Below, one piece after another: positions 1 through 64,000 of a stretch of DNA of 64,000 bases. The position numbers were made by a program, and so were the translations under genes. This DNA comes from Amoebidium appalachense. Taxonomy: Eukaryota; Protista; Ichthyosporea. Every line of letters starts with the position of its first letter. Within the stretch, counting starts at the first letter, position 1. A model generated the notes under the pieces. That model made no database searches and had not been told where the DNA came from. It was given only the letters and a program-made list of their open reading frames with translations. The stretch spans positions 1,671,449-1,735,448 of the forward strand of contig CAVNZM010000004.1 of assembly GCA_963693365.1 (NCBI GenBank), read 5' to 3'.

Positions 1-1254
1 ATAAAGTGGGAAGTAGGCAAACCCCCCTTTTTTTTTTTGGAAGGGGGGGGGGGGGGGGGGGGGAAGGGGGGTGGGAGGGGGGATAGATGGTTGGGGAGGG
101 GAGGGGGGGGGGGGGGGGGGGGAGGGTAAATATGTTATTCACACCTCTCCTATCGAAATCGTTCTTTCGTTCCCTTCCTTATTATAGTGCAAAGGAGCGC
201 CCACTCTCTTTTTTTTTCGCTTTTTTTTTTTTTTTTTTTTTTTTTTTTGGGGGGGGGGGGGGGGGGTTTGCATGTGTAGTGTAGTGGCGGAGCGCCTTGG
301 GGGGAGGTTGGGGGGGGGGGGGGGGGGGGGGGGGGGCAATGTATAAGACCGCTAAGAGGAACAGAGATACAGGAAATATAGGTACAATATGTCAAGATAA
401 CAAAGCAAACACAAACAAACAAAGAGCATGCCCCGCAATCAACCCCCCCACCCCACCCCCCCACCCCCCATCCCCTTCTCCATGTTCCGAGTTCATAAGA
501 ATTGAGTTCTAATCCTTCCACATGAAAAACAAACAGGCATGAGAGGGGGGGACAGAAGGTGGAAAGGAACGGGAGGCTGGCTGTGTGAGCTGCCTCCGGG
601 AAGGGAAGGGTGGTGGTGGTTGTGGCGGTGGTGGTGGTGGTGGCGGCGGGTGTGTGTGTGTGTTGGGGGGGGGGGGGGGGGGGGGAGATGTTGGTGCAGT
701 AGACTAGGAGGGAAAGAGACGAGTGAACGAGGGGGCCAATAAAGATAGCCATTTTTGTGTGTGCTGTGTGTAAGATTTACAGACCAGTGGGAAAGGGGGG
801 GGGAGGGGGGGGGGGGCTTAAAGGCAGATGAGGGAAAGTAGAACGAGAAAGTAGAACGGGGGTAGAGAATGACTATCTGGCTGGGGGGAGGGGGCACGGG
901 GGGGGGGGGGGAGAGGCTGAGGGGGGAAGAGGGAGGGGGCGGGGGAAGGGGCAGCGGTGGTGGTGGGTGGTTGGGGGGGAAGGCGAGAGAGGGGTGAGAG
1001 GAGGGGAGTAGAGGAGGGAGGGGAGGGGGGGGGGGGGGGGGGGGAAGGGGGGCATCGTAATACCTAGCCTACAGTCAGTAAGGGTGAGGTTGCGCAAATT
1101 GACAAACTGACAGAAACTGTCGGGCAGTCTGGTCAGCCTGTTGCCTGATAGGTCCAGTGTCCTAAGTTTGTCCTTGAGGCTCCATAGCTCCTCGGGTATC
1201 TGCAGATGGGGTAAGGGGAAATGAGAACATGTTTTTTTTTTTTGTTTTTTTGTT

Positions 1255-1285
<31 letters not shown>

Positions 1286-2543
1286 GGACGGAGGGGACGG
1301 GGGGGGGGGGGGGGGGGGGAGGGGGAAAAAGGGAAGGGGAGGGGGGAGTCTTGTTTTCTTAATAACTTGCTTGCTAGGATTGTTTCTTTGTTTGCTTGTT
1401 TCATAATTCATCCTCATTTTTTATCCCCAGAGGGAGGCAGGGGTGGGGGGAGGGGGTGTTGGGGAGGAGGGGGGGGGGGGGAGGGGGGGGGGGGGGGATA
1501 TATAATCTTGCCAACATTTAGCTCTTTTGTGCACAACATGGGCACGGTGCTGCATCAGAAAAGGACGTGCACACAGTGTAAGTAGAGCCCAGTAGGGATG
1601 GCAAGGGATATTATCGCAGAGCGAGAATCATGGTTGTTAGAAAGAAAGGGACGAGGGTATGGGAGAGGAAAGGGGGTGGGGCGGGGGGAGAGAGGGGAGG
1701 GGGGTAGAGCAAGAGGCACCTGGAGAAGGAGGGGAGGGAACGTATCGAGGCATCAACAGTTTAATGCATCTCCACACACAAAGAGATCCTATCTAAAGTT
1801 TGTCTGCTGTCATTCCATTGCATGCATGTACACACAGAGAAGTGGTGTGATAATGAAGCGTGTCAGATGTGGAAGGACGCGCCAAAAAGAGATGGATGGG
1901 TAAGGGTGCACCTGTAGGCCGGCGAAAGGATAGGACAGCAACGGGAGCCTCGGAGATCGAGGCAGAAGGGAGGGAAGGGGACCAAGGGGGCAAGGTGGGG
2001 TGGGAATGGAAAAAAGTAGGAGAATTAGGAGGGAGGGGATCCGGGAGAGGGGGGAGGTTGAGGAGGGGGGTTTGGGGTTGGGGGTTTGGAGGGGGGGGGG
2101 GGGGGGGGGGGGGGGCTAATCTCCAGCCCATACCTCCTTTTTGCCTGATCCAACCAGCGCAAACACGCCAGTTTGGCCAGCGCGCTCAATGCGGGTGCTC
2201 AGATCGTTGCCCATGTTTTAACCGACTTAAACGAGCTAGAGCTTGTTTATCCTTGTGGCGCTTTTTTCACGCACCTGTGCAAAAAACACGTGACACTACT
2301 GTGTGGCTGGTGAACCTACCACTGGCACATTTCCTTGACGTGCCAAATGAATGATGAGCCCATTCAGTGGGAATGTGCCCCCGGTAAATTTTCAGCGTGC
2401 AGTAGTGATTCGAGAATTTCATGTGCCCATAGAAGGGGAAGGGTTGTTGTTGTTGTTGTTGGTCGTGGTGGTGGTGGGGGTTGGGGGGGGGGGGGTTGGG
2501 GGGGGGGGGGGGGGCTAATTAGTTAGGTGACTGAGCATAAATA

Positions 2544-2677
2544 TTATGCATAGCTAGTACTGCAGCTCTCTCTCTCTCTCTCTCTCTCTCTCCACTTCAC
2601 TACATACACACTCTCCCTCTCAGGCTCTCTCTGTCTCTCTATGCATCTGCCTATCCAAGGCTCTCTCTCTCTCTCTA

Positions 2678-2753
<76 letters not shown>

Positions 2754-2808
2754 ATACACACACTCCCTCTCAGGCTCTCTCTGTCTCTCTATGCATCTGC
2801 TTATCCAA

Positions 2809-2866
<58 letters not shown>

Positions 2867-2918
2867 CACACTCTCCCTCTCAGGCTCTCTCTGTCTCTCT
2901 ATGCATCTGCCTATCCAA

Positions 2919-2967
<49 letters not shown>

Positions 2968-2990
2968 CCTCTCCCCCCAGAGTCTCCCTA
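2544..2990. repeat. Compound minisatellite: 3 units of a ~55-bp core separated by (CT)n
   Basis: The core [40 protein letters not shown] recurs at ~2621, ~2771 and ~2881, with (CT)n spacers. Confidence 0.9.
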
Positions 2991-3283
2991 GAGCATACAT
3001 ATCAAATCAAGTGTAAGCCAATAAAATGAAGCGCAAGCAATCACACACTGAGCTCCTATTGGTTTCACGAAGTAGGCAAATGTTGATGGGGGTTTACGCT
3101 GTTTACTCGAGGCAAAGAGAACCAGTCTCAGGTATGGGGGGGGGGGGTTTGCTCGGAATATCCCCTCAGCGGTATATCATGATCACGTACATAGATGTCG
3201 GGTGGTGACTATATATCAGGGTTTACTTTCTCTACGAGACACCATAAAGACTACAAGGAGAAATCAATTAGTTGGGGTTCCCC

Positions 3284-3326
<43 letters not shown>

Positions 3327-3358
3327 GGGCTCCCCTCGGGACACTCGGTATCAGCTGG

Positions 3359-3409
<51 letters not shown>

Positions 3410-3429
3410 TGTGTGTGTGTGCGCGTGCG

Positions 3430-6400
3430 CTATAATTTTGTAGTGATGTGTTTCTCAAGCCAATCAATACATCTAATAAACAGGTCGTAGTTACGCGTGT
3501 TTAGTATAAAATCAAGGATGTTGTAATTTACAGGTAGGCTATCTTTCTGGGTGTCTGTTGTGAATGTGACGTGTGTGTGTTGCGGTATTATGTGGTCTAT
3601 CAAACTACATTTGGCGATACATGACCGGTTAAACTGGTGTGTGTGTGTGTTGTTTGGGCATGCAAATGATGCCACCTTATACTTATTAGATCTCCACTGT
3701 ATAGCACGTGTACAGTAAAAGCGTGGTAATTGATCAATAATACCATCAGCTAGAGAAAGACCAGTTCTACAGGAAGGTAATATGTATTTAGGTGTTATAC
3801 ACTTGCGAGTGCCATATTTGGCAATATGGTTGAGGCGGTCAGTATATATAAAACGAGACATAAGGCTTAGTTTTTCAAGGTGTATGCTTTCATCGGGTCT
3901 AGTGTCGTGTGGTATCTTTTTCCATTTGTTATATTGCGTGATTATCTTGTGATTGTGTACATGTTTAATAAGTAAGTGGCAGTCCAAAGTCACACACACA
4001 CTATTGCGGGGTTTATTTGTATTTGTGCCCAGGGGAGAAGGGGAGAGAGAGGGGAGGAAAGAGGGGAGAGGTGAGGAGGGGACAGGTCGGATAGAGAAGA
4101 GAGGGTGGGAGGGCAAATACTTCTTTAAGCGGCTTATGTGCTTATTGAATTTCAGCGCGAGATAGGATACTCTAGCAGCTATTGGGACCAGACCATATAT
4201 CGAGAGCGTTACAGGCCCAGGTTTACAACAGTTGTTAGATAGAAAGGAGGCAACTTCTGCTTCAAGGAAATTTGCCAAGGGTTTAAGCGCTCTAGTTCTC
4301 TCTTTCTTGATCCAAGCGGCGAGAAGGGGTAAACCATATTCACATGCCGGGAAGACAAAAGTGCGAATAAATGTAAGTCTAATAGAAGGATGGAGGGGTG
4401 TGTCTTTAAAAATATTAGCCGAGAAGAAAGCTAACCGCTTACGAGCCAACTCTACCCTCTTTTCGACCATATGGGGAAACATAACACCAACAGAATCAAC
4501 CGGAACACCAAGATATTTGTATTCTGGAACTATAGGTACAGGTTTAGATGATAATGTAAATGTGTGTAAATTGTTAGCTATATCAGGTACAAGAACACCA
4601 CATTTGTCTATGTTAAGGATCATAAGGTTTGCCTTGCACCACTCTGACACTACATCGAACAATCTTTGCAGGCGTCTAGGGGTACGGGCAAGGAGGGACA
4701 GATCATCAGCATAGAGAAGTGCAGGCGGAAAGTTATTAATAGGGTCATCGTTTTCGGCGTAAATCTTGACAGCCAAATCATCTATAAATAGGTTAAACAA
4801 AAAGGGGCTAAGCAATGAACCCTGCAAGAGACCTCTAGTACGAGCAAAACCATATGAAAGATGCCCATTAACCACAGCTCTACCATAGGTTTGAGACAAG
4901 AGTGCTTCTAACAGAACACCAATGCAGTGTGGTACACCCCGTGCAGCAAGCTTTTCCCATAGGAGACCAGGGGAGACAGAATCGTAAGCAGTTTTCCAAT
5001 CAATAAAGCCAACATATTGTGCACCAACTTGCATAGAATCGTGCAGTGCCATTATTTGAACATAACATGAATTGTTTTTACGAAAAGCGGATTGGCATGG
5101 GTGTATGTGAAGAATAGATTGAAACCTAGGGTGATGTGCAAATAACCTAAGTAAGCAAGCTTCAAAGAATCTACGAACAACCTGGGTTAGTGTAATGGGG
5201 CGAAATGATGATATGGGGCCCTCAGAGTCCTTCTTAACTATGGGGATCACTAAGGTATCTAACCAAGATGACGGGACATGTCCACATTTAACACACCAAG
5301 AAAAGAGAGAGCTTAACATGATAGTAAGATCAGGTTTAATAGCACGATCACTTTCCTTTTGTGGGTAGGAGGGAACAAGGATTTTAAGATACCCAGCAGG
5401 GAGTCCATCAGGTCCACAAGACTTACTAGAGCTATAACTAGATATCACAGACCATATGGCATCGGGACTGAAAAAGGGGAGGATCGATTCTATGGGGATA
5501 GATGGGTCTACAGGCCACACAATAGGTTTCTGAGCGGGGGTCCTATCTTTAAACAGTTCCGAGAAATACTTATCAGAGTCTATGAGGGGGTCTCCAGTGG
5601 TATCACCAATAATACGAGCAGGGGGTCCAAATCGATTCATACTAGCAAGCCGGCGCAAGCTTTCCTTTTGAGACAGGGGTTCACCTACTCTAGCGGGAGT
5701 GGTGTTTGGTAACAAGAGAGCATCGGGATATTCCTTCCTACCACCGCCAGCATAATCACCGAGATCTATCAAATCATCAACAATAAAGTTAGTGCATGTA
5801 TCTAGTACGAGATGTGAATCTGGCCTGGCTTGTGCAGATTCTAATAGGCGCATATATATAGGGTGTTTCGTAGCATAGCATACACATACATCAACTCTAC
5901 CCCACTGTGACTTAAGCTGGGATAGACGGAGGCGAAAGGTGGGAGGGGGAGGGGGGAGCAGATCAAGGGAGATCTTAGGTAGGAAAAGGATAGGAGAGTG
6001 GTCAGATGACCTAGAGAGGTTAGGAGGGAGAGAGAGTTTTGACATGGTTGATGGCCAAAAGGCCACTCCCCAGTCGGTGTTGTGGGCATGGGATATTTGA
6101 GGGAACCGCAAAGTGTGACTTTGGACATACCTTGCTAAAGGGATAGCACGCTCCGGGGGCTTAGATGGGTACCCGACACTCACTTGCAGTGTGTCTGTGT
6201 GGTGGAGTCGCGTGTTAAAATCACCTAAAATAACAGTGGACATTGGTAACTGTGACAACTCGTGAGTCAATTCGACAACCGACATAGATGGTGGGTAATA
6301 TACAAAAGTAAAAACATTAGAAAGAAACTCTATAGAAACCGAGAATTCCGTTTTTGCTACCGGTTTGCACTTCACTCTCACGTGTGGTGCGGCAAGTACA

Positions 6401-6624
6401 ATAATGCCTCGGTTTTTCGCGTAACCGGGGTGTGTGGATGTGTCGACCAATGTAGAGTTGAATTTGTGGTGGTTTTTAAACTGTGTTTCGCAAATCACTG
6501 TAAACGTGTGGTTGTTTGTCTGTTGTTGTATGTAGCTGATTTTATCGTCGAGTGTCCCGGGGGGGAGGCCCTTTTGGGGGCCCAGTGTCCGAGCATTCCA
6601 GAAGAAGAAGGATAAATTAGGCAT
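3430..6624 (-). CDS. LINE ORF2: AP endonuclease + reverse transcriptase (1064 aa)
   Basis: APE motifs FWNART, ICET, YYPP, ILGDFN, SDH. RT motifs KSCGPDG, FRPITL, QSAFR, IDWKTAYDSV, GLLQGSLLSPFLFNLFIDD, YADD, YKYLG. Degenerate C-terminal Cys motif (CPNN..FNRSCIAKC). Confidence 0.97.
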   Translation of the reverse strand: MPNLSFFFWNARTLGPQKGLPPGTLDDKISYIQQQTNNHTFTVICETQFKNHHKFNSTLVDTSTHPGYAKNRGIIVLAAPHVRVKCKPVAKTEFSVSIEFLSNVFTFVYYPPSMSVVELTHELSQLPMSTVILGDFNTRLHHTDTLQVSVGYPSKPPERAIPLARYVQSHTLRFPQISHAHNTDWGVAFWPSTMSKLSLPPNLSRSSDHSPILFLPKISLDLLPPPPPTFRLRLSQLKSQWGRVDVCVCYATKHPIYMRLLESAQARPDSHLVLDTCTNFIVDDLIDLGDYAGGGRKEYPDALLLPNTTPARVGEPLSQKESLRRLASMNRFGPPARIIGDTTGDPLIDSDKYFSELFKDRTPAQKPIVWPVDPSIPIESILPFFSPDAIWSVISSYSSSKSCGPDGLPAGYLKILVPSYPQKESDRAIKPDLTIMLSSLFSWCVKCGHVPSSWLDTLVIPIVKKDSEGPISSFRPITLTQVVRRFFEACLLRLFAHHPRFQSILHIHPCQSAFRKNNSCYVQIMALHDSMQVGAQYVGFIDWKTAYDSVSPGLLWEKLAARGVPHCIGVLLEALLSQTYGRAVVNGHLSYGFARTRGLLQGSLLSPFLFNLFIDDLAVKIYAENDDPINNFPPALLYADDLSLLARTPRRLQRLFDVVSEWCKANLMILNIDKCGVLVPDIANNLHTFTLSSKPVPIVPEYKYLGVPVDSVGVMFPHMVEKRVELARKRLAFFSANIFKDTPLHPSIRLTFIRTFVFPACEYGLPLLAAWIKKERTRALKPLANFLEAEVASFLSNNCCKPGPVTLSIYGLVPIAARVSYLALKFNKHISRLKKYLPSHPLFSIRPVPSSPLPSFLPSLSPSPLGTNTNKPRNSVCVTLDCHLLIKHVHNHKIITQYNKWKKIPHDTRPDESIHLEKLSLMSRFIYTDRLNHIAKYGTRKCITPKYILPSCRTGLSLADGIIDQLPRFYCTRAIQWRSNKYKVASFACPNNTHTHQFNRSCIAKCSLIDHIIPQHTHVTFTTDTQKDSLPVNYNILDFILNTRNYDLFIRCIDWLEKHITTKL

Positions 6625-7801
6625 CGGTTTGGTCCGACACCTGTGGGGTTGGTTCCCACTTGTCGCTTACGGGGTCGTATGCACGACCTTCCGCCAGCGC
6701 GAACAGTTCGCAGAAGAGCTCGATTTCCATCTCGCATCGGCGTTTGCGCTCGAGCAGTTTCTCACCAGAAAACATTGGTTCCTTCGTGTCCGTGTCTATC
6801 ACGCTCGTAGCATCGTTTTCCAACTTTGCGAGGAACTCTTTTGCCTTGCTGATGCGTACACGACAACGTGTGGCGCACGCATTCTTAGCAGACACTTTAC
6901 GTTCTTTGTCTGCTTTCTGAATGTTTTCCGGCGCGCATGGGTCGTAGCTTGGGAGGTGGGTGAAGAAGCTTCCACACCCCTTTGTCGCGTCACGGATGAA
7001 CGCACGGTTATAGTCGCCCCGTACTGCTACTTCCAGCACATCGTATCCAATGAAGGACAGACAAAGGATGCGAGAGCACCGGAAGCCGAGAGCCTTGAAG
7101 ATGGACCACATGGCCCTGTGTGGGCGTCTGCCGTGCTTGACTTTGAAATACACCCTCTCGTATTTGGGTGGGATGTTGATGTTACCGTTTGCTTGGGTGT
7201 TCCCCTTAGCCGGCGGTTTGGGAGGGGAGTTGCGGCGGTACTCGTTGCCTGCAAGAATGCTGGCATATGTTTCCTTGGCAATTTGGCGGAGCTCGGGTGT
7301 TTTACGAGAGTTCGCATATTCTAGGAACTCTGCCGGGAGCTGTGCTTCCGGTCCTGTGTTGTTTTGTGTTGGGGTGGAAATGTCTCCGTCGCGAGATGTT
7401 TGCTCATGAGTTTTGGGGTTTTGCGATCCACTAATGTTTAGCTGGGCTGTGAGTGAATCAATGGTGAGCTTGAGTTGGGTATTTTCTGTTTGGAGTTTTT
7501 CTATCATGTTCTTGAGTGGTAACAGCTCATTTAGCTGTTTCTTAACGAGGGCAAGTTCTGCCAGTACTGTATCAACCGAAAGTTTCGGCATGGTTGTTAT
7601 TGTGTTTCTACGGAGTGGTGTGGTGTTATTCTGAATGGGTAGTGTATTGTAAATAGGTGTTGCGCTTAGTCTAAGGCGATGTTTTTCTGGTTGTGCATCT
7701 GTGGTAGGTGTATCTGCTGGACGTTTTAATGGTCGCACATGTGTGATGGGTGTAGATGGAACTTTGAAAGAGGTTCTGAAACGATTATAGGCATGTGCCA
7801 T
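6617..7801 (-). CDS. LINE ORF1 protein (394 aa; coiled coil, basic RNA-binding-like C-terminal half)
   Basis: Lies directly upstream of ORF2 with an 8-nt overlap (ATGCCTAA). Heptad segment LAELALVKKQLNELLPLKNMIEKLQTENTQLK and a TYASIL motif typical of ORF1 proteins. Confidence 0.88.
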   Translation of the reverse strand: MAHAYNRFRTSFKVPSTPITHVRPLKRPADTPTTDAQPEKHRLRLSATPIYNTLPIQNNTTPLRRNTITTMPKLSVDTVLAELALVKKQLNELLPLKNMIEKLQTENTQLKLTIDSLTAQLNISGSQNPKTHEQTSRDGDISTPTQNNTGPEAQLPAEFLEYANSRKTPELRQIAKETYASILAGNEYRRNSPPKPPAKGNTQANGNINIPPKYERVYFKVKHGRRPHRAMWSIFKALGFRCSRILCLSFIGYDVLEVAVRGDYNRAFIRDATKGCGSFFTHLPSYDPCAPENIQKADKERKVSAKNACATRCRVRISKAKEFLAKLENDATSVIDTDTKEPMFSGEKLLERKRRCEMEIELFCELFALAEGRAYDPVSDKWEPTPQVSDQTDA

Positions 7802-8390
7802 GACATGGATGGGGGTGTTCCCCGGCCCTTAGGGCCACGGATGGCCTGGTTTAGGGGTGGATGCGCGAAGGATACTATTTATTAGCAGATAATAGAAAGC
7901 GACATTTGAATCGATGCGACATTTGAATCGATGTTGATAAGAAAACACGATAATATTTGTAGGCTACCAATAACAGTAGGTCTATAAGCATTTTTGATTA
8001 TATAATGATTTATAGAATACCATACATGGATTTACTTTCCTATATAATCTAAAAAGAATTCTTTATACCGCTCAGGTTAAAATAGATCTGATAGTACCGT
8101 ATTCATACTAATATTTAGTGCACTAAAAGTCTACCACTGAAGGGCTGTGCATGGACCCGGAGTGCTTTTGCCCATTTCATGCTGCTGCTCGCACTGCCAA
8201 TCAGATTTAGTTAACTTAATAATAGTTTAATAACAACTTGCTACTACTACTCTTACTTTTCTTTTTTATAATGACTTTATTGATATGCTCATGAAAGAGA
8301 AGCAAGCCGGAGATATCACAGATATCTCACAGAAGAAAATACAAAAACCCCTACTCACGGATACGGAGGAGATAACGACTCAAATAATCC

Positions 8391-8563
8391 TGGGGACTTC
8401 ACTTTCACTTAGATCTCTTAGCTGTCACGTCAACTTTTTTTCCCGATTCTTCACCATGGCAGGTATTTAAAGGCTCTTTTGGGGACTTCACTTTCACTTC
8501 GATCTCTTAGCTGTCACGTCAACTTTTTTCCCGATTCTTCACCATGGCAGGTATTTAAAGGCT
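8391..8563. repeat. Direct tandem duplication, period ~89 bp
   Basis: TGGGGACTTCACTTTCACTT...CAGGTATTTAAAGGCT occurs at 8391-8474 and 8480-8563, nearly identical. Confidence 0.92.
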
Positions 8564-9369
8564 TTCGTTTCTTCTTTTTGTGGTGGGAGGGAGTCCCACT
8601 CAGGGGAACGTGACTGCAGCGTGTGTGTGGTGTGGCCTGGTGTATTCCTACTGCTGTGAGAGTACTGTATGGGGGCATCTCCCTTTCGCGGAGTTTCTCG
8701 CTTGAGAAGTGGTTTCTTCAACGCCTGGTGGTCACTGCAACTATGGTAACTTCTACACGCTGTCTACGCTTCTACGCGACCTATTGGCGGTGGGCTGCTG
8801 CAACTTCTTCAGCTACTTCTGCGCTGCGTGAGTGGAGGGGCGGCTACTTGGTCGTCGGGGAGCTTTCCAAGTGACTGCCAGTCCTTAGCTCTAGTCGTAT
8901 GGCAATGACCGGGTTTGTTTGCATGCATTCTGTAATTGTGTTTTTCTGTGTGTCCTGCCACAACTAGGCCACCTTATCAGAGAGCTAGATGCAGTTTCTC
9001 CGGGTTATCTAGTGTGGGGCCGGGCCCGTTGGGATTGTTTTTTAGCTCAGATTTGGTCTGCATTGCTCTTTTAGAGGCTGACTTGCTTGCTGTGCCTCGG
9101 TAGGTTTTGAGGGGGGCCTGTTGGGAAGCAGCAGTAATGATGTCTTCTTGCGGAGTGTGGTCTGGTCAACATCGATGCATATGACTAGTTGGAGCAAACT
9201 AGTTTCAGACATACACGTATACGTACACTTAAGGTTTTGCCCGCTGGTGTCCTTTATCACTTGTCGCTTTATTTTTATTTTGTAGCTTTGGCTTTTTCAG
9301 TTCTATTGGTGGCTATGTAGCCTGTGGCTGCACGTTGCCTTCATCGACGGATCAACAAACCGAGTCAAA

Positions 9370-10700
9370 AGAAAAAATTTCTAACGGAAGAATCTGAGAT
9401 AAATAAATACATTTATCTAGATGTTTGCGAGAAAAAGGTTCTGCACAAAAGTGACACAAACATGTATGGAAACTAAGGTTACAACGCCAAAATAAACATT
9501 TCCAAGCAATATCATAGGGGTTAGAATGGCAAAATCGGCAAGTGTGGTAGGTTTGCGAGAGGAAGGATGAATATAAGTAGCTAATTTACATAACGATTGT
9601 AGAGAAAATAGACGAGTCTCTAATATAAATAGAAGCACAGGCTCAAGAGTCCTACCATGATACTCTTTACCACAACGATGAAGCAAAGGATATTGAGTAT
9701 GAAACCAAGTATACTGCTGATAAATAGGGGAAGAGAAAAATAAAGGAGATAGATATTTAAAAGGATATCTCTGAATGGGAGATAGATTGGGTACGGGACA
9801 TTTCGCACGAACATTAGAAATGGGAACAGGGTCTAAAGAAGGAAAGAATTGCAACAAAGGATGATAAGAAGGAAGCCTAACCAAATGAAAACAAAAACGA
9901 GGGCCTAACTCATTCATACGCTGACTCGCCGGAGGGAGACCAAAAACACTCAGCAAATTTGTAGCCGCCAGAGGATGCCTACTCGAGGTTCGAGAGATGA
10001 ACTGGATCAATTCATGCTGAAAGGAATCGAATTCCCGAACCGCCGCACGCTGTTGCCGTGGCCATGGAGGGGCACACAAGAGTAACGGGAGGCCATATTC
10101 GAAACATGGACGAAGAAGAACTTTATAAAGAGTGAGCAGATTAGCAGGATGGACATTAGAAATACTTGCGAAAATGCCTTGATAGATGTGTAAACGACCA
10201 CGCGCACGGGAAATGCGCGAAGTCAAAAAGCGCTCAAAGCAAATACCCTTACAAATGAAAGGAATACCTAAATAGTCATAGGAGGACCTACCACCTACTT
10301 AGGCGGTGTCTCCTTTCTTTTTTTATTTATTTATTTATTTTTTTTGCAAAAAGGGACGCCTCAAGTAGATGTATAACGTCGCACGTGCGCAACACGTCAG
10401 TACGTGTTAGTAGGAGGACACAGCTGGGATAGGTTGATTGTGCAAAGTGTAGTGTGCATGGGGAGAAAAGGTGCCGCATTTATCTTTCCCAATTTTCATG
10501 AAATTTCGGAAACACCAATCATCTACTCGCGAAAGCATGGTAGTCATAATAGAAGGATCATGAATGACTAAAACATTATCATCAGCGAAAAAAAGGCCGG
10601 AAACACAAGAGTCGCCTGCAAGGGGAAATTGTTGAATTTCTACCGCTTAGTCGTCAATAAAGACATCAAAAAGGAGGGGACTCAAAAGTGAGCCCTGTAA
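9370..10700 (-). pseudogene. Decayed LINE ORF2 fragment (RT second half + C-terminal domain), related to the intact LINE
   Basis: LQGSLLSPLLFDVFIDD*, FFADD, DKCG, YDYLGIP, RPCFEYGLPLL and C-terminal CHFCAEPFSRKHLDKC. Contains a stop and a frameshift, and is interrupted by the TIR element at 10288-10410. Confidence 0.9.
10288..10410 (+). mobile_element. Non-autonomous TIR element (MITE), copy 1, with a 9-bp TSD
   Basis: Ends CTACCACCTACT / AGTACGTGTTAG form imperfect TIRs. Flanked by TAGGAGGAC at 10279-10287 and 10411-10419. Removing it restores the LINE RT frame (VSSYDYLG). Confidence 0.88.
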
Positions 10701-10931
10701 TTCGAAACAAGGACGAAGAAAAACTTTATAAAGAGTGAGCAGATTAGGAGGATGGACATTAGAAATACTTGCGAAAATGCCTTGATAGATGTGTAAACAT
10801 TCGAAACATGGACGAAGAAAAACTTTACTAAAGAGTGAGCAGATTAGCAAAATAACTTTCCGGAAGAGCCAAGGCATCCGATCCTTGACTACTACACCGG
10901 TTGGAGTTAAAGTAGCTTAGAGGGCCATTGC

Positions 10932-10996
10932 CTAACACATACTGACGTGTTGCCGCACGTGCGACATTATACATCTACTTGAGGCCGTCCCTTTTT

Positions 10997-11033
<37 letters not shown>

Positions 11034-11065
11034 AAGAAAGGAGACACCGCCTCAGTAGGTGGTAG
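10932..11065 (-). mobile_element. Same MITE family, copy 2, inverted, with a 10-bp TSD
   Basis: Reverse complement of copy 1. Flanked by GGGCCATTGC at 10922-10931 and 11066-11075. Confidence 0.88.
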
Positions 11066-11330
11066 GGGCCATTGCCATAGTCCTGCACCCAGGCGAGTCC
11101 CATCAGGGCATCCGATCCCCAATGCGCTACATCCCGGGATTCAAACCAGGTGCCTCCTGCGTCGGAGGCGAGGAGAAAAAACTTTCCGGAATAGCGGGCC
11201 ATTGCCATAGCTCTGCACCCAGGCGAGTCCCATCAGGGCATCCGATTCCCAATGCGCTACATCCCGGGATTCGAACCAGGTGCCTCCTGCGTCGGAGGCG
11301 AGGAGCTTATCCGCTCGGCCTCAGCATGGC
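11066..11330 (-). mobile_element. tRNA-derived (Arg-CCG-like) SINE or LINE 5' head, two tandem units
   Basis: Minus strand 11330-11256 reads GCCATGCTGAGGCCGAGCGGATAAGCTCCTCGCCTCCGACGCAGGAGGCACCTGGTTCGAATCCCGGGATGTAGC: A-box-like, B box GGTTCGAATCC, anticodon loop CTCCGAC, poorly paired acceptor stem. Unit 11196-11330 is repeated, head-truncated, at 11066-11175. Confidence 0.8.
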
Positions 11331-12192
11331 ACAAGTAAGGGTATCTGATGTGAGACTATCGGTACACTCTATATTGGGAGGGTTCAGTGATGTAAGACTA
11401 TCGGTACACTTGTATGAACGTGCCTGCCATGTATGAACGTGCTACTAGGCACGCTAGCAAGTGGGCACGACAGGCAAAGAGGGACAAGGACCTGTGCGTA
11501 GGTGGCAGTCGCCTGTATTGCACACTCGGTAGCGCGAAGTAGACGTCAGACAAGACAGGGAGAGACTGAAGGAGCCTAGGAATGAGGACGTGTGGAGGAC
11601 TATATAGGCTAGGTGGGGGGGTCTATCAGGATGAGGGGGGCTCTAGTGTGCGGGGTATCTCCCGTATATCTCGCTCATACACACTCTATATTGGAGGGTT
11701 TTCATTGGGGAGCCACTTTCATCCAATCCATCATTCGATCTAGTTTGCACCCTTCTGAGAAAGCATGCTGTGACCATGTGCCAATCACATATACGTATTT
11801 CTTTTTTCTACATACCACTCTTCATCCCCCACACTAAGCTTTTTTTTTCGCGCTTTTTTTGCACCACACACTGCCTCTTTGTTTTTCGCTTACCGTCCTC
11901 TGGGTAGTACTCACCTGTCATTTCTGTCACCTCGCTTAGCTGGAGTAACAGAACTGACTTAAACTTCTTGCAGATATTTGGCCATTCTACCCCGGTGGCT
12001 GCAGGTCCCTCCCAGGTAAAACAGCTACATACACAACAGACACTCCTTTGCTAGACACCAGCTAATGCAGTGTGTCCTTTCAGATGCCTCCCACGCGTCC
12101 TCACCGGCAGTATGGCCCAGTGGAGACCTTTTCCTTCTCAGACGACGGCGCAAGGTGTGCATGCCTGTTTCCCCTTCTCTCTCTCTCTCCCC

Positions 12193-12223
<31 letters not shown>

Positions 12224-12707
12224 ACCCCTTCCTCCTATCGCAGGGCTAGGCTAGTACGGAAGAGGGGGGGGGGGGGGGGGGGGGGGAGGAGGGGGGAGGG
12301 GGCTTATTGCTTGTTTATGAGGATGTATCTTTTTTCAGATTACTTCACTTTTTCTGATGATTGCTCTTTTTGTGATCCCCGTATGGCACTAATGAATGTC
12401 CATCACATGTGCCCTACAGACACAGCGCATGCCTCCTTGCAGCCGGCCAACAGTGATTCTATCGGGCAGTCAATGCCCCCTTCCGCCGCGGATTCCTCCG
12501 GGATGCAGGGTAGTGATCCTAACTGAGAGGATATCTGAGTGCTGGCATTAGTAGTTTCGTTGACGGCCACATGCCATGCATTAAATTTAGGGGAAGGGGG
12601 GATGGGGGAGGGGGGGGGGGGGGGGGGGGGGGGGGGATGGGTACATGTGGGGGAAGGGTGGGGGAGGGGGGAGGTTAGATAGAAGGTAGGAGGGGGTGGG
12701 GAGGTGT

Positions 12708-12738
<31 letters not shown>

Positions 12739-12827
12739 GAGGGGGGGGGCTAACGGAGTGGGTAGATGTTTGGGGGGGGGGGGGGTGTTGTTTTTGTACG
12801 GGTCTAAGGGAGCAGAGTGCACAGAGG

Positions 12828-13534
12828 TGTCATGTAAAACACGACTAACAGATTAATGAGAGGGCAATCGGAGTTGTTCACGAGACATTGAAAGATTCAA
12901 ACAACAACTGATTCTTTATTGTGCTCTCGGTTCCTTTTGTACTTGCGACTTATCACCTTATCACAACTAAAGAGGGAGAACCAATCGGTTCTATCAGAAG
13001 ATAGAAAAACACATTCCGACAGAGCATACGCATTCCAACTTCCGATTAAACTAAAGTTTAGAAACTCTTACTTAAATAAATTAAGTAATTATACATCTAG
13101 TCACTATTAACTCACATATGTATTTATGTTCGTCTCTATAAAGAAACTTATTTAAATACATATATTTCCTAACAGTCGACACTCTCAAAGTGAAGACACT
13201 TAGCAATAAACCGAATTCCATATATATCTATTGTCCAATCACAACACACATATATTAATAGACAGGAATGCACAACACAATCTACAGATGTACTCGCTCG
13301 CGACTATTGGCGAGCCATCCTTTTGAGAACAAAACTAGGCCATTTTGAAATAAAGGAAAGACAACGAGTGTAGCTAGCCAATCACGCTACCTCTCAGATA
13401 AACAGAGGAGAGCACACAGAAATAAAATACAATAAGTTCTTATCAGGCAAGAGAGCCAGGTGTGCACAGATCTACAGATATCTGTGCCCACAGAAACAAG
13501 GGAGAGAGAGATACCGGGGGGGGGGGGGGGGGGG

Positions 13535-13572
<38 letters not shown>

Positions 13573-13684
13573 AAAGAGAAAAGAGAAAGAGCACAAAGAA
13601 GGAAAGCAGACACGAATACAAACAAGGTAAGACACATACACACTTCAAGGCTCTTGCTGTCATACATGGTGACGTATTCCAACA
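12828..13684 (-). mobile_element. Putative solo LTR (~857 bp)
   Basis: AT-rich island in G-rich repeats with TG...CA termini. AATAAA ~85 nt from the 3' end. Its 3' end GTGTTTTACATGACA matches the 3' end of the 22850-23512 element. TSD imperfect (AGAGG/GGGGG). Confidence 0.55.
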
Positions 13685-13699
13685 GGGGGGGGCGGAGGG

Positions 13700-14185
13700 C
13701 AAGGACACTAAGAGGGGGGGATTTATGGAGATGGGAAATATGGGGGGGAGAGAGGGGGGGCCTGTGGGGGAAGGGGGGGGGGGGGGGTAGTTATGGTGGT
13801 GGTGGGGGGGGGGAGGGGGGGGGTGTTGGAGGGATTTGGGGGAGGTAGGGAGATGGGTGGTGAAATGCCCTCCCAAGGGGGGGGGGGGGGGGGGGGAGGG
13901 GGAGGGTAGTTAGAAGGTGGGGAGGGAGGGGGGGGGGGGGGGGGGGGGGGAGCTACCGGAGATGGGTAGATGTGGGGGGGGGGGGGGGGGGGTGAGGGGG
14001 GGACGGTGCAAGGATACTAAGAGGGGGGATGTATGGAGATGGGAAATGTGGGGGGAGGGGGGGGCGGGGGGGGGTGGAGGGGGGGGGGGGGGGGGGGGGG
14101 TAGTTACGGTAGCTACGGTGTGGGTGAAGTTAGCGGGGGGGGGGGGGGGGGGGGGGGGGGTGTGTGTGTGTGTGTGGTTTTTTTT

Positions 14186-14216
<31 letters not shown>

Positions 14217-14420
14217 GAGGGAGGGGTTGGAGGGATCTGGGGGAGGTAGGGGGATAGGTGGATGTTGGGGGGGGGGGGGGGGGGGGGGGTGGAAGGGTAG
14301 TTAGAAGGTGGGGGGGAGGGGGGGGGGAGCTAACAAGGGGGGGGGGGGGGAGGGGGGGGGGGGGGCGGTGCAAGGAAGGATACAAGAGGGATGGATGTTT
14401 GGACATGGGGAAATGTTGGG
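13700..14420. repeat. G-rich degenerate tandem repeat, ~3 units of ~300-350 bp
   Basis: Recurring motifs [64 protein letters not shown] and GGGTAGTTAGAAGGTGG. Confidence 0.75.
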
Positions 14421-15013
14421 GGGAGGGTGGGGGGAGGGAAGAGTTGAAGAGGTTGGCAGGTTGGGAGATGGGGGAGGTGGGGTGGAGGGAAGGGAATACA
14501 CCCAGCTGTTCTGGTATTCATCAGCATGCCAACCGGGCCCTACTATGTGGCTGCAGGGGGTGCAGGGGTGATGCTGCAAACGCCACAACCCAGTTTGGAT
14601 GCGGTGTTGGACAATCTATCCACTGAGATGGATGGTGTGAAATCCAACCCCAAGTCCAACCCCAAGTGACTCAAAATGGCGCTGCAACGCCTAGAAACCG
14701 AGTTTGCTGAGGTGAAGAAGAAGGACGGTGCATTCGTTCTCCCTCGGCAAAAGATGCGTAAGGGTCGGCAGGCACCCTATGCCCAGCACCGTCACTGCAT
14801 ACAGAAAGCCAAGGCAGCAGCTAGCCAGGTGGATGCCTCCGGTTATGCAGCGCTGCTGTCGAGTGTGCAAGACATCATGGGGTCCCTGGTCGGCCACACC
14901 AGTGGGCCCCAGATGACCGAAGCGGATGCTGCTGCTGCTTTGGGTGCCGCCAGCCTGCATGTCAGCGCCCCCCTCACAGAAGCTGCTGCCCATGGCGGCA
15001 CGCAATGGTATTC

Positions 15014-15044
<31 letters not shown>

Positions 15045-16917
15045 AAAAAAAAAAAAAACACACACACACACGCACACAAGCACACACACACACAAACACT
15101 CCACAAAAATCCCCCCCCCCCCCCCCCCCTCCCCCAATCTTCGCCCACTCCCCCCACCCTCCCTTGCTCTCCACCCCCCGAAGTTCACCCCCCCCCCCCC
15201 CCCCCCTCCACCTCACTCTCTCCGTCCCCTCCCCCTCCCCCTGCCCCTCCCCCCCTCACCGGCACTGGATCCTCGTCCCATCTGACTCCCTTCCTCCTAT
15301 TCTTAGCGTCATCTTTTTCTCTATCAACTGCTGTATCTGGCTTGCCCCTAGCCCCCAAGATTAAACACCCGAAGACACACAACGACAAGCATGCAACACT
15401 CACTTCTATTCAATTACCCGGTATATTACTGTGGGCACACTGGCAGGAGTAACCCTTCCCCCCCCCCTCCCCCCCCCCCCCCACCCTCCCCGCGCACGCA
15501 GCAGTCAAATTACCTTAATACCTTCCAAACATGAACTAGGACATCATGACATCCGATTCCATCCACACACCCGGGAACACACAACGAAAACCTGCATGCT
15601 AATGCACTACACACCCCCTTCCGTGTGCATCATGTGAACTTATGGGGCTGCGGGACGATTGCTTACTATTGCCCTTTCAGCCTACGCACCGCCACATCAT
15701 CTCGCAGTAGTGGCTGCCGTATCTGCAAGCAGCTACGCCATCGGAGCCCTCGGTGCCCGCAGCTTGTAGGGAGGAGGCAGGCCACCAAGGAGGACTTTGA
15801 GCGCTGGATGGATAAGCCGGCCGAGTGTGTGGTGGAGCCACATGAAGTCGGGCTGGTGCACGGCATCCCCAATCGAAACAAGACTGCAAGTGAGTGGGTG
15901 CACGTGGAGGTTGTGGCCCGGGTGGATGTTAGGTCCGGTGGTGGTGAGGACCGGACCCCGGCACTCCAAATCCGGGGGCTGGATGAGCAGCTACGCCCGA
16001 GTGGCCCAGAGCATGAATTTACCATCTCTATGGAGAACTTAAGTCGGTACTTTAGGAGTAAGAACGGGCCGGTAGCTAGAATGCTTCTTGTCCCTGCGTT
16101 CTAGTTGGACATATTGCAATGTTGTGTTGAGAAACTATTTGTATCACATAGCTTCTGTTGAGCATGCGGTTTCGGTGCATGCATGTGTGGGTGGGTTGGT
16201 GTTAGGTGATGGTGGTAGTTGGTTAGGTTGGTGGGTGGATGGGTGGGGGGGGGGGAGGGGGGGGGGGAGGGGGGCTTAGCTTGAGTTATACTTTTGAGAC
16301 ATGTTGGGTTTACAGTGCTGTACATAGCTCGTGTTTATGTGGAAGGTGACAAGAGGTTGCTCCCTCTTTACTGTGTACATAGAAGAAAAAAATGCATTGT
16401 TTTGGGCGATTCCTTTTAATAAGGGCACAGTGAGGCCAAAACTACCGCGGTGCAGGGCCATATACCTCGTGTGTGCTTTGCTCACACCTCTCAAACATTA
16501 TCTTGCCTCTTTTCTCCGTTGGCCCAATCTGTGCAACCTTCAGGCCAAATCCCCCCTTCCCCCCCCCCCCCCCCTTCCTCCCTCCCCCCCCCCTCCCTCC
16601 CCCCCCTCCCCCCCCCCCCCCCCGGGCACTTGTGGGCGTCTGGCTCGCATTCACCCACATGTGCACACGTGCGCGCGCGCGCACACACACACACACACAC
16701 AAAGGTTTTTAAAACTATCGCGCACGCGCACACACACACACACACACAAAGGTTTTTTAAAATAATGGCGACCTTCCACCGGCCTCCCTGTCCCGCTTCC
16801 TCCCCCCCCCCCCCCCCCCCCCCCCTCCCCCCCCCCCCCCCCCCCCCCTCCCCCTGGGCCTCACGCAATTAAAGTTGTGTGTGTGTGTGAACACCATTCA
16901 GTGTCTGTGTCTGTGTG

Positions 16918-17020
<103 letters not shown>

Positions 17021-17097
17021 GTGCGTGTGCGTGTGTATGTGCGCGCACACACGTTTATGCGTGTTTGTGTGTGGTGTGTGTCACAGTGTACGCGCAC

Positions 17098-17151
<54 letters not shown>

Positions 17152-17291
17152 ACATTATTTATGAGTGACCTTCGACCGGCCTCTATCCTCTCCCCTTCTC
17201 CCGCCCCCCCAACCCTTCTCCCCTCCCTCCCCCCCCCCCCCCCCCCCTGCCCCTCCCCCCGGTCCCCTCCCCTCTCCTCGGGCAACTGAAT

Positions 17292-17360
<69 letters not shown>

Positions 17361-17971
17361 CTGTGTGTGTGTGTGTCCGTGTGTGTGACTGTGTGTGTGT
17401 GTGTCCGTGTGTGTCTGTGTTTGTGTTTGTGTCACTGAGTGTGTGTGTGAACACCATTCGTTTGATGTTAATCTAAACAAGCACACCCCTTGTCCTATAG
17501 TAGTAGTAGTATACGTGCATGCGTTACTTACACATTATTGGGTTTTTAAATAAGTACCCACAGAAAAGCTTCCAGCACCGGATATTGCACCCAAAGTAGG
17601 TGGGGGGGGTAGGAAAGGAGCCCATGAAGAGCAAAACCACAGCTTCGTTTGTGTGCGTGTGTACATGTGTGTGTGTGTCGGGGGGGGGGGGGGGGGGGGG
17701 GGGGGGGAATGCATTAACTAGCCCGGCTGGGGACAATATGTGTAGTGGCTGCTATGTACACAACCCCCCTTTCGTGTGACAACGAATCACACCTGTACAA
17801 TGCGGTATACCTGTGAAACCCTGCATGCTCGCTCCTCGCCTCCCCTATTACCGTTGGATTGATTTTCACGTGCCAGAACTCAAGGTACCCCTGTGTGCAG
17901 ATGTGCAAACGCTTTCTTGACCACAAATCAGGGAGGGACATGTCACATATCTGATTGTGTATTGGGCGAAA

Positions 17972-18008
<37 letters not shown>

Positions 18009-18072
18009 TCCCCTCCCCCCTCCCCTCGTAAGACAACCTAACCTTACCCACCTACGTCAGCTATTATATGCC

Positions 18073-18132
<60 letters not shown>

Positions 18133-18860
18133 CGCGCGCGTGTCTGTGCGTGTGTGCCCGTGTGTGTGTGTGTGCGCACGTGCGCATGTGAGAGTACTGT
18201 AGGCTAGTGGGTGAGGGAGTCCGTGCGTGCGCCGTCAGTGTGTGCAGTTTGAGTGTGTGTGTGTGTGCGTGCGCGCGTGTGTGTGCATGCGCGTGCGTGC
18301 GTGCGTGTGTGTATGTGTGTGTGTGAAAAAGACCCGAGGGGGAGGGACAGTTCATATTATGTATTGGACGGAGTCCAGATCCAATGCTAGTGTTTTATTG
18401 GCACAGGGTTGTATGTACACGCCTAAGCATGCCTCCCACCGGTGGAACTTTGAAAAAGTCCTGCACCGGTGCATGAACACTATAAACACCTATCCGTTTT
18501 TTTCCTTGGCGCCCAGTGCCAGGACATACGAAATTACCTCACGGGGAAGGATATGTAGAGACGATTACATACAGTTTCCATAAAGCCAGTCCGGTACATA
18601 TACAGCATGTTCTTGAACCGATAACACAATTTGACTTGCAGTGTGTGCTCAGATGTTTCGTGCACGTGATAATGGACGACACACAACAACAACAGCAGCA
18701 GCAGACAGCAAGTACTAGTGGTCACTGAGAACTTTCTCACAAGACTGTTGCTGACAAATCAAACAAAGTCAGCGCCCCACCGCAGCAGCCTGTGACGGAA
18801 GGGCTCCTTGAGGCTAATTGGTTGCTGCCCTCTGCAACACCTGAAGGCACAAAGGAGATG

Positions 18861-18931
<71 letters not shown>

Positions 18932-19117
18932 TGTGTGGGTAGGTGTGGGTGAATGTGTATGTGTGTGTGCGCGTGGGTGCGTGCGTGCGTCGGTGCTGGC
19001 AGTAGTGGTTACTGTTAATGCTGCGGGGGGCCGGGGGGGAAGGGGGGGGGAGGTGGGGATGGTCAGGTAAGAACAGGATGTGGATTAGGGTGGATGTATG
19101 CGGGTTGGCGGAGAGCC

Positions 19118-19148
<31 letters not shown>

Positions 19149-21000
19149 AAAAAAAAAACAAAACAAACAAAAAAAAACCTTGTAGCTCGAATAGAGCCCC
19201 CCTTGTCCTCTAGTAACCGTAATGATGTGCATGCATTACTTGCACACTCTTGGGCTTTTCAAGCTTACAGCTTACTTTCCACCTCCCCCTGCACCTCAGC
19301 GAACCCCAAACCACAGCCATACACCTCCAGACACTCAAGAGCCCTGCACTTTATTCTATGATCTTCTAGATCCGACCCTCCATCAAACCCCAACAGGTAC
19401 CGCAGCATACACGGACCTCACCCAAACAATAAACACGATGATCCCACCTTGTTCATCGTGGATCTCGTTAAGCGTTCGCCAGTTGCACTCACAAGCAGCA
19501 CAGTGCCTGCCTCCTTGTGGCTATCCAGCAGCACTTTCCTTTCCTGCCTGCCGACAGTCTGAGATTGTAGAACACGGATTAATACACCACAAGTAGTGTC
19601 CACATAACACACCACAAGTTGGTGTATGTATGTTTGTCTGTACCAAGCCAGCCTGAGCCTGCGCGCGGGGGAGGAGGGGGGGGAGGGGGGGGGGGGGGGG
19701 GGGCATGTTTTTGCAAGTACGCATGCAGCACTGCAAATGCATGTCTGTACAGGTGTGTTGCATGTGTGCCTGTGCGGGTTGGCATAGATGGGTACATCAT
19801 CCTCTTAGAGGCACCATGGGAGCTAGCCTTGTTCCTGTTGACGTTCTTTGGCAATTTATTCCTTGCCTCCTGCACACGACACAACGAAATGATAAGTGCG
19901 ATAGCGCCCCCCCCCCCCCCCCCCCCCCCCCCCCCGCCCCTCCCCAAACCCCCCACGCGCAACATCCTTCTGTCCTCCAACCCCCCCTCCCCCCCCCCCC
20001 CCCCCCCCTTTCCCGGCAACACCCTTCTTCCCGCAACCCCCCCCAACCCCCCTCCCCCTCCTTTTCCGGCAACACCGAACCCCCCCCCCCCCCCCCCCCA
20101 TCACCACCACCCGCACCACCAGACTGACAGCCCCAGACGACAGCCCAGTTAAAACACAAAAGCAACAAGGCACAAGTTCTGCATGCCAACAACAGTGCAG
20201 CACACAGTGTGCAGCACAACAAAGTGCAGTGATACAACACAAACGACAACACAGATCCTCCCCCAACATTGCCTGGTTGTCACATACCTTAAGATTTGTT
20301 CCAAGCTTTTCTCCAGCTCTTCTGTGGACATACATGTGAGTAAATACCACATTGTGACAATATAACCCCCCCCCCCCCCCCCCCCCCCCCACCCACCCAC
20401 CCCCGCGCCCCCCTTCCCATCGAGGGAAAGACCCTCAACCTCCCCCAAATCCAAATTACCATATTCCCAACTCTTGGAGGCAGCCCCCCGCCCCCTTCCC
20501 CTCCCCCCCCCCCACACACACATTTCCTCTTACACCCTTCTCCCTCTCATCGTCTATCAGTCGCTTTGGATGGAGGGCGGGGGGGGGGGGGGGGGGGGGG
20601 GGGAGGGGGGAGGCTTATATAACAACACGAAAATTGGGCAGCAGTCTGTGCAGACAATCCAGGTAGAAAGTACATAAGAATAGCCACTCTCGGACATGGG
20701 TCCACATGGACACACACAAACATACACACAAATAAACGCAGTCACACCTACATACTGACTCATACATCCACATACCTACAGCAACATCACAGCCTGTCAC
20801 ACCGGCAAACACATGAGAAGATTAGTACAGAACATGCACACCATGTATTTGGAACATACTATCAGCCTGGTGACCCACCTTTGGCATTGTCAAGGTCCAG
20901 AGCTTCAAACCCGTCTATGAGCTGTATGACGTCGTCATCTACCAAATAAGGCTGTGAGCAATCAAATGTGGGCTGTTGTTTGTTTGGAGCATGTCCTATA

Positions 21001-21300
21001 AGAAAGGTACAGACACCTAGAAGAAAGGTACACCACCGACAGAGAGATTATAAGGGCCCAGGGAAAGGTACAGACACCTAGAAGAAAGGTACAGACACCA
21101 CCGACAGAGAGATTATAAGGGCCCAGGGAAAGGTACAGACACCTAGAAGAAAGGTACAGACACCACCGACAGAGAGATTATAATGGCCCGGGGAAAGGTA
21201 CAGACAACTAGAAGAAAGGTACAGACAACTAGAAGAAAGGTACAGACACCTAGAAGCAAGGTACAGACACCTAGAAGAAAGGTACAGACACCACCGACAA
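21001..21300. repeat. Minisatellite with a 21-bp unit and a ~62-bp higher-order unit
   Basis: AAAGGTACAGACACCTAGAAG units alternate with ACCACCGACAGAGAGATTATAAGGGCCCAGGG. Degenerate AGGTACAGAC motifs continue to ~22030 and ~24210. Confidence 0.92.
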
Positions 21301-22849
21301 AGCAAGTTTAAGACATACTATACAGATGGAACTGCTACAGACACAAGATACACAACACTTTGTCCCAAGCAAAGGTATAGACACAGCTTACAGAGGGAAG
21401 GTTGCTACGGGCACAACATGAAGATGGAAGGTACAGACAGAAAGTACTGTTGTATAATATGATCGTGTGTCCGTGACAAAACAATATATTTTTGAATGAA
21501 CGGGGTTGCTAGTCCTACTTACACCTAGTAAGACGAGCACACTGAGTGAGCTCTGAAGCCCCCGAATCGGAGCTCGCACAGCGGCTCAGACATGTGCATC
21601 GGTACGTCCTTTTGGCTACGAGAGCCAATCACATACGGTTCACGGTTCTGTCCCATGGCATCACGGTTTCAATAAACTAAGTGAGCCAATCGGGTGACAG
21701 TACTTGACTAGCAATGCATCCACAGTCATACCTCACGGCTACTTCCCATGATAAAACTACGATATATAAACGCTCATGGTTCCTCTACTGCGTGTCGGTC
21801 CCATGCGACTATCATATCTGTTTTCCCATCAATAATCATGCAAGCTGCACGTGCACATATGTCTAATTCCATGCTCATGTGCACAAGACTGGGGGGGACA
21901 TGCATACTGGCCTACCTAAGATCAAACACAGTGGTATATATACATGTACACACGCGCGTATATCTCAACCTGTGTACATCCATACTAGATATCCGGTATA
22001 ATATACCACAGGTACAGACAGTAGACAACATAGGGAAGTTACAGACACAGAAAGCACATACATGTATAAGCACAGACGGAGCCTGAACATTCGTGATATT
22101 CCTTCGCTTCCTTGCAACGAGTTGTTTTGTGTGTGTGTGTGAGGGGAAGGGAGGGGGGGGGGGGAGGGGTTGTCGTATCCTACTATATGTGTACTAGAGA
22201 CGCGGCACTCTACTAAGTGTACACACACGAAAAGGAACGAACGTGTACGGAAAAACGGTAAAGTTTATTCAGACCAGGCTCCGACGGGCAAACTTAGATC
22301 CGTACGGAATGAGTCTAAGTTACGACTGAGGCCATCAAGGCCGTGCCCTCTAAGATCATCATCACCTGGCCCCCTACGATGCCACATTCCATTAACATTC
22401 CGATCTACTTTTATCGTGCGCCTGCACGAGCTAAGTCGATCTACTCAACTAATATATTTATCCATGTCTCACCCCTCACCCTCCCCCTAGTGGCACCGCA
22501 GAGTCTAAATCTACATTTCATACTATCCTCCCCCCCCCCTCCCTCCCCCCCTTTCCTCTACATCTACATATATAAATACGTTTGGCAACATACACTATCT
22601 AACCTTGCCAATACTTACAAAAGGGCTTCTGCCCGAACAATCACATTCCTAAGTCCTCCTACGATCTATCCTACACACTAATTAGAATTCTATTGGACGG
22701 CGGTCCCGGCTGACGTGGTCCAATGCCCTGCGCCGGCAGAGGCAAGATGCACGCAGCTGTACAGCTATCTTGAGGCCCCGGACTTGATCTTGATGATCTG
22801 TGGACCCGGGCCACCCCCCCCACCCCCCCCCCCCCCCCCCCCCCCCCCC

Positions 22850-23512
22850 TGTCATCTTCACTTAATTCTCAGCAAGACTTAGAAGTTGAGTTTGGTATTT
22901 ATTTATTAGTTGTTGTAGTTTGTTTCCTTTTCCTTTCTTCATTTCTTTCTTTCTTTTCCGTTTCCGTGTACACGACATCTTAGATCTGTGTACGTATCGA
23001 CATACTTAGCTCGCGCACACGTATTGTCGTTTGCGTCAAAATCTATATATGTCATCCAATCATATCTCGTTTGTATTTTCCCAAATATAGTAACTTACAT
23101 TCCTTTCTCATTCCTTTCCCACGACGTAGCATTGTGCTATGTTCTTCAACTATTAGGAAAAATTATATTTAGACGTGTTATGATAAGAACATGTATAAAT
23201 ATATGTTATGAATTAATAGTTACATAAGTGGTTTCATTTTATTAAATGTTTCCGTGCTTTTATTAGAAGTTTCTTTCATTAGAGGATTGAGTTTTATATT
23301 CTAAATGTCGACAGACATTTTATTCGATATATTTTACACTCATAGTTTTCATTCTTTTGATTGGTTTATCGTTTCACATTCCCAAGTATAAAAGGGACCT
23401 CATCTTGAAATAAATCATAAGCAGTCGTATTCACTTCCTATGGTTCCAGAAATCGTTCCTCCTCTCCGGTTGTGTTTTTCCCGTGTGTCTTTGTGTTGTG
23501 TTTTACATAACA
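22850..23512 (+). mobile_element. Putative solo LTR (~663 bp)
   Basis: TGTCAT...ATAACA termini, TATAAAA at 23387, AATAAA at 23409, AT-rich. Begins right after a long C run. TSD imperfect (CCCCC/CCCAT). Confidence 0.6.
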
Positions 23513-23631
23513 CCCATCTGTGCTCTCTGCTTCTCCGTTTACCCACACAAAATAACACCCCCCCCCCCGATCTCGATCGTAGACTTAGGCTGATCTGATT
23601 AGTATATGTCAGGGGTGGTGGTGGTGGTGGT

Positions 23632-23667
<36 letters not shown>

Positions 23668-24459
23668 AAAAGGCTGGGAGCAATAGGATGCATGAGAAAG
23701 AGTCTGAAATAAAGACATCCAAGTTAATTGGTGAGAGCTTACCTGCATTGGCATCATTGGCCTCGGGTTGAGAGGGCTGTGGGTGTTGAGGTGGGTGCTG
23801 GAAGGTTGCAGCAGGGCCGGACAGGTACACCCAGTGCCCTAATGATGAATACGTGATGGGTTAAAGTGGGCTCGTAAAGAACGCCAATGGTGTGTGTGTG
23901 TGTGTGTGTGAAGGTCGAGACACATCTACGAAGACGAATTAAGGAGGCAACGGTAGAGGCGGAGTATACAGACAGACACATTATACAGAGAAAAGGTACA
24001 GGGACCAGATACAAAGGGAAGTTGCATGCACCACCACAAGATACGGAAAAAAGATACAGGCACAAATGAATACATGTCACCCTCGTGTCTGTATTTTTCT
24101 TATAGGACATGCTCCAAACAAACAACAGCCCACATTTGCTTGCTCACAGCCTTATTTGGTAGATGACGACGTCATACAGCTCAAAGACGGGTTTGAAGGG
24201 AAGGTACAGACACGCGATACAGAGGAGAGTTACAGACCCCTCCCCCTCCCCCCCCCCCCCCCCCCCTACCCCTCCCCCCTCCGGGCATGAATAAGCACAT
24301 GGGGGCCTATGCATCCCATGTGTGAACCTGTGAATATGTGCATGCTTTCTTACGATGGGTTGTTCGGGTCCCCCCCCCCCCCCTTCCTCTTCCTTCGCCT
24401 CCCCCCCCCCCCCCCCCCCAAAAAAAAACAAAAAAAAAAACACTCTTCCGCCATTTCCT

Positions 24460-28765
<4,306 letters not shown>

Positions 28766-30111
28766 AAAGGCGAAGACGCCAAGACCATGAGAAACATTAG
28801 GAGCAAGGTTGAAGAGAAGGGGTCCATGCAAGGACGTGAGGGTAAGTCTAGGTTCTGGGGGAGGAAGGGACAGATGGGGAATGGGGGGAAGAGAAAGAGG
28901 AGAGGAAGAGGGGGGGGGGGGGGGGGGGGGGAGGGGGGGGGGGGGGGGGGGGGGGGTTGGGGCGTTGGTGCGCTGGCAAAATCAACACAAGAAGCAAAAA
29001 GCACCTGCACACAGCACGTGACATGCTGGTACGCGCAAACCCACCAAGCTGAAGAAACAAGAAACGAGATTTTTGTCTACTGCTGCTGTTTCTTGGCAAA
29101 AACAAACTCCACCTCAGCAAACGCCCACCCTCACACGTACTGACGGTGTGCACGCGCTGCGATGAACTTTACGTTCGCTGCAGGCGGGACACTCTCGCGA
29201 CCGCGTGCATGCTTTCTGTCGCGGCGCCTCGACGGTTCGATAGAGTCCAGTGTTCGCTGAATGTGTAAGGAAAAATAAGGAGCCATCTCAGTAGGTGGCA
29301 GGCCCACCCGACAAAGCTCTTCTTCATATTCGTTAGCAGGGCGCCAAAACCTCAGCCAATCAGAAGACTTATTTCTGGTCCTTGCCGTCCCACAATCAAG
29401 CTTTCGCATGACTTTGCCATGGACCCTACCCCCCCCTGTAGTCCGGATGATTCACCATTTTGTGGCGCTTCTCAGATGTTACCCTGTGGTCAAAAAATAC
29501 ATGTTACTTAAGCAAAAACTTAGTTTTGGTAGTCAAAAAAAACTCCCATATAATTTTTTTTTGGGTGTTTATGTCTATATTTTTCATGTTACTTAGAGAC
29601 GTTCGAGAGGTGGTGCGAGCTCCAAACAATGTGAATCAATCTGAAAACAATGTGAATCAATTCGCGACTTCGAGTCGCGACTCACATGAACGGCCGCGCC
29701 AGCCGGGGGGGCCACGTGATCCGACATACCATACTAATTAGTGACACGTGCAGCGTGCGAGGCCGGCATGTCATAGTGCCTGCCAAATGAATAGCGTATG
29801 TCTGTAGGTGTGTGTGTGCGCGCATGTGTGTGAGTGGGTGGGTGGGTGGGTGGGTGCCGGGTGGGTGGGTGTATGTGTGTGTGCGTGTGTGTGTGTGTGT
29901 GTGGCGGTGTGCACATGTGTGTAGGTGTGCGTGTGTGTGTGTGTGTGCGTGTGTGTGTGTGTGCGTGTGTGCGTGTGTGTCACGGTGTTCGGAGAACGTA
30001 TGTGTAAGTGTGTGTGTGTGTGTGCGACTATGATGTGTGTGTCAATATGGTGAACATTGTGTGTGGCACTGCGTGTGTGTGTGTGTGTACATGTGTGCAT
30101 GTGTGTGCACC

Positions 30112-30170
<59 letters not shown>

Positions 30171-30178
30171 TGTGTCAC

Positions 30179-30234
<56 letters not shown>

Positions 30235-30309
30235 ACATGTGTGTGTATGTACATGTGTGTGTGTGTGTATGTACATGTGTGTGTGTGTGTGTGGGCAACG
30301 GTGTGTGTG

Positions 30310-30345
<36 letters not shown>

Positions 30346-30449
30346 ATATGTGTGTGTATGTGTGTGTATGTGTGTGCACGGCCGGGTGTGTGTGTGTGTA
30401 CATGTATGTGTGTGTGTGTTTGCGTGTGTGTGTGTGTGTGTGCTGTGTG

Positions 30450-30531
<82 letters not shown>

Positions 30532-31231
30532 CAGTGGGTGTGTGTACATGTGTGTGTGTGTAACAGTGTGTTGTGTGTGTGTGTGTGTTCGGTGGTTACT
30601 GTCACGGTTGGGTGATGGCAGTAGCGGGTGTGCGTGTGTGTGTGGTCAAGCGGTTGTTGTTGTTGTTATTAGAGGGAGGGAGGGAGGGAGGGAGGGGAGG
30701 GGAGAGGAGGGGGAGGGGGGGGGAGGGGGGAGGAGGGGGGCAAACGTATGCGCATACTCAGCCAGGCGAGCTGCATGTTTTGCTGGTTCTTTCCCATGTA
30801 TTATATAGTGAACAAGTGTCCAAATCTGTAGATTGCCATAATAAATGGTCGGACATGCAGGTTTGCGTACACTTGCAATTTCACGTTCAAACGAAATTTT
30901 TATTCAATGATACAGTAACTCAGCTTGAAGCTCCTCAGGCTAAATGTCTAAACAAAGTTTCACATAGTGTTCCGAAAAATAACTGTGATACTGATACACT
31001 CTGATCTTAGCAACACAAGAATATATATTTACAGTAGTAGAAGACCACGAAATTTGAACTATTAAGTGTCTTACACTTGAAATTACAACAGTCCCTCTGA
31101 CGGTTTACTTGGGTATCATAGGCAATCCCCCCCCCCCCCCCCCCCTCCCGAGCCCCTCCCCCCCCCCCCCCCCCCACCACCACCACCATCATACACCACC
31201 ACCACACACGCACACACACACACACACAGGG

Positions 31232-31266
<35 letters not shown>

Positions 31267-31283
31267 TACACACACACACACGT

Positions 31284-31323
<40 letters not shown>

Positions 31324-32390
31324 CCCAAAAAAAAAGGGGGGGGGGGGGGTTGGGGGGTTGGGGGGGGAGGTGAAGAGAAGAACACAAGAAGAACTCTTTG
31401 GCAACAGCAAAGCCTGCAAGTGACGTGACTCTAACTTAACCAATCATTTCACACTGCGACCACCGTGTCTACTGAGGCTCGTAATCTGCCCAGTATTCAG
31501 GTGTTTTGATATCCTTGTTCGTGTGCCATATATCGAAGCAGGATTTGGCGTTTGCCAACTGGACTTGCGCCTGAACGTGTCTAGGCGCCTGTTTTCAATA
31601 TCGTCTGCTTTGAGTGTTATGTCTACTTGCTTGGAGTCAAAAATACGCCATTTCCCTGAGAGAGCGGTATCCTCTGTAGCCTCACTGTCTTCTGTACCAC
31701 TCTGTGTGCTATCGTCGGAAAAAATATTGTCAAAGAAATCCGAGTCAAGTGCCCCTGCTTCGAACCCCGCACCACTGCCATCACCAAGTTCCATGCCCCC
31801 GTCCATTCTTTGTGTGCATTGTAAGAGACACCAACTACTGGTATATATCAAGGAGAAGTGACAATATAGCGGTGCAATTCAATCACGGGTATGGGAAGAT
31901 GATCTACGTGCAGCTCTTTCAAGGGGCCACGGTGCGTTGCTTTGTTTACAAGAGCCAAAAAAGGCTACGTCTAAACACCATAGATGGTTTTCCTTTGTGT
32001 AACAACCAATGGTTTTCAGTCTTAAGCTTCGAGGGGTGTAAAGCATTGAAAGTTTAAACTGGTCGACCTTCATCTTTACTCAATAGATGAAACGCTGTTC
32101 AGAAGCTCATTATGAGGTAACATATTGCAAGGCAGCACACTTACATCAATCAGTCGATTGCAAGCATTGATCATTCTATGGGTCGTCGATATCCAACTTT
32201 GTGTGCCAGCACGCCCTCGCTGCGCCGCAAAGCCCATACCCAGCCGCGGGGCTTTGAAAACTATATATGTTTACTTCGCTCTTGCAAAGTTTCGACCCCA
32301 CCGGGTCATTTATACGGGAAAAAACCCTGTTTTTTGAAGGGGGGTTTGATTCATATTTAATGGGAATCACACCCTAATTGACCGATTTTC

Positions 32391-32735
32391 CTAAATTCCC
32401 GGGATACAAGATTGACTCACATTATCAAATTGCATTGGGGTACCGGGAGATGGGCACCGTGGGTCAGTCTCAGTGGCAGGCTCAGCATCTTTGCGGCCGT
32501 AGCAAGGTGTGCTAAGACTTTTGGGCAGCCAATGGAAATGGGATATGCAGGTAAGTGCTAATGCCCGTTGGTTGGTTCGCTGTCCTCTCAGGTTGAAGTA
32601 TGGGTTTCCTAGTACGGCATTCTGATTGGCTACAGTGGAACGGATAGGCCTGCATGGATAGGGGTGCATTGGTCTTGGCCTTAGGGCCATTGCCATAGTT
32701 CTGCACCCAGGCGAGTCCCACCCATCAGGGCATCC
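32391..32735 (-). mobile_element. Headless second copy of the tRNA-head element body with a longer 3' extension
   Basis: 32684-32735 matches 11066-11117 (GGGCCATTGCCATAG..CTGCACCCAGGCGAGTCCCA..TCAGGGCATCC). The extent of the extension is uncertain. Confidence 0.65.
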
Positions 32736-32765
32736 CTTATTTATGTAGCTTATAATAGGTTACTT

Positions 32766-32831
32766 AAAAGGGGCTGCCTGAGTAGATGTTAAACGTCGTC
32801 GCACGTGCGGCAACACGTCAGTACGTGTTAG
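32766..32831 (+). mobile_element. Right half of the 9-10-bp-TSD MITE family (copy 3, partial)
   Basis: AGTAGATGT..GTCGCACGTGCGGCAACACGTCAGTACGTGTTAG matches 10364-10410. Confidence 0.8.
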
Positions 32832-33363
32832 CCAGACACCCCAGATGCTTTTGGCCCGCTGCTTTAGTAAAACGTTGTTCCCTGTTAGTCTAAAAGCGTA
32901 AACAGCATGCAAGTATTTAGTTCACATTATGAGCTAATCTCACGATATCACACCACACTGGTGACGTAATTTCCCTATGAACTACTTCACGAAATCGATA
33001 GGGCCTCACACTGTTCGTCACCGTGGAGCTCGTTACCGTGCACGGCCGTACCCGGTGTGTGCTCAGTTGCACCGCGGTCCGCACGAAGAACCAGCATAGC
33101 AGGTGCATAGTTCATACTTAGTATCATTGTCTCCCTTTTTGGTAGACCGTACTAACCAAGGTTCACGTTTATAAGCGCACACCTGTGTTATCAGAGGTAA
33201 ACGTGCAAGTCACTTGTGTGTGTGGCAGAGATCTAGAGGGTCGTAGATCTGTCCCTTTTAAAACTATACCTGTTTGGGCTCTTTCCTGTCCTTTTGGCAC
33301 TATCCTTTCTTAGTTCTATCAGCGTTTCAATGCAGCAAGATCTCATGTGGAGCACAAATCACC

Positions 33364-35819
33364 ATGTCCGCACACGTATTTCAGTCTGAGGCCGTGGTGC
33401 TTTCTAGCTCCTCCTCAGAGAGTGTTACAGATTCAATCTCACGTGTTCCAGACATCCTTAACTCCAGACTACCTCGCAGCCCATGCGAACACGAGACATG
33501 CACGCGCACACTTCAAGACACCTTTTCATGGGGAGGAGTTGTGAAAACAAAGCCGTCTGTTCAGCCTCATACCCCCGACTTCTGCTATGTGGGGAAGACG
33601 TTGCTTCTGGTGCTATCTGGGTCTAGCGGCAGACGTGCCCTTCTCGAGAGCATACACAGCACAGGAGCACACATCGTGTGCTTTGCGTCAGGTGAAAACT
33701 GGGCGAAAGAGTACGTCAGTGAATGGATCGTAGGCTCAACATCAGATCTCCCCGGTGCTGTCTCCTCCGTAAGAAAGTGGGTGTCAAGGCGCGCAAGAGA
33801 ACGTGGCTTTTTTTTCAACGAGTCAGACCACGTTCCCAGTGACGATGTTGGTGTGTTGGGCCCACGGGTGCACGGCGTAGATGGAGTTTTGTGCTATGAT
33901 GAGTTTGGGCTTGTTACAGCTTCCCTTATAGCCAAGGAACTGGGCTTGCCGTTCATTTCACACGACACCGTCAACAGTATACGAAACAAATACGCCTTTA
34001 GACAAACTTGCTTGCGTAATGGCGTTCCTACACCCCGCTTTCTCTATCTTGGGGAGGTGCTTGCAACTGGAGATCTTGCTCTGCTTGCACGTCAAGTGAA
34101 AAAGGCAGGGTTGAGGTTTCCCTTGGTCGTAAAACCCACAAATGGGGCCGGAAGTTTTTTCGTCACCCGGGCACAGAACTTTGAGGAGTTGTGTGGGGCC
34201 ATTGAGGTCTATAGAGTGCAGGCACGGGAGTTTTTGGTGTCGACGTGGGGTATGCGGCCGGAGGAGGCAGATGGTCTCTATGCTGAAGGTGTGTGATTGT
34301 ACTGAGGAAGGAGGGGTGGGGACAGGGAGGTTGGGTCCTGGAGTGAGGTGGGGTGGGGTGGGGGAGGGGGTGTGGGGGGGGGGGGGGGGGGGAGGGAGGG
34401 CAAAGCGGTGAGGGTTAAGGGGGGAAGGAAGGGGGAGGGCTATTGCTTAGGAGGAAGAACGTGGGTGGACGCAGTTTGGACCAGGGCAAGGTGTTGTATA
34501 CTTGGGGAAGGGGGGGGTGGAGGTGGGGGTGGGGGTGGGGGGGGGGGGAGGTGGGGTAAGAATGTGTTCCCGTGCTAGAACACAAAACAAACATGACGGG
34601 GGGGGGAGGGGGGGGGGAGGGGAAGAGAGAGGGGGGAGGGGGGATTTGTTTGTACTTCGAAAGGGATGGGCAAGTCCCGTGGGTGGCGGCTGTAATGGTG
34701 GTGGTGGTTGGGGGGGGGGGGGGGGGGGGGGGGGGGAGGGAAGGAGCGGAGGGGCGGAGGGAGAAAGAGGGGGGGGGGGGGGGGGGGGAGAACAGAGGGG
34801 AAAGAGATGAATGATTATTGTGATATAGAATGCATTTCAATGAGTGTGTATGTGAGTCTATAGGAGATGGCCGGGGCATGACGGGTGGCACAGGTTGGGG
34901 ATTAGGGTTCTGTCCGGTTCTCGTGGGAATTTTCTGTAGTTCCCGTCTCTTCCCCCCCCTCCCCCCCCCCCCCCCCCCCCCCCTCCCTGCCCCGGTGCCT
35001 GCCACAGAAACCATATCTCTTTGGCCCGTTCTTCGAATTTGCCTCGTCCTTCAATTTCCCTCCCCTCTCTTCACACATACACATTCATTCACTTGTTTGT
35101 TCGTTTGGTTTGTTTGCCCTCGGGGAGGGGGAAGGGGGCACAGTCAATGGTTTGCTGGTTACTGTCGGGACCTGGGCTCAAGAAACTAAAGAGAGGGGAG
35201 TTTCCTGTGTGGGAGTTTGGGGGGGGGGGGATGGCTAGGTGGTTAATTCATGGGCAGGGCAAGGCCTTATCATTCTTGTGTGGATACTTGTATCAGCTTT
35301 TAAGGAAGGGGGTTTGGGGTTTGGTGCAGAGAGTGAAAGGACGTCAGGAAGAAGGGCACAGGCCGGGGCAGGCCGGGGGGGGGGGGGGGGGGGGGGGGGG
35401 GGTTGGAGGGGGTTGAAGGGGGTGGATGGGTTCGGAGAAAGAGCCGAAAGGTGCTGACGTTGAATTCTTTGCAGAGCTCATCACAGGTACAGAGGTCGAC
35501 ATCGACTGTGTCGTCCAGAACGGAGAGGTCCTATTCCACTCCATTAACGACAACAGACCCCCCACACCCCCCTATTTCATGGAGCAAGGGGGGGTTTGTC
35601 CCTCGGCGCTCCCAAATTTCGAGCAGAATGCTCTTGTATGCCTTTTGAAAGATGTAGTTTCTATGTTTGGTAAGCAGCTAACGGGGTGTTTCCATTTTGA
35701 GGCCATGGTTGGCCCGGACGGTGCCGTACCGATTGAGCTGAATCTGAGGATTGGAGGCGCAGAGACGTTCACTATGGTCAAGACTGCATACGGGGTAAAT
35801 ATTCATCCCCCCCCCCTCC

Positions 35820-35850
<31 letters not shown>

Positions 35851-36183
35851 ACCCCTCCCCCCCCCCCCCCCCCCCCCCCCCCCCCTATGCATGCATAATG
35901 CTGTTGAGCTTTTTGTTTGTTGCAGATGGTTAATTATCTTAAGTCACTTTATGGCTGTGGATTTTTTTGCTTTGTAAGTGTGATGCCCGCCAACACTCCC
36001 CCTCCCCCCCCAGCACATACACACGTTCTCTGTGCACCACAACCTTTTTAGCTGTTTCCCTTAACGACCATTGCCATCTTTCCTTTCTTTCAAACCTTCA
36101 CCCATTCATCCTTTACCTCTTATAACTTGGCGACCCTGGGCTGTGCATTTTTGATCCCTTGCCTTCGTGACCCATCCCCCGCT

Positions 36184-36214
<31 letters not shown>

Positions 36215-36851
36215 AAAAAGAAAAAACACACACACTTACACACAGACACTGGGGCGCCGCACGTACACACACACACACACTCTCTCTCTCTCTCTCCCCC
36301 CCTCCCTCACCCCCCTCTCTCTCTGTGTGTGTGTGTGTCTTTCTCTCCTGCGCACTCTGTGTGTGCATGTCCTTTTTCTATGTGCATTACATTATCTGCT
36401 GTGTGTTTATTCTTTCTCCCCCCTCCCTCACCCCCCTCTCTCTGTGTGTGTGTGTGTGTCTTTCTCTCCTGCGCACTCTGTGTGTGCATGTCCTTTTTCT
36501 ATGTGCATTACATTATCTGCTGTGTGTTTATTCTCGTACTGTGTAGCTAATTCCAGTCCCCCCTTCCCCCATCACTTTTGCCCTTGAACTGGCCGCTTAT
36601 TTCGTCCACATGCTTTTCCTCGTCCTTGAACGTTCTGGGTGGTTTAATGTCTCCTCTTTCTCCCCCCCCCCCCCCCCCCCCCCTCGACCATCGACAGGCC
36701 GTTTTTTTTTTTTTTTTTTTTTTTTGGGGGGGGGGGGGGGGGAGGTACAGTGTTCGAGTGTATGTCTGAAATAGTGGAGTTGTGGTGTTTTTTCCTTCCC
36801 GCTTCCCATGGGTGTGATCCATCTTACCCAATAACCTATTTCAATTTGCTC

Positions 36852-36896
<45 letters not shown>

Positions 36897-37354
36897 GTAC
36901 ACACGTACACACACACGTACACACGTACACACGTACACACACACACACGTACACACAAACCCACCCACCCCACACACCCACACACCACACCTATAAACAC
37001 AAATCGCAACAGGTGAATTTGGGTGTTCAAGCCGTTAACCTCGCCCTTGGCTTTCCCCTCTCTCGGAGCCACTTCCCCCAGCAACTCATCCAACACACAA
37101 CGAGCATCAATTTCGTTCCTTCGTGGGAGGGGGCAGGACGAATTGCGGTGCAAGAGGTAGATGAAGCAGTTTATTCCGATCCCGATTACGCAACTATGCA
37201 GCTGTATTATAAGGTCGGCGATGTGATTCGCTGCCCGCCGGATGGTTTTCAGTATCTTGGGTGGATGGTGGCAAAGGGGGCAACGAAGGAGGAAGCGGAG
37301 GAAAATTTGCGGAGGTTGGTAGGTGGGGTGAGGGTTGTGATGGAATCGCCTTGA
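33364..37354 (+). CDS. ATP-grasp ligase, carnosine-synthase/L-amino-acid-ligase-like (~528 aa); exons 33364-34288, 35475-35794, 37013-37354
   Basis: GT-AG introns give a continuous frame with DGVLCYDE, IRNKYAFR, FPLVVKPTNGAGSFFV, YAEELITGTEVDID, HFEAM..DGAVPIELNLRIGG and a C-terminal YLGWMVAKG. Confidence 0.9.
36296..36534. repeat. ~122-bp intronic tandem duplication
   Basis: CTTTCTCTCCTGCGCACTCTG...CTGCTGTGTGTTTATTCT occurs twice. Confidence 0.9.
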
Positions 37355-37474
37355 GAATGTTTGGCAAAGGGTGGGTGGGTGGGTGAGGAGAGGAGTGTGT
37401 ATGTATGTGGGGGGTGTACGGGGAATCCTGTTGTGTTGTACACCAGAGTGTGATTTTGGTGGGTGGGTGTGTGT

Positions 37475-37539
<65 letters not shown>

Positions 37540-40500
37540 TGTCGAACAGGATAGCCATCCGGTATGCCCTGCGTTAGCGTAGCACTAGTGATCGGGAATA
37601 TTCGAGATATTCGGGATAAACTGGTGGATAGGTTCACGATAGATCAGGATAGATCTAGAGGAGTCTAGAAGATTCTGTTGGAGTGTTCTGATTGGTAGCG
37701 ACTAGATCCATAGCGGCGGGTAGACCAATCGGGAATAGTATGTAACATTCCAGTGAGCCAGACCACAAGTATATAAAGGTCCCGGTGGGCCAGTCAATGT
37801 AAGTCAGCAAATAATAAAGTCTCACAGAGAAACCTCTAAGTTACGGTTACGGACCCAGTACAACGCTACGATCAAGCGACTGTTGAGACAAGATGGGAAG
37901 AGCAAAATGTCCAGTTCCCATGTATGAAGGAGAAGGCAAGGGCAAAATCTCCTACTCAATGTGGGCCATGCGCATGAAGTGCTTCCTCGAGGGCGAGGAA
38001 TTATGGTACACGATTGAAGACGTGGCTCCTGAAGTGATAGGAGAGGACGGCGAACCGGTGGAGCAACCTCCGGTGGAGATCGACCCCTTGGATCAGAAGA
38101 AGGCGACTTCCTACCTGGTGGAGACACTAGGTGATGTACCTGCAAGCCTGTGTCGGCGAGCTATTGCCGTAGGAAATCCCAAGGACATATGGGATACGGT
38201 AGCATCATACGCTGCGCGCAACACAGATGAGCACAAGAGAATGTTGATTCAACAGTTCTGGCGTGCTGATATGATGCCGACGGAAAGCGTGCTGGAGTAT
38301 GCGGCCCGCCTGGAGTGCATTGTGCAGGATCTTCTTCATATCGATCCCAATGGAGTTAGTGAGGACATGGTTGCCGAGAAATTCCTGGACGGTGTAGGCG
38401 CTGACGACCGATTCCGCACCGACGTTAGGACCATTCAAGCTTTACCAGCAGCTGAGAAGACAATGGAAAAGATAATCGCCAAGCTGCGTGGTTTTGAGGA
38501 GAACGAGGCTGCAAGGGAACAGCAGCGGGTGATGATGACCAGCACCCAATGGCGCGGCGGTACGCCACGACAGGACACCGGCAAGCCGCGCGTGACTGAC
38601 ATATCCAAGGTGGAGTGTTACAAATGTCACAAGTTTGGGCACTACAAGTCACAGTGTCCAAAGAAGAAGAAGGGCGGCAATCGCGGCGACAAGGCGAAGC
38701 AGAACGGAGCTTCCAAGGAGATACTCGCCATGGCGGTAAACAGCGGACTCCCTTCTTCAACTGAGTGGTATTGGGACTGCGGCGCAACCTCCCATGTCAC
38801 ATGCCGAAAGGACTGGATGGAAGACTTCCGGTCGATCACACCCAAACCCGTCGCTCTGGGTAACACCCCGGGTGTGATGGCGCTAGGAATAGGCGTCGTA
38901 AGATTAACAAGTGAGTTCCAGGGCAACAGCATGACATTTAGACTGCAGAATGTGCTGTACGTGCCAGCATTTGGAACTAACGTGATGTCGGCTTCAAGCG
39001 CCGGCAAGCACGGGTTAAGAATCATCACCGACGGTCGACAGTGTACGATTGAGAGTGCCACAGATGGCCAAGTTGTGGCCCGTGGGGTAGTGGAGGGAGG
39101 CCTGTATCGTCTCCTAGTGAAACCCGTATGTGAGAGCGTGAACATGGTGACCACTGCAGTCGGCGGCAGTGGGGGTAACACCGTGTGTGAGCCGGTAAAG
39201 GGCAGCGCCAGTTTATGGCACCGGCGGTTTGGTCATGTGGCAATAAACACGCTACAGAAGATGGTTAAAGAAAACATCGTCGAGGGTCTGTGCATCGACT
39301 GCAAAACCCAGGATGACGGTGTGTGCGAGGGATGCGCGAGAGGGAAGCAAGCCCGGCTCTCTTTCAGTAAGCTACCCCGCAAGACAGCGCCAGCGAAGCT
39401 CGACAGAGTTCATTCTGATGTGGCAGGACCGTTCAACAAGGAGTCGCTGCAAGGTTCCAAGTATTATGTCACCTTCATCGACGACAAGACAAGGTTCACT
39501 ACGGTGTACTTCATGAAACATAAATCCCAAGTGCATACTTACTTCAAGAAGTACAAGGCACACGTAGAGAAGCAACACGGTGCCAGCATCAAGATTCTGC
39601 GTTCCGACAACGGGGGTGAGTACACCTCCACTGAGTTCAAGTCGTTCCTGGAAGCGTGCGGCATTGAACATGAGGCGACAGTCCCACACACCAGAGCAGA
39701 ATGGTGTAGCAGAGAGGGCTAACAGGACCATTGTCGAGACGGCGCGCTGCATGCTGCAGTCAGCAGGCATGAGTATGGGGTTCTGGCAGCTAGCAGTACA
39801 GGCAGCTGTGTACATCAAGAACCTGACGCCAACCACAGTACTGGGTGGCATGACACCTTGGGAGGCATGGTATGGAGAGAAGCCCGATGTTAGCCATCTA
39901 CGTGTATTTGGTAGCAAGGCATTTGTCCATGTGCCGAAGGACGAGCGCAGGAAGCTAGACGCCAAGAGTCGGGAGTGTAAATTCGTCGGCTACACAGGTG
40001 ACAGCAAGACGTACTTGTTGTGGGACACCGAGGCGCGCAAGACTATCGTCGGGCGAGATGTGGTGATCGATGAATCATGCACCCCAAAGGCCGGTATTCC
40101 GGTGGTGCAAGATGAGCCAATGGAATTGCTGATGCATAAGCCAATCGGAAATCAGCAGAGCATGGAATCGAGGAATCCAATCAGCGTCAAGAAGCAACAT
40201 TCCTTTCGGAAGCCTGCAATCGGCACTGACAGTGGATATGATTCAGATGCTATCGGCGACGGCGCGGGCGAGGACAGCGGCGATTCGGACGCGGCAGGGT
40301 CAGGAGACGAGGAAGATAGTGCAGAGTTGCAGGTTGCAACCAGAAGTGCCTATCCGTCTATGACTACAAGGCGCGGTGGGACCTACGGCATCAACGCAGG
40401 TGTAGTAGAGTACCGCGACAGTATCAGCATGGCAATTGAGAGTGCTGATAGCAATGAGGATGACCCTGTGACACTGGAAGAAGCAATCTCCAGGCCAGCA

Positions 40501-41106
40501 TCAAACACATCGACGTTCAGTACCACTACACCCGTGAGTGTGTGGAGAATGGGGATGTAGAACTTGTGTATTGCAGCACGAACAGTAACGTGGCCGACAT
40601 GTGCACCAAAGCTTTAGGGAGACTTAAGTTAGTGCAGCATCGGCAGGCCATCGGCATGGCTGAGTAAGAACTACAATTAGTGTAGTGTTAATGTTCGTGT
40701 AGTAGGTGTTATATGTGTTAGTATAGTAGCATAGTTTTAGAGTTGCATCTTAGGTTTAGGTTGCATGCGGTAGATAGATAGAACACAGTGCAAGTGGGGG
40801 TGTCGAACAGGATAGCCATCCGGTATGCCCTGCGATAGCGTAGCACTAGTGATCGGGAATATTCGAGATATTCGGGATAAACTGGTGGATAGGTTCACGA
40901 TAGATCAGGATAGATCTAGAGGAGTCTAGAAGATTCTGTTGGAGTGTTCTGATTGGTAGCGACTAGATCCATAGCGGCGGGTAGACCAATCGGGAATAGT
41001 ATGTAACATTCCAGTGAGCCAGACCACAAGTATATAAAGGTCCCGGTGGGCCAGTCAATGTAAGTCAGCAAATAATAAAGTCTCACAGAGAAACCTCTAA
41101 GTTACA
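37540..41106 (+). mobile_element. Ty1/copia LTR retrotransposon, young, with an internal deletion of RT
   Basis: LTRs 37540-37844 and 40801-41106 differ at one visible substitution (37574 T / 40835 A) plus the terminal base. 5-bp TSD GGGGA. PBS GGTTACGGACCCAG at 37845-37858. PPT AAGTGGGGG before the 3' LTR. Confidence 0.97.
37893..40667 (+). pseudogene. Copia gag-protease-integrase with a frameshift, fused out of frame to the RNase H C-terminus
   Basis: Gag YSMWAMRM, knuckle CYKCHKFGHYKSQC, protease WDCGATSH, integrase LWHRRFGH/CEGC/HSDVAGP/RSDNGGEY. Frameshift at ~39690 (VPHT/PEQNG). After DPVTLEEAISRP the sequence jumps to KHIDVQYHYTRE..NVADMCTKAL..*. Confidence 0.93.
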
Positions 41107-42089
41107 GGGGACTGCAGTGGATTGCTGATCATCATGGAAGACTAGTGTTGCTCACGAGGAAGAAAAGGTTTATACGTATAAGACATGAATGTGGGCCTGC
41201 TGAGCCAAACTGAAGATGACCGAAGCCGAATATTGTTTTAAAAAGTGGCACCAAGTACGCATTTGGTGCGAGCAGATGTTGGCAACAACTGAGTGAATGA
41301 TTCGCTTCTGAAGTCAATGTAGATCGTTCACAATTGCAATACAGTATCTCCGTGATCTTTTCTGTGATAATGAAAAGTCGTGTTCAGAACTCGAGTGTGT
41401 GGGTATTGCACGGTATCAAAGAAAGTTTGCTGAAGCAATTGGGGAAGATTTTTTCTGATGAGACATATACTATGTGACCTACTTTTGTTTATTTTTATAT
41501 CCCTGCCAATTATATACCTACTTTTTTTTTTTAGTTTTATATCCCTGCCAAATTTTTTTTTTATATATATGACCTTAGCTTAGTTTTTCTCGATGCTGTA
41601 CATGTGTAGTTAAGTGACGTTCATTAATTCATGTCGTTCATATGTTGATTCAGAAGCTTACGTGGTGTTCGCACGGTAAGCGAGAGAGAGTCCGGCTGAG
41701 CCACGGGGTTGGCCAGCTCCAGATGATGATTTTATGATTGCCCGGGCCTGGTGCCGGCATTGTTTCAAAGAAACGACCCTTGCTATGGTTATTATCATGC
41801 ACCTTTTTTTTTTTTTTTTAAGGTTAAACTTTGACACTGTTCAAGCAACTGGAAATCGGTCTGACTGCTTCCGTGTGACGTCGACTTACGGTGTGTGTAC
41901 CGTAGTAGATGTGGTGGCCGTACGCAGGTGCAAATATATGGCATGTGGGCCCGCGACCGTTGATCCGACGGTGTACACATATAGTACGTGTGTGCACCTG
42001 TGGGCGCACTCATGGGTGCTCTCTCTTTGTGTGTGAGAGAGAAAGAGAGGGAGAGAGAGAGTGTGTGTGTGTGTGTGTGACTAATACGT

Positions 42090-42235
<146 letters not shown>

Positions 42236-42275
42236 GGATCCGGAGCCTGAATTAGGGCCCGGGAGAGAGTGTGTG

Positions 42276-42326
<51 letters not shown>

Positions 42327-42431
42327 TGTGTGTGTGTGTGTGGTGTGTGTGCACGTGACTGCGTGTGTGGTGTGTGTGCACGTACGAGGGTGTGTGTGTG
42401 TGTGTGTGTGTAAATGTGTGTGTATGTGCCA

Positions 42432-42470
<39 letters not shown>

Positions 42471-42484
42471 ACATGTGTGTGTGT

Positions 42485-42529
<45 letters not shown>

Positions 42530-42636
42530 GCATGGGTGCGTGTTTGTGTGCGCGCGCGTGTGTGTGTGTGTGTGTGTGTGTGCGTGCGCGCGTGTGTGTT
42601 TTTACGTGTGTGTGCGTGTGTGTGCATGTTGGGGCC

Positions 42637-42684
<48 letters not shown>

Positions 42685-43457
42685 CTCGGGGGGGAAGGGG
42701 GAGAGGGGATGATATCTTAGATACATATAAAACAAAGAATTTTAAATCGTAATCGCAAACTCCTCTTCGCATGATCGGCCCGTAATCGATTTGTAAAAAG
42801 AATCTTGATAGCGGTTCTGTTGGCCCAGGATCTTATATCTCGTCATGGCAACCAACAAATAAAATGACGTAATCATCGCCTATCTCCATTATCGTTTCAT
42901 GTATCAGAGCCCGGGCCCCGGTGAGGCTTTTGACTTGCACACACTCTAAATGTCAAATTTACAAATAGTGTGTTTTAATATTAATAACTGTACTTATTTT
43001 AAAACAATTCCCTTTCAAATATTAAACCGTCATTTCGAATTCGACGTTCAAGTCACCCATTATATGACGTCATAAGCTAAAAGGATCTACCTCGGGGATC
43101 GGATTGGGGGCTAAAATAGAAACAAAGCCTATTATTAGCCGATGGTTCGAAGGCGCCAAAACTTTTTCAAGTTTTCAAGTTTTGAAGTGACACCGTATAT
43201 GCACTTCTGTGTTGGCACTTTTTTCGTTTCAACCATCCTATTACCTTCGTGGGTGTCACTGGTTGCGGAAACGAGACTTTGATTCTATCTTTTAAAACCG
43301 TTTCCGTTTCTTGGTACATAGGAGAATAACTCACTTGCCTATAGCTGTTTTTCCTTGGCTTCATCGACGCGTTTATAGCTGATTTGCACGGGGAGAAAGT
43401 TGAACTTGTAGCTCACGACGGGCTGTGTAGGTGGCTGGTGCCAGCGGCGAAACGAAA

Positions 43458-43673
43458 ATGGTGAGTTCTTGGTGTGGTCTAGCACCTCAAATTTTCCGTT
43501 GAGGTTTCTGTGGCACAGAAAATAGCTTCTTGATGACCAGGAACTGAGTTGGTGGGTGAGAAACGGTGTAGGCAGATGGGTGCTGGAGCAGTGGCGGGGG
43601 AGGAAAGTGTGTGGCTGTGTTTTGAGGAGGGAAACGTTATTTCGAGTGAATAGAAGCGTGTGGTGTGTGTGCG

Positions 43674-43745
<72 letters not shown>

Positions 43746-44044
43746 GTGGGTGTGGGTGTGGGTGTGGGTGTGGGTGTGGGTGTGGTTGTGGTTGCACATA
43801 GGCTTGTGTGCTGCTCCTGATTTGTTTTGCATGCTTTTGCATGGCAGGTTGCCATACGGGCTAGGATGAGTTTTTTGCGTGCGATCATGTGTGTTGTGTG
43901 TGCGTGTATGTGCGTGTGTGCGTGTGCGTGGGCAGGTGCTGGAGTTGTAGTTGCACTTGCTGAGTTTTTTCCATTGAGAACCCACCTGGGTCAAACTTGG
44001 CTGCCTAGAGTGATGGATATGTGCTTTTTTTTTGGGTGGGGGGT

Positions 44045-44080
<36 letters not shown>

Positions 44081-44645
44081 GCGGGGGGGGGGGGGGGGGG
44101 GGGGGAAGGGGCAGAGAGGTCGAAAACTGATATATCTTGAAGGAGGGCTGGCAACGACAAGGAAAATATGTATTATGGTCAATAGCTTTTTGGAAGTGGT
44201 GCTCTTGCTTGTGCGCACAACTGTGGGTGCTTCACCATGGGTGAGCCGTTTGGTCGAAAATTTCTGTAAGCGTTAACTTTGATATACTGTGAACACTGGT
44301 TTGGATATACCACAAGATTTTGACTCTTTATTTCTTGCAGGTGTCCACCGAGCAGACTATCAACACCCAGCACGATGATATGATCGTAAGTGTGCTTGTT
44401 GAATATCACATGTTTCTTCTGTGAGAGTTTGTGTGACTTAACACGTGGGTGCTTAACAAGAGCAAGCCCGTGTAAGGCGTTTGTAGGAAGGCATTCGGGT
44501 GGAGTTTTTCTGTGTCTGTATATGTAGACCCCCCCCCCCCCCCCCCTTCTTTCAATCTATTTTTCTTTTTGTTTTTTCCCTTGTTTTTTTTTTTTGTGTG
44601 TGTGTGGGGAGGGAGGGGAGGGGAGGGGGGGGGAATGGGCAATAT

Positions 44646-44676
<31 letters not shown>

Positions 44677-44871
44677 AGTGAAAGTGATATGGGATTAAGC
44701 AGTCACATCCATCGCCCATTTGCTGATGTCTTCGGCCCCTCCCCCCCCCCCCCCCCCCCTTCCCCCAAAAACACACATACACACATACACCCTGCCCTTC
44801 CGGGGGCCAATCCATCTTGGCTGCCGAAGCTCACAAGTAGAATGTCTACCTTTTGACATATTTACATTCGT

Positions 44872-44902
<31 letters not shown>

Positions 44903-45152
44903 CCCCCCGTGTTTTCACACCGGTACCCCCCCTTTTTTTGGGGGGGGGGGGGGGGGAGGAAGGGGGCGGGGAGGGGGTGGTGGTGGTGGGGGGGGGGGGG
45001 GGGGGGGGGGGGGGGTGTCACATGCTATGTACCGCTCCCCCTGCCTTTCTACGGCTCTCCGCCCGGCGCGCAGGGACCTCGCACATCTCTCTGGGTCTTT
45101 TTTTTTTTTTTTTTAACCCGTTCACTTGCTTTTTAGCTTGCTTCCCCCCCCC

Positions 45153-45185
<33 letters not shown>

Positions 45186-45619
45186 CCCTCCCCACTCCCT
45201 TCCCCCCCACTCCCTCCCTCCCGCCTTCCCTCCCTCTCAGTGTCTCCCTCTCTCTCTCTCCCCCATCGAATCTCCCATTGGGAGGGGGGGGGGGGGGGAG
45301 ACGGGACTTAATGGGTGGGTGTTCATTTTGCATTACACTTTCTGCTCTGCAACCTTTTTTCGTTTGTTTATCTTCCTTTTGGTGCCATGAACTTTGTCTG
45401 AATTCCATATCCCCCCCCCCCCCCCCCCCCCCCCTCCTCCCATTAGCACGATGCCCAGTTGGACTATTATGGCAAGCGACTGGCCACGGCATCATCCGAC
45501 CGCACAGTGAAGGTGTTTGATGTGGGTGCGGACGGCCAATACACACGCATAGCCGACCTAAGGGGGTAGGTCATGTGTGTGGGTGTGTGTGTGTGTGTGT
45601 GTGTGTGTGTCTGCATTCG

Positions 45620-45651
<32 letters not shown>

Positions 45652-45659
45652 TGTGCGCA

Positions 45660-45696
<37 letters not shown>

Positions 45697-46153
45697 AAGC
45701 GCGCGCGCGTGTGTGTGTATGTGCGTGTGTGTGTGCACGGGCGTGTGGGTAAATCATGCTGTGAAAAAAGAAGTTGTGGGGTACGTGATGGGTTTGAAGG
45801 GGGGGGGGTGGCAGGGGGGAGATGGCTCTGCCATAAGCTCACGAAGGTACAGAAAACTCCCACCGGAAATTAGTGCCGGCAGAAGAATGGGGAAGTGTAT
45901 GTGTGTGTGTTTGTGTTGAGTGGTGGTGGTAGCTGGCTGGCTGGTAGGGGGAGAGATCGCTGTTGCTAGTTCAGACGGCAGCCTGGTTGGTCCGAAGGTT
46001 CAGTTTCGGAGTAGGAGAATTCGATTTTTGATTGAAAAATGTTGCTTTGTCTTGATAAGGGGATGCGATGTACAGACGTTTAGGTATTTCTGGTTGAACG
46101 TCTTAGAGGGATAGGGGACAGGTTACACACACACACTACGCACACACACACAC

Positions 46154-46206
<53 letters not shown>

Positions 46207-46215
46207 ACACACACT

Positions 46216-46297
<82 letters not shown>

Positions 46298-46736
46298 GTA
46301 GGGCATCAAGAATGTACCCCATGGAAATAGTTTTTGAATCATGGATCTTCACCATTAAGAATTGCCCGAAATAAAACATTAGATGATGGGAGAAACACGG
46401 AAATGTTCCCTGAATCATATTTTTTTGCCATCAGTTATTGCCCAAAAAACGGAAATATTCCTCAAGACCCATATAAATGTTCCTTGAGTAATGAAATTTC
46501 TGCTGTGTGCAGGCATGACGGTGCGGTGTGGCAGGTCAGCTGGGCACACCCCAAGTTCGGCAACATCCTTGCCTCGTGCTCGTACGACAAAAGGGTGATT
46601 ATCTGGAAGGAGACTAACGGCCAGTGGGGCCGCCTGTTTGAGTATGCCCGCCACGAGTCCAGCGGTATGTGTGTGTGTTCTGAATATACATCGGTATGAT
46701 GTTATCCGTGATGACTCCGTACTGCATGCCGTGAAG

Positions 46737-46772
<36 letters not shown>

Positions 46773-46841
46773 CCGCGGGCTCTGGTGCCTCACCACGCTG
46801 CCTATAAGTCATCTTATCGGTCCCCCCCCCCCCCCCCCCCC

Positions 46842-46894
<53 letters not shown>

Positions 46895-47529
46895 AAAAAA
46901 CGAACAAAACAACTCCGCTGGACTCACCGTTTCTGCTTCCCTGGTTGTCACTTAGTTTGCATGTTCCTGCTCTGTGTTTGCCGTTCGTTTGGTCTGCATT
47001 CGTTTGCCATCAACCCCCCATCGCATCCAGCTGTATGCCTGTATGCCTACATGACCGATTTTTATAATCTAATAGAAATAATCCCCGTTTTCACGCTCCT
47101 AACTACCGTGCTTCTTCTTCTTCTTCTTTTTTTTTCACCACAGTGAATGCTGTTGCCTGGGCGCCACATGAGTACGGGCTGGTGCTTGCAGCTGTATCCT
47201 CAGACGGCCGCCTGTCCATCCTGGCCCACATAGGTACGGGGTGCTGTGTGTGCTGTACGCTGACGTGGCCTACCTGCTGGCAGTTTTCGGTTTCACCAGT
47301 GGGGGCGGGAGAGCAGGGAGCGTGGACTCACAGGGCCTGCCTGGGGGGGGGGGGGGGGGGGGGGGGGGGCATTCTTTCTCTTAGGTATCATACATAGGTC
47401 TGTCTGTGCACGTGTGTATGGGCTCATCCCAACGGCACTTGAGCACGTGTGTGCAGCTGCTGGTAATGTGTTGGAATTGAAGTATGTATCATGCGGGTGG
47501 GTGCATGTTTGCTTGTTTGGGGGAACGGG

Positions 47530-47577
<48 letters not shown>

Positions 47578-48002
47578 GGGGGGGGGGGGGGGGGGGGGGG
47601 GGGAAGGGGGGATGTTGACATCTCTCCAGGATAAAAATAATGTTTGCCTCGAAATATTCACTATTCTTCCCCTTTTTTGCCCGTCTTTTTTCTTTAGCGG
47701 ATGACCAGACTGCACCGTTCAAGGAAATGGCGTTTGAGGTGGCACACCCCGATGGCTGCAATGCCGTCAGCTGGGCCCCGGCAATCGAGGAGATGGTACG
47801 TCATGCACGCTATATGCATGGGCTTACGTGCATGGACACACAGACACACACATGCAATGCTTCGGGGTAGTGTGCTCATAGATAAGCCACAATCCAAACA
47901 CGTACAGGTAAAACACACGTGTGCCAGAGACACATGCACACGAGCATGAACGACGACTGTCAATATGAAGATGCAGTCTTCCTGGCGCAGGCCCGGGGGC
48001 TT

Positions 48003-48037
<35 letters not shown>

Positions 48038-48315
48038 TTTTTTTTTTCTTTTTTGTCTTTTGTTGTGTAAGACATGATGTTTGGTGAGTACTGATCCGCT
48101 TGCTGATGTCTGCAGGCAAAAGGAAGGCGGCTGGTTACTGGTGGCTGCGACAACTCAGTCCTCGTGTGGAGGTAGGTGGTCCCATATTTTATCTTGTTAA
48201 AGCCTACACGTGGATGCCGTGTGGGCTCTGTGTGTGTGTGGTGTGTTTGCTTTTTCTTTTTTTTTTTTTTTTTTTCTTTTCTTTTTTTTTTTTGTTGTTG
48301 TTGTGTGTGTGCGTA

Positions 48316-48347
<32 letters not shown>

Positions 48348-48348
48348 C

Positions 48349-48394
<46 letters not shown>

Positions 48395-48610
48395 GGAATA
48401 TGCAGATCTTGAGCAACTCTTGTGGTGGCCTAGTACATGTGGTGGTGACAAGCACTGGGGTTGCAGGATGAAGGATGGGCGACCAGAGCGTGTGTGTGAG
48501 CTGCAGCGACACAATGCACCCCATGCACACGATGACTGGGTCCGGGATGTGGCCTGGGCCCCAAATGTCGGCCTGCCCTCCTCCCTCATTGCCACATGCA
48601 GCCAGGTAAC

Positions 48611-48646
<36 letters not shown>

Positions 48647-48897
48647 CCCTGAGTAGGGTTTCGTTAACGAGGGGAATAGGTCGAAACTCGGGTACTGTGG
48701 ATGACGTGGGCCCCCCCTGAGGATGGGCTCTGCTTATTATGCATACTCTTTATGTATGGCTTGCAATCTGCATCGTGTTATCCGTTTGTTCTTGTGTACT
48801 TCGTACTTTTTGACGCATTCAACCCCCCCCCCCCCCCCCCCCCCCCCACCAAACATCCATTGGTATGTGTGCACTCATATGCATGCCCAGGAATGCG

Positions 48898-48928
<31 letters not shown>

Positions 48929-49245
48929 ATACACACACATCCGCACACAAGTGCGTGCAAGCCTAGGCCCGTGCTTGTGCGGAGTGGGCAGGGCAAGATC
49001 AATGTGGAATGTTGTGGGATTCAGTCAGTTCATTCCGTATGGACCATGCTAGTGCTCCTGGTGCACGGTTGTGGCTTATCGTTTTTGCTGTGGGATGGTG
49101 ATGTGCACACACATTTTTTGCCGGGTTAGACGAGGTGGGCTATTGGTTGGATATGGTAAGGTTTTCGATCACATAGGGGGTGCATTCATCATTCATAGTG
49201 TGGCACAAAGGTGAGGGAGATGAGGGGCTCCGGGGGGAGAGGGGC

Positions 49246-49279
<34 letters not shown>

Positions 49280-49522
49280 GAACGTGAATGATAACGTGTG
49301 TGGGGGCAATGCAGGACATGACGGTGCGAATCTGGAGCCAGCGAGGAGACAGCGAGGAGTGGGACAGTGCACCGGTGGAGCTCAAGTTCAGCGATGTCGT
49401 GTGGAGGGTCTCCTGGTCTATCACCGGTAACATCTTGGCTGTGTCCAGCGGCGACAAGGTGAATGGGTGGCACATGCATGGGCATGCACACACACCCACA
49501 CATGCACATGCACATGCACATG

Positions 49523-49554
<32 letters not shown>

Positions 49555-50310
49555 CACACACACATACAGCACACACGCACTTAGATACAATCTACAGCAC
49601 ACACAGGTACATACATGTGCATGTACACACGATCTCTCCCTCTCTCTTCTCTTTACAGGCTCTCTCTCTTCCGCCCTTTCTGCCTTCCTCTCTTCCCCCC
49701 CCCCCCATGCTGCATACTTGAATGTTTGCCTTTGCATGTGTCCTGCACCATGCTTCTCATCGTGTATGCGTACTTCGTACTGTGTTCCGCATTCAAAACC
49801 CCCCCTGTCTTCTTTCAGAGGTGTCCTTTCAGGACAGACCACTGTGTGGAGACATCTTTACTTCCATGCAACCGGGCATGGTTGCTCTGTGTCGTGCATC
49901 TGTAAGCACATACGCGTTTGTCGCTGCACTGCATTAGTTTGCACATACATCTTCACCGTTTTGCTCACCTTGCTTGCATAAGCAACCCTGCTCGTCTTTG
50001 ATCAAGACGGGTTGACCCACCCAAGTTCAGTTGATGCTGCTGTCTGAGTTGGAGCGTCGTATATACGCGGGCTAAGGGGTCGAAACTCAGACGCAATTGA
50101 TGACTTGGGCCCTCCCTGAGGATGGGCTCTGCTTATGACGCATACTGTGCGCATGGCTGATGCTGCATACTTGAATGTTTGCCTTTGCATGTGTCCTGCA
50201 CCATGCTTCTCATCGTGTATGCGTACTTCGTACTGTGTTCCGCATTCAAACCCCCCCCCCCCCCCCCTACTTTGTACCGTGTTCCGCATTCAAAACCCCC
50301 CCCCCCCCCC

Positions 50311-50352
<42 letters not shown>

Positions 50353-50543
50353 GCTTTTCTGTCCTCTTTCTCTCTCATTCGCACTTGTTGGCATCTGTAC
50401 TTGCCCATACTGGCACCGTTACGCAACACACACATTGTATGGGCACACACAGGCATATGTATATTGTTTGCTGGGGGCTTTGCTCGGTGCGTAGCTGGGG
50501 GGGGGGGGGGGGGGGGGGGGGGGGAGTGTGTGTGAGGTGTTTC

Positions 50544-50577
<34 letters not shown>

Positions 50578-50807
50578 TCCACACGGGCAACTACTAGTAC
50601 CTATGTGTCCTGGAATCACTCGTTGCTTGTCAGGCCTATTGCCCTCGGTATTTGCAGTGTGTGAAGGACAAAAATCATCGTTTCCCCGTGCCCCCGGCCC
50701 TTATTTGTTTGACAGAGATCTAACCGGTTTGTGTTTGATAGGTGACGCTGTGGAAGGAGCAGCAAGAGGGCTCATGGGAGATGGTCCAGCACCTCGATCA
50801 GCAGTAG
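43458..50807 (+). CDS. SEC13: SEC13 (COPII/nuclear pore WD40 protein), copy 1; exons 43458-43460, 44341-44385, 45447-45565, 46513-46664, 47144-47233, 47698-47795, 48116-48171, 48467-48605, 49315-49458, 50742-50807
   Basis: Spliced product [127 protein letters not shown]. All introns are GT-AG. Confidence 0.97.
50006..50250 (+). repeat. Intronic dispersed ~245-bp repeat family
   Basis: Near-identical copies at 59024-59270 (duplication) and 63106-63350 (IPMS intron). Diverged copy at 48646-48822 (and 57657-57830). 3' fragments at 49707-49800 and 58724-58815, and an inverted fragment at 26769-26866. Copies end at C runs. Confidence 0.92.
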
Positions 50808-52488
50808 GCAAATACATTTTGCACAAGAAAGCAGGAGTATGGCGTGCTATTCTTCTTGTGGAAGCGGGGCCTGTATTGGTTCGTGTTGCAACTGCAGTAT
50901 CGGTTCTCACTAGAAATAGATCGTGGCCATTGGGCACTTTTTGGGTTCAGGTGGCCAGGACAATCACTCAACATGTTCGTTTTGTATAGTTTTGGCATGC
51001 ACATGGAAAGTAATTGCAACTCACTCTGAGAGGTTAATACTATAGATGTCTACCTCACCTCTACAGTGGCACATTCAGTCGTTATTAGTTAAAGATGTTA
51101 TTTTTTGCTTTAGCTTACACAATCCTGCACATGACTTTTGCATACACACGTGTGAGGTGGATCGGGTTACCACCACTATTCACGCACATGTTACATGGTG
51201 TTGCTACTCAAATGAAAGTTACATAAGATAAAAAAAAAGGGAAACAATATCTGTTCACGTACCTACCGAAGTTGTATGCCCATGAGTTCTAGTTCTACGT
51301 AGGCCAAGGCAGTAACATGTGCTGAAGTTACGCAACATCGCCAATCCTTGAGGCCACCAACACATGGTGTAATGACCTTCGATGGCGAAGGGGTATCGTC
51401 GACATATATCTGAGTAGCTAGCCATCTTTAATAAGCTGCCGGTGGTGACGATACCTGAGGCTATCAGCTACAGGACGGCGTACGAAGTCATTCATGAGAA
51501 GTGACCGCATAATTTGGACAACCAGCATGCGCAAGTCTGAGCAAGGCCCTTAGATGTGACGATGGGGGTTGGTGAACTTCGGATGGCCCTGAATCGCCGG
51601 TGGCCTGGGTAAATAGCTTGATACGATAAACCTTTACCTTCACAAGGCTTTTTTATACTGGTTTGTAGCTGACATATGCATACCGACACCCCATCCCACA
51701 TGTGCATTACTATGTTCTCAAACTAAACGCTTATGGTGAGTAATATCTTAGATACATATAAAACAAAGAATTTTAAATCGTAATCGCAAACTCCTCTTCG
51801 CATGATCGGCCCGTAATCGATTTGTAAAAAGAATCTTGATAGCGGTTCTGTTGGCCCAGGATCTTATATCTCGTCATGGCAACCAACAAATAAAATGACG
51901 TAATCATCGCCTATCTCCATTATCGTTTCATGTATCAGAGCCCGGGCCCCGGTGAGGCTTTTGACTTGCACACACTCTAAATGTCAAATTTACAAATAGT
52001 GTGTTTTAATATTAATAACTGTACTTATTTTAAAACAATTCCCTTTCAAATATTAAACCGTCATTTCGAATTCGACGTTCAAGTCACCCATTATATGACG
52101 TCATAAGCTAAAAGGATCTACCTCGGGGATCGGATTGGGGGCTAAAATAGAAACAAAGCCTATTATTAGCCGATGGTTCGAAGGCGCCAAAACTTTTTCA
52201 AGTTTTCAAGTTTTGAAGTGACACCGTATATGCACTTCTGTGTTGGCACTTTTTTCGTTTCAACCATCCTATTACCTTCGTGGGTGTCACTGGTTGCGGA
52301 AACGAGACTTTGATTCTATCTTTTAAAACCGTTTCCGTTTCTTGGTACATAGGAGAATAACTCACTTGCCTATAGCTGTTTTTCCTTGGCTTCATCGACG
52401 CGTTTATAGCTGATTTGCACGGGGAGAAAGTTGAACTTGTAGCTCACGACGGGCTGTGTAGGTGGCTGGTGCCAGCGGCGAAACGAAA

Positions 52489-59813
<7,325 letters not shown>

Positions 59814-60797
59814 GCAAATACATTTTGCACAAGAAAGCAGGAGTATGGCGTGCTATTCTTCTTGTGGAAGCGGGGCCTGTATTGGTTCGTGTTGCAACTG
59901 CAGTATCGGTTCTCACTAGAAATAGATCGTGGCCATTGGGCACTTTTTGGGTTCAGGTGGCCAGGACAATCACTCAACATGTTCGTTTTGTATAGTTTTG
60001 GCATGCACATGGAAAGTAATTGCAACTCACTCTGAGAGGTTAATACTATAGATGTCTACCTCACCTCTACAGTGGCACATTCAGTCGTTATTAGTTAAAG
60101 ATGTTATTTTTTGCTTTAGCTTACACAATCCTGCACATGACTTTTGCATACACACGTGTGAGGTGGATCGGGTTACCACCACTATTCACGCACATGTTAC
60201 ATGGTGTTGCTACTCAAATGAAAGTTACATAAGATAAAAAAAAAGGGAAACAATATCTGTTCACGTACCTACCGAAGTTGTATGCCCATGAGTTCTAGTT
60301 CTACGTAGGCCAAGGCAGTAACATGTGCTGAAGTTACGCAACATCGCCAATCCTTGAGGCCACCAACACATGGTGTAATGACCTTCGATGGCGAAGGGGT
60401 ATCGTCGACATATATCTGAGTAGCTAGCCATCTTTAATAAGCTGCCGGTGGTGACGATACCTGAGGCTATCAGCTACAGGACGGCGTACGAAGTCATTCA
60501 TGAGAAGTGACCGCATAATTTGGACAACCAGCATGCGCAAGTCTGAGCAAGGCCCTTAGATGTGACGATGGGGGTTGGTGAACTTCGGATGGCCCTGAAT
60601 CGCCGGTGGCCTGGGTAAATAGCTTGATACGATAAACCTTTACCTTCACAAGGCTTTTTTATACTGGTTTGTAGCTGACATATGCATACCGACACCCCAT
60701 CCCACATGTGCATTACTATGTTCTCAAACTAAACGCTTATGGTGAGTAACCCCGGCCGCGGCCCCCGCCGGCCCGCCGGCCTCGGGCCGCTGGAGAC

Positions 60798-61156
60798 TGA
60801 GCCGCTTCGCGTGGATCTAGATATCTAAATATCTAGATTGTAAATTAAAAAAACATTGTTCCAATCCAATCAATCTGTTAACGTTTTACAATTTGCATAA
60901 AATCTAGATTGATTTCCACGTGTTCGACCCTCTTCTGGGGGTGGGAGGGGTCTTCTAGATGTCTGGGATAAGACGATTGGTTCTTGGAACTCGCCTCAAT
61001 ATCTCTTATTCAATAGAATTGCGATCAACCATCTAGATAATTTAGTTTCTAAACTGCTCTACACGAATCGAGCAGACCTTTGGATATTTAGAGAACGAAT
61101 GTCGTTCTCTAAATTCGCCGAGTATTTAGATATTTAGATCCACGCGAAGCGGCTCA
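60798..61156. mobile_element. MITE-like element with 34-bp terminal inverted repeats
   Basis: TGAGCCGCTTCGCGTGGATCTARATATCTAAATA at 60798-60831 and its reverse complement at 61123-61156 (1 mismatch). AT-rich interior with many TCTAGA motifs. No clear TSD. Confidence 0.82.
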
Positions 61157-61269
61157 CTAAGCGAGGGCCGGCGGGCTGACTTATTTTGATTGGTGACATG
61201 TCACGTCTAGAGCTTACATGGCGCGAAAATGGGTGGTAATATTATTCCTATTGGCTTTTGTGCCCTTCA

Positions 61270-61350
61270 GAAATCCAATAGGAAGAAGGCAAATTTTGCA
61301 AAAGCAATTGTGGGCCAATCACACACCTGTTACAGCTGCAACCAATCATA
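61270..61350 (+). promoter_or_regulatory. CCAAT-box cluster upstream of IPMS
   Basis: CCAAT at ~61275, ~61315 and ~61342, plus ATTGG at ~61189 and ~61250, within 330 bp of the ATG. Confidence 0.4.
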
Positions 61351-61517
61351 ATAGGCGTGCTTTTAGAATTCTAGGCGAGTCTTTCAATCAGATAAGAAAA
61401 GGGTGTGTGGAGCTTTTTTTGTGTTTATCCACGCACATGCAGGTGTGCATTTTCTGTGTCCCTTCAAGTTGCCTAGAACTCCTTGTTCCCACCGGACACA
61501 CACACAGGGTTGAGAAA

Positions 61518-62401
61518 ATGCTCCAGGCGATGAAGAGCGTGTCTGCCGCGCGCAGCTTTGCGTAAGTGACAGATACATAAGTAGTCGAGTTAAAGAATTT
61601 ACGAATACGAAAGACCTGGTGCAGGGGGGAGCTGGCATTCTGAATTGGTGTAATTGACCCCATACTGGCCCTGGATTCTCTTTTTAACGTAACACAAACA
61701 TGTTTTATCTCCTTTTGAAATATCCCTTTTTAAGTCTTTTTTTTTTCCTGCAGGCGGCAGATGTCTACTGCAGCAGCCGCTGCAGCACAGAAGGATCGTC
61801 TGGTCATCTTTGACACCACCCTTCGTGATGGAGAGCAGGTGTGACATTGACTTTGACCCGGGGGGATTTTGTCTTTGCATGGGAGTTCGCATTCATTATG
61901 CCTTTTAGAGTGCAACACATCTTCTTCAACGCCGAAGCCAGACAATGGATAGCCACTCTAATTTTTCTAACTACCTGCCTAGTCGCACCTACAACACAAA
62001 AAGATCCGACTTGCAAGGGCACACAGTCGCACGCACGTTTAGGTACACAAGTGTCCACAAACCCACCTTCCTTTTCACACAACCACCCTCCCACCCATTC
62101 AACCACAGAGACACACACACATTCCACTCCCGTGCATCTGTCCACTTGTTCAACCACATGCCCCCTAGGGCAACCAGTGCTGATTGCTTTAGGGGGACAT
62201 AGAGCACCCGTGCGACCACTTTCACACACATTAACACACACGCGCACGCACACACGCATGCACACACACACACACACACACACATACACAAGCACACATG
62301 CTGACAGAGAGACGGGTACACAGGCACACGCAGGCCTGCATACACACATGCATTCTGTGTGTCAATTTTATACAACCCTGCCACTATATCTGTCACACTG
62401 T

Positions 62402-62439
<38 letters not shown>

Positions 62440-62660
62440 GCCGCCTCCCGTTTTTTGGAAGGGGAACTGAGAACCACCGAATGATACTGTAAATTATCAT
62501 GTGTTGACTGTCTACCCACTGTTCCCCCTCTTCCCTCCCTTCTCGACGTTCTCGGCCTGGCCTCCCCTACTGATCCCCTCAATCTACCCCCCCCTCCTCC
62601 CCTCTCACTGTCTTTTTCCGTTGTGCACCTCCATTGCTTGCTCGCACGCGCGCGCACACG

Positions 62661-62745
<85 letters not shown>

Positions 62746-62893
62746 TTGAACACACCAAACGGCCGCGCGCACACACACATGCCATGAAGCACAAAAGCGC
62801 ACATAACATGCCAAATACCCACCATGTGCACACAAATCCATACACACGCGCGCGCACACACACACAAACACGCACCCTCTCACACACCCACCT

Positions 62894-62937
<44 letters not shown>

Positions 62938-63547
62938 CACAATCTCACTCTCACACACTTACACACACTCACTCACTTACTCACTTACTCACGAAGACGG
63001 CCTCACTCTATTACCCCTGCCACCCTCCCCTCCCCAGTGTTTCAGATCGTGTATTATACTCCGTAACGTGTTCCTCATTCTAACCCCCCCCCCCCCCCCC
63101 CCCGGGACGGGTTGACCCACCCAAGTTCAGTTGATGCTGCTGTCTGAGTTGGAGCGTCGTATATATGCGGGCTAAGGGGTCGAAACTCAGACGCAATTGA
63201 TGACTTGGGCCCTCCCTGAGGATGGGCTCTGCTTATGACGCATACTGTGCGCATGGCTGATGCTGCATACTTGAATGTTTGCCTTTGCATGTGTCCTGCA
63301 CCATGCTTCTCATCGTGTATGCGTACTTCGTACTGTGTTCCGCATTCAAACCCCCCCCCCCTTCACCCCTCACCTGCTCCTAGTCCCCAGGTGTTACTCT
63401 CACGCGTAGAGAGAAGCTGCACATTGCTCGTCAGCTCTCCCGCCTGGGTGTGTCTGTGTGTGAGGCCGGTTTCCCCATGGCCTCTGAGGGGGATTTTGAC
63501 TCGGTGACTGCCATTGCTGAGGAGGTCGGATCTCTGCTCGTCGGAAG
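61518..63547 (+). CDS. leuA: 2-isopropylmalate synthase, 5' part (exons 61518-61561, 61754-61838, 63384-63547; continues beyond the window)
   Basis: [84 protein letters not shown]: DRE-TIM motif with an Arg/Ser/Ala-rich mitochondrial-type presequence. Confidence 0.9.
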
Positions 63548-64000
63548 GTGTGTGCTTATGTTATTTTGACTTTTCTTTCTCCATCTCCCCCCCTCCCCCC
63601 CCCCTCCCCCCCCAAAAAAAGAGGGGGAGTAGAGGGGGGGGGGGGAAGGGGGAGGATTCAAGTCTCAAGTGTGTGTGTGGGGGGGGGGGGGGGGGGAGGG
63701 GGGGGGAGGGGGGGGGGGGGGGGGGGGGCACAGGATTAAAAGCAGTACTAAAACATCCATATTTTGATTGAGAGGCAGAGAGCATGTTTACATTTCATCC
63801 ATTACATGGGAACATTGTTTCCCGTTGTTTCAACAAGGGCGCCTATCCCTACCCACCATGACACGCATCACACATACACGTACGTGTGCACTGTTTCATC
63901 CGCATGCAACCACAGGTACACGCTCGTGAATGTATGCACGTGCTTGTACGCCTGCCCGTATAGTTTTATGGTACACGTATAAGTGCCCCTGCACCTACCC

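Follow-up and report, generated by a model that had tools for sequence, protein, structure and literature searches.

In the foldback mRNAs engineered by Eberle et al. 2008, a complement of 20-30 nt placed by the poly(A) pairs ~42-50 nt after a far stop codon, and these mRNAs are described as escaping nonsense-mediated decay (PMC2689704). As summarised in two further reports, L1 RNPs are bound by UPF1, and when UPF1 is depleted the levels of L1 RNA and protein go up, and Rous sarcoma virus carries a decay-evading element after its first ORF (PMC5031192, PMC4982230). Other described systems link RNA structure to translation or replication. The TURBS of caliciviruses and influenza B have a purine-UGGGA core between complementary arms, and this arrangement precedes a stop-start in the -5 frame (PMC11921876). 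In the non-LTR retrotransposon SART1, the stop of ORF1 and the start of ORF2 overlap, with an RNA structure downstream of the junction (PMC5972666, PMC10275272). In plant RNA viruses (PMC8708638) and in flavivirus cyclization (PMC6765113), 3'-proximal sequence is reported to pair kilobases upstream, in the neighbourhood of a site of recoding or initiation, and the Ty1 CYC5/CYC3 cyclization is a long-range intramolecular pairing of retrotransposon RNA that includes the 3' end (PMC7969010).

The window, that is the whole stretch of 64,000 nt of Amoebidium appalachense DNA that was analysed, contains on its minus strand an intact two-ORF APE-RT LINE, at about 7916-3285, whose terminus is complementary to the start of its own ORF2. 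To our knowledge, poly(A) foldback is so far described solely in engineered reporters. The features of the element are the following.

7916..7933, minus strand: 5' end of the element; contigs of X5, X6, X16 and X17 cease matching at 7916
6617..7591, minus strand: ORF1, 324 aa, AUG at 7591; frame open from 7828
6635..6665, minus strand: TURBS-like motif, with arm 6665-6661, GUGGGA 6659-6654 and complementary arm 6639-6635
6617..6624, minus strand: overlap of ORF2 start and ORF1 stop, AUG-NN-UAA, -5 frame
3430..6624, minus strand: ORF2, 1064 aa, uninterrupted; APE endonuclease and reverse transcriptase
6534..6574, minus strand: upstream partner of the pairing, nt 51-91 of ORF2 counted from the AUG at 6624; residues 17-31
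3361..3429, minus strand: (CA)n spacer in the 107-nt 3' UTR; predicted unstructured
3323..3356, minus strand: terminal 34 nt, the downstream partner, reaching the final base before poly(A)
3285..3322, minus strand: poly(A) tail, 38 nt

The reverse transcriptase of ORF2 was recognised by Pfam (RVT_1, E 6e-28), with R2 and L1 ORF2p as best solved relatives, and L1 ORF2p was also the top fold match of the predicted ORF2 model (pLDDT 86.7). The APE endonuclease was undetected by Pfam alone; its motifs stand at residues 9, 44, 109, 134 and 207 (YADD at 638), and the family profile (A5) matched L1 endonuclease structures with E values of 5e-13 to 4e-10. No Pfam family above cut-off was found for ORF1, whose look-alike clusters are mostly from Mucoromycota (scores 0.92-0.94). 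The ORF1 protein is identical to the transcript-derived protein P0218, and the names of P0218 (ORF1) and P0001 (ORF2) lead to one transcript component. The 5' end of the window copy shows a 17-nt tandem duplication. A quick reverse transcriptase tree placed the element with P0002 and P0004 (support 98), apart from L058, a distant LINE considered below. Target-site duplications are common in LINEs, though not universal; here none of at least 5 nt was found at the first flank base, and none of at least 6 nt at offsets 0-5. By its endonuclease, reverse transcriptase and poly(A) the element is an APE-type non-LTR retrotransposon, target-site duplication being the one trait of the class not seen. 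DIRS-type elements have an internal complementary region, and this class was considered and rejected, there being no tyrosine recombinase frame and no terminal repeats; self-blast of the element likewise gave no terminal direct repeat. Rfam returned two chance-level matches and no ribozyme, and an AATAAA-type signal is absent from the last 400 nt of the element.

Poly(A) was joined to an identical terminus in contigs of 4 runs, the terminal 34 nt had zero variants at a level of at least 1% in 4/4 runs, and the family is nearly invariant across runs. The 3' end of the window copy is therefore the family's real, invariant terminus. The window holds no further copy of the element; a second LINE at 9417-10721 is degraded, belongs to a different family and lacks its 3' end. 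DNA of close relatives was not found in viral contigs nor confirmed in genome contigs, and a metagenome scan (21/64 parts) yielded 80 distant loci of at most 41% identity. Read depth in X17 shows a gradient toward the 3' end that is suggestive of 5'-truncated copies, depth there being no copy number.

The first-pass annotation had proposed that the terminus pairs with the start of ORF2 in colinear blocks of 7, 11, 6 and 6 bp. Both segments, 3356-3323 and 6534-6574, were found where it had placed them and the blocks were borne out: 30 pairs, all of them Watson-Crick (30/30, no G-U), between partners 3178 nt apart. It had also suggested a comparison with shuffled sequence. The duplex reached -49.8 kcal/mol, and none of 300 dinucleotide shuffles of the terminus, each searched over the whole element, came as low (mean -32.3, sd 2.4, best -44.9 kcal/mol). 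Among 381 windows of the element the terminus ranked first (mean -24.5, sd 4.3; the best unrelated pair reached -35.6), and when ORF2 codons 1-50 were recoded synonymously only 1 version in 2000 paired equally well. Once local structure is opened the net energy is -24.8 kcal/mol, and all 30 pairs are present when the full 4617-nt RNA is folded to minimum energy; an alternative register at 6605-6576 (-22.4 kcal/mol) is minor. By these calculations, a long-range duplex in the element RNA is thermodynamically well supported. It could also be that two G+C-rich, partly palindromic segments are complementary by chance, or that the assembly is at fault, a reading that we hold to be very improbable. 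Both segments are indeed G+C-rich and partly self-complementary, and the terminus can also pair, at -34.6 kcal/mol, with the antisense strand of the partner. Against chance stand the shuffles and the window ranking, and against an artefact the independent runs, which hold the terminus and the partner region, and the transcript-derived protein, which holds the partner peptide; together they have already largely refuted this reading.

The peptide encoded by the upstream partner had been seen as an extra loop after the WN motif of the endonuclease. The loop is long, but in the predicted structure the partner covers the latter half of a loop formed by residues 11-23 and the beginning of a helix formed by residues 24-38. 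The WN-to-xxET distance is 35 here and mostly 25-27 across the wider clade; since it is 32 in the sister P0002, a long loop is not unique to the element.

The position of the helix favours a foldback. It begins 42 nt after the ORF1 stop, which is itself 3.3 kb from the tail, and U3323, adjoining poly(A), pairs with 6574, the helix end closest to that stop. A complement of 20-30 nt adjacent to poly(A) and pairing ~50 nt after a distant stop, the layout of the engineered foldback mRNAs, is thus found in the element, although those were artificial reporters in human cells (PMC2689704), whereas here the layout is natural. The element also differs from these reporters in that its partner sits inside a second translated ORF. 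The range being graded, exact agreement at 42 nt with an engineered construct is coincidental. We tentatively favour, while rating it at somewhat under an even chance, the reading that this is a poly(A) foldback of natural origin, by which the two-ORF RNA is protected and re-initiation at ORF2 may be helped. The helix would form in cells, being reached via the unstructured (CA)n tether, and this would put poly(A)-binding protein at most about 50 nt away from a ribosome terminating at the ORF1 stop, so that termination there, although 3.3 kb separate it from the tail, would be read as normal and the RNA would escape decay. Being so close may also favour re-initiation at the ORF2 AUG, which overlaps the stop. 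Those ribosomes, fewer in number, that go on into ORF2 would melt the helix, and it would form again once they had passed. The antisense segment was probably copied from ORF2 in the first place and then retained. By analogy with the engineered mRNAs, the foldback would likely shield the element RNA from nonsense-mediated decay.

The duplex had first been put forward as a possible control of ORF2 reinitiation or a means of enforcing cis-preference. That interpretation is partly supported, in that the duplex itself is thermodynamically favoured and one distant LINE has a comparable match, but direct control of which start codon is chosen is unlikely: judged by the size of a ribosome footprint, a helix 50 nt downstream of the ORF2 AUG is too far away to cover it. 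The geometry better fits poly(A) brought beside the ORF1 stop, which could aid re-initiation indirectly, and this placement of poly(A) is new relative to the first-pass annotation. Translation could still be affected if the helix were a roadblock or stimulator just inside ORF2, setting the ORF2 level or clearing ribosomes before reverse transcription, while the upstream TURBS-like motif may hold the ribosome for re-initiation. We regard this as improbable. The -5 frame overlap of stop and start is within the range of known re-initiation elements, SART1 is reported to need structure downstream of its stop-start (PMC5972666, PMC10275272), and flavivirus circularization is described as inhibiting initiation (PMC6765113). 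On the other hand, 50 nt separate the helix from the AUG here, and about 170 nt do so in L058. SART1 has a UAAUG overlap, and its junction-downstream structure is described, in the cited accounts, with no mention of 3'-end pairing (PMC5972666, PMC10275272). Compared with the plant RNA viruses and flaviviruses as reported (PMC8708638, PMC6765113), the element is without evident readthrough, frameshift site or cap-independent enhancer, and its helix is longer and abuts poly(A).

The TURBS-like motif itself was held against the criteria given in PMC11921876. Purine-UGGGA lies upstream of a stop-start in the frame range -8 to +6, and a 5-bp P1 stem flanks this core, with C-G as the fourth pair from the base. 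The linker, in contrast, is 10 nt to the AUG and 15 nt to the stop, where the published ranges are 12-23 and 12-24 nt, and the core, instead of being unpaired, lies in a 5-bp hairpin in predicted folds, the minimum-energy fold included. Sequestered-core isoforms are described for some viral TURBS cases. The viral elements are reported to be complementary to a loop of the host 18S rRNA (ES7), an unmodified element having failed in yeast (PMC11921876). The pattern occurred in 60/20000 random ORF1 codon strings, but in 4339/20000 recodings with amino acids fixed. A search for the ORF1 of a sister family, in which the core could have been compared, found the element's own protein alone. The motif is thus a candidate that partly fails the published criteria. 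The ORF2 AUG sits in a predicted 9-bp hairpin.

The helix by poly(A) could instead be the structure that the ORF2 protein recognises, such that only RNAs retaining the ORF2 start, and hence near full length, are copied. This would shut out 5'-truncated copies and passengers and reinforce cis-preference; we consider it unlikely. The terminus alone folds weakly (-8.4 kcal/mol), whereas many LINE proteins are reported to recognise a structured tail (PMC5786205). A solved R2 complex (PDB 8ibz) holds, by its title, 5' ORF RNA and 3' UTR together, and Ty1 replication is said to need 5'-3' pairing (PMC7969010). The latter, though, is an LTR element whose 5' partner is near the primer-binding region, while in this non-LTR element the upstream partner is 1.3 kb inside, not at the RNA end but 1342 nt from 7916. 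At that distance ORF1-less copies would still pass. Reverse transcription, moreover, would have to displace 30 bp right after the tail, and the listed joints (15/24, contigs only) included no amplified bipartite derivative that keeps both partners.

The antisense duplex is as strong as the sense one (-55.0 versus -49.8 kcal/mol). Together with the lack of G-U pairs, this means that there is no mark of the sense RNA as the selected strand, and it leaves a place for another origin of the terminus: an inverted copy of the ORF2 start, acquired via self-insertion and 3' read-through or by template switch, drifting without function, with the (CA)n run as the older tail. We find this rather unlikely, though worth weighing. 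The 30/30 colinear Watson-Crick pairs speak for it, and near-invariance of the family makes a recent capture possible. Speaking against it, the final base of the match is precisely the one that precedes poly(A), and four blocks have been kept across two gaps.

Other LINEs bear on these readings. Strong matches were found in 2/24 control LINEs, one of them doubtful, and in 0/7 of a fresh set; absence from most controls agrees with an inverted self-copy. Best hits seemed at first to gather around the start of ORF2 in many controls, but this did not hold up on testing. Of 17 controls in which an ORF1 candidate was present, 2 had a match lying 10-130 nt beyond its stop and 15 showed nothing. L017 had a gap of 19 (p 0.008), its ORF1 candidate being merely 29 codons at a contig edge, and L038 a gap of 68 (p 0.001), its partner being in an open frame and not in a UTR. 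Pairing in L021 and L046 was not above shuffles; L016 and L019 reached the p floor, but what they pair with is the RT region and, at a contig edge, AT-rich sequence. In L009, the sequence after poly(A) repeats L009's own endonuclease start in direct orientation and is partly palindromic; this is no antisense match but indicates that junctions of the kind required by an inverted self-copy do occur. In the distant L058, of the Heterosigma family, whose 65-70% relatives include P0156, P0157 and P0159, the 3' UTR matches the same part of the endonuclease over 46 pairs, at +25..+77 relative to motif I versus +23..+64 in the element; much as in the element, the stop is followed by a low-complexity spacer, an antisense segment and poly(A). 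From these two cases, we infer that random capture would not be expected twice at one site. Near its target, L058 has just an AUG frame of 30 codons, which stops 39 nt short of it; without a long ORF1 ending there, evasion of decay at ORF1 does not explain L058, while recognition of the helix by the ORF2 protein would account for it. No LINE equivalent of this duplex between terminus and ORF2 start was found in the published literature searched. It is conceivable, though doubtful, that LINEs of unrelated clades repeatedly evolved a 3' antisense clamp on the ORF2 start, which in this element would act as a foldback hiding the ORF1 stop from nonsense-mediated decay, along with a TURBS-like hand-over of the ribosome to the ORF2 AUG.

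In bicistronic LINE RNAs the ORF1 stop lies kilobases from the tail and should invite nonsense-mediated decay; how these RNAs survive and how ORF2 is produced is an unsettled question. The element makes it directly testable, with a compact, mutable 30-bp helix that has the geometry of a proven decay-suppressing reporter. A helix restricting which RNAs are copied would, if true, offer a new handle on cis-preference and on RNA template design for retrotransposon-based insertion, and an inverted self-copy, if that is what the terminus is, would still show a route for remodelling LINE ends.

The retroelement, its terminus and the other features of the window are as follows.

~7916 to poly(A), minus strand: uninterrupted two-ORF non-LTR retrotransposon (the element; window sequence, contigs of public runs)
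7591-6617, minus strand: ORF1 (open frame)
6624-3430, minus strand: ORF2, reverse transcriptase (by Pfam) and APE endonuclease (by family profile)
3322-3285, minus strand: poly(A), 38 nt (window sequence)
9417-10721, minus strand: degraded second LINE resembling the P0004 family; it lacks a 3' end and carries a segment that is inserted and duplicated
8391-8563: 85-nt tandem duplication within a repeat abundant and variable in public runs
37887-40557, plus strand: long frames, possible LTR element
~43500-49900 and 52500-58800: near-identical frames ~9 kb apart

The frames at 37887-40557 resemble those for gag and integrase in copia-type LTR elements, and the near-identical frames suggest that a segment was duplicated, either in tandem in the genome or by the assembly. 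For ORF1, a Pfam search gave zero families above cut-off, and its look-alikes are protein clusters, mostly of hypothetical Mucoromycota proteins. The APE endonuclease of ORF2 was missed by Pfam; a family profile aligns it with L1 endonuclease structures. Transcriptome proteins match both ORFs at 99-100% identity, one being assigned to Amoebidium parasiticum by a source, so Amoebidium, an ichthyosporean, is the most likely host. On a quick reverse transcriptase tree, the element and its sister families P0002 (46% identical) and P0004 form a well-supported branch with unnamed relatives. A protein filed under Daphnia pulex, P0007, is nearly identical to P0002, and may come from Amoebidium attached to Daphnia.

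The complementarity between the terminus of the element and the start of its ORF2 is real and strong. The last 34 nt before poly(A) (3356-3323) form 30 Watson-Crick pairs with 6574-6534, in the blocks of 7, 11, 6 and 6 bp that the first-pass annotation had described, at −49.8 kcal/mol. The comparison with shuffled controls that it had proposed went the same way: none of 300 dinucleotide shuffles, each scanned across the whole element, reached this energy (mean −32.3, sd 2.4). The terminus ranked first among 381 windows of the element, ranks two and three went to its own partner, and no unrelated pair did better than −35.6; 1 of 2000 synonymous recodings of ORF2 codons 1-50 paired equally well. 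Chance is a very improbable source of this complementarity. The net gain is about −25 kcal/mol once the cost of opening local structure is subtracted, and the minimum-energy fold of the full 4617-nt RNA retained all 30 pairs, long-range fold predictions being weak evidence for structures formed in cells.

The junction between terminus and poly(A) was present in contigs of 4 out of 4 runs, with every variant below 1%, so the terminus is common to the family and not peculiar to the window copy. The upstream partner showed no difference among the 40 entries listed of 66, and its peptide is identical in P0001, a near-identical ORF2 protein. It codes for residues 17-31, predicted to form a loop and then the start of a helix. 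The loop, taken for an extra one after the WN motif in the first-pass annotation, exceeds that of P0002 by 3 residues and that of most members of the wider clade by 8-10. The predicted duplex probably has a function.

Distant LINE loci served as controls in place of close relatives, for which no DNA was found. A long reverse transcriptase frame and post-stop sequence were present in 33 of the 80 metagenome loci. In these, the post-stop sequence was scanned, unanchored, against the remainder of its element; 3 of the 33 scored above all 100 shuffles and 6 reached p ≤0.03. Locus L058 stood out (score 50, versus 35 for the best shuffle). Its family, on a distant branch of the tree, is assigned to Heterosigma akashiwo by a source; with its many relatives at 65-98%, this family is the one best suited to covariation analysis. 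The 3' UTR of L058 reads A-rich spacer, antisense segment, poly(A). Segment L058:3386-3441 pairs with L058:574-625, between endonuclease motifs I and II (46 pairs, 3 G-U, −66.2 kcal/mol; 0 of 1000 recodings as good), in a single contig that may not be the family consensus. Its target starts at +25 from the motif I Asn codon, that of the element at +23.

An anchored test used 150 nt on each side of motif I, a window picked after L058 and L017 had been seen. Out of 25 loci, 24 were tested (L094, lacking the motif, was dropped, and the motif of L097 is doubtful). The floor of p 0.001 was reached by two (L058, L038), and p ≤0.05 by four (these, L017 and L062); the combined p was 0.02, or 0.14 without L058. 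Among the loci fetched afterwards, the count was 0 of 7. In L017, 16 of 17 bp form between L017:2880-2896, in the 3' UTR past an A-rich spacer, and L017:112-129 at motif I, 19 nt past the stop of an upstream frame (p 0.008-0.01 anchored, 0.12 unanchored). L038 (L038:3110-3131 and L038:7214-7576) is an APE-RT element followed by an additional open frame, which we take to resemble a zinc knuckle and restriction-like endonuclease; the partner sits in this frame, not in a UTR, where 21 nt could pair with the region of the first ORF2 AUG, 68 nt past a 969-aa ORF1. In several controls the 3' end is ill-defined. On these counts, the pairing is sporadic among the LINEs compared, with one convincing parallel, L058. 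Separately, 35 loci (L081-L115) are eukaryotic LINE-type reverse transcriptase matches inside prokaryote genome bins, most likely contamination.

Every pair in the element is Watson-Crick, and pairing between the antisense strands is no weaker than between the sense strands, both here (−55.0 versus −49.8) and in L058 (−70.7 versus −66.2). This is the pattern of an inverted DNA-level copy, with no sign of sense-RNA selection. The family is also young, and in locus L009 the poly(A) is followed by the endonuclease start of the same element, copied in direct orientation (L009:4609-4695; self-insertion, tandem unit or assembly join), a possible route to such a capture. A recently captured inverted copy, drifting without use, is accordingly possible, if on the unlikely side. 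It is rather less likely that the ORF2 protein needs the helix as a template signal found only in near-full-length RNA, which would account for L058 too.

Long-range RNA pairing is known, from the texts available, in Ty1 (PMC7969010), flaviviruses (PMC6765113) and plant viruses (PMC8708638). A report on bipartite non-autonomous LINEs does not invoke end pairing in the text examined (PMC5786205), and LINE detail is absent from that examined of PMC11244446. In a literature search on LINE end pairing, re-initiation and decay, none of the matches listed pairs a LINE 3' end with an ORF2 start or reports a natural LINE foldback, in agreement with the first-pass annotation, which knew of no LINE equivalent; most subscription journals, Repbase reports and supplements lay outside it, making this weak evidence of absence.

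The ORF1 stop and ORF2 AUG overlap as AUG-NN-UAA. Upstream lies a purine-UGGGA core with 5-nt complementary arms on either side, reminiscent of TURBS, a viral re-initiation element. In the sources as available, viral TURBS share with it the core, the stem, a fourth C-G pair, the −5 frame and the stem-to-stop distance (PMC5972666, PMC11921876), whereas their stem-to-AUG linker is 12-23 nt (PMC11921876) against 10 nt here. The core is predicted to be paired. When ORF1 codons were strung together at random, the pattern came up 60 times in 20000, but 4339 times in 20000 with amino acids held fixed. The motif was not classed as TURBS. SART1 requires a structure downstream of its stop-start, according to the text available (PMC5972666, PMC10275272). 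Here the helix starts 50 nt past the ORF2 AUG and would be out of reach of a ribosome initiating there; it seems improbable that it serves to block or stimulate the translation of ORF2.

The arrangement recalls engineered foldback mRNAs (PMC2689704), in which a complement beside poly(A) pairs ~42-50 nt past a stop far from the tail and nonsense-mediated decay is escaped. The ORF1 stop lies 42 nt from the helix, and poly(A) exits the helix at its ORF1-stop-proximal end. Being 3.3 kb from the tail, this stop counts as one of the tail-distant kind, which would be expected to trigger nonsense-mediated decay. Reviews, as far as available, describe binding of UPF1 to L1 particles; when UPF1 is lost, they state, L1 RNA and protein increase yet, paradoxically, retrotransposition declines (PMC4982230, PMC5031192). 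When controls were anchored on a candidate ORF1 stop (23 loci, 6 without candidate, several candidates being short contig-edge frames), 2 of 17 had a match (L017, L038), each with caveats; L058, with no long ORF terminating near its target, falls outside a foldback reading. On the basis of the 42-nt gap, the position of poly(A) and the UPF1 effects on L1, the reading we favour, tentatively and short of an even chance, is that the helix would be a natural foldback shielding the bicistronic RNA of the element, and may help re-initiation at the overlapping ORF2 AUG.
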